Positions 1 through 64,000 of a DNA stretch of 64,000 bases are shown in pieces. Source of the stretch: Treponemataceae bacterium (GTDB taxonomy: Bacteria > Spirochaetota > Spirochaetia > Treponematales > Rectinemataceae); assembly GCA_963667725.2 (NCBI GenBank), contig CAXXHO010000005.1, forward strand, positions 1,280,001 through 1,344,000, given 5' to 3'. The translations under genes and the position numbers were made by a program. Numbering within the stretch: the first letter of the stretch is position 1; every line of letters begins with the position of its first letter. The notes under the pieces are model-generated. The model did no database searches. It was not told the DNA's origin and saw only the letters and a program-made list of their open reading frames with translations.

Positions 1-1
1 G

Positions 2-625
2 ATCGTCGAGATCACCGACTATGTGACGCCCAACCTTCTTCTCGCCGAAAAGCAGCTCGACGCGAATTTTTTCCAGCACACGCCCTATCTCAACAATTTC
101 GCGGCGGAGCGCAAGCTGGCCCTGGAACCCGCCGGCCAGGTATTCGTCGCGCCTCTCGGCCTCTATTCCAGGAAATACAAAAAGTTGAACGATCTTCCCG
201 TCGGCGCCGTCATCACCATACCGAACGATCCGACTAACGAAGCCCGCGCCCTCATACTTTTCCAGAATAAGGGGCTCATAAAGCTGGCCGCTGGCTCTGG
301 GCTGAAGGCGACGATACGCGACATCACCGAGAATCCCAAGAAATTCCAGTTCAAGGAAATCGAGGCTCCGCAGCTTCCGAGAACCCTGGACGACGCCGCC
401 GCCGCCGTCATCAACGGCAGCTTCGCCACCCAGGCCGGTTTCTATCCCTCTAGGGACAACCTGATGATCGAAGGCGCCGAGTCTCCCTATCCCAATATTC
501 TCGCCACCCGCAAGGGTGACGCCGACGATTGGCGCGTAGTGGCCCTGCTCAAGGCCCTACAGTCCGAAAAAGTGCGGCAGTATCTCGAGAACAACTATAA
601 CGGGAGTTTCGTGCCGGCCTTCTGA
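2..625 (+). CDS. metQ: MetQ/NlpA-family ABC transporter substrate-binding protein (5' truncated by window edge)
   Basis: Motifs DANFFQHTPYL, TIPNDPTNEARAL, QLPRTLDD, SPYPNIL; the frame is open to the window start. Confidence 0.9.
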   Translation: MVEITDYVTPNLLLAEKQLDANFFQHTPYLNNFAAERKLALEPAGQVFVAPLGLYSRKYKKLNDLPVGAVITIPNDPTNEARALILFQNKGLIKLAAGSGLKATIRDITENPKKFQFKEIEAPQLPRTLDDAAAAVINGSFATQAGFYPSRDNLMIEGAESPYPNILATRKGDADDWRVVALLKALQSEKVRQYLENNYNGSFVPAF

Positions 626-648
626 TATCCTATGGTTTGACAGCATGG

Positions 649-710
649 CGCCTTCATGCGATAGTGGCCTGATTTTGCGGCCGCGACTATCTGAAGGCGT
701 CTTTTTTTTT
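649..710 (+). terminator. Long imperfect hairpin followed by a T9 tract downstream of metQ
   Basis: cgccttca..atagt.ggcc / ggcc..actat.tgaaggcg, then a T run at 702-710. Confidence 0.55.
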
Positions 711-745
711 AGCCTTGTTCCGCCGCAGGGAAGGATGGAGCAAGT

Positions 746-1981
746 ATGATTTCCGCGAAGGGAAAGCTGGGGTTCATAACAGGCCAGCCGAAGAACTGGA
801 AAGTCACCGCGACCCGCGCCTCTCTCGACAAGCTCATCTATCAGATGGTCTTCCCCTATCTCGGCGTCTATCTCGTCGGCCTCGGCGCCACGGGCACAAC
901 GCTGGGGCTGGCCAATGGCTTGGGCATGGCCTTGAGCGCTCTCTACGGCCTTGTAGGCGCTTCTTTCATAAAGCGATCCGGCACCAGGCGCATGTATCTT
1001 CGCGGTTTGGCCATAGTCGCCTTTTCCTATCTGGTTCTGGGGCTGGCCGGCGGGTGGGTTGTGGGCATGGCGGGCGTGATGGCCTGGTGGCTGGGCTCGG
1101 CCGAGACCGGTCTCTGCTGCAATGTCGTCTGCGGCAGTTCCCTGGAGAACAAGGGGAGGGCGACGGCCATGGGCACCTGCGAGAGCGTCGCGCAGGGGAC
1201 GATGAGCTTCATCGGACCGGCGATCGGCGCCGGCATCGTCGGTCTCCTCGGCGGCCTTAAGGTCGCGACGATCCGCCCGTTGTTTTTCCTGGCCTTCGCG
1301 GGTGAAATCGGCTGTCTTTATTTCGTGAAGCGCAATCTGACGGACTGCGGGGCCGCGGCCCGCGCCGCGACGCGCACAGGCCCGAACACGGGCCTCGCCA
1401 ATCCATTTCATATTCTTAAAGGAAGAAAGCATCTCGGCAGGTTCATCGCCGTCTCCTGCCTGACCAACCTTCCCGTCGGCATGGTTCTGCCATTCACCCA
1501 GCTTTTCGCGAGCGAAACGAAATCCGCTAGTCCCTACATTCTCGCCGCCATGGTGACGGGCTCAGCCTTGGTCAGTCTCGCGGTCGGGCTTCCCATCGGG
1601 AGAGTGGCCGACAGGATAGGCAGGAAAAAAATCCTCTATGCCCTCGCGCCGCTCTTCTTGGCGAGCAATGTCCTGCTCATCTCCAGTTCGGCTCCCGTTT
1701 TTCTGATCCTTTCGGGAATTCTCCAGGGTGTCTTCCCCGTTACGCTCGTCATTTCCGCCGCCATGGCTTTCGAGCAGGTGCCCGCTGAGGATATGGGCGA
1801 TTGGATGGCCATACTCCGATTTTTCAAGATGGCCATGGGAGCCGTATTGACGATTCTCTCCGGACTGATCTGGGATCACCTGGGACCGCAATGGGTCTTC
1901 ATCTTCGCGGCCGGCATCGACATTTTCGTGAGAATCCCCCTGCTTATGAGCATCCCCGAAACCTTGGAGAAGAAGGCTTAA
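746..1981 (+). CDS. MFS transporter
   Basis: About 12 hydrophobic segments; motif GRVADRIGRKK. Confidence 0.85.
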   Translation: MISAKGKLGFITGQPKNWKVTATRASLDKLIYQMVFPYLGVYLVGLGATGTTLGLANGLGMALSALYGLVGASFIKRSGTRRMYLRGLAIVAFSYLVLGLAGGWVVGMAGVMAWWLGSAETGLCCNVVCGSSLENKGRATAMGTCESVAQGTMSFIGPAIGAGIVGLLGGLKVATIRPLFFLAFAGEIGCLYFVKRNLTDCGAAARAATRTGPNTGLANPFHILKGRKHLGRFIAVSCLTNLPVGMVLPFTQLFASETKSASPYILAAMVTGSALVSLAVGLPIGRVADRIGRKKILYALAPLFLASNVLLISSSAPVFLILSGILQGVFPVTLVISAAMAFEQVPAEDMGDWMAILRFFKMAMGAVLTILSGLIWDHLGPQWVFIFAAGIDIFVRIPLLMSIPETLEKKA

Positions 1982-2081
1982 GTCGTCGGATCAAGCTGCC
2001 CGACCGGGGCGATTAAACCGTGGCGCGCCCTTTCCCCCTTGCCGATGAAATTAGTATTTTTTTATCGAAAGGAGCGCTTCG

Positions 2082-3242
2082 ATGAAATACATCATCATCG
2101 GCAATGGAGCGGCGGGCATGGCCGCCGCTGAATCGATACGCGACAAGGACCCCGAGGGCGAGGTTGTCATCTATACGAACGAGGATCGGTATAACTATTC
2201 GCGCCCCAGGATCATAGAATACCTGAACGGAGCTTTCCCCGGCGAAAAACTGACGATCAGGGGGAAGGAATTCTATGAAAAGAAGAACCTGCGACTCGTG
2301 AAGCCGGCATCGATCGAGGCTATCGATCCGCCAGCCCGCGCCGTGTCGCTTCGCGGCGGGGCCTTGGATTATTTCGACAGGCTCATCATCGCGACCGGGG
2401 CTTCGGCCTTCAGGCCATCCATCGAGGGCGCGGACCTCGACTCCGTCTTCACGTTGAGGACGATCGACGACGCCGACAGAATCCTGGCCCGCTGCGCCGG
2501 CGGCAAAGAAGTCGTCGTTTTGGGCGGCGGGCTTCTGGGAATCGAGACGGCGGCCAATCTCGCGAAGACGTGCACGAAGACCACTATCGTTGAAATGTTC
2601 GACCGCCTCCTTCCCCGCCAGCTGGACGCCGAAGCCGCCTCGGTGCTCCAAGCGATGCTCGAAAAAGAAGGTTTGCGATTTCTTCTCGGGAAACAGACCT
2701 CTGCGATCCGGAAAAAGGGCGAGGTTTCGGCGCTGATCTTCCGCGACGGTTCGTCGATCGAAGCCGACATAATCGTCTTTTCGGCCGGCATCGTGAGCAA
2801 CGTCGAGCTTGCCCGCGGCGCGGGAATCCTCTGCGATCGGGGCATCGTCGTCGACGAACATATGGAGACCAGTATTTCCGGCATCTTCGCCGCCGGCGAC
2901 GCCGCCCAGTTCAGGGGCCGGGTATATGGCCTCTGGCCAGTCGCCAGGGAGCAGGGCGGCGTCGCCGGCCGCAACGCCGCGGGCGAGGAGGCGACGTACT
3001 ACGGCAGTCCCGTATCCGTCAAGCTCAAGGTGAGCGGGATCGAGCTCGTCTCCCTGGGATCGATCGAGGCGGGAGAGGGCGTCTCCGTCGTGACGAGACG
3101 CGGCGACGAGCGCTTCAAGCGCCTTTTCCTGAAGGATGGGCGGCTGGCCGGAGCCATCCTCATCGGCGACGTATCGGGCTCCGCCGGGCTTCAGAAACTC
3201 CTGATGTCAGGGGAAATCGTCGGGAAGCCTGAATCTTTATAA
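2082..3242 (+). CDS. NAD(P)/FAD-dependent oxidoreductase (NADH:rubredoxin reductase / NirB N-terminal-like)
   Basis: GNGAAG FAD site, ATGA, GGGLLGIE NAD site, IFAAGD, C-terminal LKVSGIEL. Confidence 0.85.
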   Translation: MKYIIIGNGAAGMAAAESIRDKDPEGEVVIYTNEDRYNYSRPRIIEYLNGAFPGEKLTIRGKEFYEKKNLRLVKPASIEAIDPPARAVSLRGGALDYFDRLIIATGASAFRPSIEGADLDSVFTLRTIDDADRILARCAGGKEVVVLGGGLLGIETAANLAKTCTKTTIVEMFDRLLPRQLDAEAASVLQAMLEKEGLRFLLGKQTSAIRKKGEVSALIFRDGSSIEADIIVFSAGIVSNVELARGAGILCDRGIVVDEHMETSISGIFAAGDAAQFRGRVYGLWPVAREQGGVAGRNAAGEEATYYGSPVSVKLKVSGIELVSLGSIEAGEGVSVVTRRGDERFKRLFLKDGRLAGAILIGDVSGSAGLQKLLMSGEIVGKPESL

Positions 3243-3316
3243 TCCATACTCTGGCCTCGCCGTCCGGGGAACACTATAATCGTGCTGAATGGCATCAATT
3301 CTATAGGAGGATATTC

Positions 3317-4216
3317 ATGAATAGAAGACTTTTCGCGATTCTGACCTTGGCGATATTCACCGCCGCCGGCGTCTGGGCCGCGCCCGGAGCTTTCGGACCC
3401 TACGCGTTCAACGCGATCGCGGTGAGCGTACCCTCCCGCGGCGTCAGCGTTCCCGCGCTGCTTACGCTTCCCCAAAAGGAAGGAAAGCTTCCCCTCGTCG
3501 TCATGGCCCATGGGCACGGCGGCAGCAAGGAAGAAAATGGCGGCTTCACCGCCATCGCCGAAGCGCTCGCGGTCCGCGGCGTGGCGAGCATCAGGATGGA
3601 CTTCCCCGGCTGCGGCGCGAGCGCCGAACCTTTCACCGCGAATACCCTCACCAATATGCTCGCCGATATGGAAGCGGCGCGCGCCTACGCGGTAGGCCGT
3701 ACGCAGATCGATCTCTCCAACATGGGTGTCTTCGGCTACAGCATGGGCGGCCGACTCGCGATCCTTTCAGCCTCGAAGGGCTACCGCTCCCTGGGCCTTC
3801 TCGCGCCCGTCGGCACCGATGGCCCCGACGCGATGTATGTCTTCATGGGAGGGAAGGGAAAATACGCCGAATACGCCGCGAAGGCCAAGGCCGATGGCCA
3901 TGTGCTTTTCACGACTCCCTACGGTCAGGTACAGGATCTGAGCGCGAAATGGTTCAGCGACAACGAAGCGGCCAAGGGTCTCGCCGCGGTATCCGCGTTC
4001 ACCGGTCCCATCCTCTTCGTGACGGGCGGCGCCGACACCATTATCCCGGCGTCCGTGATCCAGGCGACGGCTGGCGCGGCGGTGGCCAGCTCGTATATCG
4101 AAATCGTGCCCGTGGCCGGCGCTGATCACGGCTACGGCTTCTACGGCGGCGACTCCGCTCTCAAAGCCCAGACGGCCGAAGCGATCGCCAGCTTCTTTGC
4201 CCTCACGCTGCGCTGA
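3317..4216 (+). CDS. Secreted alpha/beta hydrolase
   Basis: Signal peptide, HGHGG, GYSMGG nucleophile elbow, GADH; SD aggagg. Confidence 0.85.
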   Translation: MNRRLFAILTLAIFTAAGVWAAPGAFGPYAFNAIAVSVPSRGVSVPALLTLPQKEGKLPLVVMAHGHGGSKEENGGFTAIAEALAVRGVASIRMDFPGCGASAEPFTANTLTNMLADMEAARAYAVGRTQIDLSNMGVFGYSMGGRLAILSASKGYRSLGLLAPVGTDGPDAMYVFMGGKGKYAEYAAKAKADGHVLFTTPYGQVQDLSAKWFSDNEAAKGLAAVSAFTGPILFVTGGADTIIPASVIQATAGAAVASSYIEIVPVAGADHGYGFYGGDSALKAQTAEAIASFFALTLR

Positions 4217-4242
4217 TCCGTCGGCGAGGGGCCGCGGCTCAA

Positions 4243-4767
4243 TCAGCGCAGCGGCTCCTCGCCGTGATTCTGACCGAGGAACAGCCCCATGCAGACGAGG
4301 TCCTCGTATTCTCCCTTGAATTTTCTTTTTTTTCTGAGACAGCCTTCTTCGGTAAAGCCTGCTTTCAGGTACAGGGCTCGGGCTGCCGTATTCGTCTCGA
4401 ATACTTCGAGCTCCAGTTTCTCGAGGCCAAGCCTCGTGGCTCCTTCGATGCAGGCGCTCAAGAGTCTTTTTCCCAGTCCTTTTCCCCGGTGCTCAGCGGC
4501 TATGCCCATTCCGACGGTCGCCGAATGGCGGATCTCCTCGAAACCGCCTATATTGATGTCGATCCAGCCGACGAGCTCGCCAGAGTCGGTGTAGGCTCCA
4601 AGCATAGGATTGCCTGCTTCGTTGTGCGCTTCTATGTACTTTCTCGTGCTGCCGGCTGGAAAGCGTAGCGAGAAAAAGAGGTATTTCTCCTCGTCCTTTA
4701 TCCTGTTGATGAGCGAAAAAAGAATGTCTGCGTCATTGGGCGATACTGGTCTGATCTCGTAGTTCAT
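4243..4767 (-). CDS. GNAT acetyltransferase (YhhY-like)
   Basis: HRGKGLG, NTAARALY motifs; ATG at 4767 overlaps the upstream stop (ATGA). Confidence 0.85.
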   Translation of the reverse strand: MNYEIRPVSPNDADILFSLINRIKDEEKYLFFSLRFPAGSTRKYIEAHNEAGNPMLGAYTDSGELVGWIDINIGGFEEIRHSATVGMGIAAEHRGKGLGKRLLSACIEGATRLGLEKLELEVFETNTAARALYLKAGFTEEGCLRKKRKFKGEYEDLVCMGLFLGQNHGEEPLR

Positions 4768-5657
4768 GAGGGCCTCTCTGCTGACCACAGCATCTTGTTA
4801 TCTTCGAAGCCGTACCGAACCTTGCCTTCGTTTTTTAGGTAGGAAAGGAAGGAGCGGAGCGTGCTGCCGGCGAGGACGTATTGCCCATGATCCAGTCTTA
4901 TCCCGTAGCGGCCCGATATTTCCGCGAAAAGATCTTCGAAGATGAGAGGCCTTTCGAGCGCCTTCAGGATGCTGGCCTCGATCTTCTCGACCCTGTCCCT
5001 GTTCGCTTCGACGAGAGGCTGGATGGAATCGCACACCTCGCCGTGGGAAGGCACGAAATAGCGGGCATTTATGTCGCCTAACGTCTCGAGGCTTTTCTTG
5101 AACGCTTCGACGTCATAGATAAAGGGAATCTTGTATTTTTCCAAAATATTTTCACCGAAGAGGCTGTCTCCCAGGTAGAAGACGCCGTCCTTCGTGAGAA
5201 CGCCTATCATGTCGATGAAATGGCCGAGTAGGGGGACGAAAGTGAGCGATTCCGTGCTGTCACCCGGGCTTATCAAACGCGTAACCTTCGACGATTTGGC
5301 CTCGAAAAATTTTGAGCGCAGTTCCCTGAAAGGAAACCCACCCCATAGGAGGCTGCTCTCGAGATATGGGTTTTCAATGAACGAAGACTCGCCCCGCGTG
5401 GCCCATATTTCGCAGCCCGTCATTCCCTGCAGGTAATTATTGGCGCCGATGTGGTCGGCGTTGGAGTGCGTGTTGATGATCGTCTTGAGGGACCAGGCCT
5501 TCTCGCCGAGGATCTTGAGAATCCTCCTGCCCGCGTCCTTGTCGTTGCCCGAATCTATGAGTCGCGCCGCGCCCGCGTCGGCGTAAATGCCTATGTTCGT
5601 GGGACCCGGAACGAGCCAGGAATTGCCTTCAAGGTGAAGCAAAGGAAGATTGTCCAT
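4764..5657 (-). CDS. MBL-fold metallo-hydrolase
   Basis: LIDSG, THSNADHIG, GD and PSHG motifs. Confidence 0.85.
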   Translation of the reverse strand: MDNLPLLHLEGNSWLVPGPTNIGIYADAGAARLIDSGNDKDAGRRILKILGEKAWSLKTIINTHSNADHIGANNYLQGMTGCEIWATRGESSFIENPYLESSLLWGGFPFRELRSKFFEAKSSKVTRLISPGDSTESLTFVPLLGHFIDMIGVLTKDGVFYLGDSLFGENILEKYKIPFIYDVEAFKKSLETLGDINARYFVPSHGEVCDSIQPLVEANRDRVEKIEASILKALERPLIFEDLFAEISGRYGIRLDHGQYVLAGSTLRSFLSYLKNEGKVRYGFEDNKMLWSAERPS

Positions 5658-5846
5658 AATGGCTCCTATGGTCGCTTAGCAAAATTTATCGTATTTTACC
5701 ATGGTTTTGACGCCAGCGCTCCATGGGGGAGAGCGCTTTCGCCTTTGTAGACCTACAGTGAGCGCATATTGGGCGAGGACGCGATAGGGGATTCATGGAG
5801 GATCCTAGGGGCGGCTTCTGCGGCATAGGTACGGTATTTTCCGCAT

Positions 5847-5882
5847 AAAAGGGCCGCCCGGGATTCGCGTCCCGGGCGGCCC
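5847..5882 (-). terminator. Rho-independent terminator of hppA
   Basis: 13-bp stem gggccgcccggga/tcccgggcggccc with a T4 tract on the minus strand. Confidence 0.75.
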
Positions 5883-5913
5883 TGATTCAAGCTTCCGTTC
5901 TTTTCCGTCCGGT

Positions 5914-7992
5914 TCACCCGAACAGGTGGTATTGGGCGATGAGCGGGGCGAAGAGGCTGGAGACGAGGCTCATGACCGTGATGAGCGTATTCAGGGAAGG
6001 ACCGGCCGTATCCTTGAAGGGGTCGCCGACGGTGTCGCCGACCACGGCGGCCTTGTGCGCTTCGGATCCGGGTCCGCCGCAGTTGCCCGCTTCGATATAC
6101 TTCTTGGCGTTGTCCCAGAGTCCGCCGGCGTTGGACATGAGGAGGGCGAAGACGACGCCAGTGAATATGGCGCCGCCGAGGAAGCCGCCCAGTGCGGTCG
6201 GTCCCAGGATGAAGCCGACTAAGAGGGGAAGGACGACGGCGAGGAGGGCCGGGAACACGAGGGCGCGAAGGGCTCCCGAGGAAGCTATGCCGACGCAGCG
6301 CGAGTAATCCGGGAGTTCGGTGCCGGCGAGAATGCCCGGCTTTGCCTTGAACTGGCGCCTGATCTCCTCGATCATCGTGAAGGCGTTGCGCGTCACCGCG
6401 AGCATGGTGAGGGCGCTGAAGAGCGGCGGGACGATGCAGCCGAGGAATATGCCGCTTAAGACGATCGGGTCCTGCAGGTTCATGAGGAAGTTGCCGCCCG
6501 AGTATTTGACGATGACTTCAGAATAGGCCGCGTACATCGCGAGGACGGTGAGGGCGGCCGCGCTTATTGAAAAGCCTTTCGTGATGGCCTTGGCGGTGTT
6601 GCCGGCCGAGTCCAGGACGTCCGCTGTGTCCACGACTTCGTGGCTCATGCCTGACATCTCGGCGATGCCCTTGGCGTTGTCGACGATGGGGCCGTAGGCG
6701 TCGTTTGAAACGACGATGCCGGTGAGGGAGAGCATGCCGACGGCGGCGATGCCGACGCCGTAGATTCCGGGCAGGCCGAAAGCCTGGGCCGAGAAATAGG
6801 AGGCGAGGGTCGCGATGACGATGCCGATGAGGGCGGGCGCTATGGAGATGAGGCCGTAGCTGAAGCCCGTGATGATCGTGAGTCCGGTGCCCGAGGCCGA
6901 AATTTCGGCGACGTTGCGCACGGGTCTGTATTCATCGTTCGTGAAATAGTCGGTGGTGAAGCCGATAATCACGGAGATGACGAGGCCGGAAACCGTCGCG
7001 ATGAGGGCGCCGTAATTGAAGACGGTTTCGCCCGCCAGAGCGTTCACGACGACGAAGAGAATAGTCGCGAGCACGCAGAACACCACGCAGGAGAATACCG
7101 TGCCGAAGTTGAGCGCCTTGCCGGGCTTGCCGTCGGGTCCCACTTTGACGAACTGGAGTCCGATCAGGGCGCTGACGATGCCGACGATGCAGAGGATGAG
7201 GGGGAGGATGGCGTACTGCATGCCTATCGATCCCGCCGCCGCGAAGGAGGTGCCGAGGAGCATGGAGGCTACGGTCGCCGCCACGTAGGAATCGAAGATG
7301 TCGGCGCCCATGCCGGCCACGTCGCCGACGTTGTCGCCGACATTGTCAGCTATGACGGCTGGGTTGCGCGGATCGTCTTCGGGAATGCCGAGCTCGACCT
7401 TGCCCGTCAGGTCGGCCGCGATGTCGGCCGTCTTCGTGTAGATTCCGCCGCCAGCCTTCGCGAGAAGGGCGAGGGAGGAAGCGCCGAAGCTGAAGCCGAG
7501 CACGATTTCGGCGTCATGGAAGATCAGGTACAGGAGGCTCATGCCGAAAACGGCGACGCCCACCATGGCCAGGCCCATGACGGCGCCCGCCTTGAAGGCT
7601 ACGTTGAACCCCTGTCCGAGGCTTCGTCCGCAGGCCGTAGCCGTCCTGACGTTCGCCTTGACGGCGATCGACATGCCGAGCCAGCCGGCGAGAGCGGAGC
7701 AGAGCGCCCCGAATCCGAAGGCGGCGGCGGTGTAGACGCCATGGAGGGGCCGTTCGGGGTCACCTGAGAAGATGACTCCCAGGACGACGACGAGGACCAC
7801 GGCCACGGCTATGAGCGCGCGATAGAGCATCCTGAGATAGGTGGACGCGCCGTCCTTGATCCATGATGCGATTTGCACTGCCTTCTCGGTTCCCGGTTCC
7901 TGACGAAAAACCCAGCGGTAGTACACCAGAGCCGCGGCGATGGAGCCCAAGCCGCAGCCGATGCCAATGTAGAGCCAAAGATCACTATTCAT
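5914..7992 (-). CDS. hppA: Membrane-integral ion-pumping pyrophosphatase (predicted K+-independent type)
   Basis: GGGIYTK, GKVELGIPEDDPRNP, DNVGDNVGD, DNAKK, GDTVGDPFKD; GNTAKA carries Lys at the K+-dependence position. Confidence 0.95.
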   Translation of the reverse strand: MNSDLWLYIGIGCGLGSIAAALVYYRWVFRQEPGTEKAVQIASWIKDGASTYLRMLYRALIAVAVVLVVVLGVIFSGDPERPLHGVYTAAAFGFGALCSALAGWLGMSIAVKANVRTATACGRSLGQGFNVAFKAGAVMGLAMVGVAVFGMSLLYLIFHDAEIVLGFSFGASSLALLAKAGGGIYTKTADIAADLTGKVELGIPEDDPRNPAVIADNVGDNVGDVAGMGADIFDSYVAATVASMLLGTSFAAAGSIGMQYAILPLILCIVGIVSALIGLQFVKVGPDGKPGKALNFGTVFSCVVFCVLATILFVVVNALAGETVFNYGALIATVSGLVISVIIGFTTDYFTNDEYRPVRNVAEISASGTGLTIITGFSYGLISIAPALIGIVIATLASYFSAQAFGLPGIYGVGIAAVGMLSLTGIVVSNDAYGPIVDNAKGIAEMSGMSHEVVDTADVLDSAGNTAKAITKGFSISAAALTVLAMYAAYSEVIVKYSGGNFLMNLQDPIVLSGIFLGCIVPPLFSALTMLAVTRNAFTMIEEIRRQFKAKPGILAGTELPDYSRCVGIASSGALRALVFPALLAVVLPLLVGFILGPTALGGFLGGAIFTGVVFALLMSNAGGLWDNAKKYIEAGNCGGPGSEAHKAAVVGDTVGDPFKDTAGPSLNTLITVMSLVSSLFAPLIAQYHLFG

Positions 7993-8070
7993 ACTATCCT
8001 TCCAGGCTTTCGCGTATTTCTCCGGCGCTTCTTTTTGTGAGGCGGCGGGGCCGGCGAGAGTCTTATGTTC

Positions 8071-8835
8071 TCAAATTGTCGCGGATTTCCACCAGAGATG
8101 GTTGGTTTCCTTGAGGGTACCCATGGACGGGAGCATATAGGCAGCCAAGCCTTCGGCCTTATTGCCGATAAAGATGCCGTTTTTTATCGTGCGATATGAA
8201 AAAGTGCCTGGGTGGAGCCTGTCGACTACTTTTGCCGCCACTTCCTTGCTTTTGACCTGTTCGAGACAGGAACGAAGGTGACTGGTATTGTCGTAGGGCA
8301 GATCTCCGAGCGAGCCATTCAGCGGGTCCGTGGCCAAGTCTCCCAGCCGAAGTTCGACGAAAGTGATGGCCGGTATGCTGAGAGGAGTGTCCGATCCTCC
8401 GCAGAGGAGTCTGAAGAATGGTTCGGGTCCCAGCCTCGAAACGACGAGAGGCCTGACGGGAGCGAGTTCGTGATAGAGGTGGAGCCCCTCGCTTGAGTCG
8501 GCTTTTTCGGCGCCGCGCTGGACGCCAAGCGTCCTTCCATCTTTTGTTACGAGATATAATGTGCCGATGGCGGTAAGCGGGACTCTTTCGAGCACACGGT
8601 ATACCGAGGCATAGACGGTATGTTTTGGCTGGCCGTCCGCGTGGGGAACGCAGCGGGCTAAGGCTGTCTCGATGGGGATATCGGCGTGCCTGAAGGCTGG
8701 ATCCACCTCGAAGAAGACCGCCTGGCCTTGTGTCGTATGTTCCGCTCCGACGGCGTAATAATTTCCGAATTCTTCTGGACTCAGCATCGACGCGATGAGC
8801 GCTTCCGGCATGAGCGAAAGATAAAGGTGACGCAT
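8071..8835 (-). CDS. Hypothetical protein
   Basis: SD ggagg before ATG 8835; own promoter TTGCGC-17-TATAAT (8894-8866); globular composition. Confidence 0.75.
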   Translation of the reverse strand: MRHLYLSLMPEALIASMLSPEEFGNYYAVGAEHTTQGQAVFFEVDPAFRHADIPIETALARCVPHADGQPKHTVYASVYRVLERVPLTAIGTLYLVTKDGRTLGVQRGAEKADSSEGLHLYHELAPVRPLVVSRLGPEPFFRLLCGGSDTPLSIPAITFVELRLGDLATDPLNGSLGDLPYDNTSHLRSCLEQVKSKEVAAKVVDRLHPGTFSYRTIKNGIFIGNKAEGLAAYMLPSMGTLKETNHLWWKSATI

Positions 8836-8916
8836 ATGGCCTCCATTTTTTTCGGAATTTCGCAGATTATAATCCCATATCCCGAGGCGCGCAATGTAGG
8901 TCATAATTTTAAAAAA

Positions 8917-9696
8917 TCAATTTTTGTTCTGATTCATCCTCATTTCCGGCAGAAGGCGCCAATACTTCTTGGGCATGTGCCCCGACTGGACGCGCGGATT
9001 TCTGCGCTGGGCTATCGCCACGGTATCGAAATAGTGAATCCATCCCGATCTTACGGCCTTTTCCCGTTCCGAAAAAGGCGGCTCCTCCCCTCGCGCCAGG
9101 GAGAAGCCTTCGACCATTTCCCAATGAACGCCTGGAACGTGAAGAATCGCCATGCCTCGTTTCCTGTCGTGGATGGCAAACCTCATGTCCGCGTAGCGAG
9201 CGGCAAAGTGGTCGCCGATCAGGAGAAGGATGTCGCAGTCGGGCTCGATGGGCGCGTACCAGGAACCATCAGCCAGCTCGGAGAATCTGATCAGCCCTGT
9301 GACGAGATGGGCCTGACCTTTCGTGCGCAGGGCGGCTTTGACGACGAAGCAGATGTCAGTATCACCCATGTTTTCCAGGGCTTTCCCGCCCTCGCTCGAT
9401 ATTCTCGCGAGAGTGCGGGCGATGGCGTTTTCCTTATCCGGCGCGTCGGAGCAGAAGGCTTCCAGGCAGGTGCGCAGGGCCGCTTCGCCGGCTTTGCGGG
9501 AGAGGCGCCTCCAGAGCAGCGTCGCCCGCGCCTCGTCGCTCGGAACGGCAATAGTTTCGTCGAAGAGCTCCTCGACCGATGAGGGGCCGCGGATGGAAGG
9601 AAGAGGAAAGCCCGAGCGCGAAGCGTTGATCAGTTCGGCGGCCGCGCAGAGGAAGCCTGGAAAACTGCCGTCATAATGCAGGACGACGGAGTTCAT
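8917..9696 (-). CDS. TIGR03915-family putative DNA repair protein (DUF4130)
   Basis: YDGSFPGFL start, IRFSEL, HFAARYAD, C-terminal MPKKYW; ATGA-coupled to the radical SAM gene. Confidence 0.85.
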   Translation of the reverse strand: MNSVVLHYDGSFPGFLCAAAELINASRSGFPLPSIRGPSSVEELFDETIAVPSDEARATLLWRRLSRKAGEAALRTCLEAFCSDAPDKENAIARTLARISSEGGKALENMGDTDICFVVKAALRTKGQAHLVTGLIRFSELADGSWYAPIEPDCDILLLIGDHFAARYADMRFAIHDRKRGMAILHVPGVHWEMVEGFSLARGEEPPFSEREKAVRSGWIHYFDTVAIAQRRNPRVQSGHMPKKYWRLLPEMRMNQNKN

Positions 9697-11189
9697 CCCG
9701 CGGCGTCCTTCACCGATTCGCCTTCCCATGGCAGGTCGGGCTGCATGGATGGATCTTCCCTGAACGCCGGATCCAGAAGTGCGCGACGCAGTAACTCCGG
9801 GTTCTCCAGCATCCCCCCTCCTCGGCATGCGCCCTCATTGTCAGGCAACCTGCCCGACACCGTGATGAACCATTTCGCCCGCCTCATGACCACGCCCAGA
9901 CGCGAGAGGGATGAGGCCTTTATCGGAGATTGCTTTCTGGCCTTCAGGATGCGCATGGCTGACTTAGGGCCGATTCCCGGCACGCGCAGGAGCTCCCTGT
10001 AATCGGCTGTCGATAGCTCCACGGGAAAAAACTGGATGTTGCGAAGCGCCCAGGAGCTCTTGGGGTCCATGTTCTGGTCGAGGAAGGGGTGGGACGAATC
10101 CAGGATTTCCGAGGCTTCGAAACCGTAGAAGCGGAAAAGCCAGTCGGCCTGGTAGAGCCTGTGCTCTCTCGCGAGCGGGGGCCTGGCGACGACGGGAAGC
10201 CTTGGATCAGCCCCCGTCGGAATGAACGCCGAGTAATAGACTCGCCTGACATCGTAGGCCAGGTAGAGATTCTCGGCGAGGGTGAGAATGGTGGCATCGG
10301 ATTCTGGGCTGGCTCCGATCACCAGCTGCGTCGTCTGTCCGGCGGGCATGAGCGGGGCTTCCGGGTTTCGCGTCCGGGTCTTCCTCGCGTCGAATACGCT
10401 GATTCCCTTCGACAGGTCGCGGTCGGCTGGCCTCAGGTCCCGAGGAATGGGTTTAATGTAGGGGATGAGGGCGCTGTCGCCTGCCGGAGGTAAGGCTGGG
10501 GTATCGGTCGCGGTAACGACCCCGGCTCCGACAGCGCCCGGCGCGGATGCCGAGACGGCCCGGGGCGTCGCGGCCGCGATCTGCGGCGCCTCGAAGCCGC
10601 CTGCCTTCGCGAGCGCTCTCATGGGACCGAAAATCGCTTTGGGCGTCTTGTCCGGCGCGATTCTCGAAAGGCTGGCCGCGCTCGGCAGCTCTATGTTCAC
10701 CGAAACCCTGTCCGCCCATCTGGCCGCTTCGAGGACAAGCCTTTCCGAGGCGCCGGGTATCACCTTGAGATGGATGTAGCCGTTGAAACGCTCCCTGGTC
10801 CTCAGGGTCCTGGCGACCCAGATCAGGCGTTCCATCGTCGCGTCCGGGCAGCCGATTACGCCCGATGAAAGAAAAGTGCCTTCTATATAATTGCGGCGAT
10901 AGAAGTCGATGATGAGCCGAACGAGTTCCTCGGGCTCGAAGGCCGCCCGCCTGACATCGTTCGAGCGTCTGTTTACGCAATAGGCGCAATCGTAGGCGCA
11001 GGCGTTGGAAAGCAGCACCTTGAGGAGGGCGACGCAGCGTCCGTCGGACGCCCAAGCGTGGCATATGCCGCCGACGGCGCCGTTGCCCAGGCCGCCAGGG
11101 GTGTTTTTTCGCCCGCTTCCCGAGGTGGAGCAGGAGGCGTCATATTTTGCGGCGTCGGCCAGGACGCCGATTTTATCGTTTACGTTCAT
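9693..11189 (-). CDS. TIGR03916 putative DNA modification/repair radical SAM protein
   Basis: AKYDASC, CAYDCAYC radical SAM motif, REHRLYQADWL, HhH motif VPGIGPKSA. Confidence 0.92.
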   Translation of the reverse strand: MNVNDKIGVLADAAKYDASCSTSGSGRKNTPGGLGNGAVGGICHAWASDGRCVALLKVLLSNACAYDCAYCVNRRSNDVRRAAFEPEELVRLIIDFYRRNYIEGTFLSSGVIGCPDATMERLIWVARTLRTRERFNGYIHLKVIPGASERLVLEAARWADRVSVNIELPSAASLSRIAPDKTPKAIFGPMRALAKAGGFEAPQIAAATPRAVSASAPGAVGAGVVTATDTPALPPAGDSALIPYIKPIPRDLRPADRDLSKGISVFDARKTRTRNPEAPLMPAGQTTQLVIGASPESDATILTLAENLYLAYDVRRVYYSAFIPTGADPRLPVVARPPLAREHRLYQADWLFRFYGFEASEILDSSHPFLDQNMDPKSSWALRNIQFFPVELSTADYRELLRVPGIGPKSAMRILKARKQSPIKASSLSRLGVVMRRAKWFITVSGRLPDNEGACRGGGMLENPELLRRALLDPAFREDPSMQPDLPWEGESVKDAAG

Positions 11190-11232
11190 GTATACTAAAC
11201 ATCAGTTTAGTATACATGAAGACTGCTGTCAA
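11185..11232 (-). promoter_or_regulatory. sigma70 promoter overlapped by a perfect 36-bp palindromic operator
   Basis: Minus strand TTGACA-17-TAAACT; TTCATGTATACTAAAC-atca-GTTTAGTATACATGAA at 11185-11220. Confidence 0.75.
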
Positions 11233-11675
11233 CGATCGCCGTCCAGTCTCGCTTCGAACACGAACTGTTCCTTGACCTTCAGGAATCCTTCCCTTCCATA
11301 GAAACGATGGGCGTCCTCGCGTATGACATTCGCTCGGAGGCGGACAATGCCCAGCTGTTTGGCCTTTGTCCATTTTTTCACTTCGCCCATGAGCGCCGCG
11401 CCGATGCCGGCGCTACGGTGCTTCGTGTCGACGACGAAACCCGAGATTTCGACATAGACGGGCGTGTAGAAATGGTCGATGACGCCCACGCTCGTCCAGC
11501 CGACAACCTGGCCGGAAAGCTCGGCGACGATGACCCGTTCTTCGGGGTTGCCCGCATATCTCCGGAGGCCTGCCTGAACCGAGCCGATCGAGGCGGGATA
11601 GCCGAGCTGGGCGGCGAGATCGGCAAGGGCCGCGGCGTCGGCGTCGATCGCGTCCCTGATGATCAATGGTTTCAT
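11229..11675 (-). CDS. GNAT acetyltransferase
   Basis: RSAGIG, AHRFY motifs. Confidence 0.85.
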   Translation of the reverse strand: MKPLIIRDAIDADAAALADLAAQLGYPASIGSVQAGLRRYAGNPEERVIVAELSGQVVGWTSVGVIDHFYTPVYVEISGFVVDTKHRSAGIGAALMGEVKKWTKAKQLGIVRLRANVIREDAHRFYGREGFLKVKEQFVFEARLDGDR

Positions 11676-11693
11676 GGCAGGTTCCTTTTCTTG

Positions 11694-12623
11694 TCAGTTT
11701 TCGAGCGAATAATAGGCAACGACATCGATGTCGTCGAACCCGGCGTTTTTGTAGAGCTTCATGGCGTGGACGTTGGTGCTGTCTACATCGATCAGGATTT
11801 CATGGTCGCGGCCGATCAGGTCGAGGACGGCGCAGAGAAATTCCATCCCGTATCCTTTGCCCTGCTCGTCGGGGGATACTGCCAGAGTATTGACCGAGAG
11901 CACGCCCTCCTCGTCGGCGACGAAGCAGGTAGCCACGATTTTCCCCTTGAGTGAGCCGAGGTATGCCCGCCTGGCGCCCGAAGCGAAACTTGAACGCACG
12001 AAGGCTTCGGTTTCCGCTCCCGGATCGTTGAAAGCGGCGGAGAGAATCTTTGTCATGACCGGAACGTCGGACAGTCCCCCCTCCCGCAGCCTCAGCCGGT
12101 CGGGGTGCTGCCAGAGTATATGCCGCGTCAGCCTGAGCGCGTGCTCCTCGTGTTCCGGCACGCCCTCAACCCTCGACACGAACGCCTTCCCCGACGCTGA
12201 GCGGTCGTTGCATACGAGGAGCTGCCGCGCGCCGCCTATCGTGGCGCCGCCTATCGTGGCGCCGCCTATCGTGGCGCCGCCTATCGTGGCGCCGCCTATC
12301 GTGGCGCCGCCTATCGTGGCGCCGCCAGCGAGTGCCTTCCGCGCTGCCGCCAGCAGCCTGCCGGCGTGGCCGTTTCTCCTTGCCTCAGGCGCCACGCATA
12401 TGGCGATCTCGCCTTCCTCGGCCCTGGGCGCGAAAATCGAAGCCAGGCCCAGGAGCCAGCCTTTTTCATACAGAAGGAACCAGCTGTCCATATTCTTGCG
12501 GAAATTCAGACGATGGTCGATCTGGACGCAGGGAGAACAGCCGTCGAAGGCCGCGCAGGCTCCGATCAAGGCCTTTACGTCGGCTTCCTTCGCTTCATCG
12601 AGACTCTCGAGTTCATATATCAT
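11694..12623 (-). CDS. Tandem-domain GNAT acetyltransferase with a GGATI repeat insertion
   Basis: Two acetyl-CoA motifs (RRNGHA, QGKGYG), NVHAMKLY. Confidence 0.8.
   Translation of the reverse strand: MIYELESLDEAKEADVKALIGACAAFDGCSPCVQIDHRLNFRKNMDSWFLLYEKGWLLGLASIFAPRAEEGEIAICVAPEARRNGHAGRLLAAARKALAGGATIGGATIGGATIGGATIGGATIGGATIGGARQLLVCNDRSASGKAFVSRVEGVPEHEEHALRLTRHILWQHPDRLRLREGGLSDVPVMTKILSAAFNDPGAETEAFVRSSFASGARRAYLGSLKGKIVATCFVADEEGVLSVNTLAVSPDEQGKGYGMEFLCAVLDLIGRDHEILIDVDSTNVHAMKLYKNAGFDDIDVVAYYSLEN
12229..12326. repeat. 15-bp tandem repeat (GCGCCGCCTATCGTG) x6 plus an 8-bp partial copy
   Basis: Identical units read directly; in frame as (GGATI)6 on the minus strand. Confidence 0.97.
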
Positions 12624-13850
12624 TTATTGTCCTTTTATGGTTCTGCCGATTTTCTGCCCGGACACCGAGGAAGCCCTGAGATACAGGAGGGACGAAGCGC
12701 TGAATATCGCGCCCGCGATGATCCAGACCCCGGGTATCATCAAACGGGTCACGAGGGCTGCGAAGGCGAGGGACCCCGCGGCTCCGCCCAACTGGACAGC
12801 GAGCGATCCCAGGGAAAGCATCGACGACCTTCTGTCCTCGGGGATTTCGACATTAAAAATTGTGTTTTCAGGCACGTTGGCCATGCCGTTGAAGAGAAAC
12901 ATCGTGAGATAGAAGACCGAGAAGGAAAGTGTCGTCTTCTGGAGCGCAAGCGCAAGTATCAAGACTCCCGCGGCGATCCTGAGGAGGAAAAGCAGGAAAA
13001 GATGGGGGATTCTCCGCCTAGAGAGAAGGAGGCCGACGAGGAGGACGCCAGCCAGGGAGGCGATGAAATAACCGCTGTTCACGATGCCGAAAATCCAGGT
13101 CTTTTGGTCCGACCCGAGAATTTCCTTCAGCCGCGGCTGCCAGTAGACTTCTATCGCGGAAAAGGTGAATCCCCAGAGGCATGTCCCCGCCAGCAGCAGT
13201 CCAAGAATTCTGCTTCCGCGGATTATCCTGAGGGAATCGAGCACATAATCCCCGAATTTGATGGAAGGCCCGACTGGCGGCTCATCCTTTTTAGTCGTCA
13301 GCAAGGTCAAGGCCAAGAGGGCCAGAAGGATCAGGATCTGCGCGACGAGATTGCCGTTGTAGCGGTCGGAAGCCGGCCAGAGCTTTTCCCAGAGGAGAGG
13401 GAGAAAACCTCCGAGAAGGGCACCCGAGGCGAGGCCCGCCGTTTCGCCGGCGCTTATGACGCTCATGAGCTTGTGGAGGTTTTCCTTGCCGTGGACGTTT
13501 ATATAGTCGTTTATATAGACGGCCTCTATGGAGCCTGAGGAGAAAGCCCTCGAAACGGCATACAGGGCGAAGCCGAATAGAATAGGCATGAAGCCTTCGG
13601 CCCATATGAGTATGAAACGCGCCGCCAGGGAAAAGCCTATGGAGATGAGATAGATGCGCTTCCTGCCTATCGAGTCCGATAATATCCCGCTGGGGAATTC
13701 CAGAAGCACGACGATGATGGAGACGATCGCTCCGATAATACCGAGGTTTTCGATCGACACTCCCCTGGACAGGATCATGAGGCTCATCACCGTCGTCATG
13801 ATGCCCATGACCATCCAGTGCAGGAATCTGTTCAGGAAGGGAATTATCAT
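12624..13850 (-). CDS. MFS transporter
   Basis: EFPSGILSDSIGRKR, SSGSIEA; about 12 TM segments. Confidence 0.85.
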   Translation of the reverse strand: MIIPFLNRFLHWMVMGIMTTVMSLMILSRGVSIENLGIIGAIVSIIVVLLEFPSGILSDSIGRKRIYLISIGFSLAARFILIWAEGFMPILFGFALYAVSRAFSSGSIEAVYINDYINVHGKENLHKLMSVISAGETAGLASGALLGGFLPLLWEKLWPASDRYNGNLVAQILILLALLALTLLTTKKDEPPVGPSIKFGDYVLDSLRIIRGSRILGLLLAGTCLWGFTFSAIEVYWQPRLKEILGSDQKTWIFGIVNSGYFIASLAGVLLVGLLLSRRRIPHLFLLFLLRIAAGVLILALALQKTTLSFSVFYLTMFLFNGMANVPENTIFNVEIPEDRRSSMLSLGSLAVQLGGAAGSLAFAALVTRLMIPGVWIIAGAIFSASSLLYLRASSVSGQKIGRTIKGQ

Positions 13851-14071
13851 CGCAGCTCCCGGCGCGTCGCAGGTTCGTCATCATATTCGGGGTATTCGGG
13901 CGCCAGGCGAATTATCGCCCGCGATTCTTCCCTGGTCAATGCGCTCGCTCCCAACTTGACGGCGCTTTTCGCGGGGGGCTACAGTCAGTATGTCTTGCCG
14001 ATTGGCGCGAGTCGGCGAATTCGGGCTCCGGCAAGATCAAAAAACGACGAAACAAGCGCCGAGGAGAAGCC

Positions 14072-15172
14072 ATGGGAACCGAGGATGTTCGAACGAAGCG
14101 CGCGGCGATAGTCTCGATGCTCCACCCGCGGGGGATTCCCTCTCTCTGGTGTCCGCCCATCACGCACTACGACGCGAGCGGGAAAATCGACTTGGCGAGA
14201 TCCCGGGCCCACCTCGCGAGGATCATTCCTTACGCGCCCTGCCTCCTCATTCCGGGCTCCACCGGCGACGGCTGGGAAATGGGCGAGGCCGAGACGGAAA
14301 CAATGCTCCGCGACCTTCTTCCCATCGTCGGATCCCTGGGCGGCAAGGTTCTGGTCGGAGCCCTTCATCCGAGCGCCTCCGCCGCCAGGCGCGCGATGGA
14401 ATCAAGGATGGACTTGGCTCTCGAGACCGCCGGCTCCAGAATCCGCGCCGAAAGCCTGCTCGGCGATCCGCTGAAATCAGCCGCGGCATGCGCCAAGGCG
14501 GGAATCGCGGGCTTCGCCGTCTGCGCCCCCGCGGGAGTCGATCTGACCCAGGAACAGATAGGCGCCGCTCTCTCCGGTATTCTCGACATGGGGCTGCCCA
14601 CCGCCGTTTACCAGCTTCCCCAGGTGACGAAAAACGAGATAGAACCCGAAACCTTCGCCCTTCTCGTGGCGTACTACCCCAATCTCTATCTTTTCAAGGA
14701 TACGAGCGGACTGGACCATGTGGCCTTGGCCGATATCGAGAGGGGAGGGGTTTTCTTCGCGCGCGGCGCCGAGGGGGACTTCTCGCGCTGGATATCCAGG
14801 TCGGCCAGCCCCGAGGGCGCGGCGGCCGAGCATCGCTATGATGGATTCCTCCTCAGTTCGGCCAACGTTTTCGCGAAAGACTTGGCCGAGATAATCGAGG
14901 CCGCGCGAAACGGCGAGCAGGCCAGGGCCGACTTGATTTCGGGAAAGATCGACCGCGTGGTCGCCGCCGTATTCGCCGAGGCGGCCAAGCTGCCCTTCGG
15001 AAACGCTTTCAGTAACGCCAACCGCGCGTTGGAATGGGCGATGTCCATCGGAGACGGCTCCGTCGAGCTTCCGCCGCCGAGAACGCATTGCGGCGAGAAG
15101 CTTCCCGCTTCCCTGCTTCATTTTGCCGCCGCGGCCTTGGCTTCGGAGGGGATGAAAGCGGTATATTCCTGA
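14072..15172 (+). CDS. Dihydrodipicolinate synthase/N-acetylneuraminate lyase-like class I aldolase
   Basis: PPITHY, GSTGDG, YQLPQVT, FKDTSG (Schiff-base Lys); SD gaggag. Confidence 0.7.
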   Translation: MGTEDVRTKRAAIVSMLHPRGIPSLWCPPITHYDASGKIDLARSRAHLARIIPYAPCLLIPGSTGDGWEMGEAETETMLRDLLPIVGSLGGKVLVGALHPSASAARRAMESRMDLALETAGSRIRAESLLGDPLKSAAACAKAGIAGFAVCAPAGVDLTQEQIGAALSGILDMGLPTAVYQLPQVTKNEIEPETFALLVAYYPNLYLFKDTSGLDHVALADIERGGVFFARGAEGDFSRWISRSASPEGAAAEHRYDGFLLSSANVFAKDLAEIIEAARNGEQARADLISGKIDRVVAAVFAEAAKLPFGNAFSNANRALEWAMSIGDGSVELPPPRTHCGEKLPASLLHFAAAALASEGMKAVYS

Positions 15173-15174
15173 AC

Positions 15175-16422
15175 ATGAGCAAAAACTGGAAGAAGGACCT
15201 GGCTCTTTTCCTGGGCAGCCAGGCGGTTTCGATTTTCGGATCCATGCTGGTGCAGTACGCCATCATGTGGCACATAACGCTCAGCGCGAATTCGGGATCG
15301 GTTCAGACACTCTACATTGTTTGCGGCATACTGCCCACGTTTTTCATATCGCCCTTTGCCGGAGTCTGGGCGGACCGTCACGATCGCAGAAAGCTCATCA
15401 TGCTCTCCGACTCGATGATCGCGGTCACGACGCTCATCGTCGCCATAATATTCCTGGTAAGCGGGGAGAAAAGTCTTGTCTTGCTCCTGGCGGCTTCGGC
15501 GGTGCGCGCCCTTGGACAGGGAATCCAGACGCCGTCGGTGGGAGCCTTCCTTCCGCAGATCGTGCCCCAGGAACATCTCACCAAGGCCAATGCCTTCGCT
15601 ACGACCATCCAGTCCGTCATCATGCTGGCCTCGCCCCTGCTCAGCGCCGCCCTTCTTTCCTTCGCCTCGATAGAAGCCATCTTTTTCATCGACGTGGCGA
15701 CAGCCCTGGCCGCCGTATCCATCCTCGGATTTTTCCTTAAAACGCCTCCCCACGAACGCGCTACCAGGAAGATCGAACTGAGCTATTTTCACGACCTTCG
15801 CAAGGGATTTTCCTATATCGGCTCGCACGCCTATCTGAAGTTCTTCTTCCTCTACTGCGCGATGTTCTTTTTCTTCGCGGCCCCCATCGCCTTCCTGACG
15901 CCCCTCCAGGTAGCCCGTTCGTTCGGCGGCGACGTCTGGCGCCTCACGGCCATAGAGATAAGCTTTTCGCTCGGGATGATGGGAGGCGGGCTGCTCATGG
16001 GCACCTGGGGCGGGTTCAGGAACAGGGTCCATACCATGGCTTTTTCCAGCTTCCTCATGGGAGCCATGACCCTGGCTCTGGGCCTCGTGCCGGTTTTTTG
16101 GATCTACCTTATATTCATGGGGCTGACCGGCGTTTCCATGCCCATCTTCAATACGCCCGCCTCCGTCCTTCTCCAGGAGAAGGTAGAACCCGATTTCCTG
16201 GGACGGGTCTTTGGCGTCCTGGGCATGATCTCTAGCGTTATGATGCCGATTGGGATGCTTCTCTTCGGGCCAATAGCCGATGTGGTGAGGATTGAATGGC
16301 TGCTTGTGGGCAGCGGCGGCGTGATCGCTCTCCTCGGGCTCTTCCTGATGGGCAACAAAGTATTGGCAAGCCACGGATTGCCCGCGGATCCAGTAGGTCA
16401 GGAACCTTCAGGCCAGGTTTGA
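15175..16422 (+). CDS. MFS transporter, DHA3/MefA-like family
   Basis: FLGSQAVSIFGSMLVQYAI, GVWADRHDRR, LGRVFG. Confidence 0.85.
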   Translation: MSKNWKKDLALFLGSQAVSIFGSMLVQYAIMWHITLSANSGSVQTLYIVCGILPTFFISPFAGVWADRHDRRKLIMLSDSMIAVTTLIVAIIFLVSGEKSLVLLLAASAVRALGQGIQTPSVGAFLPQIVPQEHLTKANAFATTIQSVIMLASPLLSAALLSFASIEAIFFIDVATALAAVSILGFFLKTPPHERATRKIELSYFHDLRKGFSYIGSHAYLKFFFLYCAMFFFFAAPIAFLTPLQVARSFGGDVWRLTAIEISFSLGMMGGGLLMGTWGGFRNRVHTMAFSSFLMGAMTLALGLVPVFWIYLIFMGLTGVSMPIFNTPASVLLQEKVEPDFLGRVFGVLGMISSVMMPIGMLLFGPIADVVRIEWLLVGSGGVIALLGLFLMGNKVLASHGLPADPVGQEPSGQV

Positions 16423-16451
16423 ATAAAAGATAATGTTTGCCGCGCGTCGGC

Positions 16452-17402
16452 TCATTCGCTCATCCGGGCGAGAGTGCCGGAGTCGGCCACCAGGCAGTCC
16501 ATGGCTCTTTTTACGACAAAGCCCTCGGCCAGATAAAGCGCGAGAGCGTTATTGTTGCTCGCGTTCACCGAAAGGCTGGCAGACCGGAAACCTTGGGCCG
16601 CCCCGAAGCGTATCGCGCTCCTGATGAGGACCTTCCCGAGACCCAGGTGCCGGTACGCCCTATCCACCGAAACGGCGCTTATAAAAATCGATCCTTCTTC
16701 ATCGTCGCGTTCGCAGTAGATGGTTCCGCAGGCTTTGCCCTCGGGATCGAGGAGAAGCATGGCGCCTCCTTCCAGGGCTTCGGCGCCGCCAAGCCTTTCC
16801 GCCCAATCCTCCACCCTCGTGTCGCTGGAGCCTGTCACCTCGCGGAAATTGCGGTTCCTCACGAGGACGAAATCGGCCAGGGCGTCCGCGTCATCCCTCC
16901 GCAGGACGGTCAGCGCAAAACCCGGCGGAAGAACCGGCTTGCCGCATTCCATGTCGTCGCGGCGCATGGCGCAGGCCATCCTTTCCATGACAAAACCGGA
17001 CTCAAGCAGGAACTCGCCGAGAAAAGGCAATCCGGAGGGGAGGAAGAGATAAAGGCTTAGGCTTTTTGCCGCGCTGGCGGCCTCGGCCGCCCTGACGGTC
17101 CTGGCCGCTGCGCCGAGGAGCATCCGGTAGGCCTCGCGTCGTTCGGAAAGATCGCTGACCGAAGCGTGGAGCATCGCAATCCTGATTCTGCCCGACGCTA
17201 TCATCGAGGCGCTGAGCATGAGCGATAGGACGGCGACCATGGCGCCCTGCCTGTCCCGGAGGACGAAACTGGGCTGCTCGTGATTGCCCATGAAATCGGC
17301 GCCGGGAACATAGGATTCGTCGTGCTCGCGTCCGTGCCGGGCGCAATATTTCAGGAAACCGGCCTTATTCCCCTGACCAAAGGATTCCAGCTTGAAGTTC
17401 AT
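16452..17402 (-). CDS. GNAT acetyltransferase (two-domain)
   Basis: YRHLGLG, NNNALALY motifs. Confidence 0.8.
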   Translation of the reverse strand: MNFKLESFGQGNKAGFLKYCARHGREHDESYVPGADFMGNHEQPSFVLRDRQGAMVAVLSLMLSASMIASGRIRIAMLHASVSDLSERREAYRMLLGAAARTVRAAEAASAAKSLSLYLFLPSGLPFLGEFLLESGFVMERMACAMRRDDMECGKPVLPPGFALTVLRRDDADALADFVLVRNRNFREVTGSSDTRVEDWAERLGGAEALEGGAMLLLDPEGKACGTIYCERDDEEGSIFISAVSVDRAYRHLGLGKVLIRSAIRFGAAQGFRSASLSVNASNNNALALYLAEGFVVKRAMDCLVADSGTLARMSE

Positions 17403-17589
17403 GTCCTGAATAATACCACCGTAATTATTGAAAATGAATGCCGTAACGCTTCAGTACCCTCAGCGCTCGCAGCGTATTCCATTTGCCGCTTCCCCGCTTT
17501 GTCAATCGAAGGATCCCGAGACTTGCCTGTCCGGGATTCCCTCATTAGATTAATCGGATACGATCGACGCTCAGGAGGATTCCGCTATA

Positions 17590-17907
17590 ATGAAGATTAC
17601 GAAAGAAAACTTGATTCGCCGGATGGCCGTGATTGTCGCTTTGCTGGCCGTCGCCTTTCTCTTCAGTTCCTGCTTGCCGGGAGACGGAAAGAATAGCGTG
17701 GAGAAGCCCGCCAACTTCCTGATGGGAATCTGGCATGGATGGATAGCGCCTCTTTCGATGATCGTGGGCATTTTCAACGGCAATATTCGCGTCTATGAAG
17801 TGAACAACAGCGGCTGGTGGTACGATATGGGCTTCTATATGGCCATCATCTCGGGATTCGGCGGGATCGCCCTCTCCAGGAAAGCCAGGAAAGAAAGGCA
17901 CGTCTGA
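17590..17907 (+). CDS. Small membrane (lipo)protein
   Basis: Lipobox-like FSSC, GIWHGWIAP, WYDMGF; SD aggagg. Confidence 0.7.
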   Translation: MKITKENLIRRMAVIVALLAVAFLFSSCLPGDGKNSVEKPANFLMGIWHGWIAPLSMIVGIFNGNIRVYEVNNSGWWYDMGFYMAIISGFGGIALSRKARKERHV

Positions 17908-17920
17908 GTTCGGGGCCGGT

Positions 17921-18595
17921 TTACTCCGCTACGACGACGGACAGATCGACGAATTCCGCGCCGTAGCGCGTTTCGAGAATATGACGCGCGAGATCGAAGG
18001 CGGGAGCCTCGGCTTTCGCGATGATCACGGAGTCGGAGGTGGCTATAGCCCCGCCTTTCCAAGCTGAAACGAAACCGTCGGCGCTTGGGCCCAGGATGAC
18101 TTCGCCGGCGATGCCGCGACGGGCGAGGGTCTTCCGCAGCGCTTCGGCGTGATCCGCGCTGCGGGGTATGGGGGCATCGAGGAAAAACGTCGCCTGGTTG
18201 ACTTCGAGCATGGCAAGATTTCCGCAGAGTTCGTCGATGGCCGCGTAGAATTGGGCGGCATCGGCCACCCGGCCGTGGGCTCCCCCCGCGTCGCGCAGGA
18301 ATCCGTCGGTCGAGATGAAAAGCGGGTGTCCTCGAAGATAATTCGTGATAGTGAAAAGAATATTGTAGCTATCCACCGCGATGCGCGAATCCCGAGGAAC
18401 TGAGGCGGCGCGCCGCAGCGCGTTGGCGAGCGAAAGATTCCCGGGCAGGACTCCCCTGAAAAGAACCATGCGTTCAGCCTTGTCGAGCCTGTAACGATCG
18501 CCCGTGAGCTTGATGCTCGCGTCGACCGGATAGCCTCTGTCCAGAAGCAGTCGATAGTCTCGCGCCGCCTCGCGAAAATCACCGTCGAAATTCAT
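17921..18595 (-). CDS. DUF434-domain protein (PIN-like)
   Basis: DYRLLLDRGY, VDSYNI, DGFLRDAG, ATSDSVI. Confidence 0.75.
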   Translation of the reverse strand: MNFDGDFREAARDYRLLLDRGYPVDASIKLTGDRYRLDKAERMVLFRGVLPGNLSLANALRRAASVPRDSRIAVDSYNILFTITNYLRGHPLFISTDGFLRDAGGAHGRVADAAQFYAAIDELCGNLAMLEVNQATFFLDAPIPRSADHAEALRKTLARRGIAGEVILGPSADGFVSAWKGGAIATSDSVIIAKAEAPAFDLARHILETRYGAEFVDLSVVVAE

Positions 18596-18639
18596 TCATT
18601 CATCCTTCCGCGTGATCGCCGATGCCTTGGGAGGTCTTT

Positions 18640-20352
18640 TTATTCAAGCAACGGCATAGTTTTCTGAAGTTTTTCCTTGAACGCGTCCGAGGAGTTCAGA
18701 GCGATATCCCGCAGTATGGCGCTCTTCACCGTCCGGCCTTGTTCTGTACTGATCTTGGCCTCGTATAGATCCGCGTTCAGGACGATGAAGGAAGGCTGGG
18801 TTTCCCTGGAGTTCCAGGCTTTCCATAGCGGCAATTCTTCCGTCGTACCAAGCCCGTTAGGATTTCCCGTCCGGACGAAGTTGGCCAGATAGGAGCCGAT
18901 CTTCGTCTGAAGGTCCAGTCGGCCCTGGCCGTTGGCCCTGGGAGGAATCGGCAGGGGAAGGACATTCCCGTAGCGGGAATCCGTCTGGAGGAAAAAGGAT
19001 ATTTCGACGGCATGGCCGGCGCCAAGTCGGAGCCCCGCGTATCTCCCCATCACGCTGTCGCCGTTTTGGTCGGGAGCGCCCCAGTCGAAGCGGTAGAGGT
19101 ATACTTTTCTATCCGTGTTCTTGGAGTCAACAGCGTCGGCTATAGAATCGGCGCCTTCGGCCTTCCACACCGCGGTAGTCTTCTCCACCAATTCCTGGTA
19201 ATCAGGGCCTCTCCTGCTTTGCCACTTGTACAGGAGAAAGAGTTTTGTCTCTTCCTTATTGGTCCCGATGATGAGGGGGACATCGGCGCACCAGGCAGGA
19301 TCGGCGAAGGCAGCGAATCCCTTCGATGGGAGCAGCTTGCCATCGAAGATCGGGGAGGGAAGGGAGAGAATGCTTCCGGAATCGGACTTCGAAAGACGAA
19401 GAAGCTCTCCAGGTCTAGCCGTCTTCAGCCATTCCGCCGTTCCCTCCCTGCCCAGAGAAGCCATGAATTCATTGGCTTCCTTTTCGGTAGCGGCTTTTCC
19501 CTGGGAGATCGCGAGCCTGCGCGCGATGTCTTCCGCGAATTCCACGGGATCTATCTGCGGCTGACGCGTATAGCCGCTTTCGGCTATAGCCTTGTGGAAA
19601 AGGCCCCTTGCCTTGGGCGCCATGAGAAGGGTGAGAACATTGAGGGCTCCCGCCGATTCTCCGGCTATCGTCACATTGCCGGGATCTCCGCCGAAGGCCT
19701 CTATGTTGTCGCGTATCCACTCGAGCGAGGCTATGAGATCCAGCGTACCGAAGTTGCCGGAGTCCGTTTCGGGGTCTCCCGTGCGGAGGGCGGGATGGGC
19801 GAACCATCCCAGGATGTCGAGCCTATAGTTAACCGAAACATAGACGAGGTTCGCCTTCGAGGCCAGGGCATGGCCTCTATAGTTGCGGCTGCCGCTGGAG
19901 GATCCCGTCGTATTGGCCCCGCCATGGACCCAAACATAGACGGGGAGCTTCTTTTCCTTGGTGGCCGGTCTCCAGACATTGAGAAAAAGGCAATCCTCCG
20001 AACCGACGGGCAAGTCGGTCAGCAGCGCGCGCTGAACCGCCTTCGATCCGAAATGGCTGGCCTTGCGGATGCCTTGCCAGGGTTGAGGGGGCTGCGGTTT
20101 CTGCCAGCGAAGATCTCCCTCGGGAGGAGCGGCATACGGAATGCCGAGCCAGGAGTAAGTGTTCTCCTTATCCGTCGATCCCTCGAGAGTTCCATACATC
20201 GTCTTGACTATCTGAAAGCCATCCCATTCGCCGGGGACGAAGGTGGAAGACGAAGGGGCGGGGATGCTCGCGCACGATGCCAGGAACAGAAGTATGGGGA
20301 TCGCCAGAAAGGCGGTACCCCTATATAAAACAGTCGATTTTTCCCCTCTCAT
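18640..20352 (-). CDS. Carboxylesterase type B lipoprotein
   Basis: LASC lipobox, GIPYAAPP, SEDCLFLNVW, HGGA, GESAG. Confidence 0.9.
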   Translation of the reverse strand: MRGEKSTVLYRGTAFLAIPILLFLASCASIPAPSSSTFVPGEWDGFQIVKTMYGTLEGSTDKENTYSWLGIPYAAPPEGDLRWQKPQPPQPWQGIRKASHFGSKAVQRALLTDLPVGSEDCLFLNVWRPATKEKKLPVYVWVHGGANTTGSSSGSRNYRGHALASKANLVYVSVNYRLDILGWFAHPALRTGDPETDSGNFGTLDLIASLEWIRDNIEAFGGDPGNVTIAGESAGALNVLTLLMAPKARGLFHKAIAESGYTRQPQIDPVEFAEDIARRLAISQGKAATEKEANEFMASLGREGTAEWLKTARPGELLRLSKSDSGSILSLPSPIFDGKLLPSKGFAAFADPAWCADVPLIIGTNKEETKLFLLYKWQSRRGPDYQELVEKTTAVWKAEGADSIADAVDSKNTDRKVYLYRFDWGAPDQNGDSVMGRYAGLRLGAGHAVEISFFLQTDSRYGNVLPLPIPPRANGQGRLDLQTKIGSYLANFVRTGNPNGLGTTEELPLWKAWNSRETQPSFIVLNADLYEAKISTEQGRTVKSAILRDIALNSSDAFKEKLQKTMPLLE

Positions 20353-20463
20353 GCGTATAATGTATCGCTGCTTTCAAGTTTTCACAAAGTTTTGAGAATG
20401 GGCTGTGATTTTTTCCGCGCCGTCGGGCCGAAAGCAAAATACTGTTTCACGGGATAAAATTTC

Positions 20464-20492
20464 TTGACGCGGGGTACTTCGTCCGATAAAAT
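20464..20492 (+). promoter_or_regulatory. sigma70 promoter of the TAXI-TRAP operon
   Basis: TTGACG-17-TAAAAT. Confidence 0.6.
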
Positions 20493-20544
20493 GAAAATGA
20501 AATTTGCATTCTGAAAGCCTTAGTTTTTCTAAGGAGGAGTAACG

Positions 20545-21519
20545 ATGAAAAAGGCATTGCTGATTCTTGCGGTACTTTTAATTGCCTCGGGAGCGGGAGC
20601 GCAGAACAAGGCCGGCTGGCCCACCCAACTCAAATTCATGGCAGGTCCTCCGGGCGGCAACTGGTTCGCCCTCGGTACGGCTCTCTCCGAAATGTGGAGC
20701 AAGAACGTAATCCAGACGACCTCCTCCACGGGCGGCGGCGTAGGCAACATCGTCAACACCGACCTCAAGAAGGGCGATTTCGGATTCTCCGTTGTCTCCC
20801 TCGTGGGCGCAGCCCTCGCGGGCGAAGAGGATTTCGCCGGCAAGGACGTCAAGAACGCCGTCGTGATGGCCAACCTCTATACGCAGTTCACCTACTACAT
20901 CATCAGGAAAGACTTCGCCGACAAGAACGGCATCAAGAGCGTCGACGACCTCGTCGCCAAGAACATCCCCGTCCGCTTCGCCACACTGAAGCCGGGCACA
21001 GCCTCGGAGTTCGTCATCAAGGCGATGTTCAAAAAGGGATATAAAACCGATTACGAAACACTCAAGAAGAAGGGCTGGAGCTTCGAGTTCACATCCTATG
21101 AGAATGGCGCCGACCTCATGGCCGACAACCATCTCGATGTCTTCGCCTTCTCGGTGGGCAAGGCGGCCGCCATCATCATGAACATCGAAAGCTCGACGCC
21201 GATCTACATCCTTCCGGTAGGGCAGCCCGCCCTCGACGCCCTCGCCAAGGCCTACGGCACCACCACCTTCACGATCGAGCCGGGCATCTACAAGAGCGTG
21301 ACGGCCCCCATCAAGACGATCGGCGACTATAACTGCATCGTCGTCCGTAAAGACCTGCCCGACAGCCTCGTGTACGAGCTGAACAAGGCTATGTGGGCGA
21401 ATAAGGCCAGCCTCGCGGCAGCCGTCTCGGATTTCAACGAACTCACCATCAAGGACGCCCTCCCCGCCGCGCTGCCTACCCACCCGGGTTCGGTTCAGTT
21501 CTGGAAGAGCGCGAAATAG
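20545..21519 (+). CDS. TAXI-family TRAP transporter solute-binding protein
   Basis: Signal peptide, GPPGGNW, STGGGVGN, HPGSVQFWK. Confidence 0.9.
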   Translation: MKKALLILAVLLIASGAGAQNKAGWPTQLKFMAGPPGGNWFALGTALSEMWSKNVIQTTSSTGGGVGNIVNTDLKKGDFGFSVVSLVGAALAGEEDFAGKDVKNAVVMANLYTQFTYYIIRKDFADKNGIKSVDDLVAKNIPVRFATLKPGTASEFVIKAMFKKGYKTDYETLKKKGWSFEFTSYENGADLMADNHLDVFAFSVGKAAAIIMNIESSTPIYILPVGQPALDALAKAYGTTTFTIEPGIYKSVTAPIKTIGDYNCIVVRKDLPDSLVYELNKAMWANKASLAAAVSDFNELTIKDALPAALPTHPGSVQFWKSAK

Positions 21520-21562
21520 TCGCATCACTCGTTTTTCTTCAATAGTACTTTGCGTTTACCCT

Positions 21563-21590
21563 GAGGCCGGGATGATTCCCGGCCTCCTTT
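21563..21590 (+). terminator. Intra-operon stem-loop after the binding-protein gene
   Basis: gaggccggga-tgat-tcccggcctc-cttt. Confidence 0.55.
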
Positions 21591-21635
21591 CGTAATTTTT
21601 ATTCTTGCATCAATCCTTGATCCTGGAGATATCCA

Positions 21636-23675
21636 ATGCGGAAACTGGAAGGTTTTGCCAAGAAGGCGATGTACGTCTACATCGTGCTCATCGGGATTTT
21701 TCATATCTACACATCGGTGTTCGGCAATTTTGAGGCCTATCTGCAGCGGTCCCTCCACCTGTCGATGATACTGCCCCTGGCCTTCATCCTCTGGCCCGTA
21801 AGAAAGAAGGGCCCGATGGACAGGATTCCCTGGTACGACGTGGCTCTCGCCCTGCTTTCTTTCGCGCCCGGCGTCTATATCGTGAAGAATTACTGGGCTA
21901 TCACCTCCAGGATGGTCCAGGTCGATGCCGTGACGAACGCCCAGCTCGTCCTCGGCATTCTGCTCATCCTCCTTCTCCTCGAAGCGGCGCGTCGCGTCGT
22001 GGGGCTTCCGATAACCATCATCGCCCTCGTGGCCATCCTCTACATGCTTTTCGGAAAGCATATTCCCGGCCTCTTCCAGGGCATTTCCTTCACCCTGCCC
22101 GAAGTCATCGAACAGTCCTTCCTTACTGACGAAGGCATCTTCTCCTCGCCGCTGGGCGTGTCGGCCACCTATGTGATGGTCTTCCTCATCTTCGGAGGCT
22201 TCCTCGAGAAGACGGGTGTGGGACAGTACTTCATGGACCTGGCCCAGGCCTTCACGGGCACCCAGCCCGGCGGGCCCGCCCTCATCGCGGTGACATCCTC
22301 CTGCCTTTTCGGCTCGATATCGGGCTCGGCCGTGGCGAACGTCTACGGTACGGGCACCTTTACCATTCCGCTTATGAAGAAAATCGGGTATCCGGCATAC
22401 TTCGCGGGCGCCGTCGAGGCCGTAGCCTCCACAGGGGGTCAGATCATGCCGCCCGTCATGGGCGCGGGCGCCTTCCTCATGGCCTCATTCCTCGGCTTGC
22501 CCTACAAGACGATAATGATCGCGGCATTGCTTCCCGCCCTCCTTTATTACGGCGCCGTCTTCCTCATGGTGAAGCTGGCCGCACACAAGAACAACCTGCA
22601 GGGGCTCGCGGCCGAGGATCTTCCCTCCAAACGCAGCGTGGTCAGGAAACTGTATATGATCACCCCCCTCGCCGGCATCGTCTATTTCCTGCTCTCCGGT
22701 TCGACGCCGATGAGGGCGGCCATCATGGGCATAATTCTCGCCTGGGTGACGGCCTTCTTCAATCCGAAGACGGAGGATCCCGGGAAACGGAAAATCTCGT
22801 ACATCGTAGGAACCTTGTCCATCGTCGTCTTCCTCGTCGTGACGGCATTCCCCGGCCTCACCGAAGGCCTTATGAAATCGAAACTGGGGATCGTCCCCAT
22901 CCTGGCGGTATTCCTCACGGCGACCTTCTTCAACGCCGGCATGGGCCTCAAGGATGTAATCGACGCTATCTATGATGGCTCTAAAGGCATACCACTCATC
23001 GCCATAGCCTGCGCCACGGCAGGCATCGTCCTCGGCGCCGTCGCCCTCACCGGCATAGGCGGCAAGCTCGTGGGCTTCGTTCTTTCCTTCTCCAAGGAGC
23101 TGCCGATATTGGCCCTCATCCTCATCATGCTCATCTCCATTTTCCTGGGCATGGGCCTGCCCACGACGGGCGCCTACATACTCGCCTCTGCCCTGGGCGC
23201 TCCCATCCTCGTCAGGATGGGCTTTTCGCCCCTGGCTTCCCACATGTTCGTCTTCTATTTCGCCGTCGTTTCCAACATCACGCCGCCCGTGGCCCTCGCC
23301 TGCTTCGCCGCGGCCTCGATTTCGGGGGCGGGACCCAACAAGATCGGTTTTCAAGCCATGAGGCTGGGTTTTCTCGCTTTCATCGTTCCTTTCGCCTTCT
23401 GCTACGATTCCGGCCTCCTCCTTCAGGGCGGTCTGATCGCCAATCTTTGGGCTATCGCTTCGGGCATCATCGCCATCTTCGCCTTCGGCTTTTTCTGGAT
23501 GGGCTTCATCACGAGAGTGATACCGGTATGGCTGAGGGCAATCCTCCTCGCGGCCGGCGTCTATACCCTTTTCCCCGGCACCCTGCCGGTGGTGCTGAGC
23601 GGAGTGGCGGTTGTCGGGGCTTTTCTGTATTCGAAGCTCCTGCCCGCGAAGCCTAAAATGGGCGCGGCGGCTTGA
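21636..23675 (+). CDS. TRAP transporter fused 4TM/12TM permease
   Basis: GSISGSAVANV, ASTGGQIMPPVMGAGAF, GMGLPTT, ITPPVALA. Confidence 0.92.
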   Translation: MRKLEGFAKKAMYVYIVLIGIFHIYTSVFGNFEAYLQRSLHLSMILPLAFILWPVRKKGPMDRIPWYDVALALLSFAPGVYIVKNYWAITSRMVQVDAVTNAQLVLGILLILLLLEAARRVVGLPITIIALVAILYMLFGKHIPGLFQGISFTLPEVIEQSFLTDEGIFSSPLGVSATYVMVFLIFGGFLEKTGVGQYFMDLAQAFTGTQPGGPALIAVTSSCLFGSISGSAVANVYGTGTFTIPLMKKIGYPAYFAGAVEAVASTGGQIMPPVMGAGAFLMASFLGLPYKTIMIAALLPALLYYGAVFLMVKLAAHKNNLQGLAAEDLPSKRSVVRKLYMITPLAGIVYFLLSGSTPMRAAIMGIILAWVTAFFNPKTEDPGKRKISYIVGTLSIVVFLVVTAFPGLTEGLMKSKLGIVPILAVFLTATFFNAGMGLKDVIDAIYDGSKGIPLIAIACATAGIVLGAVALTGIGGKLVGFVLSFSKELPILALILIMLISIFLGMGLPTTGAYILASALGAPILVRMGFSPLASHMFVFYFAVVSNITPPVALACFAAASISGAGPNKIGFQAMRLGFLAFIVPFAFCYDSGLLLQGGLIANLWAIASGIIAIFAFGFFWMGFITRVIPVWLRAILLAAGVYTLFPGTLPVVLSGVAVVGAFLYSKLLPAKPKMGAAA

Positions 23676-24253
23676 ACGCCGAGGCCGATATGGTACGGCG
23701 CTGCCCCTGGTGCGGCGCCGACCCCCTCTATGTGCGCTATCACGACCAGGAGTGGGGAACTCCCCTGCACGACGAGGGCAAGCATTTCGAATTCCTCCTC
23801 CTTGAGACCCAGCAGGCTGGGCTCTCCTGGATAACTATCCTCCGAAAGCGGGAGGCATACAGGAAAGCCTTTGCCGGCTTTGATCCGGAAGTCGTGGCTC
23901 GATTCGGGGACGCCGATGTGGCAAGGCTTTTGGGCGACGCGGGCATCATCCGCAATAGACGGAAAATCGAGGCGAGCGTCAAAAACGCCCGCGCCTTCCT
24001 CGCGATCAGGGAAGAATTCGGCAGTTTCGATGCCTGGCTCTGGCGTTTTGTGGACGGTAAGCCCGAACAGGGAATGCGCCACGTTCTTGCCGACCTGCCC
24101 GCGACGACGCCGCTTTCGGATACGGTGAGCGCCGAGATGAAGAAGCGCGGTTTCGGATTCGTAGGCTCGACGACCATCTATGCCCATCTGCAGGCCGTTG
24201 GCCTCGTCAACGATCATCTGCTGTCCTGTTTCCGCTGGAAGGAACTTCAATGA
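23672..24253 (+). CDS. tag: DNA-3-methyladenine glycosylase I
   Basis: RCPW, YHDQEWG, QAGLSW, GIIRNRRKI, NDHL (alternative start ATG 23690). Confidence 0.92.
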   Translation: MNAEADMVRRCPWCGADPLYVRYHDQEWGTPLHDEGKHFEFLLLETQQAGLSWITILRKREAYRKAFAGFDPEVVARFGDADVARLLGDAGIIRNRRKIEASVKNARAFLAIREEFGSFDAWLWRFVDGKPEQGMRHVLADLPATTPLSDTVSAEMKKRGFGFVGSTTIYAHLQAVGLVNDHLLSCFRWKELQ

Positions 24254-25170
24254 CGATAATGGAAGCCATGGAAGCCCGCGTTTCCACCCGCAGTTTTGAC
24301 GGGGCTGGCCTGACGGCGCCTGAGGCGGCCGAACTTACCGCCATGCTCAAGTCCGTCGCCAGGGAGGCGGCGCCTTTCGGCAACAGGGTGCGCCTTGCCC
24401 TCGCCGGGGGCGCCGAAGTCATGGGCAGCGGAGCTGGGGGCGATGGAGCCGCGGGCGGCAAAGCTGCGGCTAAGGGCGCGAAACCCCTAAGGCTCGGCAC
24501 CTATGGCCTCATCGCGGGGGCCTCGGCCTTCATCGTGCCGGCCGTCCTTCCCGGCGTCGGCGCCATGGAGGACGCGGGCTTCATCATCGAAAAAGCTGTT
24601 CTCGAGGCGACGGCCCTGGGCTGGGCGAGCTGCTGGATAGGGGGCGTCTTCTCCAGGAGCAAAGCGGCGAAGATAGCCGCGGCGGCCGAAGGGGAACTCG
24701 TGCCCGCCGTCATCGCGCTCGGCAGGCCGGCGGGCAGGCGGAGCCTGGCCGACAGAATCGTGACAGGGGCGGCGAAATCGCGTTCCAGGAAGGCTATCGC
24801 GGACATAGTCTTCGCCGCCGAGGGACTGGAGAACGCCTGGATGGAGGCGACCAAAGCCCTGCGGAACGCCCCTTCTGCGTCCAACAAGCAGCCCTGGCGT
24901 CTCCTTCGGCTCGCCGGGCGAGACGAGTGGCTCATCTTCCTGGACGAGGATAAGGTGTACAACAACAGCCTCGGCGCCGTGCATATACAGAATATCGATA
25001 TCGGCATCGGGATGCGCCATTTCCATGAAGCGGCGATCGCCTCCGGAATGAATGGCAGATGGATTCCGCTGCCATTCGCCGATGGGACGATTCAGCCAGC
25101 CCTGCGCTATGGCGAAGAAAAAGGGTGGATTCCCGTCGCGCTCTGGCGATTTGCCCCGGCGGATTTTTAA
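24250..25170 (+). CDS. Nitroreductase-family protein (two-domain)
   Basis: RVSTRSF, SCWIGG, APSASNKQPW, IDIGI. Confidence 0.8.
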   Translation: MTIMEAMEARVSTRSFDGAGLTAPEAAELTAMLKSVAREAAPFGNRVRLALAGGAEVMGSGAGGDGAAGGKAAAKGAKPLRLGTYGLIAGASAFIVPAVLPGVGAMEDAGFIIEKAVLEATALGWASCWIGGVFSRSKAAKIAAAAEGELVPAVIALGRPAGRRSLADRIVTGAAKSRSRKAIADIVFAAEGLENAWMEATKALRNAPSASNKQPWRLLRLAGRDEWLIFLDEDKVYNNSLGAVHIQNIDIGIGMRHFHEAAIASGMNGRWIPLPFADGTIQPALRYGEEKGWIPVALWRFAPADF

Positions 25171-25242
25171 CGCTATATTCAACTAAGTGAATAATAAGCG
25201 TGGAATCACACGCGCAATTTCTAGCGACCCGGGAGGAATTAT

Positions 25243-25761
25243 ATGATTTCCAGCAAAATGACCGATAGAATCAACCTTCAGATCAACCGTGAGATGTATT
25301 CGGCATATCTCTATCTCGCCATGGGGGCGAAGATGAAAGAAACCGGATACGCTGGCGTCGCCAACTGGCTTACCGTGCAGTACCACGAAGAAATGTTCCA
25401 CGCGATGAAGTTCGCGAAATATCTCGAGGAACAGGGCGCGGCCGTCAAGTATGCCCAGATCGACACGCCCGTCTTCGCCGAGACAGGCATCAAGGAGCTG
25501 TTCCAGCACATCCTCAAGCACGAGCAGTTCGTGACCTCGAGCATACGCGAGATCGTCGAACTGGCCAGGGCCGAGAAGGACTATGCCACCGAGAATCTCC
25601 TCCAGTGGTATATCGACGAGCAGGTCGAGGAAGAGAAAAACGACTTCGAGATCCTTCAGGCCATCGATCTTCTCGGAAACAACGCTCAAGGCCTCTATAT
25701 GCTCAATATCGAATTGGGCAAGCGCGGCAACGGCGCCCAGCTCGATTTCACGAAGATTTAA
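25243..25761 (+). CDS. ftnA: Non-heme ferritin
   Basis: EMYSAYLY, EEMFHA, HEQFVT, QWYIDEQVEEE ferroxidase residues. Confidence 0.92.
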   Translation: MISSKMTDRINLQINREMYSAYLYLAMGAKMKETGYAGVANWLTVQYHEEMFHAMKFAKYLEEQGAAVKYAQIDTPVFAETGIKELFQHILKHEQFVTSSIREIVELARAEKDYATENLLQWYIDEQVEEEKNDFEILQAIDLLGNNAQGLYMLNIELGKRGNGAQLDFTKI

Positions 25762-25821
25762 GCCTCAGGCCTAACCCCGCTCCTTTCATGACTTGCTGAA
25801 TTACCCCGTCTTCGCGGCCTG

Positions 25822-25846
25822 AAAGCCCCGGACGGGGCTTTTTTTT
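25822..25846 (+). terminator. Rho-independent terminator after ferritin
   Basis: aaagcccc-ggac-ggggc followed by T8. Confidence 0.8.
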
Positions 25847-25873
25847 GCCCTCCATTTGCCGTATTTTAGATAG

Positions 25874-27481
25874 ATGCAGGCCATACAATACGTAAGTACG
25901 AGAATTTCTCCAGGCGGCAGGGTTGAAGACCCCGTAGGCATCGAGACCGCGATAGCGCGCGGCATGCCCCCCGACGGAGGTCTTTACGTTCCGACTTCAT
26001 TGCCTGCCCTTCCGGGGCGTATTTTCGACCCCGGCCCCCTTTCCTATGCCGAACTGGCCACCATGATCCTGACACCTTTTTTCTCTGGATGGGAGGACGG
26101 ATCGCTCCGGGCCATCCTCGAAAAAGCCTATGGCTCAAGCGGGGAAGATCCATATTTCGATACGCCCGAAATCGCGTCCCTCATCCCTCTGGATGGGCTC
26201 GACTTGCCCGACAACCCGCCTTTGTATCTCCTCGAGCTTTTTCATGGAAGAACCTGCGCCTTCAAGGATATGGCTTTGAGCGTCCTGGGCGGCTTCCTGC
26301 GCGAAAGCCTGGACAGGATGGGAAAAAAGGAGCCTATCCTCGTTCTCGTGGCCACCTCGGGAGACACGGGTTCGGCCGCCCTCGAAGGCCTCGCCGCGGT
26401 GGAGGGAATCCATACGGCCGTCATTTATCCCGGAGAGGGAACGAGCGAGATCCAGCGACTGCAGATGACGACGGCCAGCTTGCGGCGACGTTTCGTCGCC
26501 GGCATAAAGGGCAATTTCGACGATGCCCAGGGCGCGGTGAAGCGGATTTTCGCGCGCGCGGCGCGCGGCGAGGGGCCATTGGCCGGCCGCGGCCTTTCGT
26601 CGGCCAACTCGATCAACATCGGCAGACTTCTGCCGCAGATCGTCTATTATGTGGCCGCCTGGAGGGCTCTCGCCGCGCGCGGGGCGCTGGGCGAGGACAG
26701 ATTCATGCACGTGGCCGTCCCCACGGGGAATTTCGGCGATATCCTCGCGGCCAAATACGCGAAGGAAATGGGACTGCCGATAGGCAGGCTCATATGCGCC
26801 TCGAACGCGAATAAGGTCCTCGCCGATTTCTTCGCGACGGGCGTCTACGACAGACGCCGCAATCTCGTGAAAACCGAGAGCCCTTCCATGGATATTCTGG
26901 TATCCAGCAACCTGGAGCGGCTTCTATTCATGGCGTCGGGGAGAAACCAAAAACGCGTAACGTCGCTCATGGGGGAACTTGCGGCGAAAGGCTGGTTCGA
27001 GATAAACCCCGACGAAAAGGCGTATATCGCGGACTTCTCATCAGGTTGGTGCAGCGACGCTTCGGCGAAATCGGCCATCGCGAACGTTTGGGAATCCTGC
27101 TCGATCCTCGTCGATCCGCATACGGCAACTGCCCTGGAAGTGGCGATTCGAGATTCTTCACCGCTTCGCCCTATGGCGCCCATCGTGGTCGCGTCGACGG
27201 CAAGTCCCTTCAAGTTTCCCCGGGCATGCCTCGATGCCTTGAAGGGCGCCACCACGGACAACGGCGGGGAGGAGACGGTGGATGACGACGATGGGCGATC
27301 AAGCCCCGACGGCGATCTGGCTCTCGCGCAGGGATTGTCCGCGATGACAGGCTGTTCGATGCCCGCGCCGATACGCGCCCTCACATCCAAAAGAATCCTG
27401 CACGACGCGATGATTGCCGTCGACGGCGTGGAGGACGCTCTGGCCGACTACGCGCGCGAAAAGATGGGCGCGCGGCCATGA
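25874..27481 (+). CDS. thrC: Threonine synthase
   Basis: YVSTR, ELFHGRTCAFKD (PLP Lys), ATSGDTG, NSINIGRL, PTGNFG, DPHTA. Confidence 0.93.
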   Translation: MQAIQYVSTRISPGGRVEDPVGIETAIARGMPPDGGLYVPTSLPALPGRIFDPGPLSYAELATMILTPFFSGWEDGSLRAILEKAYGSSGEDPYFDTPEIASLIPLDGLDLPDNPPLYLLELFHGRTCAFKDMALSVLGGFLRESLDRMGKKEPILVLVATSGDTGSAALEGLAAVEGIHTAVIYPGEGTSEIQRLQMTTASLRRRFVAGIKGNFDDAQGAVKRIFARAARGEGPLAGRGLSSANSINIGRLLPQIVYYVAAWRALAARGALGEDRFMHVAVPTGNFGDILAAKYAKEMGLPIGRLICASNANKVLADFFATGVYDRRRNLVKTESPSMDILVSSNLERLLFMASGRNQKRVTSLMGELAAKGWFEINPDEKAYIADFSSGWCSDASAKSAIANVWESCSILVDPHTATALEVAIRDSSPLRPMAPIVVASTASPFKFPRACLDALKGATTDNGGEETVDDDDGRSSPDGDLALAQGLSAMTGCSMPAPIRALTSKRILHDAMIAVDGVEDALADYAREKMGARP

Positions 27482-27515
27482 GACTCCACGTCTATCCGCG
27501 CGCGAGGAGAAGTCC

Positions 27516-28295
27516 ATGAAAAAAATGCCCTCACTGTTCGTTGGCCACGGCTCGCCGATGAACGCGGTCGCCCATAATTCCTATACCGAATCCCTGGGCG
27601 CCCTTGCGGCGGCCATGCCCGCCCCCCGCGGCATCCTAGTCGTGTCAGCCCACTGGGTGACGCCTGGGCTGCGGGTCACTTCCTCCCCCTCGCCCAGGCA
27701 GATCTACGATTTTTTCGGCTTTCCCGATGAATTATACAAAATTCAATACGAACCTCATGGGAGTCCCGAACTCGCCGCGAGGACTGCTGAGCTGCTCGAC
27801 CGGGCGGGATTTCCCTGCGCGGAAGATCCGACCCGCGGCATCGACCATGCCGCCTGGGCTGTGCTTTTTCACATGTATCCCAAGGCCGATATTCCCGTGA
27901 TCGAAATGAGTCTGGACTATAAAATGAGGGTCGGACACTGGTTCGAGATAGGCGCGGCGCTGGCAGCCCTGCGGGAGGAAGGTTTTCTCGTCATGGGAAG
28001 CGGGAATGTCGTCCATAACCTGTACCGTTTCGAAGCCGCGATAGACGCGAAGCCGTATCCCTGGGCTTTGAAATTCAACGATACGGTGAAGGCCGCCGTC
28101 GCCGCAAACGATAGAGCCCGGCTTTCTTCCTTCGCGCTTCCCGTGGAAGAATCGCGCGACGCCGTGCCTACGCCCGAACATTATCTGCCGCTCCTGCCCC
28201 TGCTCGGCGGCATGGGCGAGGGAGAGAAGGCTTCGATATTCCACGAATCCATCCAGAACGCCAGCATCGCGATGACGGGTTTTTCGATCGGTTAG
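27516..28295 (+). CDS. ygiD: 4,5-DOPA extradiol dioxygenase family
   Basis: GHGSPMN, SAHW, YDFFGFP, DHAAW, GSGNVVHNL, PTPEHYLPL. Confidence 0.88.
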   Translation: MKKMPSLFVGHGSPMNAVAHNSYTESLGALAAAMPAPRGILVVSAHWVTPGLRVTSSPSPRQIYDFFGFPDELYKIQYEPHGSPELAARTAELLDRAGFPCAEDPTRGIDHAAWAVLFHMYPKADIPVIEMSLDYKMRVGHWFEIGAALAALREEGFLVMGSGNVVHNLYRFEAAIDAKPYPWALKFNDTVKAAVAANDRARLSSFALPVEESRDAVPTPEHYLPLLPLLGGMGEGEKASIFHESIQNASIAMTGFSIG

Positions 28296-28305
28296 GGGAA
28301 AAGCG

Positions 28306-29019
28306 CTATTTCCTGACGATGACGACGCAGCGTTCCTCGTCGAGGAAAGGAACCCAGATCGGCCTGACCTCGGCTCTCGAGAATGGTCCCGCGAGAAGGG
28401 GATCGGTCGCGAGGGCGGCCATCTCCATTTTCGCGTTGAACTGCTTACCTTTATAGGCGAAGAGAGCGCCGCCCGGAGCCAGGTTTTTCCATATAGCTTT
28501 GAAGAGTTTCAGCTCGGTAAACGGCCTGAAAGCCCTGAATATCACGATATCCTGGGGGCCTGGCGCTTTTTCGATCTCGCTCTCCACGATTTCCACGTTT
28601 CCCAGCGAGAGAATGGCCTTCTGGCTTTCGAGAAAGGATATGCGCTTTCCCATGCGCTCGACGAGACGGACCTTCCTGTCCGGCATGATGATGCTCAAGG
28701 GAATTCCGGGAAGGCCAGCCCCGGTTCCAATATCGCTCAACGTCGCCGCGTGGCCTTGGGACTTGTTCTCGGGCGAGTTGTCGCACTCTTCGAGCAGGCC
28801 CTCAAGGAGGCGCCAGGGCGCGAGACTGTCCAGGATATGCTTGATGACGAGCTCGTCTCCCGAAGCGTTCACGAGTCCGTAGGCGGGATTCCAGGTTTCT
28901 ATCTCGCCGATATAGCGTACAAGCGACTCCGTTTTCTTGTCGTTGCCGTCGAGGCCGAGGATGGCGAGTCCCCTGACCAGAAGCGACTGTGGATCATTCA
29001 TAGTGTCCATTGTAATCAT
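28306..29019 (-). CDS. rsmG: 16S rRNA m7G527 methyltransferase
   Basis: KHILDSL, DIGTGAGLPGIPL, FRAF, YKG. Confidence 0.9.
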   Translation of the reverse strand: MITMDTMNDPQSLLVRGLAILGLDGNDKKTESLVRYIGEIETWNPAYGLVNASGDELVIKHILDSLAPWRLLEGLLEECDNSPENKSQGHAATLSDIGTGAGLPGIPLSIIMPDRKVRLVERMGKRISFLESQKAILSLGNVEIVESEIEKAPGPQDIVIFRAFRPFTELKLFKAIWKNLAPGGALFAYKGKQFNAKMEMAALATDPLLAGPFSRAEVRPIWVPFLDEERCVVIVRK

Positions 29020-29052
29020 TTGCCCGATTTTATTCCATTCCGGCGGGGAGGA

Positions 29053-29090
29053 TTGACAAAGTGAGGTCCTTTTCCCGATACTGAAATCCC
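29053..29090 (+). promoter_or_regulatory. pyrG promoter ending directly at the start codon (no SD)
   Basis: TTGACA-18-GATACT-gaaatCCC-ATG. Confidence 0.65.
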
Positions 29091-30713
29091 ATGAAGAAGC
29101 TAGTATTTGTCACTGGCGGGGTCTGCTCTTCATTGGGCAAAGGCATTGCGGCCTCGTCGATCGGCGCTCTCATGGAATCTCGCGGCTTTACCGTCCGTAT
29201 GGTAAAGATAGACCCCTACCTGAACGTGGATGCCGGGACGATGAGTCCCTACCAGCACGGCGAGGTGTACGTCACCGACGACGGCGCCGAAACCGACCTG
29301 GACCTGGGCAACTACGGAAGGTTCACCTCGGCTCCCCTTTCACGTATCAACTCCATCACGACGGGCCAAGTCTACAAGACCGTCATCGAAAAGGAACGCG
29401 CGGGCGATTTTCTTGGCCGCACGGTCCAGGTCATTCCCCACATAACCGACGAGATAAAGCGCCGCATCCTCGCCGTGGCCGAAAGCCCCGACGTCGACAT
29501 GACCATCGTCGAGATAGGCGGAACGGTAGGCGACATGGAATCGGTGCCTTTCCTGGAGGCTGCCCGCCAGCTCATCCACGAATTCGGCAAGCAGAACGCC
29601 ATCTCGGTCCACGTCACCCTCGTTCCCTCCGTCTCGGGAGGGGAGATAAAAACAAAACCCACCCAGCACGCCGTCAAGGAACTGCAGGAAATGGGAATCC
29701 AGCCGGACGTGGTCGTCCTGCGCTCCAAAGAGCCGCTGGACGAGGGCATACGCCGCAAGATCTCGTCGTTCACCAACGTCGAATTCGAGGGCGTGATCTC
29801 CGGTTACGATGTCTCGACGATCTACGAACTGCCCCTGGTCTACTATCAGTCGGGCATCGATGCCTTCATCCTGAAAAAGATGAATGTGGAAAGCAGGCAC
29901 GCCGAACTTTCGGCCTGGAAACAGGTCGTGGAGAAGGTGAAGAATCCAGCTGTCCGCGTGCGCATCGGCGTGGTGGGGAAGTACATGGAGCTTCACGACG
30001 CCTACAAGTCGGTTTGGGAAGCCCTTGGCCACGGCGGCATCGCGAACAACGCCGGCGTCGAGATCGTCAAGATCGATTCGGGAAGCCTTGAGGGGCCCGA
30101 CGCGAAGCTGGACGACATATTCGCCACGATCGACGGCATTCTGGTGCCCGGGGGCTTCGGCGAACGCGGCATCGAAGGCATGATCGTCGCCGCGCGCTAT
30201 GCCCGAGAGCACAAGCTTCCTTATTTCGGCATTTGCCTCGGCATGCAGATCATGGTGATAGAGTATGCCCGCGACGTGCTGGGATGGACCGACGCCCACT
30301 CCACCGAGTTCAGCAAATCGTCGAAATATCCTGTCGTAGCGCTGCTCGAGGAACAGATTGACGTTAAAGCCTACGGCGGCACGATGCGCCTGGGAGCGAG
30401 CGAGTCGCTGACGAAGGCCGATACGGCCATACGCAGGGCTTATGGCGCCGAGCATATCGTCGAGCGGCACCGGCACCGATACGAGGTGGCTAACGCCTTC
30501 AGAAAGGATTTGGAAAAGGCTGGGCTCGTCATAGCCGCGACCACGCCGGACGATAGCCTCGTGGAAGCATGCGAGTGGCCGAACCACCCGTGGGGCCTGG
30601 GCGTCCAGTTTCATCCCGAGTTCAAGTCGAGACCCACGAAAGCCCATCCGATCTTCAGGGCTTTCATCACCGAGTGCGCCGCGATGGCGAAAGTTCGCCA
30701 AACGCGCTCTTAA
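29091..30713 (+). CDS. pyrG: CTP synthase
   Basis: GGVCSSLGKG, DPYLNVD, KTKPTQH, GICLGMQ, ERHRHRYE, QFHPEF. Confidence 0.98.
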   Translation: MKKLVFVTGGVCSSLGKGIAASSIGALMESRGFTVRMVKIDPYLNVDAGTMSPYQHGEVYVTDDGAETDLDLGNYGRFTSAPLSRINSITTGQVYKTVIEKERAGDFLGRTVQVIPHITDEIKRRILAVAESPDVDMTIVEIGGTVGDMESVPFLEAARQLIHEFGKQNAISVHVTLVPSVSGGEIKTKPTQHAVKELQEMGIQPDVVVLRSKEPLDEGIRRKISSFTNVEFEGVISGYDVSTIYELPLVYYQSGIDAFILKKMNVESRHAELSAWKQVVEKVKNPAVRVRIGVVGKYMELHDAYKSVWEALGHGGIANNAGVEIVKIDSGSLEGPDAKLDDIFATIDGILVPGGFGERGIEGMIVAARYAREHKLPYFGICLGMQIMVIEYARDVLGWTDAHSTEFSKSSKYPVVALLEEQIDVKAYGGTMRLGASESLTKADTAIRRAYGAEHIVERHRHRYEVANAFRKDLEKAGLVIAATTPDDSLVEACEWPNHPWGLGVQFHPEFKSRPTKAHPIFRAFITECAAMAKVRQTRS

Positions 30714-30761
30714 GCGCTTTTGGCGCTCGTCAACCACGCAAGTAGCGTGTTGACGCTCGCT

Positions 30762-30794
30762 AAAGCCCGCCGACCAGCGCGCCAGGCGGGCTTT
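30762..30794 (+). terminator. Terminator after pyrG (followed by the lptC promoter TTGACA-17-CATACT, 30798-30826)
   Basis: aaagcccgcc...ggcgggcttt stem. Confidence 0.6.
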
Positions 30795-30835
30795 GTATTG
30801 ACAGGGCGGCGGCCCCAAACCATACTCAACACGCG

Positions 30836-31471
30836 ATGCGAAGCGAAAATCAGCGTGAAAAAACCTCATCGGCCGCCGATGCCCTTTCGGCAAGACACCC
30901 GGCGCCGGCGGGCATAAGCGCCCTGATCCTGGCTTTCGCCATGCTGACGCTGGCCGCCTCCTGCTCGATGTCCGAAGCCGAGGCAGCGCTCTCGATGAAA
31001 GAAGACGAACCCGATGCCACTTTCCTGGGCTTCAGCCGCGAGGAGGTGGAGAACGGGGTTGTGACTTTTTCGGCGAAGGCCGAACGCGCCGAGTATTTTC
31101 AGGATAGAGGCCTTTTTGTCATCTACAACATTGTTTTCGAGGACAGGGGCCCGGAAGGCGGAAGCGCTGAAGCCACCGGCGAGGCCGACAAGGCCGTCTA
31201 CTACGAAGATACGGGCAACGCCGAATTCTCCGGCTTCGTCCAGATATACTCTCCCGAAGAAGATACTTATTTCGAGACAAGCGGACTCAACTACTTTTCG
31301 GCCACGAGGACAGTTGAAGGGCTGCCCGACAATCCGGTCGTCGTGAAGGTCGGAGAGAAGCTCTTCATCCAGGGAATGGGCTTTTTCGCCGATATACAGG
31401 AAAAGGCTTTTTCCTTTCGCGATGGGGCGCAGGGCGTCTTTCGCGTGGATTCCGCCGCCGGTTCACAGTAA
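30836..31471 (+). CDS. lptC: LptC-like lipoprotein
   Basis: N-terminal hydrophobic segment with AASC, beta-jellyroll-like composition, position upstream of lptA-lptB. Confidence 0.65.
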   Translation: MRSENQREKTSSAADALSARHPAPAGISALILAFAMLTLAASCSMSEAEAALSMKEDEPDATFLGFSREEVENGVVTFSAKAERAEYFQDRGLFVIYNIVFEDRGPEGGSAEATGEADKAVYYEDTGNAEFSGFVQIYSPEEDTYFETSGLNYFSATRTVEGLPDNPVVVKVGEKLFIQGMGFFADIQEKAFSFRDGAQGVFRVDSAAGSQ

Positions 31472-31482
31472 GGAGAAGAACG

Positions 31483-32256
31483 ATGAGGCTTCATGACACG
31501 GATATAGGTCGGGAACGCCACAGCGCCGCGATGGGCAAAATTATTGTTCTGGCGGGCCTGTTTCTCATGCTTCTCGCCGGTTTTCCGGCATTCGCGCAAG
31601 AAACGGCGCCAGCGGTAGCTGGCGCGCCGGCGGTAGCCGGCGATACATCGAAAGCAGCCGGCGAGGCAGGGAGCTCCGACACCACCATCACCTTCACCGC
31701 GCGCCGCATGGAAAGCATCATCGCCAAAGGCAAGGAAAAGACGATCCTCATCGGCGGAGCCGTCGTCAACACCGGTACAATGGAAATCAAGGCCGAGAGA
31801 ATAGAACTCTTCGGCGAAGACTATAACGATGTCCTCTGTACGGGAACGGTAGTCGTTTTCGACGAATCCAAGGGCTTCCTCCTCAAGGCGGCCACCCTTA
31901 CCTACGCGCGGGATACAGAAATAGGCCTCGCCCAGACGCAGGTGGTGCTGGAAGACTCCAAGAACGATGTTCTCCTCAAGGCCGAGTGGGTGCGTTTCGA
32001 CCAGAAACAGTCCCTCGTGGACGCGCGCATCGGCGTCCATATCCTGAAGGAAGACTTCGCCGTAAGGGCTGAGTTTGCCCACTATAACCGCGATGACGAG
32101 AGCCTCCAGCTTTCCGGAACCCCGGTGACCGTTTCTTCCGACGGGACCATAGAAGCCGACGCGATGTCGGGCAAGACCGATATGGAAAGCATGCAGCTGG
32201 ATGGACAGGTAAGCGGCACCATCACCACCAAGAAAAAGGAAGCGACCCAGCCTTGA
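31483..32256 (+). CDS. lptA: LptA/OstA-family periplasmic protein
   Basis: Signal peptide, beta-rich OstA-like repeats (IKAERIEL, LQLSGTP), adjacent to lptB. Confidence 0.7.
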   Translation: MRLHDTDIGRERHSAAMGKIIVLAGLFLMLLAGFPAFAQETAPAVAGAPAVAGDTSKAAGEAGSSDTTITFTARRMESIIAKGKEKTILIGGAVVNTGTMEIKAERIELFGEDYNDVLCTGTVVVFDESKGFLLKAATLTYARDTEIGLAQTQVVLEDSKNDVLLKAEWVRFDQKQSLVDARIGVHILKEDFAVRAEFAHYNRDDESLQLSGTPVTVSSDGTIEADAMSGKTDMESMQLDGQVSGTITTKKKEATQP

Positions 32257-32984
32257 ACGATTCCGTCCTCGAAGTGAAGGGACTTCGCAAGCTCTACGGG
32301 CGCAAGGTGGCTGTGGCCGACGTGGGATTTTCCATGCGGACTGGGGAAATCGTAGGTCTGCTGGGCCCCAACGGAGCCGGGAAAACCACCGTCTTCTATA
32401 TGCTCGCCGGCTTTCTCCATCCTAGCTCCGGAAAAATCGAACTCGACGGAGCCTCGCTGAACGACCTGTCCATGTACAGGAGGGCGAGGCTGGGCATTTC
32501 CTATCTGCCCCAGGAAGCATCGATTTTTCGCAAGCTTACGGTGGAAGAAAACATCCTCGCCGTCCTGGAGGCGCGATCGGGACTGGATGGCCCCGCCCGC
32601 CGTATCCGCGCGGCCATGCTCATGGAAGAGTTCGGAATCGAGAAATTAGCCAGGCAGCCTGGCTACACCCTTTCCGGCGGCGAGCGCCGGCGGACGGAGA
32701 TAGCCCGCGCCCTTGCCATCGACCCCAAGTTCCTCCTCCTGGACGAACCCTTTACGGGCATAGATCCCATCGCCATCCACGAAATCAAGATAATCGTGCA
32801 GAAGCTTTCGGCGGCCGGCATCGGCGTGCTCCTGACCGACCACAACGTGCGCGACGCGCTGGACATCACCAATCGGTCCTATATCATCCACCTCGGCCGC
32901 ATCATCGTTTCGGGAGACAAGGAATCCATCCTTCACGACGCCGACGCGCGTAATCTCTATTTAGGCGAAGAATTCCGTATGTAA
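32253..32984 (+). CDS. lptB: LPS export ABC transporter ATPase
   Basis: GPNGAGKTT, YLPQEASIFR, LSGGERRR, DEPF, TDHNVR. Confidence 0.93.
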   Translation: MNDSVLEVKGLRKLYGRKVAVADVGFSMRTGEIVGLLGPNGAGKTTVFYMLAGFLHPSSGKIELDGASLNDLSMYRRARLGISYLPQEASIFRKLTVEENILAVLEARSGLDGPARRIRAAMLMEEFGIEKLARQPGYTLSGGERRRTEIARALAIDPKFLLLDEPFTGIDPIAIHEIKIIVQKLSAAGIGVLLTDHNVRDALDITNRSYIIHLGRIIVSGDKESILHDADARNLYLGEEFRM

Positions 32985-33034
32985 GCTCGTAAATCACTGT
33001 GGAAAATCAAGCCAGGCTGGCTTATTATTGGCGC

Positions 33035-35518
33035 ATGAAAACGATGCCAAAAAGTTTTCCCGTTCTCGCGGTCGTCGGGCTTCTCATTCTCGCCATGCCT
33101 CTTGTCGCTTCGCCTTCTCTTTCCTGGCGGGAAGAGTTCACGGACAACGGCGACAAGTGGACCGTCGGAGAAACCGAGGACTACAAATTCGAGATCGCGA
33201 ACGGGGCGTACTCCCTGACAGGCAAGACGGGGGGACGATGGTTAGTCCATGGCTTTCCCATTCGCAGGGATGCGGATTACCTCCTCGAAACGAAGATAAA
33301 ATCGGATTCGTCCACCGCCACGAACTATGCGGGGCTGATCTGGGACTTCAAGGATAAGGACCACTACTACGAATTTCTCGCAAACCAGAACGGCAAGTAC
33401 GCCGTCATCAAAACGGAGAACGGCGAGGCGAATTTTCTTGTACCCTGGACAGCCAGCTCGGTGATCAATAGCCGAGGCATCTACAACCTCCTCAAGGTAG
33501 CTCGGGTGGGACGCCAGCTCGTCTTTTCCATCAATAAAATTGAAATTAAAAGCCTGCCCTACGAAAGCTTCGCCGGGGGAAGCATTGGCCTCTCATTCTC
33601 GGGGACTCAGACAGTAACCGTGGATTCTGTCGTGCTGCAGGAAGAGAGAACTCCGACGGGTGAGGAAACGAAGCTCCCTTCGCTCAGGGATACGGTGTTC
33701 GAATCCACCTTTAACGAAAAGAATCAGAGTTGGCTTATCTCGTTGAGGAATTTAACCGGTCAGTTTACCGACCTGGGGGGATCAGCCGGCTCGGGGTATC
33801 TCCTTAAGCACAGCTCCAGGAACGTGATAGATATTCTTGCCCAGGATTTCATCATGGACTTGTCCAGGGATTTTTTCGTGGAGACCGAAATCGAGTGGAT
33901 CTCGGGGGACGAGGGCTATGCTTACGGTCTTGCCTGCGATGTAAACGGACGCGACTACCTCTGGTTCGGTCTCACCGCCAATGGATTCTATTCGATTTCC
34001 CGAACCGTCGGGGGACAAAAGAAGGAACTTGTCCCCTGGACTATGAGCGACAATATTTTTTGCTACGAAGCCAAGAATAAGCTCTCTGTCCATCGAAGAG
34101 GTTCTACGCTGATATTCTCTATAAATAAGCGCAAGATCCACGAAATGCCCTATGAACCCTGGTCTTCGGGGCGGATAGGCTTCGGGTCGGGCGGAAGCAT
34201 GTCCCTTCGGCCTCGATTCCTCGGGCTCTACCAGACCTCGATCATGGCGGGAGCCATCCATGGCAGCTGTTCCTATGGATGGGGCGCTTATCGCTATGCC
34301 GACGGGGTGGTCTATGTCGGCTACTGGGAGAGGAGCAAACCCAACGGCTTCGGAACCCGCTATTCTCCCACGGGCGGGGCTGTGGAAGGGGTCTGGAAAG
34401 AAGGAATTCTGACCGAGGAATCCAATATGTCCGGCGCCGCTTTGCGCCGGGCCTACTTCCCCGTCATGACAGCGGCGGGCGACATGGGCCTCGTGAACAG
34501 CTGGGGCGAGGAAGAGGGCTTCGGACTCAAGGGAATCGTCTATCTCGACACCATCCTCCAGTCGCCCATACCTCTGGCCTCGGAAGGCGGGATCGGATTC
34601 AGGGACCTGAGAGGAGAGATGGTTTCCTCCCCTGAATGGGATATAGCCTCTCCTTTTTTCCACGAGTACGCCCTTGTCGAAGGAGCGAAGGGCAAGACTG
34701 GCATCGTGGATTCGCAAGGCAAATTCAGCGTAGCCCTCGGGGCTTACGAAATCCCGCCGGGGCAGGATTTGGGGCGAGGCGTCGTTCGGGTGAAGGAAAC
34801 CAGGGACGGCCAAACCCTCTACGGCTTAATCAGCGTTGATGGAAAGGTCCTTATGCCTCCAAGCCTCCTGGACCTGGGAAGTTTTTCCGAAGGTTACGCC
34901 CCGGCTAAATCCCGTAACGGGCGCTACGGTTTCATTGATCTTTTGGGAGCATGGCGTGTTCGCCCTGAATACGATGGGGTAGGGGATTTTTCAGACGGCT
35001 TGGCCTATGCCTACATCGATGACTTAATTCCCTGGGAAAGTTTTATCTGTCCTTCGGGCAGAACGGCTTTTGATGTGAATAACGATATTCACGAAGTGTT
35101 CTACCCCTACATTTTCAGCGATGGCCTCATGGCTTGCCTGGAAGACGGCGTGAATCTGGTCTATCTCGCCTGGGACGGAGAGGTCTATGTCCAGGCCGGC
35201 CCCTGGGACGACGCCCGTTCCTTCTCGGAAGGCCTGGCGGCGGTGAAGGATGAAACAGGCTGGAAGTATATCGACGACAGCGGCGAAGTCGTCATCGGCG
35301 GACCATATCGTCAGGCTCTTCCCTTCTCCCAAGGCTTGGCGGCGGTCCGGGTAGGGGATCGCTGGGGCTATATCGATCGAACAGGGCAGTCCGTCATCCC
35401 AGTTCTCTACCTGGACGTCAATTCCTTCAAGCCACAGGGATTCGCCCAGGTGAAACTGGCATCGGGAGCCTGGACCTGGATCGACCGTGAAGGGGGAGTC
35501 CTTTGGCCAGGACGATGA
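33035..35518 (+). CDS. Secreted multidomain WG-repeat protein
   Basis: Signal peptide, two related beta-sandwich-like domains, MORN-like repeats (YVGYW..GFGTRY), FSEGLA/WGYID repeats. Confidence 0.8.
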   Translation: MKTMPKSFPVLAVVGLLILAMPLVASPSLSWREEFTDNGDKWTVGETEDYKFEIANGAYSLTGKTGGRWLVHGFPIRRDADYLLETKIKSDSSTATNYAGLIWDFKDKDHYYEFLANQNGKYAVIKTENGEANFLVPWTASSVINSRGIYNLLKVARVGRQLVFSINKIEIKSLPYESFAGGSIGLSFSGTQTVTVDSVVLQEERTPTGEETKLPSLRDTVFESTFNEKNQSWLISLRNLTGQFTDLGGSAGSGYLLKHSSRNVIDILAQDFIMDLSRDFFVETEIEWISGDEGYAYGLACDVNGRDYLWFGLTANGFYSISRTVGGQKKELVPWTMSDNIFCYEAKNKLSVHRRGSTLIFSINKRKIHEMPYEPWSSGRIGFGSGGSMSLRPRFLGLYQTSIMAGAIHGSCSYGWGAYRYADGVVYVGYWERSKPNGFGTRYSPTGGAVEGVWKEGILTEESNMSGAALRRAYFPVMTAAGDMGLVNSWGEEEGFGLKGIVYLDTILQSPIPLASEGGIGFRDLRGEMVSSPEWDIASPFFHEYALVEGAKGKTGIVDSQGKFSVALGAYEIPPGQDLGRGVVRVKETRDGQTLYGLISVDGKVLMPPSLLDLGSFSEGYAPAKSRNGRYGFIDLLGAWRVRPEYDGVGDFSDGLAYAYIDDLIPWESFICPSGRTAFDVNNDIHEVFYPYIFSDGLMACLEDGVNLVYLAWDGEVYVQAGPWDDARSFSEGLAAVKDETGWKYIDDSGEVVIGGPYRQALPFSQGLAAVRVGDRWGYIDRTGQSVIPVLYLDVNSFKPQGFAQVKLASGAWTWIDREGGVLWPGR

Positions 35519-35591
35519 GGAAGCGAATTTTCTTTGGATAGGTCAAAAGAGCGGAATAATTTACGTGGTTTTGACGCTTTTCAAATAAACA

Positions 35592-35641
35592 TTGACTCCA
35601 AATGTTTCGCATGTTACATTTAAGTTTGCCCGTACGGGCAA
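35592..35641 (+). promoter_or_regulatory. tatD promoter with a 16-bp palindrome at the predicted start site
   Basis: TTGACT-17-TACATT; TTGCCCGTACGGGCAA at 35626-35641. Confidence 0.5.
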
Positions 35642-35668
35642 GCCCACCATTTTTTTAACGGAAGACAG

Positions 35669-36448
35669 ATGCGGTATTTTGACACTCATGCCCACATCGG
35701 GCTGATTTATGATGACCCGATTGAACAACTTTTAGTTTGCCAGCAGGCGAAACAGTCCGGCGTAGGCAGAATCATAAGCATCTGCAACAGTCTCGTTGAC
35801 TTCAAACAGGTTTATGAAAACCTCAAGCCCGCCGAGCACGTCTACCACGCGGTGGGCGTTTCCCCTTCCGAGGTGCAGAGCCCCGGCAAAGACTGGCAGT
35901 CCACCATCGAGGACGCGGTCAAGCTGCCTCGCGTCATAGCGATAGGGGAAATCGGTCTCGATTATTTCCACAAATACGGCGACAGGCGCACCCAGATAGA
36001 ACTTTTCATCGATCAGCTCGAAATGGCGGCCCGTCTCGATCTCCCCGTGATTATCCACAACCGCGAGGCGGGGAAAGACGTGCTCGAGGTGCTCCGCGAC
36101 AGAATGCCGCCGGCTGGCGCCGTCCTCCACTGCTATTCCGAGGATGCCGAGTATGCCGATCGCGTGCTCTCCGCGGGACTCAATGTCTACTTCTCGTTCG
36201 CGGGAAACCTGACCTACAGGAACGCGAGGAATCTGCACGAGACAGCCTCCATGCTGCCTTTCGACAGAATTCTCGTCGAGAGCGAGGCGCCCTTCATGGT
36301 CCCCGCCGAATATCGCGGTAAACGCAACAAGCCAGAGTTCCTGCCTTCGACGGTATGGTTCCTCTCCGAGATCCTCCAGATGGCGCCGGAAGAGGCCGCC
36401 GAAACCACCTACCAGAACGCCTGCAGATTCTTCAGGCTTGAACCCTGA
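35669..36448 (+). CDS. tatD: TatD-family DNase
   Basis: DTHAH, IGEIGLDY, IHNREA, LHCYS. Confidence 0.92.
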   Translation: MRYFDTHAHIGLIYDDPIEQLLVCQQAKQSGVGRIISICNSLVDFKQVYENLKPAEHVYHAVGVSPSEVQSPGKDWQSTIEDAVKLPRVIAIGEIGLDYFHKYGDRRTQIELFIDQLEMAARLDLPVIIHNREAGKDVLEVLRDRMPPAGAVLHCYSEDAEYADRVLSAGLNVYFSFAGNLTYRNARNLHETASMLPFDRILVESEAPFMVPAEYRGKRNKPEFLPSTVWFLSEILQMAPEEAAETTYQNACRFFRLEP

Positions 36449-36473
36449 TGATAGGGCGGGGTAGACTGGCGCC

Positions 36474-37493
36474 ATGCCGATCTCCCCGCCCCTTGAACCT
36501 ATGAACGCCTCAGCACGAACACCCGCTCTCGCGGGTGTTCTTTTAAGGAATCCCTTCTTCCTCGCGCCCGTGGCCGGCTATTCCGACGCCGCTTTCCGCT
36601 CGGTCTGCTATGAGCTGGGCGCCGCGCTCTGCTATACCGAGATGGTCAGCTCCGAAGCCCTGACGAGGGACCACCCCAAGACTAAGCTTTTATTAGAACG
36701 GGCTGAAGCCGAAGACCGGTACGCGGTACAGCTTTTCGGGACCAAGCCTGAGGTGCTCGCGCGCGCGGCGGCTATGCTCGCGCCATATAAACCCCTCGTC
36801 ATCGACCTCAACTGCGGCTGCCCCGTGCCCAAGATCGTGCGCACGGGAGCGGGCTCCTCGCTGCTCAAGGATCCCAGGCTCATCGGGAACATCGTCCGCG
36901 CCATGCGCGACGCCACCGACATCCCCATTACGGTCAAGATACGAAAAGGCTGGGACGATTCATCGGTCAACTTTCTGGAAACCGCCGGCGCCGCCGTCGA
37001 GGCGGGGGCGGCAGCCGTCACCTTGCACGCGAGGACGCGGGCTCAGGGCTATTCCGGAAAGGCGGACTGGGCTTCCATAGCTTCTCTCGTCGCCGCCCTC
37101 GCGCCTGCCGGCGTTCCCGTTTTCGGCTCAGGCGACGTGTTCGGCGCGGCAGCCGCCTTCCGCATGCTCGCGGAAACTGGCTGTTCAGGGGTGATGGTTG
37201 CACGGGGCGCCATGGGCAATCCCTTCGTGTTCGCCGAAGCCGCCGCCCTTTGGGAAGGCAGGGAGAGTCCCTCCTTTACCGATGCCGAGGTGGCCGCGAT
37301 CGCCATGAAGCACCTGGAGCGCTCGGTCCGGTTTCTGGGCGAAAAAACCGCCTGCGTCGAATTCAGGAAGCATTTCTGCGCCTACTCCAAGGGGAGGCCC
37401 AGGGGGGCGGCCCTGCGCGAAAGGGCCGTCCACTGCTCGACGATGGCCGAATTCGGGGAGGTGCTGCGCGAATTCGGGATGAAGGCCGGCTGA
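36474..37493 (+). CDS. dusB: tRNA-dihydrouridine synthase
   Basis: LAPVAG, TEMVS, DLNCGCPVPK, HARTR, GSGDV. Confidence 0.9.
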   Translation: MPISPPLEPMNASARTPALAGVLLRNPFFLAPVAGYSDAAFRSVCYELGAALCYTEMVSSEALTRDHPKTKLLLERAEAEDRYAVQLFGTKPEVLARAAAMLAPYKPLVIDLNCGCPVPKIVRTGAGSSLLKDPRLIGNIVRAMRDATDIPITVKIRKGWDDSSVNFLETAGAAVEAGAAAVTLHARTRAQGYSGKADWASIASLVAALAPAGVPVFGSGDVFGAAAAFRMLAETGCSGVMVARGAMGNPFVFAEAAALWEGRESPSFTDAEVAAIAMKHLERSVRFLGEKTACVEFRKHFCAYSKGRPRGAALRERAVHCSTMAEFGEVLREFGMKAG

Positions 37494-37500
37494 GACTCGA

Positions 37501-38874
37501 CTAGCGCGATTCGTCCGATCGCAGATCGGGATTTTTGTCGAGGTAGGCTTCCAGGCTGGAGGCGAACTCGGCGTCGACGGAGGATTCCCGCTCTTTGCCG
37601 GCCGTCTGGTCCAGCCAAGGCAGGATGAATTCGGTTTTCAGCTTGTCCCAGAAGGCCGGAAGCGGCTCGGGCGGGAGGATCATGTTTTCGGGGGGTGTGC
37701 GGCCCAGGAGATCGGTGTAATAGGACGGGAAAAACTTCTCCGTGACGGATTGGAGAGATGAAAAGCCGCCGGCTATGCCGAAGGCGCTCTCCGACAGCCG
37801 CAGCGCCCGCGATTTTTCGAGGATATCCTTCTGATGTTCGGCGTTTAAAAACCAGCGCAGGAATTGCTCGGCCGATTCCTTGTTGGGCGCGCGCCGGGGA
37901 ATGCCGGCGTATTTGATGTCTTCAGAAACGGCGAGCCTTTCCTTTTCCGAAAAATACCTGTAATCGTATCTGGCTCGGACGGCGGGCGCCAGGGTGAAAT
38001 AATCGGCGGAATTCATCGCGGTAAAGAGGATCTTCCCCGATTCGACATTTTTATAGCCGGGAGCGAAGAGGTATTTGAAGGCGAAGGCGTCTTCTTCGGC
38101 GACCGAACCGTTCACCGCGCGGATATAATCGCGAAGCAGGATGACGCCGTTCTGGATGCCGTCGGGATCCCAGGAGATGGGGAAAGATTCCCCGCCTGAA
38201 CTTTTGCGCTCTCGCTTAGGCTTGTTTTCGCCGAAAGCGGCCCCGTTCAGCTGTATCCATTGGAACATGAAATCCTTGTCCGGCCAGCGCGGCGAAAAAC
38301 CCATGCGCTTGGCGGCATCAGTGGATGTGCCGTTGAAAATGGCGGCGTATCGCTGGATTTCGTCTATGGTGATGATGGATCCATCGGCCTGTGGTACAGC
38401 CAGATCGTCCAGGCTGCTTTGCCGTCTCGATTCTCGCCCGCTTAGGATGAGAAGAAGGTTGAAGCTTACCGGAACGAGGATCTGGCGGTTGTTTTCGACG
38501 CCGCCCTCGAGGAGGGTCGGGTAGAATGAACTTTTCGAGAGGACGAGCTCGCCGAAAAGATACTCCAGGGAAAGGAAATAATTGTCGAGGGTCCTGGTCC
38601 GCAGACTCCTGCCGATGACGATGGACGGTTCGGCGCGGTTTTCGGCGGAGGCGAGACGGAGGGCTTCGGTCAGCTCATCCACGTAATGCACTTCAATGAG
38701 GTGGCGGTTTTGGGACGCGTTGAACATTTCCGCGGCGATGAGCATCTCCGGCGTATCGGTCCACAGGACGGCCGGCTTTTTCTCGAAGAGGGAGCAGGAT
38801 GCGGCGAGCAGGCTTGTCATCGCGATAGCGAATCTGAGAAGATGTAATCGCGAGTGTTTCCGTTTCGGCGCCAT
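37501..38874 (-). CDS. Lipoprotein, extracellular solute-binding-like
   Basis: Basic N-terminus plus LAASC lipobox; AEQFLRWF near the C-terminus resembles binding proteins. Confidence 0.7.
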   Translation of the reverse strand: MAPKRKHSRLHLLRFAIAMTSLLAASCSLFEKKPAVLWTDTPEMLIAAEMFNASQNRHLIEVHYVDELTEALRLASAENRAEPSIVIGRSLRTRTLDNYFLSLEYLFGELVLSKSSFYPTLLEGGVENNRQILVPVSFNLLLILSGRESRRQSSLDDLAVPQADGSIITIDEIQRYAAIFNGTSTDAAKRMGFSPRWPDKDFMFQWIQLNGAAFGENKPKRERKSSGGESFPISWDPDGIQNGVILLRDYIRAVNGSVAEEDAFAFKYLFAPGYKNVESGKILFTAMNSADYFTLAPAVRARYDYRYFSEKERLAVSEDIKYAGIPRRAPNKESAEQFLRWFLNAEHQKDILEKSRALRLSESAFGIAGGFSSLQSVTEKFFPSYYTDLLGRTPPENMILPPEPLPAFWDKLKTEFILPWLDQTAGKERESSVDAEFASSLEAYLDKNPDLRSDESR

Positions 38875-38942
38875 GGTTCGACGATATAATGTCAGGCGGG
38901 GTAATGGCAAGCGATTCGCGGAGTTTACCATTCGGAGCGTCC

Positions 38943-39878
38943 ATGGATTCCAGCTTCAACCGTCACGCCGATCGCCTCGTCGAACGTCATGGGGAAAAAG
39001 TATGGCGGCTCGGCATAGACGCGGGATTCACCTGTCCGCATCGCGAGGCGGGGAGGGGAAGGGGCGGCTGTACCTTCTGTTCGCCTGAAGCGGGGCTTGC
39101 CACCTATCAGCACCAAGGCCTTCGCGTAGTCACCGACCTCTCGGAACAGATCGGACGGGCGGTAGGATTCACGAGGAGCCGCTACGAAGCCCGGCTTTTC
39201 TTCCTTTATTTTCAGGCGTATTCCTGCACGAACCTCCCTCCGGACGAGTTGAGGCTGGTCTACGATCGGTCCATCGCGATCCTGGAGGGCATAGCGCCCG
39301 GTTCGCTCCGCGGCATCGTGGTATCGACGCGCCCCGACTGTTTCGATGAGGAAAAGGCTGCGCTTCTGGCCTCATACGCGTCGACGGGGCTCGAGGTCTG
39401 GCTGGAATTCGGCCTGCAGAGCTCGAACGACGAGACGCTGCGCCGCATCCACCGGGGGCACCGCGCGCGCGACTACGCCGAAGCCATGGCCATCGCCGGC
39501 GCGGCCGGCCTTCGCCGTGCCGTCCATGTCATGCTCGGCCTGCCGGGCGAGGGGCGGCGGCAGATGCTCGACACCATCGAATTCGTGGCCGCCCGCGGCG
39601 GCGAAGGCATCAAATTCCACGACCTCAGACTCGCCATCGGATCGCCCCTCGCTCAGGCCTACCTGGCCGGCGAGTTCGCTCCCCTCCATCCTTCGCGGCT
39701 TCCTGGCCTTCTGGCTGACTGTCTGGAAATCCTCCCCCCAGGGTTCGAAGTTATGCGCCTCTCCGCCGACTTCAGGCCGGGCGAGGCTATCGATATTTTC
39801 CCCGCCACCGAAAAGACGAGGCTCTATATGGCCGTGGAAGCTGAATTGCGGCGCCGCGGCACGTGGCAGGGTTTCTAA
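38943..39878 (+). CDS. TIGR01212-family radical SAM protein (YhcC/YtqA-like)
   Basis: DAGFTCPHR..GGCTFC, YFQAYS, STRPD, EFGLQS. Confidence 0.88.
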   Translation: MDSSFNRHADRLVERHGEKVWRLGIDAGFTCPHREAGRGRGGCTFCSPEAGLATYQHQGLRVVTDLSEQIGRAVGFTRSRYEARLFFLYFQAYSCTNLPPDELRLVYDRSIAILEGIAPGSLRGIVVSTRPDCFDEEKAALLASYASTGLEVWLEFGLQSSNDETLRRIHRGHRARDYAEAMAIAGAAGLRRAVHVMLGLPGEGRRQMLDTIEFVAARGGEGIKFHDLRLAIGSPLAQAYLAGEFAPLHPSRLPGLLADCLEILPPGFEVMRLSADFRPGEAIDIFPATEKTRLYMAVEAELRRRGTWQGF

Positions 39879-40006
39879 AATACCGACCTCGCCAAAAGTC
39901 CTGAATTAACAATTAATTAACTTGCGTTCTCCTCCTCCCGGGAGCATACTTATCAACGGTTCCGCGCATAGCACGCGGACATTGTAAGAATGGCGCAGGA
40001 GGAGAT

Positions 40007-41104
40007 ATGAAGCGGTTCGGAACGATCATTCTGAGTATTTTCATGCTTTTCGCGCTCTGCACGGGCGCTTTCGCCCAATCCAAGGAACTCATAGCGGCGG
40101 CCCAGAAGGAAGGGCAGCTCACGGTCATCGCCCTTCCCCACGACTGGGTCAACTATGGGGAGATGATCGAAACCTTCTCCAAGAAATACAATATCAGGAT
40201 CAACGAACTCAACCCCGACGGCTCGTCCGGCGAGGAGATCGAGTCCATCAAGGCCAACAAGGGTAACACCGGACCCCAGGCGCCCGACGTCATCGACGTG
40301 GGCCTCTCCTTCGGTCCCCAAGCCAAGGCCGACAAGCTCATCGTTCCCTATAAAGTCGCCACCTGGGATTCCATACCCGCCGATGTCAAGGACAAGGACG
40401 GCTACTGGTATGGCGACTATTACGGAGCCCTCGCCTTCGAAGTAAACAGCGACATCGTGAAGAACGTTCCGAAGGATTGGTCCGACTTACTGAAACCCGA
40501 GTACAAGGGCAAAGTGGCGCTCGCGGGAGATCCCCGCACCGCCAATCAGGCAGTCATGACCGTCGTGGCCGCCTCCCTCGCCATGGGCGCCAAGAGTCCG
40601 GCCGACGTAACCCCCGGCCTCCAGTTCTTCGACAAGCTTAACCGGGCGGGGAACTTCGTGCCCATCATCGCCGTTCCCGGAACGGTAGCCTCGGGCGAAA
40701 CCCCCATCACCATCCGCTGGGACTACAACGCCCTCTCCAACCGCGACAAGAGCGCCGGCAATCCGAACATCGCCGTCGTCATCCCCGCCAAGGGCGTCAT
40801 CGCGGGCGTCTACATCCAGGCTATTAGCGCCTACGCGCCCCATCCCAACGCCGCGAAGCTCTGGATGGAATTCCTCTATTCAGACGAAGGCCAGCTCATA
40901 TGGCTCAAAGGCTACGGACACCCGGTGCGCTTCAACGACATGGCCAAGCGGAAAGTGATCCCCGCCGACCTCGCCGCGAAGCTTCCCCCGGCCGAAGCCT
41001 ACGCGAAGATCGTATTCCCCTCGCTGGCGGATCAGGATACGGCCAAAACCGCCATCGCCGCCAATTGGGATAAAGTCGTCAGCGTCGAAGTGATGAAGAA
41101 GTAG
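40007..41104 (+). CDS. ABC transporter substrate-binding protein (polyamine/iron-type family)
   Basis: Signal peptide, APDVID, PKDWSDLLKPEYKG, APHPNAAKLW. Confidence 0.88.
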   Translation: MKRFGTIILSIFMLFALCTGAFAQSKELIAAAQKEGQLTVIALPHDWVNYGEMIETFSKKYNIRINELNPDGSSGEEIESIKANKGNTGPQAPDVIDVGLSFGPQAKADKLIVPYKVATWDSIPADVKDKDGYWYGDYYGALAFEVNSDIVKNVPKDWSDLLKPEYKGKVALAGDPRTANQAVMTVVAASLAMGAKSPADVTPGLQFFDKLNRAGNFVPIIAVPGTVASGETPITIRWDYNALSNRDKSAGNPNIAVVIPAKGVIAGVYIQAISAYAPHPNAAKLWMEFLYSDEGQLIWLKGYGHPVRFNDMAKRKVIPADLAAKLPPAEAYAKIVFPSLADQDTAKTAIAANWDKVVSVEVMKK

Positions 41105-41110
41105 GGTCCT

Positions 41111-42010
41111 ATGCCCATATCAGCATCAGGGCGAAAGGGGGCGCGCTCCGCGCGCCCCCTTTTCTCGCGCAAAAACCTGGCATGGCTGGGACTCGCGCCA
41201 TTTTTCCTTTTCGTGCTCGCCTTCATGATACTGCCGGCTGGCAATATCCTCGTCGGAAGCTTCCAGGACAGGGAAGGGGCCTTCACCCTCGCCAATTTCG
41301 CCAATCTCCTGCGCCCCAACATCGTCAAGTCCTATCTCGTCACGATACGCCTTAGCGCCGTGACGGCCCTCATCGGGAGCCTATTCGGCTTCCTCGTGGC
41401 ATACGCCATCATCCTGGGCGGCCTGCCCAAGCCCATCCGCTCCTTCGTCAGCACCTTTTCCGGCGTGGCTTCGAACTTCGCCGGCGTGCCGCTGGCCTTC
41501 GCCTTCATCGCCACGCTGGGCCGCGTCGGCCTCCTCACCACCCTGCTCAAGACATTCCTCGGCATCGACCTCTACGACAAAGGCTTCAGCCTCTACAGCT
41601 TTTGGGGGCTGGCTTTCACCTACATATACTTTCAGATTCCGCTGATGATCCTCATCATCAGCCCAGCCATCGACGGCATGAAGAAGGAGTGGCGCGAAGC
41701 CTCCGAAAACCTCGGCGCCACGACATTCCAGTACTGGCTTCACGTCGGCATTCCCGTCCTCGCGCCCTCCCTTCTGGCGGCCTTCATCCTTCTCTTCGGC
41801 AACGCCTTCGGCGCCTACGCCACCGCCTACTCGCTCACGGGAGGCTTGATCAACCTGGTGCCCATCCTCATCGGCGCCCAGATCCGCGGCGATGTCCTCC
41901 ACGATCCCAATCTGGGCTATGCCCTCGCCTTCGGCATGGTGATAATCATGGGACTGAGCATCAGCGTCTATTCCTGGGTGCAGAAAATAGCCTCGAGGTG
42001 GATGAAATGA
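41111..42010 (+). CDS. ABC transporter permease
   Basis: EASENLGA EAA motif; hydrophobic. Confidence 0.88.
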   Translation: MPISASGRKGARSARPLFSRKNLAWLGLAPFFLFVLAFMILPAGNILVGSFQDREGAFTLANFANLLRPNIVKSYLVTIRLSAVTALIGSLFGFLVAYAIILGGLPKPIRSFVSTFSGVASNFAGVPLAFAFIATLGRVGLLTTLLKTFLGIDLYDKGFSLYSFWGLAFTYIYFQIPLMILIISPAIDGMKKEWREASENLGATTFQYWLHVGIPVLAPSLLAAFILLFGNAFGAYATAYSLTGGLINLVPILIGAQIRGDVLHDPNLGYALAFGMVIIMGLSISVYSWVQKIASRWMK

Positions 42011-42858
42011 AGAACCGTAAAAGAAAGGCGATGTCCTGGCTCGTGCTCGCGGCTGGCCTGCTCTACTTTCTTCTGCCGCTTTTAGCCACCTTTCTGTTCT
42101 CCCTCAGAGGCAAAAAAGGCGTCTTGAGTTTTGTCGCCTACGAGCATGTCTTCGCCGATCCCCAGTTCCTGAAGACCTTCGTCTTTTCGTTCAAGATGTC
42201 CATTTTCACCGTTGTCGCCGGCCTCGTCCTCATCATACCCACGACGATCTGGATTCATCTCAAAGTGCCGAAGGCCAAGCCCCTCATCGAAGTCTTCGCC
42301 CTCATGCCCTTCGTCATCCCGCCCATCATCCTCGCCTTCGGGCTCATCAGGAGCTACTCCCGGCCGCCCCTGGCCCTTGTCACCACTCCCGCCCTCCTCG
42401 TCGCCGGTTATGTAATCATCGCCTTTCCCTACATCTACCGTTCGATTGACGCGGGTTTGAGAGCCATGGACCTCAAGGCCCTCACCGAAGCGGGCATGAG
42501 CCTCGGCGCCGGCTGGTTCAGCCTTCTCTTCCGGGTGGTGCTGCCCAATCTCCGCACCTCCATCCTCGCCGCCATCTTTCTCACCTTCGCGACCGTCATT
42601 GGCGAACTCACGCTCGCCGTCCTCCTCGCGTGGCCCGCCTTCGGACCCTACATGGCTCTCGTCGGCAGGGATCTGGCCTACGAGCCGGCCGCCCTCGCCA
42701 TACTCAGTTTTGCCCTCACCTGGGGATCGATCGGCATAATACAGGCTTTGAGCCGCGGCAAGATCCGGCCCAGCGCGATGCCAGCGCCCGGCTGGGCGAC
42801 GATGGCTGAAGACACGAAGCCCGCGGACAAAAGGAGCTCGACGAATGGCCTTTCTTGA
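42007..42858 (+). CDS. ABC transporter permease
   Basis: EAGMSLGA EAA motif; ATGA overlap at 42007. Confidence 0.88.
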   Translation: MKNRKRKAMSWLVLAAGLLYFLLPLLATFLFSLRGKKGVLSFVAYEHVFADPQFLKTFVFSFKMSIFTVVAGLVLIIPTTIWIHLKVPKAKPLIEVFALMPFVIPPIILAFGLIRSYSRPPLALVTTPALLVAGYVIIAFPYIYRSIDAGLRAMDLKALTEAGMSLGAGWFSLLFRVVLPNLRTSILAAIFLTFATVIGELTLAVLLAWPAFGPYMALVGRDLAYEPAALAILSFALTWGSIGIIQALSRGKIRPSAMPAPGWATMAEDTKPADKRSSTNGLS

Positions 42859-43924
42859 ACTGCATGACGTCGTCAAGGTTTTCGGGAAGAATACGGTTGT
42901 TCGAAACCTTTCGTTGAACGTGGAAAAAGGCGAATTCGTCTCATTCCTCGGGAGTTCGGGCTGCGGCAAGACGACGACGCTCCGGATGATCGCGGGCTTC
43001 GAAACCCTGACCGAAGGGTCTATCATCCTCGACGGCGTGAACGTGGAACGCACGCCCCCGAACAGGCGGAACCTCGGCATGGTTTTTCAGAGCTACGCCC
43101 TCTTTCCCAACATGAACGTGCGCCACAATATAGGCTTCGCGCTGAAAATCGCCGGCCTTCCGCGGGAAAAGATGGAAAAACGCGTGGACGAAATGCTCGA
43201 TCTCATCAAGATGGGCGAATACGCGAGCCGCTACCCGCATCAGCTCTCGGGCGGCCAGCAGCAGCGCGTCGCCCTCGCCAGGGCTCTGGCAAGGGAACCT
43301 GCCGCTCTCCTCCTCGACGAGCCTCTCTCCGCCCTCGACGCCAAGATACGCGTGCGCCTCCGCGACGACATACGCGATATTCAGCGAAAACTGGGCATCA
43401 CCACCGTCTATGTCACGCACGACCAGGAGGAAGCCCTCTCCATCTCCGATCGCGTCGCCGTCATGAAGGAAGGAAAAATCGAGCAGATCGGAAGCCCTTT
43501 CGAAATCTACAACAAGCCAGCGACGCCCTACGTGGCGGCCTTCATCGGCACGCTCAACCGGCTGCCCGCCCTCGTCATCGATCCCTCGGCCGGAATCGTC
43601 GAGGTCGAAGGACAGAGGATCACGACCGCCTCGCCCATCCAGGCGGCAGGTGGAACCGCGCTCCAGCTGCGCTTGAGGCCCGAAGCCCTCTCCCTCGGGC
43701 CCGGCGACGAATCCTCCAACCGCCTGAAGGGAAACGTGGAAAACGTGAAATTCCTGGGTTCGATCGTGCGGCTTGTCGTACGCGTCGGCGCCCATCGGCT
43801 GTCGATAGACAGCTTCAACGAGCCTCGCCTTGTGCTGCCCGACTTGGGCGAGGAAATCGCCGTTTCCTTCGACAGGGAAGCCTGCGTCCTGGCCGAGCCG
43901 GAGGCGCAGCCGACGAGGTCCTGA
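42845..43924 (+). CDS. ABC transporter ATPase (PotA-like, TOBE domain)
   Basis: GSSGCGKTT, VFQSYALFP, LSGGQQQR, THDQEEA. Confidence 0.92.
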   Translation: MAFLELHDVVKVFGKNTVVRNLSLNVEKGEFVSFLGSSGCGKTTTLRMIAGFETLTEGSIILDGVNVERTPPNRRNLGMVFQSYALFPNMNVRHNIGFALKIAGLPREKMEKRVDEMLDLIKMGEYASRYPHQLSGGQQQRVALARALAREPAALLLDEPLSALDAKIRVRLRDDIRDIQRKLGITTVYVTHDQEEALSISDRVAVMKEGKIEQIGSPFEIYNKPATPYVAAFIGTLNRLPALVIDPSAGIVEVEGQRITTASPIQAAGGTALQLRLRPEALSLGPGDESSNRLKGNVENVKFLGSIVRLVVRVGAHRLSIDSFNEPRLVLPDLGEEIAVSFDREACVLAEPEAQPTRS

Positions 43925-43990
43925 CAACCCCTGACAAATCCTGGCTCGGCGGGCTCCGAACCGTCGGCTGGCTCTTGCGGGAGGAAAATC

Positions 43991-44263
43991 ATGAAAGCCA
44001 TCCATGTCATTGTCGAGGGCGAAGTCCAGGGCGTAGGATTCCGCTACTCCTCGCTCAGGGAGGCGCGAGCTCTCGGCCTCACGGGCTGGGTGCGCAACGC
44101 CGAAGATGGATCGGTGGAGGTTTGGGCCGAAGGCGAAGAGAGTTCCCTCGACGAATTCTCCCTCTGGCTGGAACATGGGCCGGATTACGCGCGCGTCGAG
44201 AAGGTGCGCGTCACCCGGGAAATGGCCCTGGAAATCTACTCTTCCTTCTCAACGATTTCATAA
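43991..44263 (+). CDS. acyP: Acylphosphatase
   Basis: VQGVGFR, GWVRN. Confidence 0.92.
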   Translation: MKAIHVIVEGEVQGVGFRYSSLREARALGLTGWVRNAEDGSVEVWAEGEESSLDEFSLWLEHGPDYARVEKVRVTREMALEIYSSFSTIS

Positions 44264-44306
44264 CATCTGCCTTCATAATATCTGCATACACGGATTTCCT
44301 GTCTTA

Positions 44307-44349
44307 TGTGCGCTGTCGCACAGACTCTCTTCCCACCCCGGATTATTCT
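44307..44349 (+). promoter_or_regulatory. CRP/FNR-type palindrome 1 plus -10 element
   Basis: TGTGCG-ctgt-CGCACA-GAC (44307-44325); TATTCT at 44344-44349. Confidence 0.75.
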
Positions 44350-44386
44350 TCATTCAGTCCTGTGAATAGCGGGGCAAGGGGGCGGT

Positions 44387-44605
44387 ATGAAGAATAATTA
44401 TAAACAAGAGGAAGCGTCATCCATGCAGTACGGAAACAGGGGGAGCCAGACGGGAGATCCGGCGAGACTGTCTCCGTCCATGAGCAGCATGGTGCTGCTC
44501 TCGCGAGGCGGCAATCGCGAAATGAAGGATTCTTGCATTACGCCAAAAGTTATAGAACTCGGCGATGTCGCCGACAGATCCTGCTTCAACGGGCAAGGCC
44601 TGTAA
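44387..44605 (+). CDS. Possible small protein (or part of a long leader)
   Basis: 72-codon ORF right after the predicted promoter; no recognisable motif. Confidence 0.3.
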   Translation: MKNNYKQEEASSMQYGNRGSQTGDPARLSPSMSSMVLLSRGGNREMKDSCITPKVIELGDVADRSCFNGQGL

Positions 44606-44663
44606 AAGACATGCAGGTTTTGCCTGCCGAAATTTCTCCATCATCCAAACCACGGAGGTTTCT

Positions 44664-45191
44664 ATGAAGCGTTTCATTCCCTTATTGATGTTGCTGGCTC
44701 TTCTGCCGGTCGGCGTCTTCGCCCTTGATTTCTACGCCGGCGCCAACGCCTATTATGCCAGCCTGATCCAGCCAGCCGATGTTCAGGCTATCGACACCGC
44801 CAACCTCAACATGGCTGATTTCTCCTTCGGCGGAGAGGCGCGCATCGTCGGCCACCTTCTCTGGGCCAGCGCCATCGGAACTTACACTCCCGCCGACGCC
44901 AATATGCCGCATCGCCTCGATATAATGCTGGACGGCGGTGTCGGCCTCACGCTGGGCATCTTTCGCGCCGGTATCGGAATCGGACCTAACTACGGCATCG
45001 AGATGGGCGACAACGCGGGGAACTACTTCAAGACCGGCGCCAATATGCGCCTCACCGGCGATGTCCTGCTGGGACCTTTCTCGGTTGGATTGAGCTGGAT
45101 CAGCAAAATCGAATTCACCCGCGCATCCTTTGTCGAGGCTTTCGAAAACCCCTATGGCCAGCTTGGCTTGGCGGTTCTCTACAAACTGTAG
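44664..45191 (+). CDS. Predicted outer-membrane beta-barrel protein
   Basis: SD ggagg, signal peptide (VFA-LD), Gly/aromatic alternating strands, C-terminal strand LGLAVLYKL. Confidence 0.65.
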   Translation: MKRFIPLLMLLALLPVGVFALDFYAGANAYYASLIQPADVQAIDTANLNMADFSFGGEARIVGHLLWASAIGTYTPADANMPHRLDIMLDGGVGLTLGIFRAGIGIGPNYGIEMGDNAGNYFKTGANMRLTGDVLLGPFSVGLSWISKIEFTRASFVEAFENPYGQLGLAVLYKL

Positions 45192-45232
45192 GCGGCCGCT
45201 CCCGCCGAAGAGTATTCGGCAAGAAGATAAAG

Positions 45233-45264
45233 AAAGGGCACCGGAGATTTTCCGGTGCCCTTTT
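45233..45264. terminator. Bidirectional terminator between convergent genes
   Basis: aaagggcaccgga-gattt-tccggtgcccttt. Confidence 0.8.
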
Positions 45265-45297
45265 CGTACCTAGGCATACTGTTTTTCTATTGTTTTA

Positions 45298-46377
45298 TTA
45301 CATCGCCGGTTCCGTCACCGCATCGGCATCCAGGGTCACCGCGGTCTGCGCGAGCAGCCTGCCGTTCACCATGGCGCCGGTGTTGACTTCCACCAGGGTT
45401 TTGCACAGGACGATTCCCTTGAAGTCCGAGGTTGTGCCGAGCGTGGTCTGTCCGGCAACCTGCCAGAAAATATTCTTGGGCTGCGCGCCGCCGCTCAGGG
45501 TGACGATAGCTCCGTTGCCCACCGTGAGGTCCTGCGCTATCTGGAAGATCCAGACATCGTTGGCGCCGCCGTTGAGCGTGACGCTGTTGTTTATTAGGAC
45601 TCCCGTTCCCCATACATACAGGCCGGGAACGATAGTCTGTCCGCTGAGATCGCCAGCGTGGAGTTCCGTGGCGTCGGGCAAGGTGCGTCCCGCGGCGTCG
45701 GTGTAGGCGATTTCCATGTCGCCGATGGCCGTCGTCATGTTGGATGGCGTCGGCGGCGTATAATCGGCCGCGTAGATGCTGCCGGTGACATAGGATGATG
45801 TCGAGAATACGTTCGAAGCGTCCATGATGAGGTCAAATCCGGTGATGTAGGTCGCGGCGGCGGGACTCACGCCAATGTCGCCGGTGATCGCCGTCGTTCC
45901 GGTCGTCGATATTCCGGTTTTAGCCAGGATGACGAAGTTGCCCGCGGTGCCGAGATTCACGGGCGACGGACCGGAAGCCAGGTTAACGCCAGTCGTAAAG
46001 CTCCACGCGTACTCCGCTTCGAGGGCATTCCCCGCTACGTCCGTGACTGCCGTGGTGATCTTGGCCGTGTAGACGGTACTGGTGGAAAGATCCATCTCCG
46101 GTACCAGCGTGGCGACGAGATCGACATAGGTGACGGAAGCGGGAACGAGCGTCACGCCCTGGCTCAACGTAAAGGAAAGCGCCGTGATCGTCGACGAGTC
46201 CATCGCTTCGCTGAAGGTCGCGGTGATGCTCCTGTTCCTGGCGACATCGGTCGCCCAGGTGGCCGGCGTCGTCGTATCGACGGTGGGCGGAATGACGTCG
46301 TCATTATTGATGGGACTCTTGCATCCAGCGATGACAAGAATCATTAGCAAAATAGGCAGAAGCCACATTTTTCTCAT
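45298..46377 (-). CDS. DUF3494 ice-binding-like lipoprotein with one Ig-like (Big_5-like) domain
   Basis: IAGC lipobox; ITATFSEAMD Ig domain; VNLGTAGNFVILAKTGIS, PGLYVW, DVWIFQI, NIFWQV, NGRLLAQTAVTLD. Confidence 0.9.
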   Translation of the reverse strand: MRKMWLLPILLMILVIAGCKSPINNDDVIPPTVDTTTPATWATDVARNRSITATFSEAMDSSTITALSFTLSQGVTLVPASVTYVDLVATLVPEMDLSTSTVYTAKITTAVTDVAGNALEAEYAWSFTTGVNLASGPSPVNLGTAGNFVILAKTGISTTGTTAITGDIGVSPAAATYITGFDLIMDASNVFSTSSYVTGSIYAADYTPPTPSNMTTAIGDMEIAYTDAAGRTLPDATELHAGDLSGQTIVPGLYVWGTGVLINNSVTLNGGANDVWIFQIAQDLTVGNGAIVTLSGGAQPKNIFWQVAGQTTLGTTSDFKGIVLCKTLVEVNTGAMVNGRLLAQTAVTLDADAVTEPAM

Positions 46378-46478
46378 AAAAAGCACCTCCTTGATCAGTG
46401 CATAAAAAATTCTAAAAATAGGGTGCGAAGTCCGCCATAATCGTGACAGACACCGCACCCCGCATTCCGAAGCTCAAA

Positions 46479-47558
46479 TTACAGGGCTGGTTCCACGATG
46501 GTATTGGCATCCATAGTGACCGCGGTCTGCGTAAGCAGTCTGCCGTTCACGGTGGCTCCCGCCGCCAGGGTTATCGCGCCTGCCGACATGATTACGCCTT
46601 CCATGTGGGAAGTCGCGGCGAGGGCTACGGCGCCGCCCACCTGCCAGAATATGTTCTTGGGAAGCGCTCCGCCGGTCAGGAGGACCTGAACCGTCGCGGC
46701 TTCCGTGAGCCCGCTGGCGATCTGGAATATCCAGACATCGTCGGCGCCGCCATTGAGGGTGACGTTGGTCGTAATCGACACTCCGGTTCCCCACTTGTAG
46801 AGACCGGGCTCGAGGTTCATGCCGCCGATTTCTCCGGCGCCCAGCTCCGAAGAATTGGGATCGAGTCTGCCGGCCGCGTCATCAAAGGCAGCCTGCATCG
46901 CAAGCACCGCCGTGGTCAGGTTCGTAGGTGTTGGCTCCACGTAATTCGCCGCATAGACATTCCCCGTAACCAAGGCCGAAGTGGCGAAGGTATTCGACAC
47001 ATCCATTATCAAGCCGAAACCAGTCATGGCCGCCGCATCGATGGGGCTCACAGCGATGTCACCGGTGATCATGGTCGCTCCGGTGGTCGTTATTCCCGTC
47101 TTGGCCAGGATCGCGTAATCCCCGGAGGTCCCGAGATCCACCGCAGCCGGACCGGCGGGAGGATTGGCCGTGGTCGTGAAGGTCCATACCTTATCGGCCG
47201 CAAGCGCATTGCCGGCCGCATCGGTGACGCCTGTCGTGATCGTGGCCGTATAGACAGTGCTGGCCGCGAGATCATTAGTAGGGTTGAAGGTCGCTACCTT
47301 GTCCGCATAGCTGACCACGCCCTCGACCGCAGTGACGCCCTGCATTAGGGTGAAGTTCGCCGCTACGATGGTTGCCTCGTCCATGTCTTCGTCGAAGGTG
47401 GCCGTGACATTGCTGTTCCGTTCTACCGCGATCGCGGCGTCCACGGGACTGGTGGAACTGACAGTCGGAGCCGTGAGGTCCTCTTCATCCACAGGATTAC
47501 CGCAGCCGCTCAGCGAAAGGGCTACCATCAGCAGCCCCAAAAACAACATCTTCTTCAT
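46479..47558 (-). CDS. DUF3494 ice-binding-like lipoprotein with one Ig-like domain
   Basis: LSGC lipobox; same DUF3494 motifs; SD aaggaga before ATG 47558 (second SD-led in-frame ATG at 47594). Confidence 0.9.
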   Translation of the reverse strand: MKKMLFLGLLMVALSLSGCGNPVDEEDLTAPTVSSTSPVDAAIAVERNSNVTATFDEDMDEATIVAANFTLMQGVTAVEGVVSYADKVATFNPTNDLAASTVYTATITTGVTDAAGNALAADKVWTFTTTANPPAGPAAVDLGTSGDYAILAKTGITTTGATMITGDIAVSPIDAAAMTGFGLIMDVSNTFATSALVTGNVYAANYVEPTPTNLTTAVLAMQAAFDDAAGRLDPNSSELGAGEIGGMNLEPGLYKWGTGVSITTNVTLNGGADDVWIFQIASGLTEAATVQVLLTGGALPKNIFWQVGGAVALAATSHMEGVIMSAGAITLAAGATVNGRLLTQTAVTMDANTIVEPAL

Positions 47559-47621
47559 AATCGATATCTCCTTGTTTTTCATTCTCTTGTTCATGTTCAA
47601 AAATCCTCCTTCTTATTTGCA

Positions 47622-47725
47622 AGAATACGTACGGAATCCGTTTTGGTCTGTTCGGTAGCGCACACAGTCCCGCGCTGTCTGTGTGTGCTGGCGCACAGAC
47701 GAGGTTGATTCGCGTGAATGATATT
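47622..47725. promoter_or_regulatory. Back-to-back CRP/FNR-type palindromes 2 and 3 (divergent promoters)
   Basis: Minus strand TGTGCG-ctac-CGAACA-GAC (47664-47646) with TATTCT (47627-47622); plus strand TGTGTG-ctgg-CGCACA-GAC (47682-47700) with GATATT (47720-47725). Confidence 0.72.
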
Positions 47726-47789
47726 TATGGGTAGATGGGGAGGATTGCTTCTATATGAATTGTATGTCCGAGAGAAAAAGGAGAAAACA

Positions 47790-50150
47790 ATGAAGAAGAT
47801 TTTAGTATCGATGCTTGTGCTGGTCGCGTTTTTCGCGGTCAGCTGCAAAAGTCCGGTGGCTGAGGATGTTGTCGCGCCCACGGTCGACCTGACGAGCCCT
47901 GCCGATCTCGCTACCAATATAGCGATAACGGCTGATGTGACGGCGACCTTCAGCGAAGCGATGGATTCCGCGACCGTCGTCGCGGCGAACTTTACCGTAA
48001 GCCAGGGGGCTACTCCCGTAGCCGGCACGGTGAGCTATGCCGATGATGTCGCCACCTTCAATCCGACAAGCGATCTCGCGGCGGGAACCGAGTACACGGC
48101 GACGGTCTTGACAGGCGTCAAGGATGTGGCAGGAAACGCGCTGGCCGCCGCCAAAGTATGGACCTTTACGACAGCGGCGCTGGTAGACATCATCGCTCCC
48201 GCGGTGAGCGGAGTCAGCCCGGCCGATTTGGCCGTTGACGTGGCCGTTGTATCGAATGTCACCGCTACCTTCAGCGAAGCCATGGCATCCGGAACGATCA
48301 TCGCCGCGAACTTCACGTTGATGCAGGCGGCAACGCCTATTCCCGGGGTGGTCAGTTACGTGGGCAATATCGCTACCTTCAATCCGGACAGCGATCTGGC
48401 CTTCAACACGATCTACACCGCGACCGTGAAAACGGACGTCACCGATGTGGCCGGCAATCATCTCGCGGCCAACAAGGTATGGACCTTCACGACCGCGGCG
48501 TTCGTGGACAGCATCCCACCCACGGTGAGTCTAGTAAGTCCTGCCGACCTGGCTACCGATGTGGCCACTACATCGAATGTCACCGCCACCTTCAGCGAAG
48601 AAATGACCTCCGGAACGATCGTCGCCGCGAACTTCACGCTGATGCAGGGGAGCACGCCTGTTGCGGGCGCGGTCAGCTATCTGGGCAATGTCGCCACCTT
48701 CAATCCGGACAGCAATCTGGCCTACAACACGATGTACACCGCAACCGTGAAAACGGACGTCACCGATCTGACCGGCAATCATCTCGCGGCCAACAAGGTG
48801 TGGACTTTTACGACAGCCGCATTCGTGGACATCATCGCTCCCGCGGTGAGTTTAGTCAGCCCAGCGGACCTTGCCGTCAGTGTGGCCATCACATCGAATG
48901 TCACCGCTACCTTCAGCGAAGCGATGACCTCCGGAACGATCATCGCCGCGAACTTCACGTTGATGCAGGCGGCTACGCCCATTCCCGGCGCGGTCAGCTA
49001 TCTGGGCAACGTCGCCACGTTCAATCCTGACAGCGATCTGGCCTTCAACACGATCTACACCGCGACCGTGAAAACGGACGTCACCGATGTAGCCGGCAAT
49101 CATCTCGCGGTCAATAAGGTATGGACCTTCACGACTGCCGCGTTTGTGGACATCATTCCACCCACGGTGAGTTTAGTAAGTCCTGCCGACCTGGCCGTCG
49201 ACGTGGCGATCGCGTCGAATGTCACCGCCACCTTCAATGAAGCCATGGCTTCCGGAACGATCATCGCCGCGAACTTCACGCTGATGCAGGCAGGCATGCC
49301 TATTGCAGGCGCGGTCAGCTATCTGGGCAATGTCGCTACCTTCAATCCTGACAGCAATCTGGCTTACAGCACCATCTATACCGCAACCGTGAAAACGGAC
49401 ATCACCGATGTGGCCGGCAATCATCTCGCGGCCAACAAGGTGTGGACCTTCACGACCGTAGCCGCCCCAGTGGCGGGTCCCGCGGCCGTAGACCTTGGAA
49501 CGGCGGGCAATTACGTAATCCTGGCGAAAACCGCCATCAGCACCGTTCCAACCTCAGCGGTTACGGGCGACATCGGGCTGAGCCCGGCCGCCGCGAGCTT
49601 CATCACGGGATTCTCGCTTGTAGCGGACGCCACGAATGTGTTCTCGACAGCGAGTCAGCTTACCGGAAGGGCTTACGCCGCCAATTATACCGATCCCACC
49701 CCCTCGAACCTGACCACCGCCGTGAGCGACATGGAAGCGGCGTATGCCGATGCCGCGGGGCGGCCGACGCCTGATTTCCTGAATCATGGAGCCGGAGAGA
49801 TAGGCGGATTGATCCTTGTGCCTGGACTCTATAAATGGACCACAAACCTCTTGATCACCACCAACGTCACGCTGAACGGCGGTGCCAACGATGTCTGGAT
49901 CTTCCAGATATCGGGCGGCATCACTCAGGCTTCCGGCGCGAACGTCAATCTGACCGGCGGCGCTTTAGCCAAGAATATCTTCTGGCAGGCGGCTGATGAT
50001 GTCACGCTCGGCACGACAGCCCATATGGAAGGCATCGTGCTTTGCGCCACGGCCATCCACCTCGGCACCGGCGCTTCCGCCAATGGCAGGCTGCTGGCTC
50101 AGACCGCCGTCACGATAGACGGCAGCGCTGTAGTCGAACCCATACTGTAG
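47790..50150 (+). CDS. DUF3494 ice-binding-like lipoprotein with five tandem Ig-like domains
   Basis: AVSC lipobox; five 107-aa repeats; C-terminal DUF3494 motifs. Confidence 0.92.
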   Translation: MKKILVSMLVLVAFFAVSCKSPVAEDVVAPTVDLTSPADLATNIAITADVTATFSEAMDSATVVAANFTVSQGATPVAGTVSYADDVATFNPTSDLAAGTEYTATVLTGVKDVAGNALAAAKVWTFTTAALVDIIAPAVSGVSPADLAVDVAVVSNVTATFSEAMASGTIIAANFTLMQAATPIPGVVSYVGNIATFNPDSDLAFNTIYTATVKTDVTDVAGNHLAANKVWTFTTAAFVDSIPPTVSLVSPADLATDVATTSNVTATFSEEMTSGTIVAANFTLMQGSTPVAGAVSYLGNVATFNPDSNLAYNTMYTATVKTDVTDLTGNHLAANKVWTFTTAAFVDIIAPAVSLVSPADLAVSVAITSNVTATFSEAMTSGTIIAANFTLMQAATPIPGAVSYLGNVATFNPDSDLAFNTIYTATVKTDVTDVAGNHLAVNKVWTFTTAAFVDIIPPTVSLVSPADLAVDVAIASNVTATFNEAMASGTIIAANFTLMQAGMPIAGAVSYLGNVATFNPDSNLAYSTIYTATVKTDITDVAGNHLAANKVWTFTTVAAPVAGPAAVDLGTAGNYVILAKTAISTVPTSAVTGDIGLSPAAASFITGFSLVADATNVFSTASQLTGRAYAANYTDPTPSNLTTAVSDMEAAYADAAGRPTPDFLNHGAGEIGGLILVPGLYKWTTNLLITTNVTLNGGANDVWIFQISGGITQASGANVNLTGGALAKNIFWQAADDVTLGTTAHMEGIVLCATAIHLGTGASANGRLLAQTAVTIDGSAVVEPIL
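47865..49469 (+). repeat. Five 321-bp intragenic tandem repeats (Ig-like domains)
   Basis: Units begin at 47865, 48186, 48507, 48828 and 49149. Confidence 0.9.
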
Positions 50151-50188
50151 ACGAATCGATAGATTCGTCCGCGATGTGAAACTAATGT

Positions 50189-50233
50189 AAAAAAGAAGGG
50201 GCTGCCCGGGAAGTTTTCCCAGGCAGCCCCTTC
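50189..50233. terminator. Terminator between the DUF3494 gene and catalase (T tract on the minus strand)
   Basis: A6-gaaggggctgcc...ggcagccccttc. Confidence 0.75.
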
Positions 50234-50286
50234 AATTATTTCTATTGATCAACGTATCGCAATCGACCTAATGATCGGATTCTTGC

Positions 50287-51795
50287 CTACCGGCTGGTTG
50301 CCTTGACACGTTCTTCCTGAGACATGGCCGCAAGCCTCTTCACTTCGGCGCAGTCCAGCTTAAGCCCTTGGGCGACGCGTTCCCCGTACCCGACATCTAC
50401 CTTGTAGAACAGGGCCGCCTGACGCAGCTGAATGCGCGTTTGCGCCTTGCCCAGGTGGGATACGATGTTGCCGATGAGATGGTCGCGGTCCATGTCGGAC
50501 ATGACATTTCGATACAGATCTCCCGCCTGGACAAAGTCCACGTCTCCGGTTTCGTAGGCATGCCGCGTCGCCTTCCCGGCAACGGTAAAGGGCGGCACTG
50601 AGAATGACGGATCGGGCGCGGGACCGCCGACGCTGTTGGGCCAGTAGTTGGGGTTTCCGCCGCCGTTCGCGCCCGATCGCATGGGGCCATCGCGCTGATA
50701 GCCGCTATCCATGGAAGCTTTAGGCGCATTGACGGGCAGGAGATTGAAGTTCGGGCCCAGCCTGTGCCTCTGCGTATCGGGATAGCTGAACAGGCGTCCC
50801 TGCAGGAGCCTGTCAGGCGATGCCCCGATTCCCGGCACGAAATTGCCTGGCGCGAAGGCGATCTGCTCCACTTCGGCGAAATAATTGGAAGGGTTGCGGT
50901 TGAGCACCATGCGTCCAAGGGGAAGAAGCGGATAATCTCCATGAGGCCAGACTTTCGTTATATCGAAAGGATCGAATCGATAGGTTTCCGCTTCCGCCGG
51001 CGTCATGATCTGCACGAACACTTGCCACCCGGGGTACTCCCCGCGCTGTATGCTGTCGTAGAGATCCCTCGTCGCGTGGTCGGGATCGATACCGGCCAGA
51101 CGGGCGGCTTCGTCGCGCGTGAGATTCCTGATCCCCTGTTCCGTCACGAAATGCGTCTTGACCCAGCAGTAGCAGCCTTTTTCGTCGTACCACATGAAGG
51201 TATGGCTACTGAAGCCGTGCATGTGACGGTAATCGAGAGGGATGCCGCGGTCGGAGAAAAGAATTGTCACTTGATGGATGGACTCCGGCGTAAGCGAGAG
51301 AAAATCCCAGAACATATCGGGGTCTTTCAGATTGGTCGCGGGATTGCGCTTTTGGGTATGGATGAAATCCGGGAATTTTATGGCGTCGCGAATGAAGAAC
51401 ACCGGCGTATTGTTGCCTACCAGATCGTAGTTGCCTTCTTCCGTATAGAATTTGACGGCGAAACCGCGGGGATCGCGGTCCGCGTCGGCTGAACCTTTTT
51501 CGCCGCCCACCTGTGAGAATCGCGCGAAAATTTCCGTGCGCTTTCCTAGACTGGAGAGAAATTTTGCGCGCGTATATTTCGTCATGTCGTGAGTAACCTC
51601 GAAGTATCCGCTCGCTCCCGCGCCTTTCGCGTGCACAACCCTTTCGGGCACGCGTTCCCTGTCGAAATGCGCCAGTTTCTCCATGAGATGCGTGTCCTGG
51701 ATGAGCGTGGGGCCATCGGCTCCCGCCGTCATCGAGTTCAGGTCATTTTCGACAGGTCTCCCCGTATTCGTCGTTAAAATATTTTTTTTCGTGAT
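50287..51795 (-). CDS. katA: Monofunctional heme catalase (small subunit); inferred start is ATC at 51795, first ATG at 51732
   Basis: [34 protein letters not shown]; conserved LTT..G.PV..D..S segment lies upstream of the first ATG. Confidence 0.95.
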
Positions 51796-51840
51796 TATTG
51801 TATCTCCTGCCCATCTGCCGCCATTTTCGACCGATGGGCT

Positions 51841-52287
51841 TTACTTGCCCGAAGTCAATGAGCGGTAGATCAGCTGCATCAGTTCCTCGAAAAGGTGGAA
51901 ATATCCGGAATTGTCTTTCTTGTAGGCCGTTACCGTATCGTTGATGCCCGATCCCATTTTTTCCATAACGTCGCTGGCCAGGGTCAAGCTGCCTTTTGCC
52001 GTGCTGGCGACATGCTCGACTTCCTGAATGATCGCGGGAAATGAAACCTTCAATTGGGAGGTTGTTTCTTTGAGATCGCCGCTTATCTGTTCGAAATCCC
52101 CGATTATGGCGGGCACTCTTCTGAAGGAATGCTTGATGGAATCTTTATTGATTTCCACAAGCGGGCTGATGATTCCCACCATCTTTTTAATGTTCAGGAG
52201 TATGGGTACGAGGATGGCGCCAAGTAGAATTCCCATCATGCATACGAGGAAAATCATCAAATCAGGCAACGTGAATTGTATTGTCAT
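51841..52287 (-). CDS. DUF948/YtxG-like general stress membrane protein
   Basis: N-terminal TM followed by amphipathic coiled coil; adjacent to a YtxH gene. Confidence 0.6.
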   Translation of the reverse strand: MTIQFTLPDLMIFLVCMMGILLGAILVPILLNIKKMVGIISPLVEINKDSIKHSFRRVPAIIGDFEQISGDLKETTSQLKVSFPAIIQEVEHVASTAKGSLTLASDVMEKMGSGINDTVTAYKKDNSGYFHLFEELMQLIYRSLTSGK

Positions 52288-52302
52288 GGTTTTAGCCTCG
52301 CT

Positions 52303-52632
52303 CTACGCTGAAGCCGTTCCGCTTCTCTTTTTCCTGGCCGCCGGTTTCGGTTGCAAGGTGCTTTTCAATTCCTGAGCCGCGTGGGCAGTTGTTTTCTTTA
52401 CGATTTCCGCCTTGTGCTTTACTTTTTCCCTGATGGTCTCCAAGGCATCTTCCGCTTTCTTTTTCAGCTCGTCCCTGGTTTCTTTTCCTGATTTCGGCGC
52501 GTAGAGAATTCCTTTCAGCAGCCCAATCGTGGCGGCTATACCCATTCCCAGCGCGAAATTTATGGAGGCCTTTCTCCGGTCCTCATCCCTTTTCTTCCTG
52601 TTTACCATATCCAGCATAGTATTGAAAAACAT
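52303..52632 (-). CDS. YtxH-domain protein
   Basis: GILYAPKSGKETRDELK signature; SD ggagg. Confidence 0.85.
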   Translation of the reverse strand: MFFNTMLDMVNRKKRDEDRRKASINFALGMGIAATIGLLKGILYAPKSGKETRDELKKKAEDALETIREKVKHKAEIVKKTTAHAAQELKSTLQPKPAARKKRSGTASA

Positions 52633-52735
52633 ACAAATTCCTCCGCAGAAAATTCTGCTGATCTCGAGTCGTTCTGCCGGTCGTTTTGGACCGGTTAACC
52701 TCAACTCGGGCGAGATAAAATCGGCGACCGCGCGG

Positions 52736-52912
52736 TTACATATTCTTTTTGATTTCTGCCTTGGCGTCGCCGAGTCCTGCCTGAACGGCCCCTTTGATTT
52801 TTTTGGCCTTTCCTTTTTTCTCCATTTTTTTATCGCCGACGACTATGCCTATCGCCTGCTTGACCTTGCCTTTCACTTCGTCGATGCGTCCCTTGATCTG
52901 ATCATTATTCAT
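52736..52912 (-). CDS. csbD: CsbD-family stress protein (58 aa, absent from the ORF track)
   Basis: Hand translation MNNDQIKGRIDEVKGKVKQAIGIVVGDKKMEKKGKAKKIKGAVQAGLGDAKAEIKKNM; SD aggaga. Confidence 0.88.
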   Translation of the reverse strand: MNNDQIKGRIDEVKGKVKQAIGIVVGDKKMEKKGKAKKIKGAVQAGLGDAKAEIKKNM

Positions 52913-52984
52913 TCTTGTCTCCTGTAATGAAGTCTTCTGGAAAGGGTCTCATTTATCAATGCTCCCATTCTTTTGCCTGATCTA

Positions 52985-53102
52985 AAGGTACTTTGATGAC
53001 CTTGATGGGTCTGTGCGGCAGCACACATAGGGCAGTGCAAAGGAAGGCCGGACAGTCTATGTGTGCTGCCGCACAGACCGCTTCGGGCTTGGGACCTATG
53101 CT
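52985..53102. promoter_or_regulatory. Back-to-back CRP/FNR-type palindromes 4 and 5 (divergent promoters)
   Basis: Both read TGTGTG-ctgc-CGCACA-GAC (53027-53009 minus; 53060-53078 plus); -10 TACCTT (52990-52985) and TATGCT (53097-53102). Confidence 0.8.
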
Positions 53103-53124
53103 CTTACGTATAAGGAGAAGTATC

Positions 53125-53319
53125 GTGAATACACTGAACGCAAAAAGCGCTATGTATGGGCCGATAGGCGAGTTCGGGAGCAAGTTGGATTTTTTCCGCG
53201 ATGTTGACATTTTTTCCGAAGAGAGAAAAGTTGAAGAGCTTCTCGATAAAGTGGAGAAGCGAATCGGAAGGGCGAAAGAAAACGTTGTTGGATTCATCAA
53301 TACAACGGTTATAAGGTGA
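53125..53319 (+). CDS. Small hypothetical protein
   Basis: SD aaggag plus GTG; GTGA overlap with the next gene. Confidence 0.55.
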   Translation: MNTLNAKSAMYGPIGEFGSKLDFFRDVDIFSEERKVEELLDKVEKRIGRAKENVVGFINTTVIR

Positions 53320-53771
53320 TCAATGTCATTGGGCTTAATAATCGCATAACTTTACATAAATACACGAAGGCCGCGAAAGCCATAAAGTCCGAACTTGCCG
53401 AAAAATTCCCCGGCATCTCCTTTTCGATAAAATCGAAATCGTTCGCGAACGGAGACAATGTGACGATAGATTGGACAGGCGGCCCGACGAGCGATGCCGT
53501 CGAGTCGGTGGTGATTAAATACCGATACGGAACGTTCGACGCATCGAAAAATCTTTACCTCTACGACAGTCGCGACGATGCCATTCCCCAGGCCCAGTAC
53601 GTGATGGTTTCCCACCATCACAGCGATTCTTCGCAAAAAAAGGCCAAGCAGGAAATCGCCGATGGCTTCAATGTGGACATGAATGACAGCCAGGCGGTTT
53701 TCGCCGCCTTCGGCAACTGGCCTCAGCCTTTGATCCGCGCGAAGCTCGAACATCGCAGTCCGTTCAATTAG
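53316..53771 (+). CDS. LPD29 (large polyvalent protein-associated domain 29)-like protein
   Basis: IKSELAEKFPGISFSIKS..WTGGPT..YGTFD pattern recognised as LPD29-like. Confidence 0.65.
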   Translation: MINVIGLNNRITLHKYTKAAKAIKSELAEKFPGISFSIKSKSFANGDNVTIDWTGGPTSDAVESVVIKYRYGTFDASKNLYLYDSRDDAIPQAQYVMVSHHHSDSSQKKAKQEIADGFNVDMNDSQAVFAAFGNWPQPLIRAKLEHRSPFN

Positions 53772-53906
53772 GCCGAATGTAATAAATAGAATCCAGACTT
53801 TGTTTTTACCGCTCCTCTCAGTATTTTTAGGCATACTTCATATGCGCTGCATGGTGGCGTATATTCTATTTGAAGGATGAATCCAAAACCTGAGAAGGAG
53901 TTTTTC

Positions 53907-54707
53907 ATGGAACTAGGACTCAAGAATAAAATACTCTTTGCTTCGGCTTCTACCGATGGCTTGGGGCTGGGCATAGCGGAAAACGCTCTCGCCGAAGGCG
54001 CTTTCGTGTTTTTAGGCGGCAGATCGCAGGAGAGGCTCGATGCGGCGTTGAAACGCCTGGTTCCTTTGGCGGCGGCATCGGGCGGGCGGTCCGCCGGCAC
54101 TGTCCTGGACATGTCCTCGGCCGGTTCCATCGAAGCCTGGGTCGCGGCGGGAATGGCCGCGATGGGGGAGCCGGACGCGCTGCTGGTGAACGCCGGCGGA
54201 CCGCCCCCCGGAGACTTCGAAACGCTGGCGGGCGATGAGCCCTGGCAGGCGGCCTTCAACCTCACCCTCATGTCTTCCGTGCGGCTCATCCGCGCTGTCC
54301 TGCCCTCCCTCAAGGCGAAGGGCGGTTCGATTCTCACGATAACCTCGAGTTCGGTGAAGGAGCCTTGGCCTGGGCTGATTCTTTCAGGCGTCATGCGCTC
54401 GGGAGTCGCCAGCCTCGTTAAATCGCTGTCGATCGAGCTCGCGCCTTACGGCATCCGCGTCAACAACATAGCGCCGGGCAATATCATGACGGGCCGCCTC
54501 GATAGGCTCATCGCCGCCGAGGCCAAGGGCGCCGGAATCTCCAGCGACGAGCGGCGGGCCCAGCGTCAGGCCAATATCCCCATGGGACGCATCGGGGAAG
54601 TGGAGGAGTTCGGCAGGGCGGGGGCTTTCCTTCTGTCGCCGGCAGCATCCTACCTGAACGGCCAGACCCTCCTCGTGGACGGGGGCGCTTCCAAGTTCCT
54701 GTACTGA
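53907..54707 (+). CDS. SDR-family oxidoreductase
   Basis: ASTDGLG, NAGGPPPG, RVNNIAPG, VDGG. Confidence 0.9.
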   Translation: MELGLKNKILFASASTDGLGLGIAENALAEGAFVFLGGRSQERLDAALKRLVPLAAASGGRSAGTVLDMSSAGSIEAWVAAGMAAMGEPDALLVNAGGPPPGDFETLAGDEPWQAAFNLTLMSSVRLIRAVLPSLKAKGGSILTITSSSVKEPWPGLILSGVMRSGVASLVKSLSIELAPYGIRVNNIAPGNIMTGRLDRLIAAEAKGAGISSDERRAQRQANIPMGRIGEVEEFGRAGAFLLSPAASYLNGQTLLVDGGASKFLY

Positions 54708-54803
54708 GGGCACGAAGAATTGGATAGGATACCGGGACCACCCAGGATCTACATGTAAATCTTGGGCGGTCCTGATAGCCTGTCGGCGTTTATTTGCCTG
54801 CTT

Positions 54804-55730
54804 TTATTTTATTTTTGAATTCCCCGACGGGCGGACGGGGCGGGCCTCGATGTAGCCGCGCCAGCCCTGAGGCGCTAGCTGGAAACGCGGAGCCGAATCG
54901 GGCGCCCAGGCGAAACCGTAAAGGGCGGGATCGAAACTGTCGATCTTCTTCATCACCGCGACGACGGCTTCCTCGAAATCCTCGTCATCGTAGGGCTCTC
55001 CCTGGAATATCATCATCATCGCCGGCCCGAATTCGGCGAGTTCGTATCCTTCCGGAACAGGCCCGCTCCAATCCAGGGGCAGCTCGACGCCCTGCACGTA
55101 CTCAGAGGTGCCGGCCGGGCGGGATTTCGCGGGCAGCCAGAGGCCGACCGGCTCATAGAGCGCTTCCTTGACGCTTGAAAGGACGCCCCACACGTCGCAG
55201 CCCACTTCTTCGCAGTAGGCGAAGTACTCGCTCGCCGTCTTGGCTCGCCTGAGGAGGACCTTGCGGGCTGGCCTCTCAATCACTTGCACGAAAATTGTCT
55301 TGCTCGTTACGTCTTTCATTTCTTTTTCTCCTTTTCCTTGCTTTTGGCGCAACAAAAGAGGGTATGGCAGAAATAGCTTTACAGGGCGGGGCTGTCTGCG
55401 GTACTTCGCCGGGCCTACGCCGAATTCTTTCGAAAAAGAGCGTGTGAACCCTTCGTGCGAGTCGAACATGAAGTCCAAGGCCACGTCGAGAACCCTCGAG
55501 GGTTTGTCCCGCAATACCAGAGCCGCCTGCGAAAGCCTTAATCTGCGGATGTATTCGAAGGGCGGCTGACCGGTCAGCTCCCTGAATATCCGCTGGGCGT
55601 GCCACACGGAATATCCCGCCGCACGCGCCAGATCATTGACCGAGATTTTATCGCGCACATTCGCGAGAATATAATCCTGCATTTGGCGTACTGCGCGGAC
55701 CATGTCCTCTCGCGTGTGTTCCCGTTCCAT
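54804..55730 (-). CDS. AraC-family transcriptional regulator
   Basis: N-terminal double HTH (FDSHEGFTRSFSKEFG) plus a C-terminal effector domain. Confidence 0.88.
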   Translation of the reverse strand: MEREHTREDMVRAVRQMQDYILANVRDKISVNDLARAAGYSVWHAQRIFRELTGQPPFEYIRRLRLSQAALVLRDKPSRVLDVALDFMFDSHEGFTRSFSKEFGVGPAKYRRQPRPVKLFLPYPLLLRQKQGKGEKEMKDVTSKTIFVQVIERPARKVLLRRAKTASEYFAYCEEVGCDVWGVLSSVKEALYEPVGLWLPAKSRPAGTSEYVQGVELPLDWSGPVPEGYELAEFGPAMMMIFQGEPYDDEDFEEAVVAVMKKIDSFDPALYGFAWAPDSAPRFQLAPQGWRGYIEARPVRPSGNSKIK

Positions 55731-55872
55731 GATCTCCTCCTATTGCACCACGCGATGGAGTATCGCGGATTCCCGTTTTCCGTTCTTGACCTGTACTGCG
55801 AAATTGAAAAAACGTCGCCGACGTGTCGCCGCATCGTCGCGCCACTTCGCCGCCGCGCCGACCTGTCCTCTA

Positions 55873-56685
55873 TCATCTCCGCCACGTGGTGGGATCGCGG
55901 CGGAAAAAGAGCTTGAGCTGTTCGTGGACGGCTGGGTATTCCCGCTGGAGGACGGTTGGACGCTCCCAGAAATATTCGCAGACCACGGCGAAGAATTCGT
56001 CGGGACTCTCGGCCGCGTAAGGGTCCAGCCTGGACCGCGTTTTCGAGGTTCCCCGGCGCGCGGCGCGTCGCGCCTTCGGGGAATCCGAGAGTTTGGCGTT
56101 CAGGTCTTTCCAGGCATCGGTAAACGTTTCGTTCCAGCGTAGCGGGTCCATGCCGGCATGCAGGGGAGGGCGGCCGTCATAGAGACCATCCAGGCCGTCG
56201 AGTTTGTGGGACATCTCGTGTATGACGACGTTGTAGCCCTCGCCCCAGCCCGAGGCGTCTATGTCGGGAATCGACAGAGCGATGGGCCCCAGCGAGAACG
56301 ACTCACCGGCCAAGGTTTCCTCCCGTTCGTGGAGAATGCCCGATTCGTCCGTCCAGCGCTGCGTGACGGCGTAGGCGTCGGGCGTGACGAATATCGTGCT
56401 GAAGTCACGGTACCAGGACAGGTCCAGGCCGAGCAGCGGAAGACAGGCCTGAGCGGCGATTGAAACCTTCAGTTTTTGGTCGATTTCGGCTCCGTCCACG
56501 GGGTAGAAGCGCTTAGTGGCCAGAAACTGTCCCGAAAGCTCGCGCAGCCGCGTCCGATCATCGTCGGGCAAGCCCGTGAATATGCGGTGCTCATCCATGG
56601 CCCAAGCCCATAGTTCGTCGCGGATAGCGCCTCTCTCGGCGAGCCGCCGGCGTCTTGCTTCCAGAAATCCGTCGAAAATTCCCAT
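55873..56685 (-). CDS. Zinc-dependent peptidase M90 (MtfA-like)
   Basis: IAAQACL, NVVIHEMSHKLD, YAAESPDEFFAV. Confidence 0.88.
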   Translation of the reverse strand: MGIFDGFLEARRRRLAERGAIRDELWAWAMDEHRIFTGLPDDDRTRLRELSGQFLATKRFYPVDGAEIDQKLKVSIAAQACLPLLGLDLSWYRDFSTIFVTPDAYAVTQRWTDESGILHEREETLAGESFSLGPIALSIPDIDASGWGEGYNVVIHEMSHKLDGLDGLYDGRPPLHAGMDPLRWNETFTDAWKDLNAKLSDSPKARRAARRGTSKTRSRLDPYAAESPDEFFAVVCEYFWERPTVLQREYPAVHEQLKLFFRRDPTTWRR

Positions 56686-56804
56686 GCTTTCAGCCTACAC
56701 GGGAATCGCCTTTCGCTGAAGCCTCCATTCGCCGCATAATGGAGGCGCCGGCCGCCTTCCGCGATCTTCCGGCGTTTCGGCTCGGTCTTTGGCAGGCATG
56801 GCTA

Positions 56805-56832
56805 TTGACAATTCGAGGCCTTTCAACATAAT
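56805..56832 (+). promoter_or_regulatory. Promoter of the tRNA/SRP operon
   Basis: TTGACA-16-CATAAT. Confidence 0.6.
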
Positions 56833-56865
56833 GTCGGTACTCGCCGATTCATTTTTTCTGTCTGT

Positions 56866-56950
56866 GGAGCGGTGTCCGAGGGGTTTAAGGAGGCGGTCTT
56901 GAAAACCGTTGAACCGCGAGGTTCCGGGGGTTCGAATCCCCCCTGCTCCG
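56866..56950 (+). tRNA. tRNA-Ser(TGA)
   Basis: Anticodon arm gcggt-CT-TGA-AA-accgt, long variable arm, GTTCGAATC. Confidence 0.95.
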
Positions 56951-56969
56951 GATACTGCGATATTTTGTT

Positions 56970-57057
56970 GGAGAGGTGCGAGAGCGGCCGAATCGGGCTC
57001 CCTGCTAAGGAGTTGTACCTCTAAAGGGTACCGAGGGTTCGAATCCCTCCCTCTCCG
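56970..57057 (+). tRNA. tRNA-Ser(GCT)
   Basis: gctcc-CT-GCT-AA-ggagt, long variable arm. Confidence 0.95.
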
Positions 57058-57063
57058 CTACGC

Positions 57064-57137
57064 GAGGCTATAGCTCAGCTGGATAGAGCTTCAGATTGCG
57101 GATCTGAAGGTCGGAGGTTCGAATCCTCTTAGCCTCA
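57064..57137 (+). tRNA. tRNA-Arg(GCG)
   Basis: tcaga-TT-GCG-GA-tctga; acceptor stem gaggcta/tagcctc. Confidence 0.95.
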
Positions 57138-57147
57138 TTCTTCGTTT

Positions 57148-57233
57148 GGAGAGATGCGAGAGCGGCTGAATCGGGCGGTCTCGAAAACCGTTAAACCTTT
57201 TAGGTTTCGAGGGTTCGAATCCCTCTCTCTCCG
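57148..57233 (+). tRNA. tRNA-Ser(CGA)
   Basis: gcggt-CT-CGA-AA-accgt, long variable arm. Confidence 0.95.
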
Positions 57234-57320
57234 CAAGCCGCGCTTCTTCGTCGCTCCAACGTCGATAAAGCAGGCGTTTTCAGTTTTTCGTTTCTGTTTT
57301 CGTTTCTTGTTTTTCTTTTT

Positions 57321-57407
57321 GGAGAGATGACCGAGCGGCCGAAGGTGCGCGATTGGAAGTCGCGTGTACCCGTAAGGGTACCTAGGGTTCAAATCCCTAT
57401 CTCTCCG
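57321..57407 (+). tRNA. tRNA-Ser(GGA)
   Basis: cgcga-TT-GGA-AG-tcgcg, long variable arm. Confidence 0.95.
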
Positions 57408-57422
57408 TAGCATTTAGAGCGC

Positions 57423-57524
57423 AAGAAGCCAGGCACTGTGCTCGTAACCACTGCGGAACCCGCCAGGTCCGGAAGGAAGCAACGGTACGTGGAAGGTGCG
57501 GTGCCGCAGAGCGCCTGGCTTCTT
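57423..57524 (+). ncRNA. ffs: Signal recognition particle RNA (small bacterial type)
   Basis: CCAGGTCCGGAAGGAAGCAACGG domain IV; closing stem aagaagccagg/cctggcttctt; lies upstream of dnaX. Confidence 0.92.
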
Positions 57525-57572
57525 GCGCTTCAAGTGCTTTACCCTTCCACGCCTCCATGCTATTTTGATGCC

Positions 57573-59765
57573 ATGCCTTATGAAGTCACCGCGGCCAGAA
57601 AACGCCCCCAATCATTCGAACAGCTCGCTGGCCAGGAGTTCGTCGCCGCCACCCTCGAGAAGTCCCTCGAGACCGGCAGGATAGCCCACGCCTATCTTTT
57701 TTCGGGCCCAAGGGGCTGCGGCAAGACGAGCACGGCGCGCATCCTCGCGAAGGCGCTCAACTGCGAAAAAGGTCCCACGTCTGAGCCCTGCGGCGTCTGC
57801 GATTCCTGCAGGTCGATAACGGCCGGTTCGTCCCTCGACGTGATCGAGATCGACGGCGCCTCGAACACCTCGGTTGAGAACGTGCGCCAGATAAAGGATG
57901 AGGTTCTTTTCCCGCCCAATTCCAGCCGCTATAAAATATATATCATCGACGAAGTCCACATGCTCTCGACAAGCGCCTTCAACGCCCTCCTCAAGACGAT
58001 CGAGGAGCCGCCGCCCTACGTGATTTTCATGTTCGCCACGACGGAGCAGCACAAGGTGCCGGCCACGATCAAGAGCCGCTGCCAGCAGTTCACCTTCAGG
58101 CTCGTATCCTCTGACGTGGTCGTGCGGCTGCTCGCCGCCGCCGCCGCCGATCTCGGCGTGACCGCCGAACCCGAGGCCCTGCTCTGGATCACCCGCGAAT
58201 CGGGCGGCTCCGTGCGCGACGCCTACACCCTCTTCGACCAGGTAGTCTCCTTCGCCGAAGGCCACATCACGGCGGCCCTCATCCGCGAAAAGCTCGGCCT
58301 CGTAGGCCAGGACAGGATGAACGCGCTCTTCGGGCTTTTCGTCGCGGGCGATACGGCGGGCTCCCTTTCGGCCTTGGACTCGATTCTCGGCGGCGGCGTT
58401 TCGCCTGAGCAGTTTGTGGCCGACACCGTCGAATACTGCAGGGCTCTTCTTCTTATCAAGCATGGCCTCACGCGCGAGAGCATCCTCGGCGCCCCGCTTT
58501 CCTCCTTCGATCTTTCGATCACCGAGGCCTTGTCGGGCGAACGCATCGAGCGCGTCCTCTCGACCTTCCTGTCCGCGTACCGGAACCTGAAAGAGTCCAT
58601 CGATCCCCGCTACGAACTGGACCTCGCCGTGGCGAAGGCTTCCCATATCGGCAGTTATGTGCCCCCCTCCGATCTCGTCAGGGCGGTGGGCACCCTCAAG
58701 CGCTATCTCGAGAAGAACGCCCCGATGACAACGGGCTCCGCTTCAGCGGCCCCCGCTTCGTCGGCCGCCCGGGCTCCGGCTCCAGCCCCGGAACAGATCC
58801 GGACGGCGGCCGCCCCCATGGCATCGGCCGCCCCCGCGGCATCGCCCACCTCTTCGGTCCCGGTCCAGCCCGCTCCTTCGGTCGCCGCCCAGCCCGCCGT
58901 TTCATTCGGGGGCATCGATCCCTCAAAGTTGCCGGAACTCAAGAAAATTCTCGTCGCCGATATAAAGAAGAACAACGTGCTTCTCGCCACGGCCCTGGAC
59001 AAGAGCCGTTCCTGGCATCTCAAGGGGCAGACGCTTTCCATCTCGGTGACGAAACAGATGGACTGTGACCTCCTCAGGCGATTCCTCGCCATCATCGCCG
59101 AGGTGCTGGCCGTGAGAGTGGGCTCTCCCCAGAAGATCGAAGTGACGCTGGCGGCGGAGGATATTCCCGAGGAGAGCCAAGGCCAAGGTGATTCCCCTTT
59201 TGATTCCCCCGGCGCGGAGGCCGGGTTCGCGTCTCAGGGAATCGATGTAGCTCGGGACGTCGACGGTGCCTCAGGAGCCTCTAGAGCCCCCGAAACCTCC
59301 GGGCGCGCCGAAAGCGACGCCCGCTTGCCGGGATCCTTCAACGAGCGGCCGCGGGGAGATCGGGGAGACCGGCAAGACCGGCAGGAAAACAGGCAGGCTC
59401 GAGGACAGCAGCCTAAGCCCGATTCCGGCAGAGGCCAGGCCAACCCCGTGAATGTACCGCAGGTGAGTCTTCCCGAAAGGGAGGCGATCGGCATGGTCGA
59501 GCGCCTTTTTAAGGGAAATCTCGCGGGCTATTCGCATGCCGCGCAAGGTGCGGCGTCAAGCTCGACGGCGTCAAGCTCGACGTCGTCAGATTCGCCGGCG
59601 CAAAGCCCGACGGCGCCAGGTTTGGCGGCGTCAGGCTCGATCCCCTCAAGCTCGGCGCCACGGAGACCCATCGAACGGGGCCCGACGGAAGAAGACGCTG
59701 AAATGGAAGACGACAGGGCCGCTACCTATAGTCCCGATATCGACGAAAACGAAACATCAGAATAA
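57573..59765 (+). CDS. dnaX: DNA polymerase III subunit gamma/tau
   Basis: GPRGCGKTS, EIDGASN, IIDEVHML, SRCQ; long low-complexity C-terminus. Confidence 0.95.
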   Translation: MPYEVTAARKRPQSFEQLAGQEFVAATLEKSLETGRIAHAYLFSGPRGCGKTSTARILAKALNCEKGPTSEPCGVCDSCRSITAGSSLDVIEIDGASNTSVENVRQIKDEVLFPPNSSRYKIYIIDEVHMLSTSAFNALLKTIEEPPPYVIFMFATTEQHKVPATIKSRCQQFTFRLVSSDVVVRLLAAAAADLGVTAEPEALLWITRESGGSVRDAYTLFDQVVSFAEGHITAALIREKLGLVGQDRMNALFGLFVAGDTAGSLSALDSILGGGVSPEQFVADTVEYCRALLLIKHGLTRESILGAPLSSFDLSITEALSGERIERVLSTFLSAYRNLKESIDPRYELDLAVAKASHIGSYVPPSDLVRAVGTLKRYLEKNAPMTTGSASAAPASSAARAPAPAPEQIRTAAAPMASAAPAASPTSSVPVQPAPSVAAQPAVSFGGIDPSKLPELKKILVADIKKNNVLLATALDKSRSWHLKGQTLSISVTKQMDCDLLRRFLAIIAEVLAVRVGSPQKIEVTLAAEDIPEESQGQGDSPFDSPGAEAGFASQGIDVARDVDGASGASRAPETSGRAESDARLPGSFNERPRGDRGDRQDRQENRQARGQQPKPDSGRGQANPVNVPQVSLPEREAIGMVERLFKGNLAGYSHAAQGAASSSTASSSTSSDSPAQSPTAPGLAASGSIPSSSAPRRPIERGPTEEDAEMEDDRAATYSPDIDENETSE

Positions 59766-59776
59766 GAGGATATTTT

Positions 59777-60118
59777 ATGGAAATTTCGGATCTCATGAAC
59801 ATGCTCAAGAATCCCCAGGCCATCCAGGCCAAAGCCAACGAACTGAAGCAGAAAACAGCCGCCCTCAGGGCTACGGGCCAGTCGGGGGGCGGAATGGTCA
59901 AAGTCACCCTTTCGGGCGAAATGGAAATGCTCGAATGCTCGATAGCCCCGGAAGCCGTCGATCCCTCCGACCCCAAAATGCTCGAAGACCTCATCCGCGC
60001 GGCCCACCATGACGCCGCCGAACGCATCCAGGAATCCATACGGACACAGATGGCGGAAATGATGGGCGGCATGCCTCCGGGAATGTTCGGCGGCGGGAAC
60101 CCCTTCGGAGGATTCTGA
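59777..60118 (+). CDS. ybaB: YbaB/EbfC nucleoid-associated protein
   Basis: GQSGGGMVKVT, LEDLIRAA; dnaX-ybaB-recR synteny. Confidence 0.9.
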   Translation: MEISDLMNMLKNPQAIQAKANELKQKTAALRATGQSGGGMVKVTLSGEMEMLECSIAPEAVDPSDPKMLEDLIRAAHHDAAERIQESIRTQMAEMMGGMPPGMFGGGNPFGGF

Positions 60119-60741
60119 TGCGAGCCCTCGAGGACCTCGTTTCGCTGCTTACCCGGCTTCCGGGCATCGGCCGGAAAAGCGCGCTCCGCATGGCCTATTA
60201 TCTTCTGAAGGCCGACCAGCGCTATGCCGAAGCCCTCTCCGAGCGCATCGCGAAGCTGCAGGGCGAAATCAGGTTCTGCTCCGTCTGCGGTTCCTACACG
60301 GAAACCGACCCCTGCCCCGTATGCGACGGCCTCGATAGGGACCGCCGGATCATCTGCGTCGTCGAACAGCCCCAGGACGTTCTCACCATCGAGGCGTCGA
60401 AGGAATATAAAGGCCTCTACCATGTTCTCGGCGGACTTCTTTCGCCGCTAGACGGCATCGGCCCCGACAAGCTGAGGATAGCCTCCCTCGTGCAGAGGAT
60501 CAGGGCGGGCAGGAACGCTTCCCCTGAGGTCGCCTCTCACCCCGGCCGTATCGAGGAAGTCGTGCTCGCGACCAATCCCACGGTCGAGGGCGACACGACA
60601 GCCCTGTACATAAAAAAAGTGCTGGAGAGAGAAGGCATCCAGGTGACCAGGCTCGCGACGGGCATTCCCGTGGGCGGCGACCTGGAATACGCTGACCGCC
60701 TCACGCTCGCCCGTTCGTTTCATGGGAGAATGCCGCTGTGA
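60118..60741 (+). CDS. recR: Recombination mediator RecR
   Basis: LPGIGRKSA, C4 zinc finger, YHVLGG, ATNPTVEGD. Confidence 0.95.
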   Translation: MRALEDLVSLLTRLPGIGRKSALRMAYYLLKADQRYAEALSERIAKLQGEIRFCSVCGSYTETDPCPVCDGLDRDRRIICVVEQPQDVLTIEASKEYKGLYHVLGGLLSPLDGIGPDKLRIASLVQRIRAGRNASPEVASHPGRIEEVVLATNPTVEGDTTALYIKKVLEREGIQVTRLATGIPVGGDLEYADRLTLARSFHGRMPL

Positions 60742-60769
60742 AGCGGCGCCAATCATCGGAGGTATCTGT

Positions 60770-61129
60770 ATGAAAGTCAGCGACATCGTGACCATACTCG
60801 ACGCGAAGGTCTTCGCCGGCGGGAACCAGCTCGATCTCGAGGTCCAGTCCGCCTGCGGGGCCGATCTCATGAGCGACGTCATGGCTTTCGTGAAGGAAAG
60901 GGTCGTTCTCCTGACGGGCTTGATGAATCCGCAGGCGCTCAGGACGGCCGACCTCCTCGACATCAAGGTGATCGTGTTCGTCCGCGGCAAGAAACCGACG
61001 GCCGACCTGCTGGAAATGGCCGAAGAATCGAAAATGATACTCATGACGACCAAATATTCGATGTTCCTCGCCTGCGGCCGTCTCTACGAAGCGGGCTTGA
61101 GGGCTGGCGGCATCAGGGAAATTTCCTGA
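60770..61129 (+). CDS. DRTGG-domain protein
   Basis: ACGADLMSDV, LLTGL, FVRGK. Confidence 0.85.
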   Translation: MKVSDIVTILDAKVFAGGNQLDLEVQSACGADLMSDVMAFVKERVVLLTGLMNPQALRTADLLDIKVIVFVRGKKPTADLLEMAEESKMILMTTKYSMFLACGRLYEAGLRAGGIREIS

Positions 61130-61140
61130 AGGAATCCTGA

Positions 61141-61575
61141 GTGAAGCTCAATTTTTCCATACCTTCGATGGACTTTTCCGCGGCGGGAAAGGCTTCCACC
61201 GAAGTGAAGCGCCTCCTCGCGAGGCTGGGCCTCAATTCCGACCTCGTCAAGCGGATCGCTATCGCCATGTACGAGGGCGAAATGAACATCGCCATCCACG
61301 GCGGCGGAGGGGAGGCCGAGATGGAGCTCACGACGGACAAGGTGGGGATCACCCTCATCGATCATGGTCCTGGCATCGCCGATATAGACCTGGCCATGAC
61401 GGAGGGCTTTTCCACGGCGAGCGAGGAAGTGCGGAACATGGGCTTCGGGGCCGGCATGGGGCTTCCCAATATGAAGCGCAACGCCGACCTCATGGAACTG
61501 GAAAGCAAGGTAGGACTGGGTACGAAAGTGCATCTGCTGTTCAGACTCAATCCGGCGCAGGGCGCCAAAGCATAA
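61141..61575 (+). CDS. Anti-sigma-factor-like Ser/Thr kinase (HATPase_c)
   Basis: YEGEMN, DHGPGI, GFSTA, GAGMGLPN. Confidence 0.85.
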   Translation: MKLNFSIPSMDFSAAGKASTEVKRLLARLGLNSDLVKRIAIAMYEGEMNIAIHGGGGEAEMELTTDKVGITLIDHGPGIADIDLAMTEGFSTASEEVRNMGFGAGMGLPNMKRNADLMELESKVGLGTKVHLLFRLNPAQGAKA

Positions 61576-61601
61576 ATAGGAATCAGGGGAAGGCGGCGTT
61601 G

Positions 61602-62924
61602 ATGGGCGGTAGCATTTTTCATTCGGTATATCTGGACTCCAGTCTCTGCGTCGGCTGCACGACCTGCGTCAGGCGATGCCCTACCCAGGCCATCCGCGTG
61701 AGGGACGGCAAGGCCCATATCACCGAGGAACGCTGCATAGACTGCGGCGAGTGCATCCGTACCTGTCCCAAGGGGGCGAAGAAATCGGTCTCCGATCCCT
61801 TGGCCGTGATGGGCGGCTACGATATTAACGTCGCGCTTCCCGCGCCTTCGCTTTATGGACAGTTCGGCATCGATCATTCGCCGGAACAGGTTTTCGCCGT
61901 GCTCCGGACCATAGGTTTCGACGAGGTTTTCGACGTGGCCTGGGGCGCCAAGGTCCTCACGGAATCCATCCGGGAATACGCCAAGGCCGATCTTCCGAGA
62001 CCCCTCATCTCGAGCGCCTGTCCCGTGGTTGTCCGCCTCATCCAGCTCCGCTTCCCCTCGCTCATACAGAATCTCGTGCCCTTCCTGCCGCCCGTCGAGG
62101 TGGCCGCGAGGGAAGTCCGCTCCCGTTTCGCCCGGGCTGGGGAGGCTTTCGCGAACAAGAGGGTGGGCATTTTCTTCCTCAGTCCCTGCACCTCCAAGGT
62201 GACGGCCATCAAAGCCCCCCTTGGCTACCTCGCTTCAGAGGTGAATGCCGTATTCTCCTTTCAGGATATTTATGCGGCTTTGAAGAAGAACCTGAAGGCG
62301 GGTTCCGGAGCCTCCGAGGGCGACAGGACAGGACGTTCGTCCGCTTTGCCGAGGATTCGGGAACTGGGAAGCGGCTTCAGCTGGGCACGTTCCGACGGCG
62401 AACTCGAATCGCTGGACATTCCGGGCGCGGTCTCCGTCGACGGCATAGACAACGTGATCGCCCTGCTCGAAGAGATCGACAACGGCAAACTCGGGGAATT
62501 GCCCTATATCGAAGCCCTGGCATGTCCGGGCGGATGCGTCGGGGGGCCTATGGCCGTGGCCAACCCCCATGTCGCCCGCACGACCATCAAGGCCATAGCG
62601 AAAAAGGAATCGCTCGCGTCGCTTTCCGGAAAGCCCGCGCAGGCGAATTTCAGGCACCTTCTCTGGGATGAGGAACTTCTTCCCAAACCGGTGATGGTCC
62701 TCGACAGGGACATGGAAAAGGCGCTCGCTATGGCGGAAGCGCTCGAGGAAATAGCGGCCGGCCTCCCGGGTCTGGACTGCGGCGCCTGCGGAGCGCCGGA
62801 TTGTCGCGCTTTCGCCGAAGATATCGTTAAGGGCTGCGCGAAAATTGACGATTGTATAGTGCGGATGAAAGAGAAATCGGCTAAGATAACCGGAATCAAT
62901 AATTCGGCCGGGATGGTCGAATAG
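61602..62924 (+). CDS. [FeFe]-hydrogenase-like Fe-S protein (putative group D / regulatory type)
   Basis: Two ferredoxin CxxCxxCxxxCP motifs; SSACP, SPCTSK, EALACPGGCVGG; C-terminal DCGACGAPDC. Confidence 0.8.
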   Translation: MGGSIFHSVYLDSSLCVGCTTCVRRCPTQAIRVRDGKAHITEERCIDCGECIRTCPKGAKKSVSDPLAVMGGYDINVALPAPSLYGQFGIDHSPEQVFAVLRTIGFDEVFDVAWGAKVLTESIREYAKADLPRPLISSACPVVVRLIQLRFPSLIQNLVPFLPPVEVAAREVRSRFARAGEAFANKRVGIFFLSPCTSKVTAIKAPLGYLASEVNAVFSFQDIYAALKKNLKAGSGASEGDRTGRSSALPRIRELGSGFSWARSDGELESLDIPGAVSVDGIDNVIALLEEIDNGKLGELPYIEALACPGGCVGGPMAVANPHVARTTIKAIAKKESLASLSGKPAQANFRHLLWDEELLPKPVMVLDRDMEKALAMAEALEEIAAGLPGLDCGACGAPDCRAFAEDIVKGCAKIDDCIVRMKEKSAKITGINNSAGMVE

Positions 62925-62936
62925 CGTCAGGGAAAT

Positions 62937-62965
62937 TTGACAAATGCTCTAAAGATCATTATAGT
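62937..62965 (+). promoter_or_regulatory. sigma70 promoter
   Basis: TTGACA-17-TATAGT. Confidence 0.65.
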
Positions 62966-63078
62966 GATAATTTAGGGTACGTCTCGTATAATAATGCAAC
63001 AAACGGTGTACTTTGCAGACTGTCGCGCCCGAAGGCATGTGCCGCTGTCGCAGATAACGTCCGGGAGAGGGGTCGTTC

Positions 63079-64000
63079 TTGAATAAAAAAGACTTTCCGC
63101 GTGTCCATTTTTACGACCAGGACTTTGTAGAAATATACGACCGCACATGGGCCTGGGTTGCCGACTGCTGGGCCTCGGGCGGAGCCGAAAGCGGCTTCGA
63201 CAAGATCAAGTTTTTCCATTATCCTCAAAAACCCGTTCTCGACGTGATGGAACAGGTTTTTTCTTCTTTTTTCCTGGTCTACAGCAATAGGATATTTTCC
63301 GCGTCCAACGGCCTCGACGCTCTCTATGGCCTACAGGAAGCCGACGGAGCCATCAGGGCAACCTACGATATGGAAACCGGCAAGCCGATTCTCACCACCG
63401 ACAACCCCGACGGCCTCATTTTACCTCTCTTCGCCTGGGCGGAGTACAACCTTTATCACAAGACGGCCAACAAGAAACGCGTCAAGGACGTGATGCCCGC
63501 CCTCAGGAAGCACTACAAATGGCTCGAGAGCAATTTCAAGGGCGCGAACGGTCTCTACGCGGCGCCGATCGCCGCCAGCGGCTTGAGCAACTCGCCCCGC
63601 GAGGGAGCCCGCTACCTGGTCGATTTCAACGCCGTCATGGCGATGAACGCGCTCTATATCTCGGCCCTCGGCGACATCCTCAACGACAAGGATATTTCCT
63701 TCCAGTTCAAGCGCGACTATTTTTCGCTCAAGACGAGAGTGAACGGCAAGATGTGGAACGCCGAGGATGGATTCTACTACGACCTCGACGAGCAGGAAAA
63801 ACACGTCAAGGTGAAGACGATAGGTTCCTACTGGCTGCTTCTGGCCGAAATACCCAACGAGGACAGGGCGGAGAAGCTCGTGGCCAAACTTAAGGACCCC
63901 GCCTGCTTCGGTACGGAGAATCCTTTCCCGACCTTGTCGGCTGACGATCCCCATTACGACAAAAAGGGCAACGGCTATCGCGGTTCTGTCGTGACCGCCT
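63079..64000 (+). CDS. Trehalase/GH63 (MGH1-like) glycoside hydrolase, 3' truncated by window edge
   Basis: Hand translation from TTG 63079 (NKKDFPRVHFYDQDF..PLFAWAEY..MWNAEDGFYYD..PTLSADDP..GYRGSV) stays open to the end; SD ggagagg. Confidence 0.7.
   Translation, partial: MNKKDFPRVHFYDQDFVEIYDRTWAWVADCWASGGAESGFDKIKFFHYPQKPVLDVMEQVFSSFFLVYSNRIFSASNGLDALYGLQEADGAIRATYDMETGKPILTTDNPDGLILPLFAWAEYNLYHKTANKKRVKDVMPALRKHYKWLESNFKGANGLYAAPIAASGLSNSPREGARYLVDFNAVMAMNALYISALGDILNDKDISFQFKRDYFSLKTRVNGKMWNAEDGFYYDLDEQEKHVKVKTIGSYWLLLAEIPNEDRAEKLVAKLKDPACFGTENPFPTLSADDPHYDKKGNGYRGSVVTA

Follow-up and report, generated by a model that had tools for sequence, protein, structure and literature searches.

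A genome-wide set of oriented palindromes that likely binds an uncharacterised Crp/Fnr-family activator of surface and stress genes in a spirochaete

The class II promoters of CRP and FNR in Escherichia coli carry a regulator site centred at -41.5. We analysed a 64-kb stretch of spirochaete DNA (the window) and found an island, at 44307..53771, with palindromic boxes that resemble such sites. We propose that these boxes, together with others in the same genome (about 18 palindromes in all), likely bind a dimer from an uncharacterised Crp/Fnr-family branch, which would activate surface and stress genes jointly. The candidate system shares with E. coli CRP and FNR the protein fold, the TGT-N10-ACA half-site spacing, the predicted -41.5 centre and the overlap with the -35 element. 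It differs in its box: the inner CG of TGTNYG-N4-CGNACA is conserved, and CRP and FNR use TGTGA-N6-TCACA and TTGAT-N4-ATCAA. The branch proteins also differ, with R-E-G-V-T-E in the recognition helix, no cAMP-pocket Glu and Arg, no N-terminal cysteines and an identity of at most 20%.

Other described regulators come close in different ways. Among solved structures, the best sequence and fold matches of the branch are NtcA from cyanobacteria and GlxR and Mtb CRP from actinobacteria; the cAMP-pocket residues of GlxR are replaced in the branch. General stress regulons of the sigma-B and RpoS type are run by a dedicated sigma factor. They have several target classes in common with the boxes (CsbD, YtxH, catalase, DUF5670, BON, ferritin-like, Usp and PLD-type synthase), but control here would lie with a Crp-type activator at sigma-70-like promoters.

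The CRP/FNR "group C" of alphaproteobacteria comprises 116 uncharacterised proteins, according to Dufour et al. 2010 (PMC2908626). Figure 2B of that paper gives predicted logos for some CRP/FNR groups, and a logo related to the present box may already be in print. We compared the branch with three presumed group C members, which were matched to locus tags by plasmid position only. Their Crp genes are 26-33% identical to the branch and share the motifs RWLL..DR and L.VRR.. with it, and hhalign aligned the branch with one presumed member at E 3e-40. For one of these genes a weak box, which faces away, lies 70 bp upstream, and the presumed group C neighbourhoods include catalase and ferritin-like genes. 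The three presumed members lack C154, C231 and C233 of the branch and form long branches outside its clade. RedB of Rhodobacter capsulatus likewise represents a formerly unstudied CRP/FNR subgroup and was recently characterised (PMC9603854). An AT-rich 12-mer without palindromic symmetry serves as its motif, and we rejected a RedB identity on the motif rather than on sequences. A literature search, with most subscription journals outside its reach, found no paper on the branch or the box.

Boxes and genes of the island

Exact matches to TGTGYG-N4-CGMACA were recovered five times in the window, at the five predicted positions, each with a GAC tail towards the gene. Box 1 (44305..44325, + strand; core 44307-44322) consists of TA, the 16-bp palindrome and the tail. 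Its core matches the motif on both strands, and an identical copy of the 21-mer is found in each of two congeners (G201 and G202). A -10-like hexamer, TATTCT, lies at 44344-44349 on the same strand and places a predicted +1 near 44356. Box 2 (47646..47666, - strand; core 47649-47664) is followed by TATTCT at 47627-47622, with a predicted +1 near 47615. Box 3 (47680..47700, + strand; core 47682-47697) is followed by GATATT at 47720-47725, which reads CATATT in both congeners, and its predicted +1 is near 47731-47732. Box 4 (53009..53029, - strand; core 53012-53027) has TACCTT at 52990-52985 and a predicted +1 near 52978, and box 5 (53058..53078, + strand; core 53060-53075) has TATGCT at 53097-53102 and a predicted +1 near 53109. 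The original prediction placed a TAnnnT hexamer 29.5 bp from the palindrome centre in four of the five sites, with box 3 as the exception. We found the same arrangement: the hexamer starts 18 nt past GAC in four boxes, and GATATT starts 19 nt past the tail in box 3.

The claim that the window holds no other convincing copy also stood, with no further exact match and a single one-mismatch match at 60353. Allowing up to two mismatches gave 22 matches against a shuffled mean of 11.6, an only modest excess that 1 of 100 shuffles equalled or exceeded. A plain sigma-70 consensus scan detected none of the five box promoters, as expected because their -35 elements are degenerate.

The first gene behind box 1, overlooked by the original prediction, is a 72-aa ORF (44387..44605, + strand) with the conserved stretch C-x-T-P-x-V-I-E-L-G...C-[FY]-N. 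Its reading frame is kept across five loci, with third-position changes, and it has no Pfam or Atlas match and belongs to no family. The predicted outer-membrane beta-barrel protein of 175 aa that follows (44664..45191, + strand) had no match in Pfam; its label rests on Atlas look-alikes at 0.96-0.97, with a recognition value under the tool threshold. Beyond a terminator-like hairpin between convergent units (45233..45263) lie two predicted lipoproteins of 359 aa on the - strand, at 45298..46377, where a lipobox-like Cys is seen, and at 46479..47558. Both combine Big_5 and DUF3494 (ice-binding-like) domains by Pfam. A third predicted lipoprotein, behind box 3, has five Big_5 repeats and DUF3494 in 786 aa (47790..50150, + strand); its counterpart in G202 has 465 aa and two Big_5 repeats. 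The DUF3494 domains (PF11999) scored 235-261 bits, and the one of the three proteins scored against NCBIfam IBP_CFB reached 222 of 400 bits, under the cut-off.

A second terminator-like hairpin between convergent units (50195..50233) precedes four - strand genes. Pfam identified the catalase (50287..51792), a YtxH-like protein (52303..52626; 6e-15) and a CsbD-like protein (52736..52912; 1e-13). The catalase codon at 51792-51790 is ACG here and ATG in G202, and the next in-frame ATG is at 51732. The fourth gene (51841..52287), which occupies the ytxG/DUF948 position, codes for a membrane-anchored protein of 148 aa. Pfam thus bore out the predicted labels of the three Big_5 and DUF3494 proteins, catalase, YtxH, CsbD and LPD29; the DUF948 profile gave no match.

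Box 5 precedes a 64-aa ORF and an LPD29 gene (53125..53771, + strand; Pfam LPD29 6e-12), which had been taken for a regulon member. Comparison with the two congeners points to a likely deletion junction at 53103..53116 (+ strand), where both carry about 1.2 kb extra with a hairpin and a fourth DUF3494 gene standing behind their box 5 counterpart. A GGAG-type ribosome-binding sequence occurs at both ends of the junction, and contigs from four runs of one sample span it gap-free. The LPD29 gene and the 64-aa ORF are therefore likely, on sequence comparison, to be passengers placed under box 5 by a deletion rather than native targets.

The box set in this genome and in other genomes

We trained a matrix on nothing but the five window sites and gave it no information on the -10. 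It identified 12 sites outside the window, each of at least 18.4 bits, and in 11 of them TAnnnT starts 18 nt (nine sites) or 19 nt (two sites) beyond the tail, compared with 1.7% of random positions. The class II spacing, a site centre at -41.5 relative to the -10 hexamer, was found at 18 nt in four of the five window sites and nine of the 12 outside sites. A genome-wide matrix gave 18 sites above 20 bits, which were its own training set and whose scores are thus inflated; three locally shuffled genomes gave 0, 0 and 0. The claim of a self-contained island did not hold, since 13 of these roughly 18 oriented palindromes lie beyond the window. Genes behind the outside boxes include a DUF3494 lipoprotein, two more barrel-like proteins, DUF5670, an RNB-hydrolase-SOD-flavodoxin run, a CHASE3 kinase and a REC-PAS kinase. 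No box accompanies one DUF3494 paralogue (C5:1019837) or two of the barrel paralogues.

The island region is rearranged between congeners, as might be expected if the boxes were not regulatory but dispersed repeats or scars of recombination. We give that reading almost no credence. Each of the 18 boxes has an ORF or a gene remnant a short way downstream, no Rfam family reached gathering level over 43900-54000, and the -10 spacing is kept between unrelated flanks, a result that largely refutes a repeat or scar origin.

The box follows a Crp gene from genome to genome. The nearest named homologous loci, at 82-93% identity, come from Rectinemataceae, Treponemataceae or unplaced Spirochaetes, in keeping with the predicted spirochaete host. 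Among 35 relatives, the box is present in all six genomes with the Crp branch and in 1 of 29 without it, which answers the proposed check for a Crp/Fnr gene co-occurring with the motif. A class-level sample showed the strict box pattern in 11 of 12 genomes with the branch (G060 being the exception) and in 9 of 68 without, although kin genomes are not independent in any of these counts. Some of the nine have no -10 and look like chance matches, and another of them, G050, has part of a Crp at the end of a contig. The two other Crp genes of this genome do not track the box: one occurs in 16 of the 35 genomes, ten of them box-less, and the other in seven, only one of which has a box.

These data also bear on the possibility that a different regulator, such as a response regulator or another Crp, travels with the island and binds the box, the Crp branch being a mere passenger. 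Good boxes followed by a -10 occur in G039 (98% complete) and G019, two genomes where an alignment search found no branch member. Two kinases of the present genome stand behind boxes, and a joint move of box and Crp on one island is conceivable. We nevertheless consider this unlikely. Pfam shows no DNA-binding domain in the REC-PAS kinase, the box is not tracked by either of the other Crp genes, and 52 of 78 named loci from three phyla have a box at most 330 bp upstream of the branch Crp gene. In G201 the Crp gene lies within the island, divergent from the box 1 copy, so the island studied here has likely lost its Crp gene.

The matrix gave 318 hits on 98 loci from other genomes, against 4.3 in shuffles; 15 of the 98 had nothing above 12 bits. 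TAnnnT at 18 nt accompanies 30 of 45 sites in spirochaetes, 28 of 42 in acidobacteria and 61 of 162 in proteobacteria, and it appears on the opposite side of 1, 0 and 15 sites, respectively. With an orientation-blind 16-bp matrix, a -10 was found on 98 of 152 GAY-tailed sides and 65 of 324 others. The same regulator and box thus occur in Spirochaetota, Pseudomonadota and Acidobacteriota, and the data do not support a system peculiar to this organism. Of 18 Crp-bearing spirochaetes that were searched, only 6 have DUF3494; given also the box-less paralogues, the surface module does not appear to be core.

Such strict orientation and spacing might suggest that the motif is a promoter used by an alternative sigma factor, ACAGAC being its -35 and TAnnnT its -10. 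CsbD, YtxH, catalase and DUF5670, all among the targets, are typical members of sigma-B-type regulons. This explanation is very unlikely: conservation covers a 20-bp palindrome, which extends 16 bp beyond the -35 on its upstream side, some single boxes (L012, for example) have a tail and a -10 on each side, and box presence follows a Crp gene.

The candidate regulator and its proposed mechanism

The original prediction of a Crp/Fnr-family activator encoded outside the window led to two paralogous candidates in this genome (G000), at C5:842312-843067 and C3:1242765-1243508, whose branch tracks the box across relatives. Each paralogue stands back to back with a box. By Pfam the candidate has a cNMP-type beta-barrel domain (PF00027, 4.5e-8) and a C-terminal Crp HTH (PF13545, 2.6e-16), which place it in the Crp/Fnr superfamily. 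Its predicted fold (pLDDT 90) matches known ones at E ~1e-13; the best match has a TM of ~0.73 (Mtb CRP, GlxR) at no more than 20% sequence identity, and the branch has no close relative among solved structures. At least 8000 candidates pass E 1e-30 (8000 of the 8000 scored), and 181 of 250 branch sequences have the recognition helix GVRREGVTEA. A quick tree placed all 24 spirochaete-labelled rows in one unstarred group with support of 93, along with eight further proteins of which two or more do not come from spirochaetes, and we propose no direction of transfer from it.

The branch does not fit CRP proper, FNR or NtcA. cAMP binding relies on the Glu and Arg of the phosphate-binding cassette. 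In an alignment with the cAMP-binding GlxR, GELS falls on GIAL or GVAL and the PRTS Arg is not kept, which speaks against a cAMP-receptor CRP. Neither an RExxR-type recognition helix, given as a CRP feature in PMC3590769, nor TGTGA-N6-TCACA was found, box position 5 being C or T and position 6 G. FNR was rejected for want of an N-terminal cysteine cluster for [4Fe-4S] (the first Cys is residue 154) and of a TTGAT-N4-ATCAA box, and NtcA on an NCBIfam equivalog score of 25 bits against a cut-off of 245. The conserved Cys3-His set C154/H158/C231/C233 is a candidate sensor. From the sequence, the signal is probably neither cAMP nor an FNR-type Fe-S cluster, and it may be redox or metal status at these residues.

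We propose that a Crp/Fnr dimer recruits sigma-70 RNA polymerase from a class II position. The operator would be the 20-bp palindrome T-N-TGTNYG-N4-CGNACA-N-A centred at -41.5. The GAC tail falls on the third to fifth bases of a TTGACA -35 hexamer, a likely reason for the way the box is oriented; sigma-70 region 4 would read the tail G and C as -33 and -31. The operator's CA would stand in for the TT of this hexamer, which would leave the promoter weak unless the activator is present and restrict its firing to the direction of the tail. The binder would be the C5 protein rather than its C3 paralogue, which has an E-to-K change in the recognition helix found in no other.

The same protein could instead bind as a repressor that covers the -35 region. 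The operator does overlap the -35 hexamer, and in 36 of the 52 loci with a box upstream of the Crp gene the best box orientation faces away from that gene, where a site could repress crp and serve the divergent unit. Repressor sites are usually not fixed to single-base precision. The fixed -41.5 centre and degenerate -35 across three phyla form a class II activator pattern, and we regard repression as quite unlikely.

Under activation, the output would be a general stress programme of the stationary-phase type, to which this spirochaete lineage would have added DUF3494 lipoproteins and beta-barrels. We infer that stress triggers the regulon. The mechanism is known from textbooks, which limits the surprise of the finding; the branch is uncharacterised. 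The defined box and promoter geometry make the regulon predictable in many genomes, and culturable carriers of the branch (Methylobacillus, Nitrosomonas and Polynucleobacter) make direct testing feasible. Small genes of unknown function (CsbD, DUF5670, DUF3185 and DUF3096) and non-polar DUF3494 proteins become tied to one signal. In a broader and much more tentative reading, which we think possible but doubtful, the branch would be a portable master switch of the general stress response that works without a dedicated sigma factor. It would use redox or metal sensing by Cys3-His, new to the family, and one operator and geometry across Spirochaetota, Pseudomonadota and Acidobacteriota. Seeding of boxes would capture lineage-specific genes, and the DUF3494 "ice-binding" lipoproteins of these spirochaetes would be surface adhesins, induced by stress and carried on stalks that vary in length.

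Predicted architecture of the box promoters

The original prediction placed five boxes (TGTGYG-N4-CGMACA palindromes with a GAC tail) at 44307 (+), 47664 (-), 47682 (+), 53027 (-) and 53060 (+). A pattern search of the 64-kb window recovered all five at these positions and on these strands, and found no further exact copy. Read toward the gene, each conforms to T-[A/G]-TGTGYG-CT-N2-CGMACA-GAC. The claimed spacing to a TAnnnT hexamer (the putative -10) was also reproduced; it lies 18 nt past the tail at four of the five boxes, and the remaining box has GATATT at 19 nt. The five-box feature is real, and the mechanism first proposed for it, activation by a Crp/Fnr-family protein, is probably right. 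Pfam searches confirmed the labels given to three Big_5+DUF3494 proteins, catalase, YtxH, CsbD and LPD29; the DUF948 label was not confirmed, and the barrel label derives only from Atlas look-alikes. A motif match with two mismatches at 57495 is probably unrelated. It falls within a region upstream of dnaX (56900-57620) that contains two tRNA-like stretches and one SRP-like stretch.

Taking TAnnnT as -12 to -7 puts the 16-bp core at -49 to -34, centered at -41.5, and the tail at -33 to -31. At a 17-bp spacer the -35 hexamer is CAGACN. The sigma-70 -35 consensus is TTGACA, and the tail probably faces the gene because its GAC fits positions 3-5 of this hexamer. We tested the tail using a symmetric 16-bp matrix; the 98 loci examined, all in other genomes, supplied 238 distinct sites. 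A -10 was present on 98 of 152 sides with GAC or GAT versus 65 of 324 other sides, giving an odds ratio of 7 that is descriptive, as kin are not independent. The A of the tail is conserved on both sides of the palindrome (95% on the promoter side, 80% on the other), and G and C are more frequent on the promoter side (77% versus 31% and 55% versus 26%, respectively). We infer that the operator would be a 20-bp element, T-N-TGTNYG-N4-CGNACA-N-A, overlapped by a partial -35.

A probable genome-wide regulon and its candidate regulator

We scanned the 4.22-Mb genome with a matrix built from the five window sites without -10 information. Seventeen matches scored at least 18.4 bits: the five window boxes and 12 sites spread across the genome, at odds with the prediction of a self-contained island. 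TAnnnT occurs 18 or 19 nt past the tail at 11 of the 12 outside sites versus 1.7% of random positions. A thirteenth outside site (C5:840239, 15.5 bits) was added by hand for its -10 and position, and two 16-17-bit matches lacking a -10 were excluded. The refitted matrix gave 18 sites above 20 bits, a number that includes the training set, versus none in three shuffles. Outside boxes precede genes for a DUF3494 lipoprotein, DUF5670 and two barrel-like proteins, along with broken DUF3494 copies (C5:839-842 kb) and an RNB/alpha-beta hydrolase/SOD/flavodoxin run. Two kinases also lie behind outside boxes, one of the CHASE3 type, partnered by a REC-HD protein, and one of the REC-PAS type, as do small genes for lipoproteins or membrane proteins. 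In this genome, one paralogue of the DUF3494 gene, two of the barrel and the second SOD lack a box. A second, decayed cluster with five boxes lies at C5:838900-843100; it holds broken DUF3494 genes, a short remnant resembling the C-terminus of the barrel, an intact DUF3494 gene and a Crp gene, and most of this stretch is absent from the congener G202.

Four HTH_Crp_2 genes scored above the cut-off in the genome. Two are paralogues (C5:842312-843067 and C3:1242765-1243508) that are 81% identical and belong to an uncharacterised Crp/Fnr-type branch; both lie back to back with a box. The C3 copy has a recognition-helix E replaced by K, the sole case among 250 sequences, and its specificity may be altered or lost. 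At C3:1242662 (+) and C3:1050689 (+), a perfect TTGACA is found about 23 nt past the box, on the side away from the tail. The former is upstream of a Crp gene, and the latter may be the remains of such a gene.

The Crp/Fnr gene expected to co-occur with the motif was found, and this branch tracks the box in relatives. Six of 40 relatives carry it. The strict box pattern occurs in 6/6 carriers and 1/29 non-carriers (one degenerate match) among G201-G235, and in none of the other five relatives. A class-level sample of 200 genomes contained 11 with a full branch member and one with a partial match; the pattern search, which took in 80 of these genomes, gave matches in 11/12 carriers versus 9/68 non-carriers. 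Good boxes accompanied by a -10 occur in G039 and G019, yet two alignments found no branch member in either, which counts against this reading. In G050, a contig ends in a Crp fragment, and the matches in G023, G030 and G006 lack a -10. The two other Crp genes of the genome under study do not follow the distribution of the box. In G039, a single box (C7:704461-704482) has tails and -10s on both sides. One side faces a gene whose translation, judged by eye, is ATP synthase beta-like, and the other a small gene family whose members follow boxes in G160 and G196 too.

The protein has a Crp fold, and we found no close solved-structure relative. Its mode of action would resemble that of CRP and FNR at class II promoters, but it belongs to neither; membership tests rejected identity with CRP, FNR and NtcA. 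In an alignment with cAMP-binding GlxR, the pocket Glu and Arg are not present in the candidate protein, and the N-terminal cysteines are absent. C154, H158, C231 and C233 are conserved in 124, 123, 123 and 123 of 128 locus-derived sequences, and our preferred guess, a tentative one, is that they form a redox or metal site. Alternatively, the kinases within the regulon could supply the input. Among named sets, the uncharacterised group C of Dufour et al. 2010 (PMC2908626) comes closest, and the branch may belong to it; three presumed members aligned at 26-33% identity and lack the cysteines. A literature search, with most subscription journals outside its reach, found no published test of the branch.

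Island history and variable genes

Two genomes of the same genus, G201 and G202, share the block at 87-92% identity. In G201, a Crp gene lies between acyP and the counterpart of box 1 (44307), divergent from the box; it is absent from this position in G202 and in the genome under study. Crp also neighbours the DUF3494 and barrel genes of G205 and G220, which makes its loss from the island the more probable direction of change. The G201 island copy is the nearest sequence to the C3 paralogue (88%).

In G201 and G202, box 5 (53060) lies upstream of a fourth DUF3494 gene, which has a hairpin of its own. The genome under study lacks about 1.2 kb there, between two GGAG-type ribosome-binding sequences, which leaves a 64-aa ORF and LPD29 directly behind the box 5 promoter. 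Contigs from four runs of one sample, possibly the source sample and thus not independent, bridge the junction without gaps. LPD29 therefore does not stand as the regulon member it was proposed to be, since G201 and G202 have the DUF3494 gene in that place. In G220, csbD, ytxH, the 148-aa gene, RNB, hydrolase and catalase form one run behind a single box; in the genome under study the RNB run is on another contig with its own box. Genes that relocate yet keep a box are as expected of a real regulon.

The first ORF after box 1 (72 aa; 44387-44605, +) keeps its reading frame in five loci. Its conserved stretch, C-x-T-P-x-V-I-E-L-G...C-[FY]-N, may resemble leader peptides of ribosomally made peptides, and a family search gave no match. 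The catalase start (51790-51792, -) is ACG, where G202 has ATG; in G220, too, an ACG follows a ribosome-binding sequence. Translation would begin either at a non-standard codon or at the ATG at 51732. The third DUF3494 lipoprotein (47790-50150) has five Big_5 repeats of 107 aa, its G202 counterpart (465 aa) has two and the G220 copy several. Stalk length differs between strains.

The predicted regulon beyond spirochaetes

Beta- and gammaproteobacteria and Acidobacteria also carry homologues of the Crp branch, at 58-72% identity. The matrix gave 318 matches in 1.29 Mb (98 loci) versus 4.3 in shuffles, with at least one match at 83 of the 98 loci and none at four loci of distant Crp genes. The 18-nt tail-to-TAnnnT spacing is conserved in spirochaetes, Proteobacteria and Acidobacteria alike. 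When the 163 sites that had both a -10 and an ORF were considered, the largest clusters were Crp (25), DUF3494 (8), CsbD (7), lone receivers (5) and BON (4), counts slightly inflated by some loci taken twice. Pfam, which covered 56 of 97 cluster representatives, added DUF5670, DUF3185, DUF3096, PRC-barrel, PLD-type synthase, ferritin-like and Usp families. DUF3494 is present in 9 of 80 spirochaete genomes (6/18 carriers and 3/62 others). This distribution indicates that DUF3494 is a lineage addition outside the regulon core.
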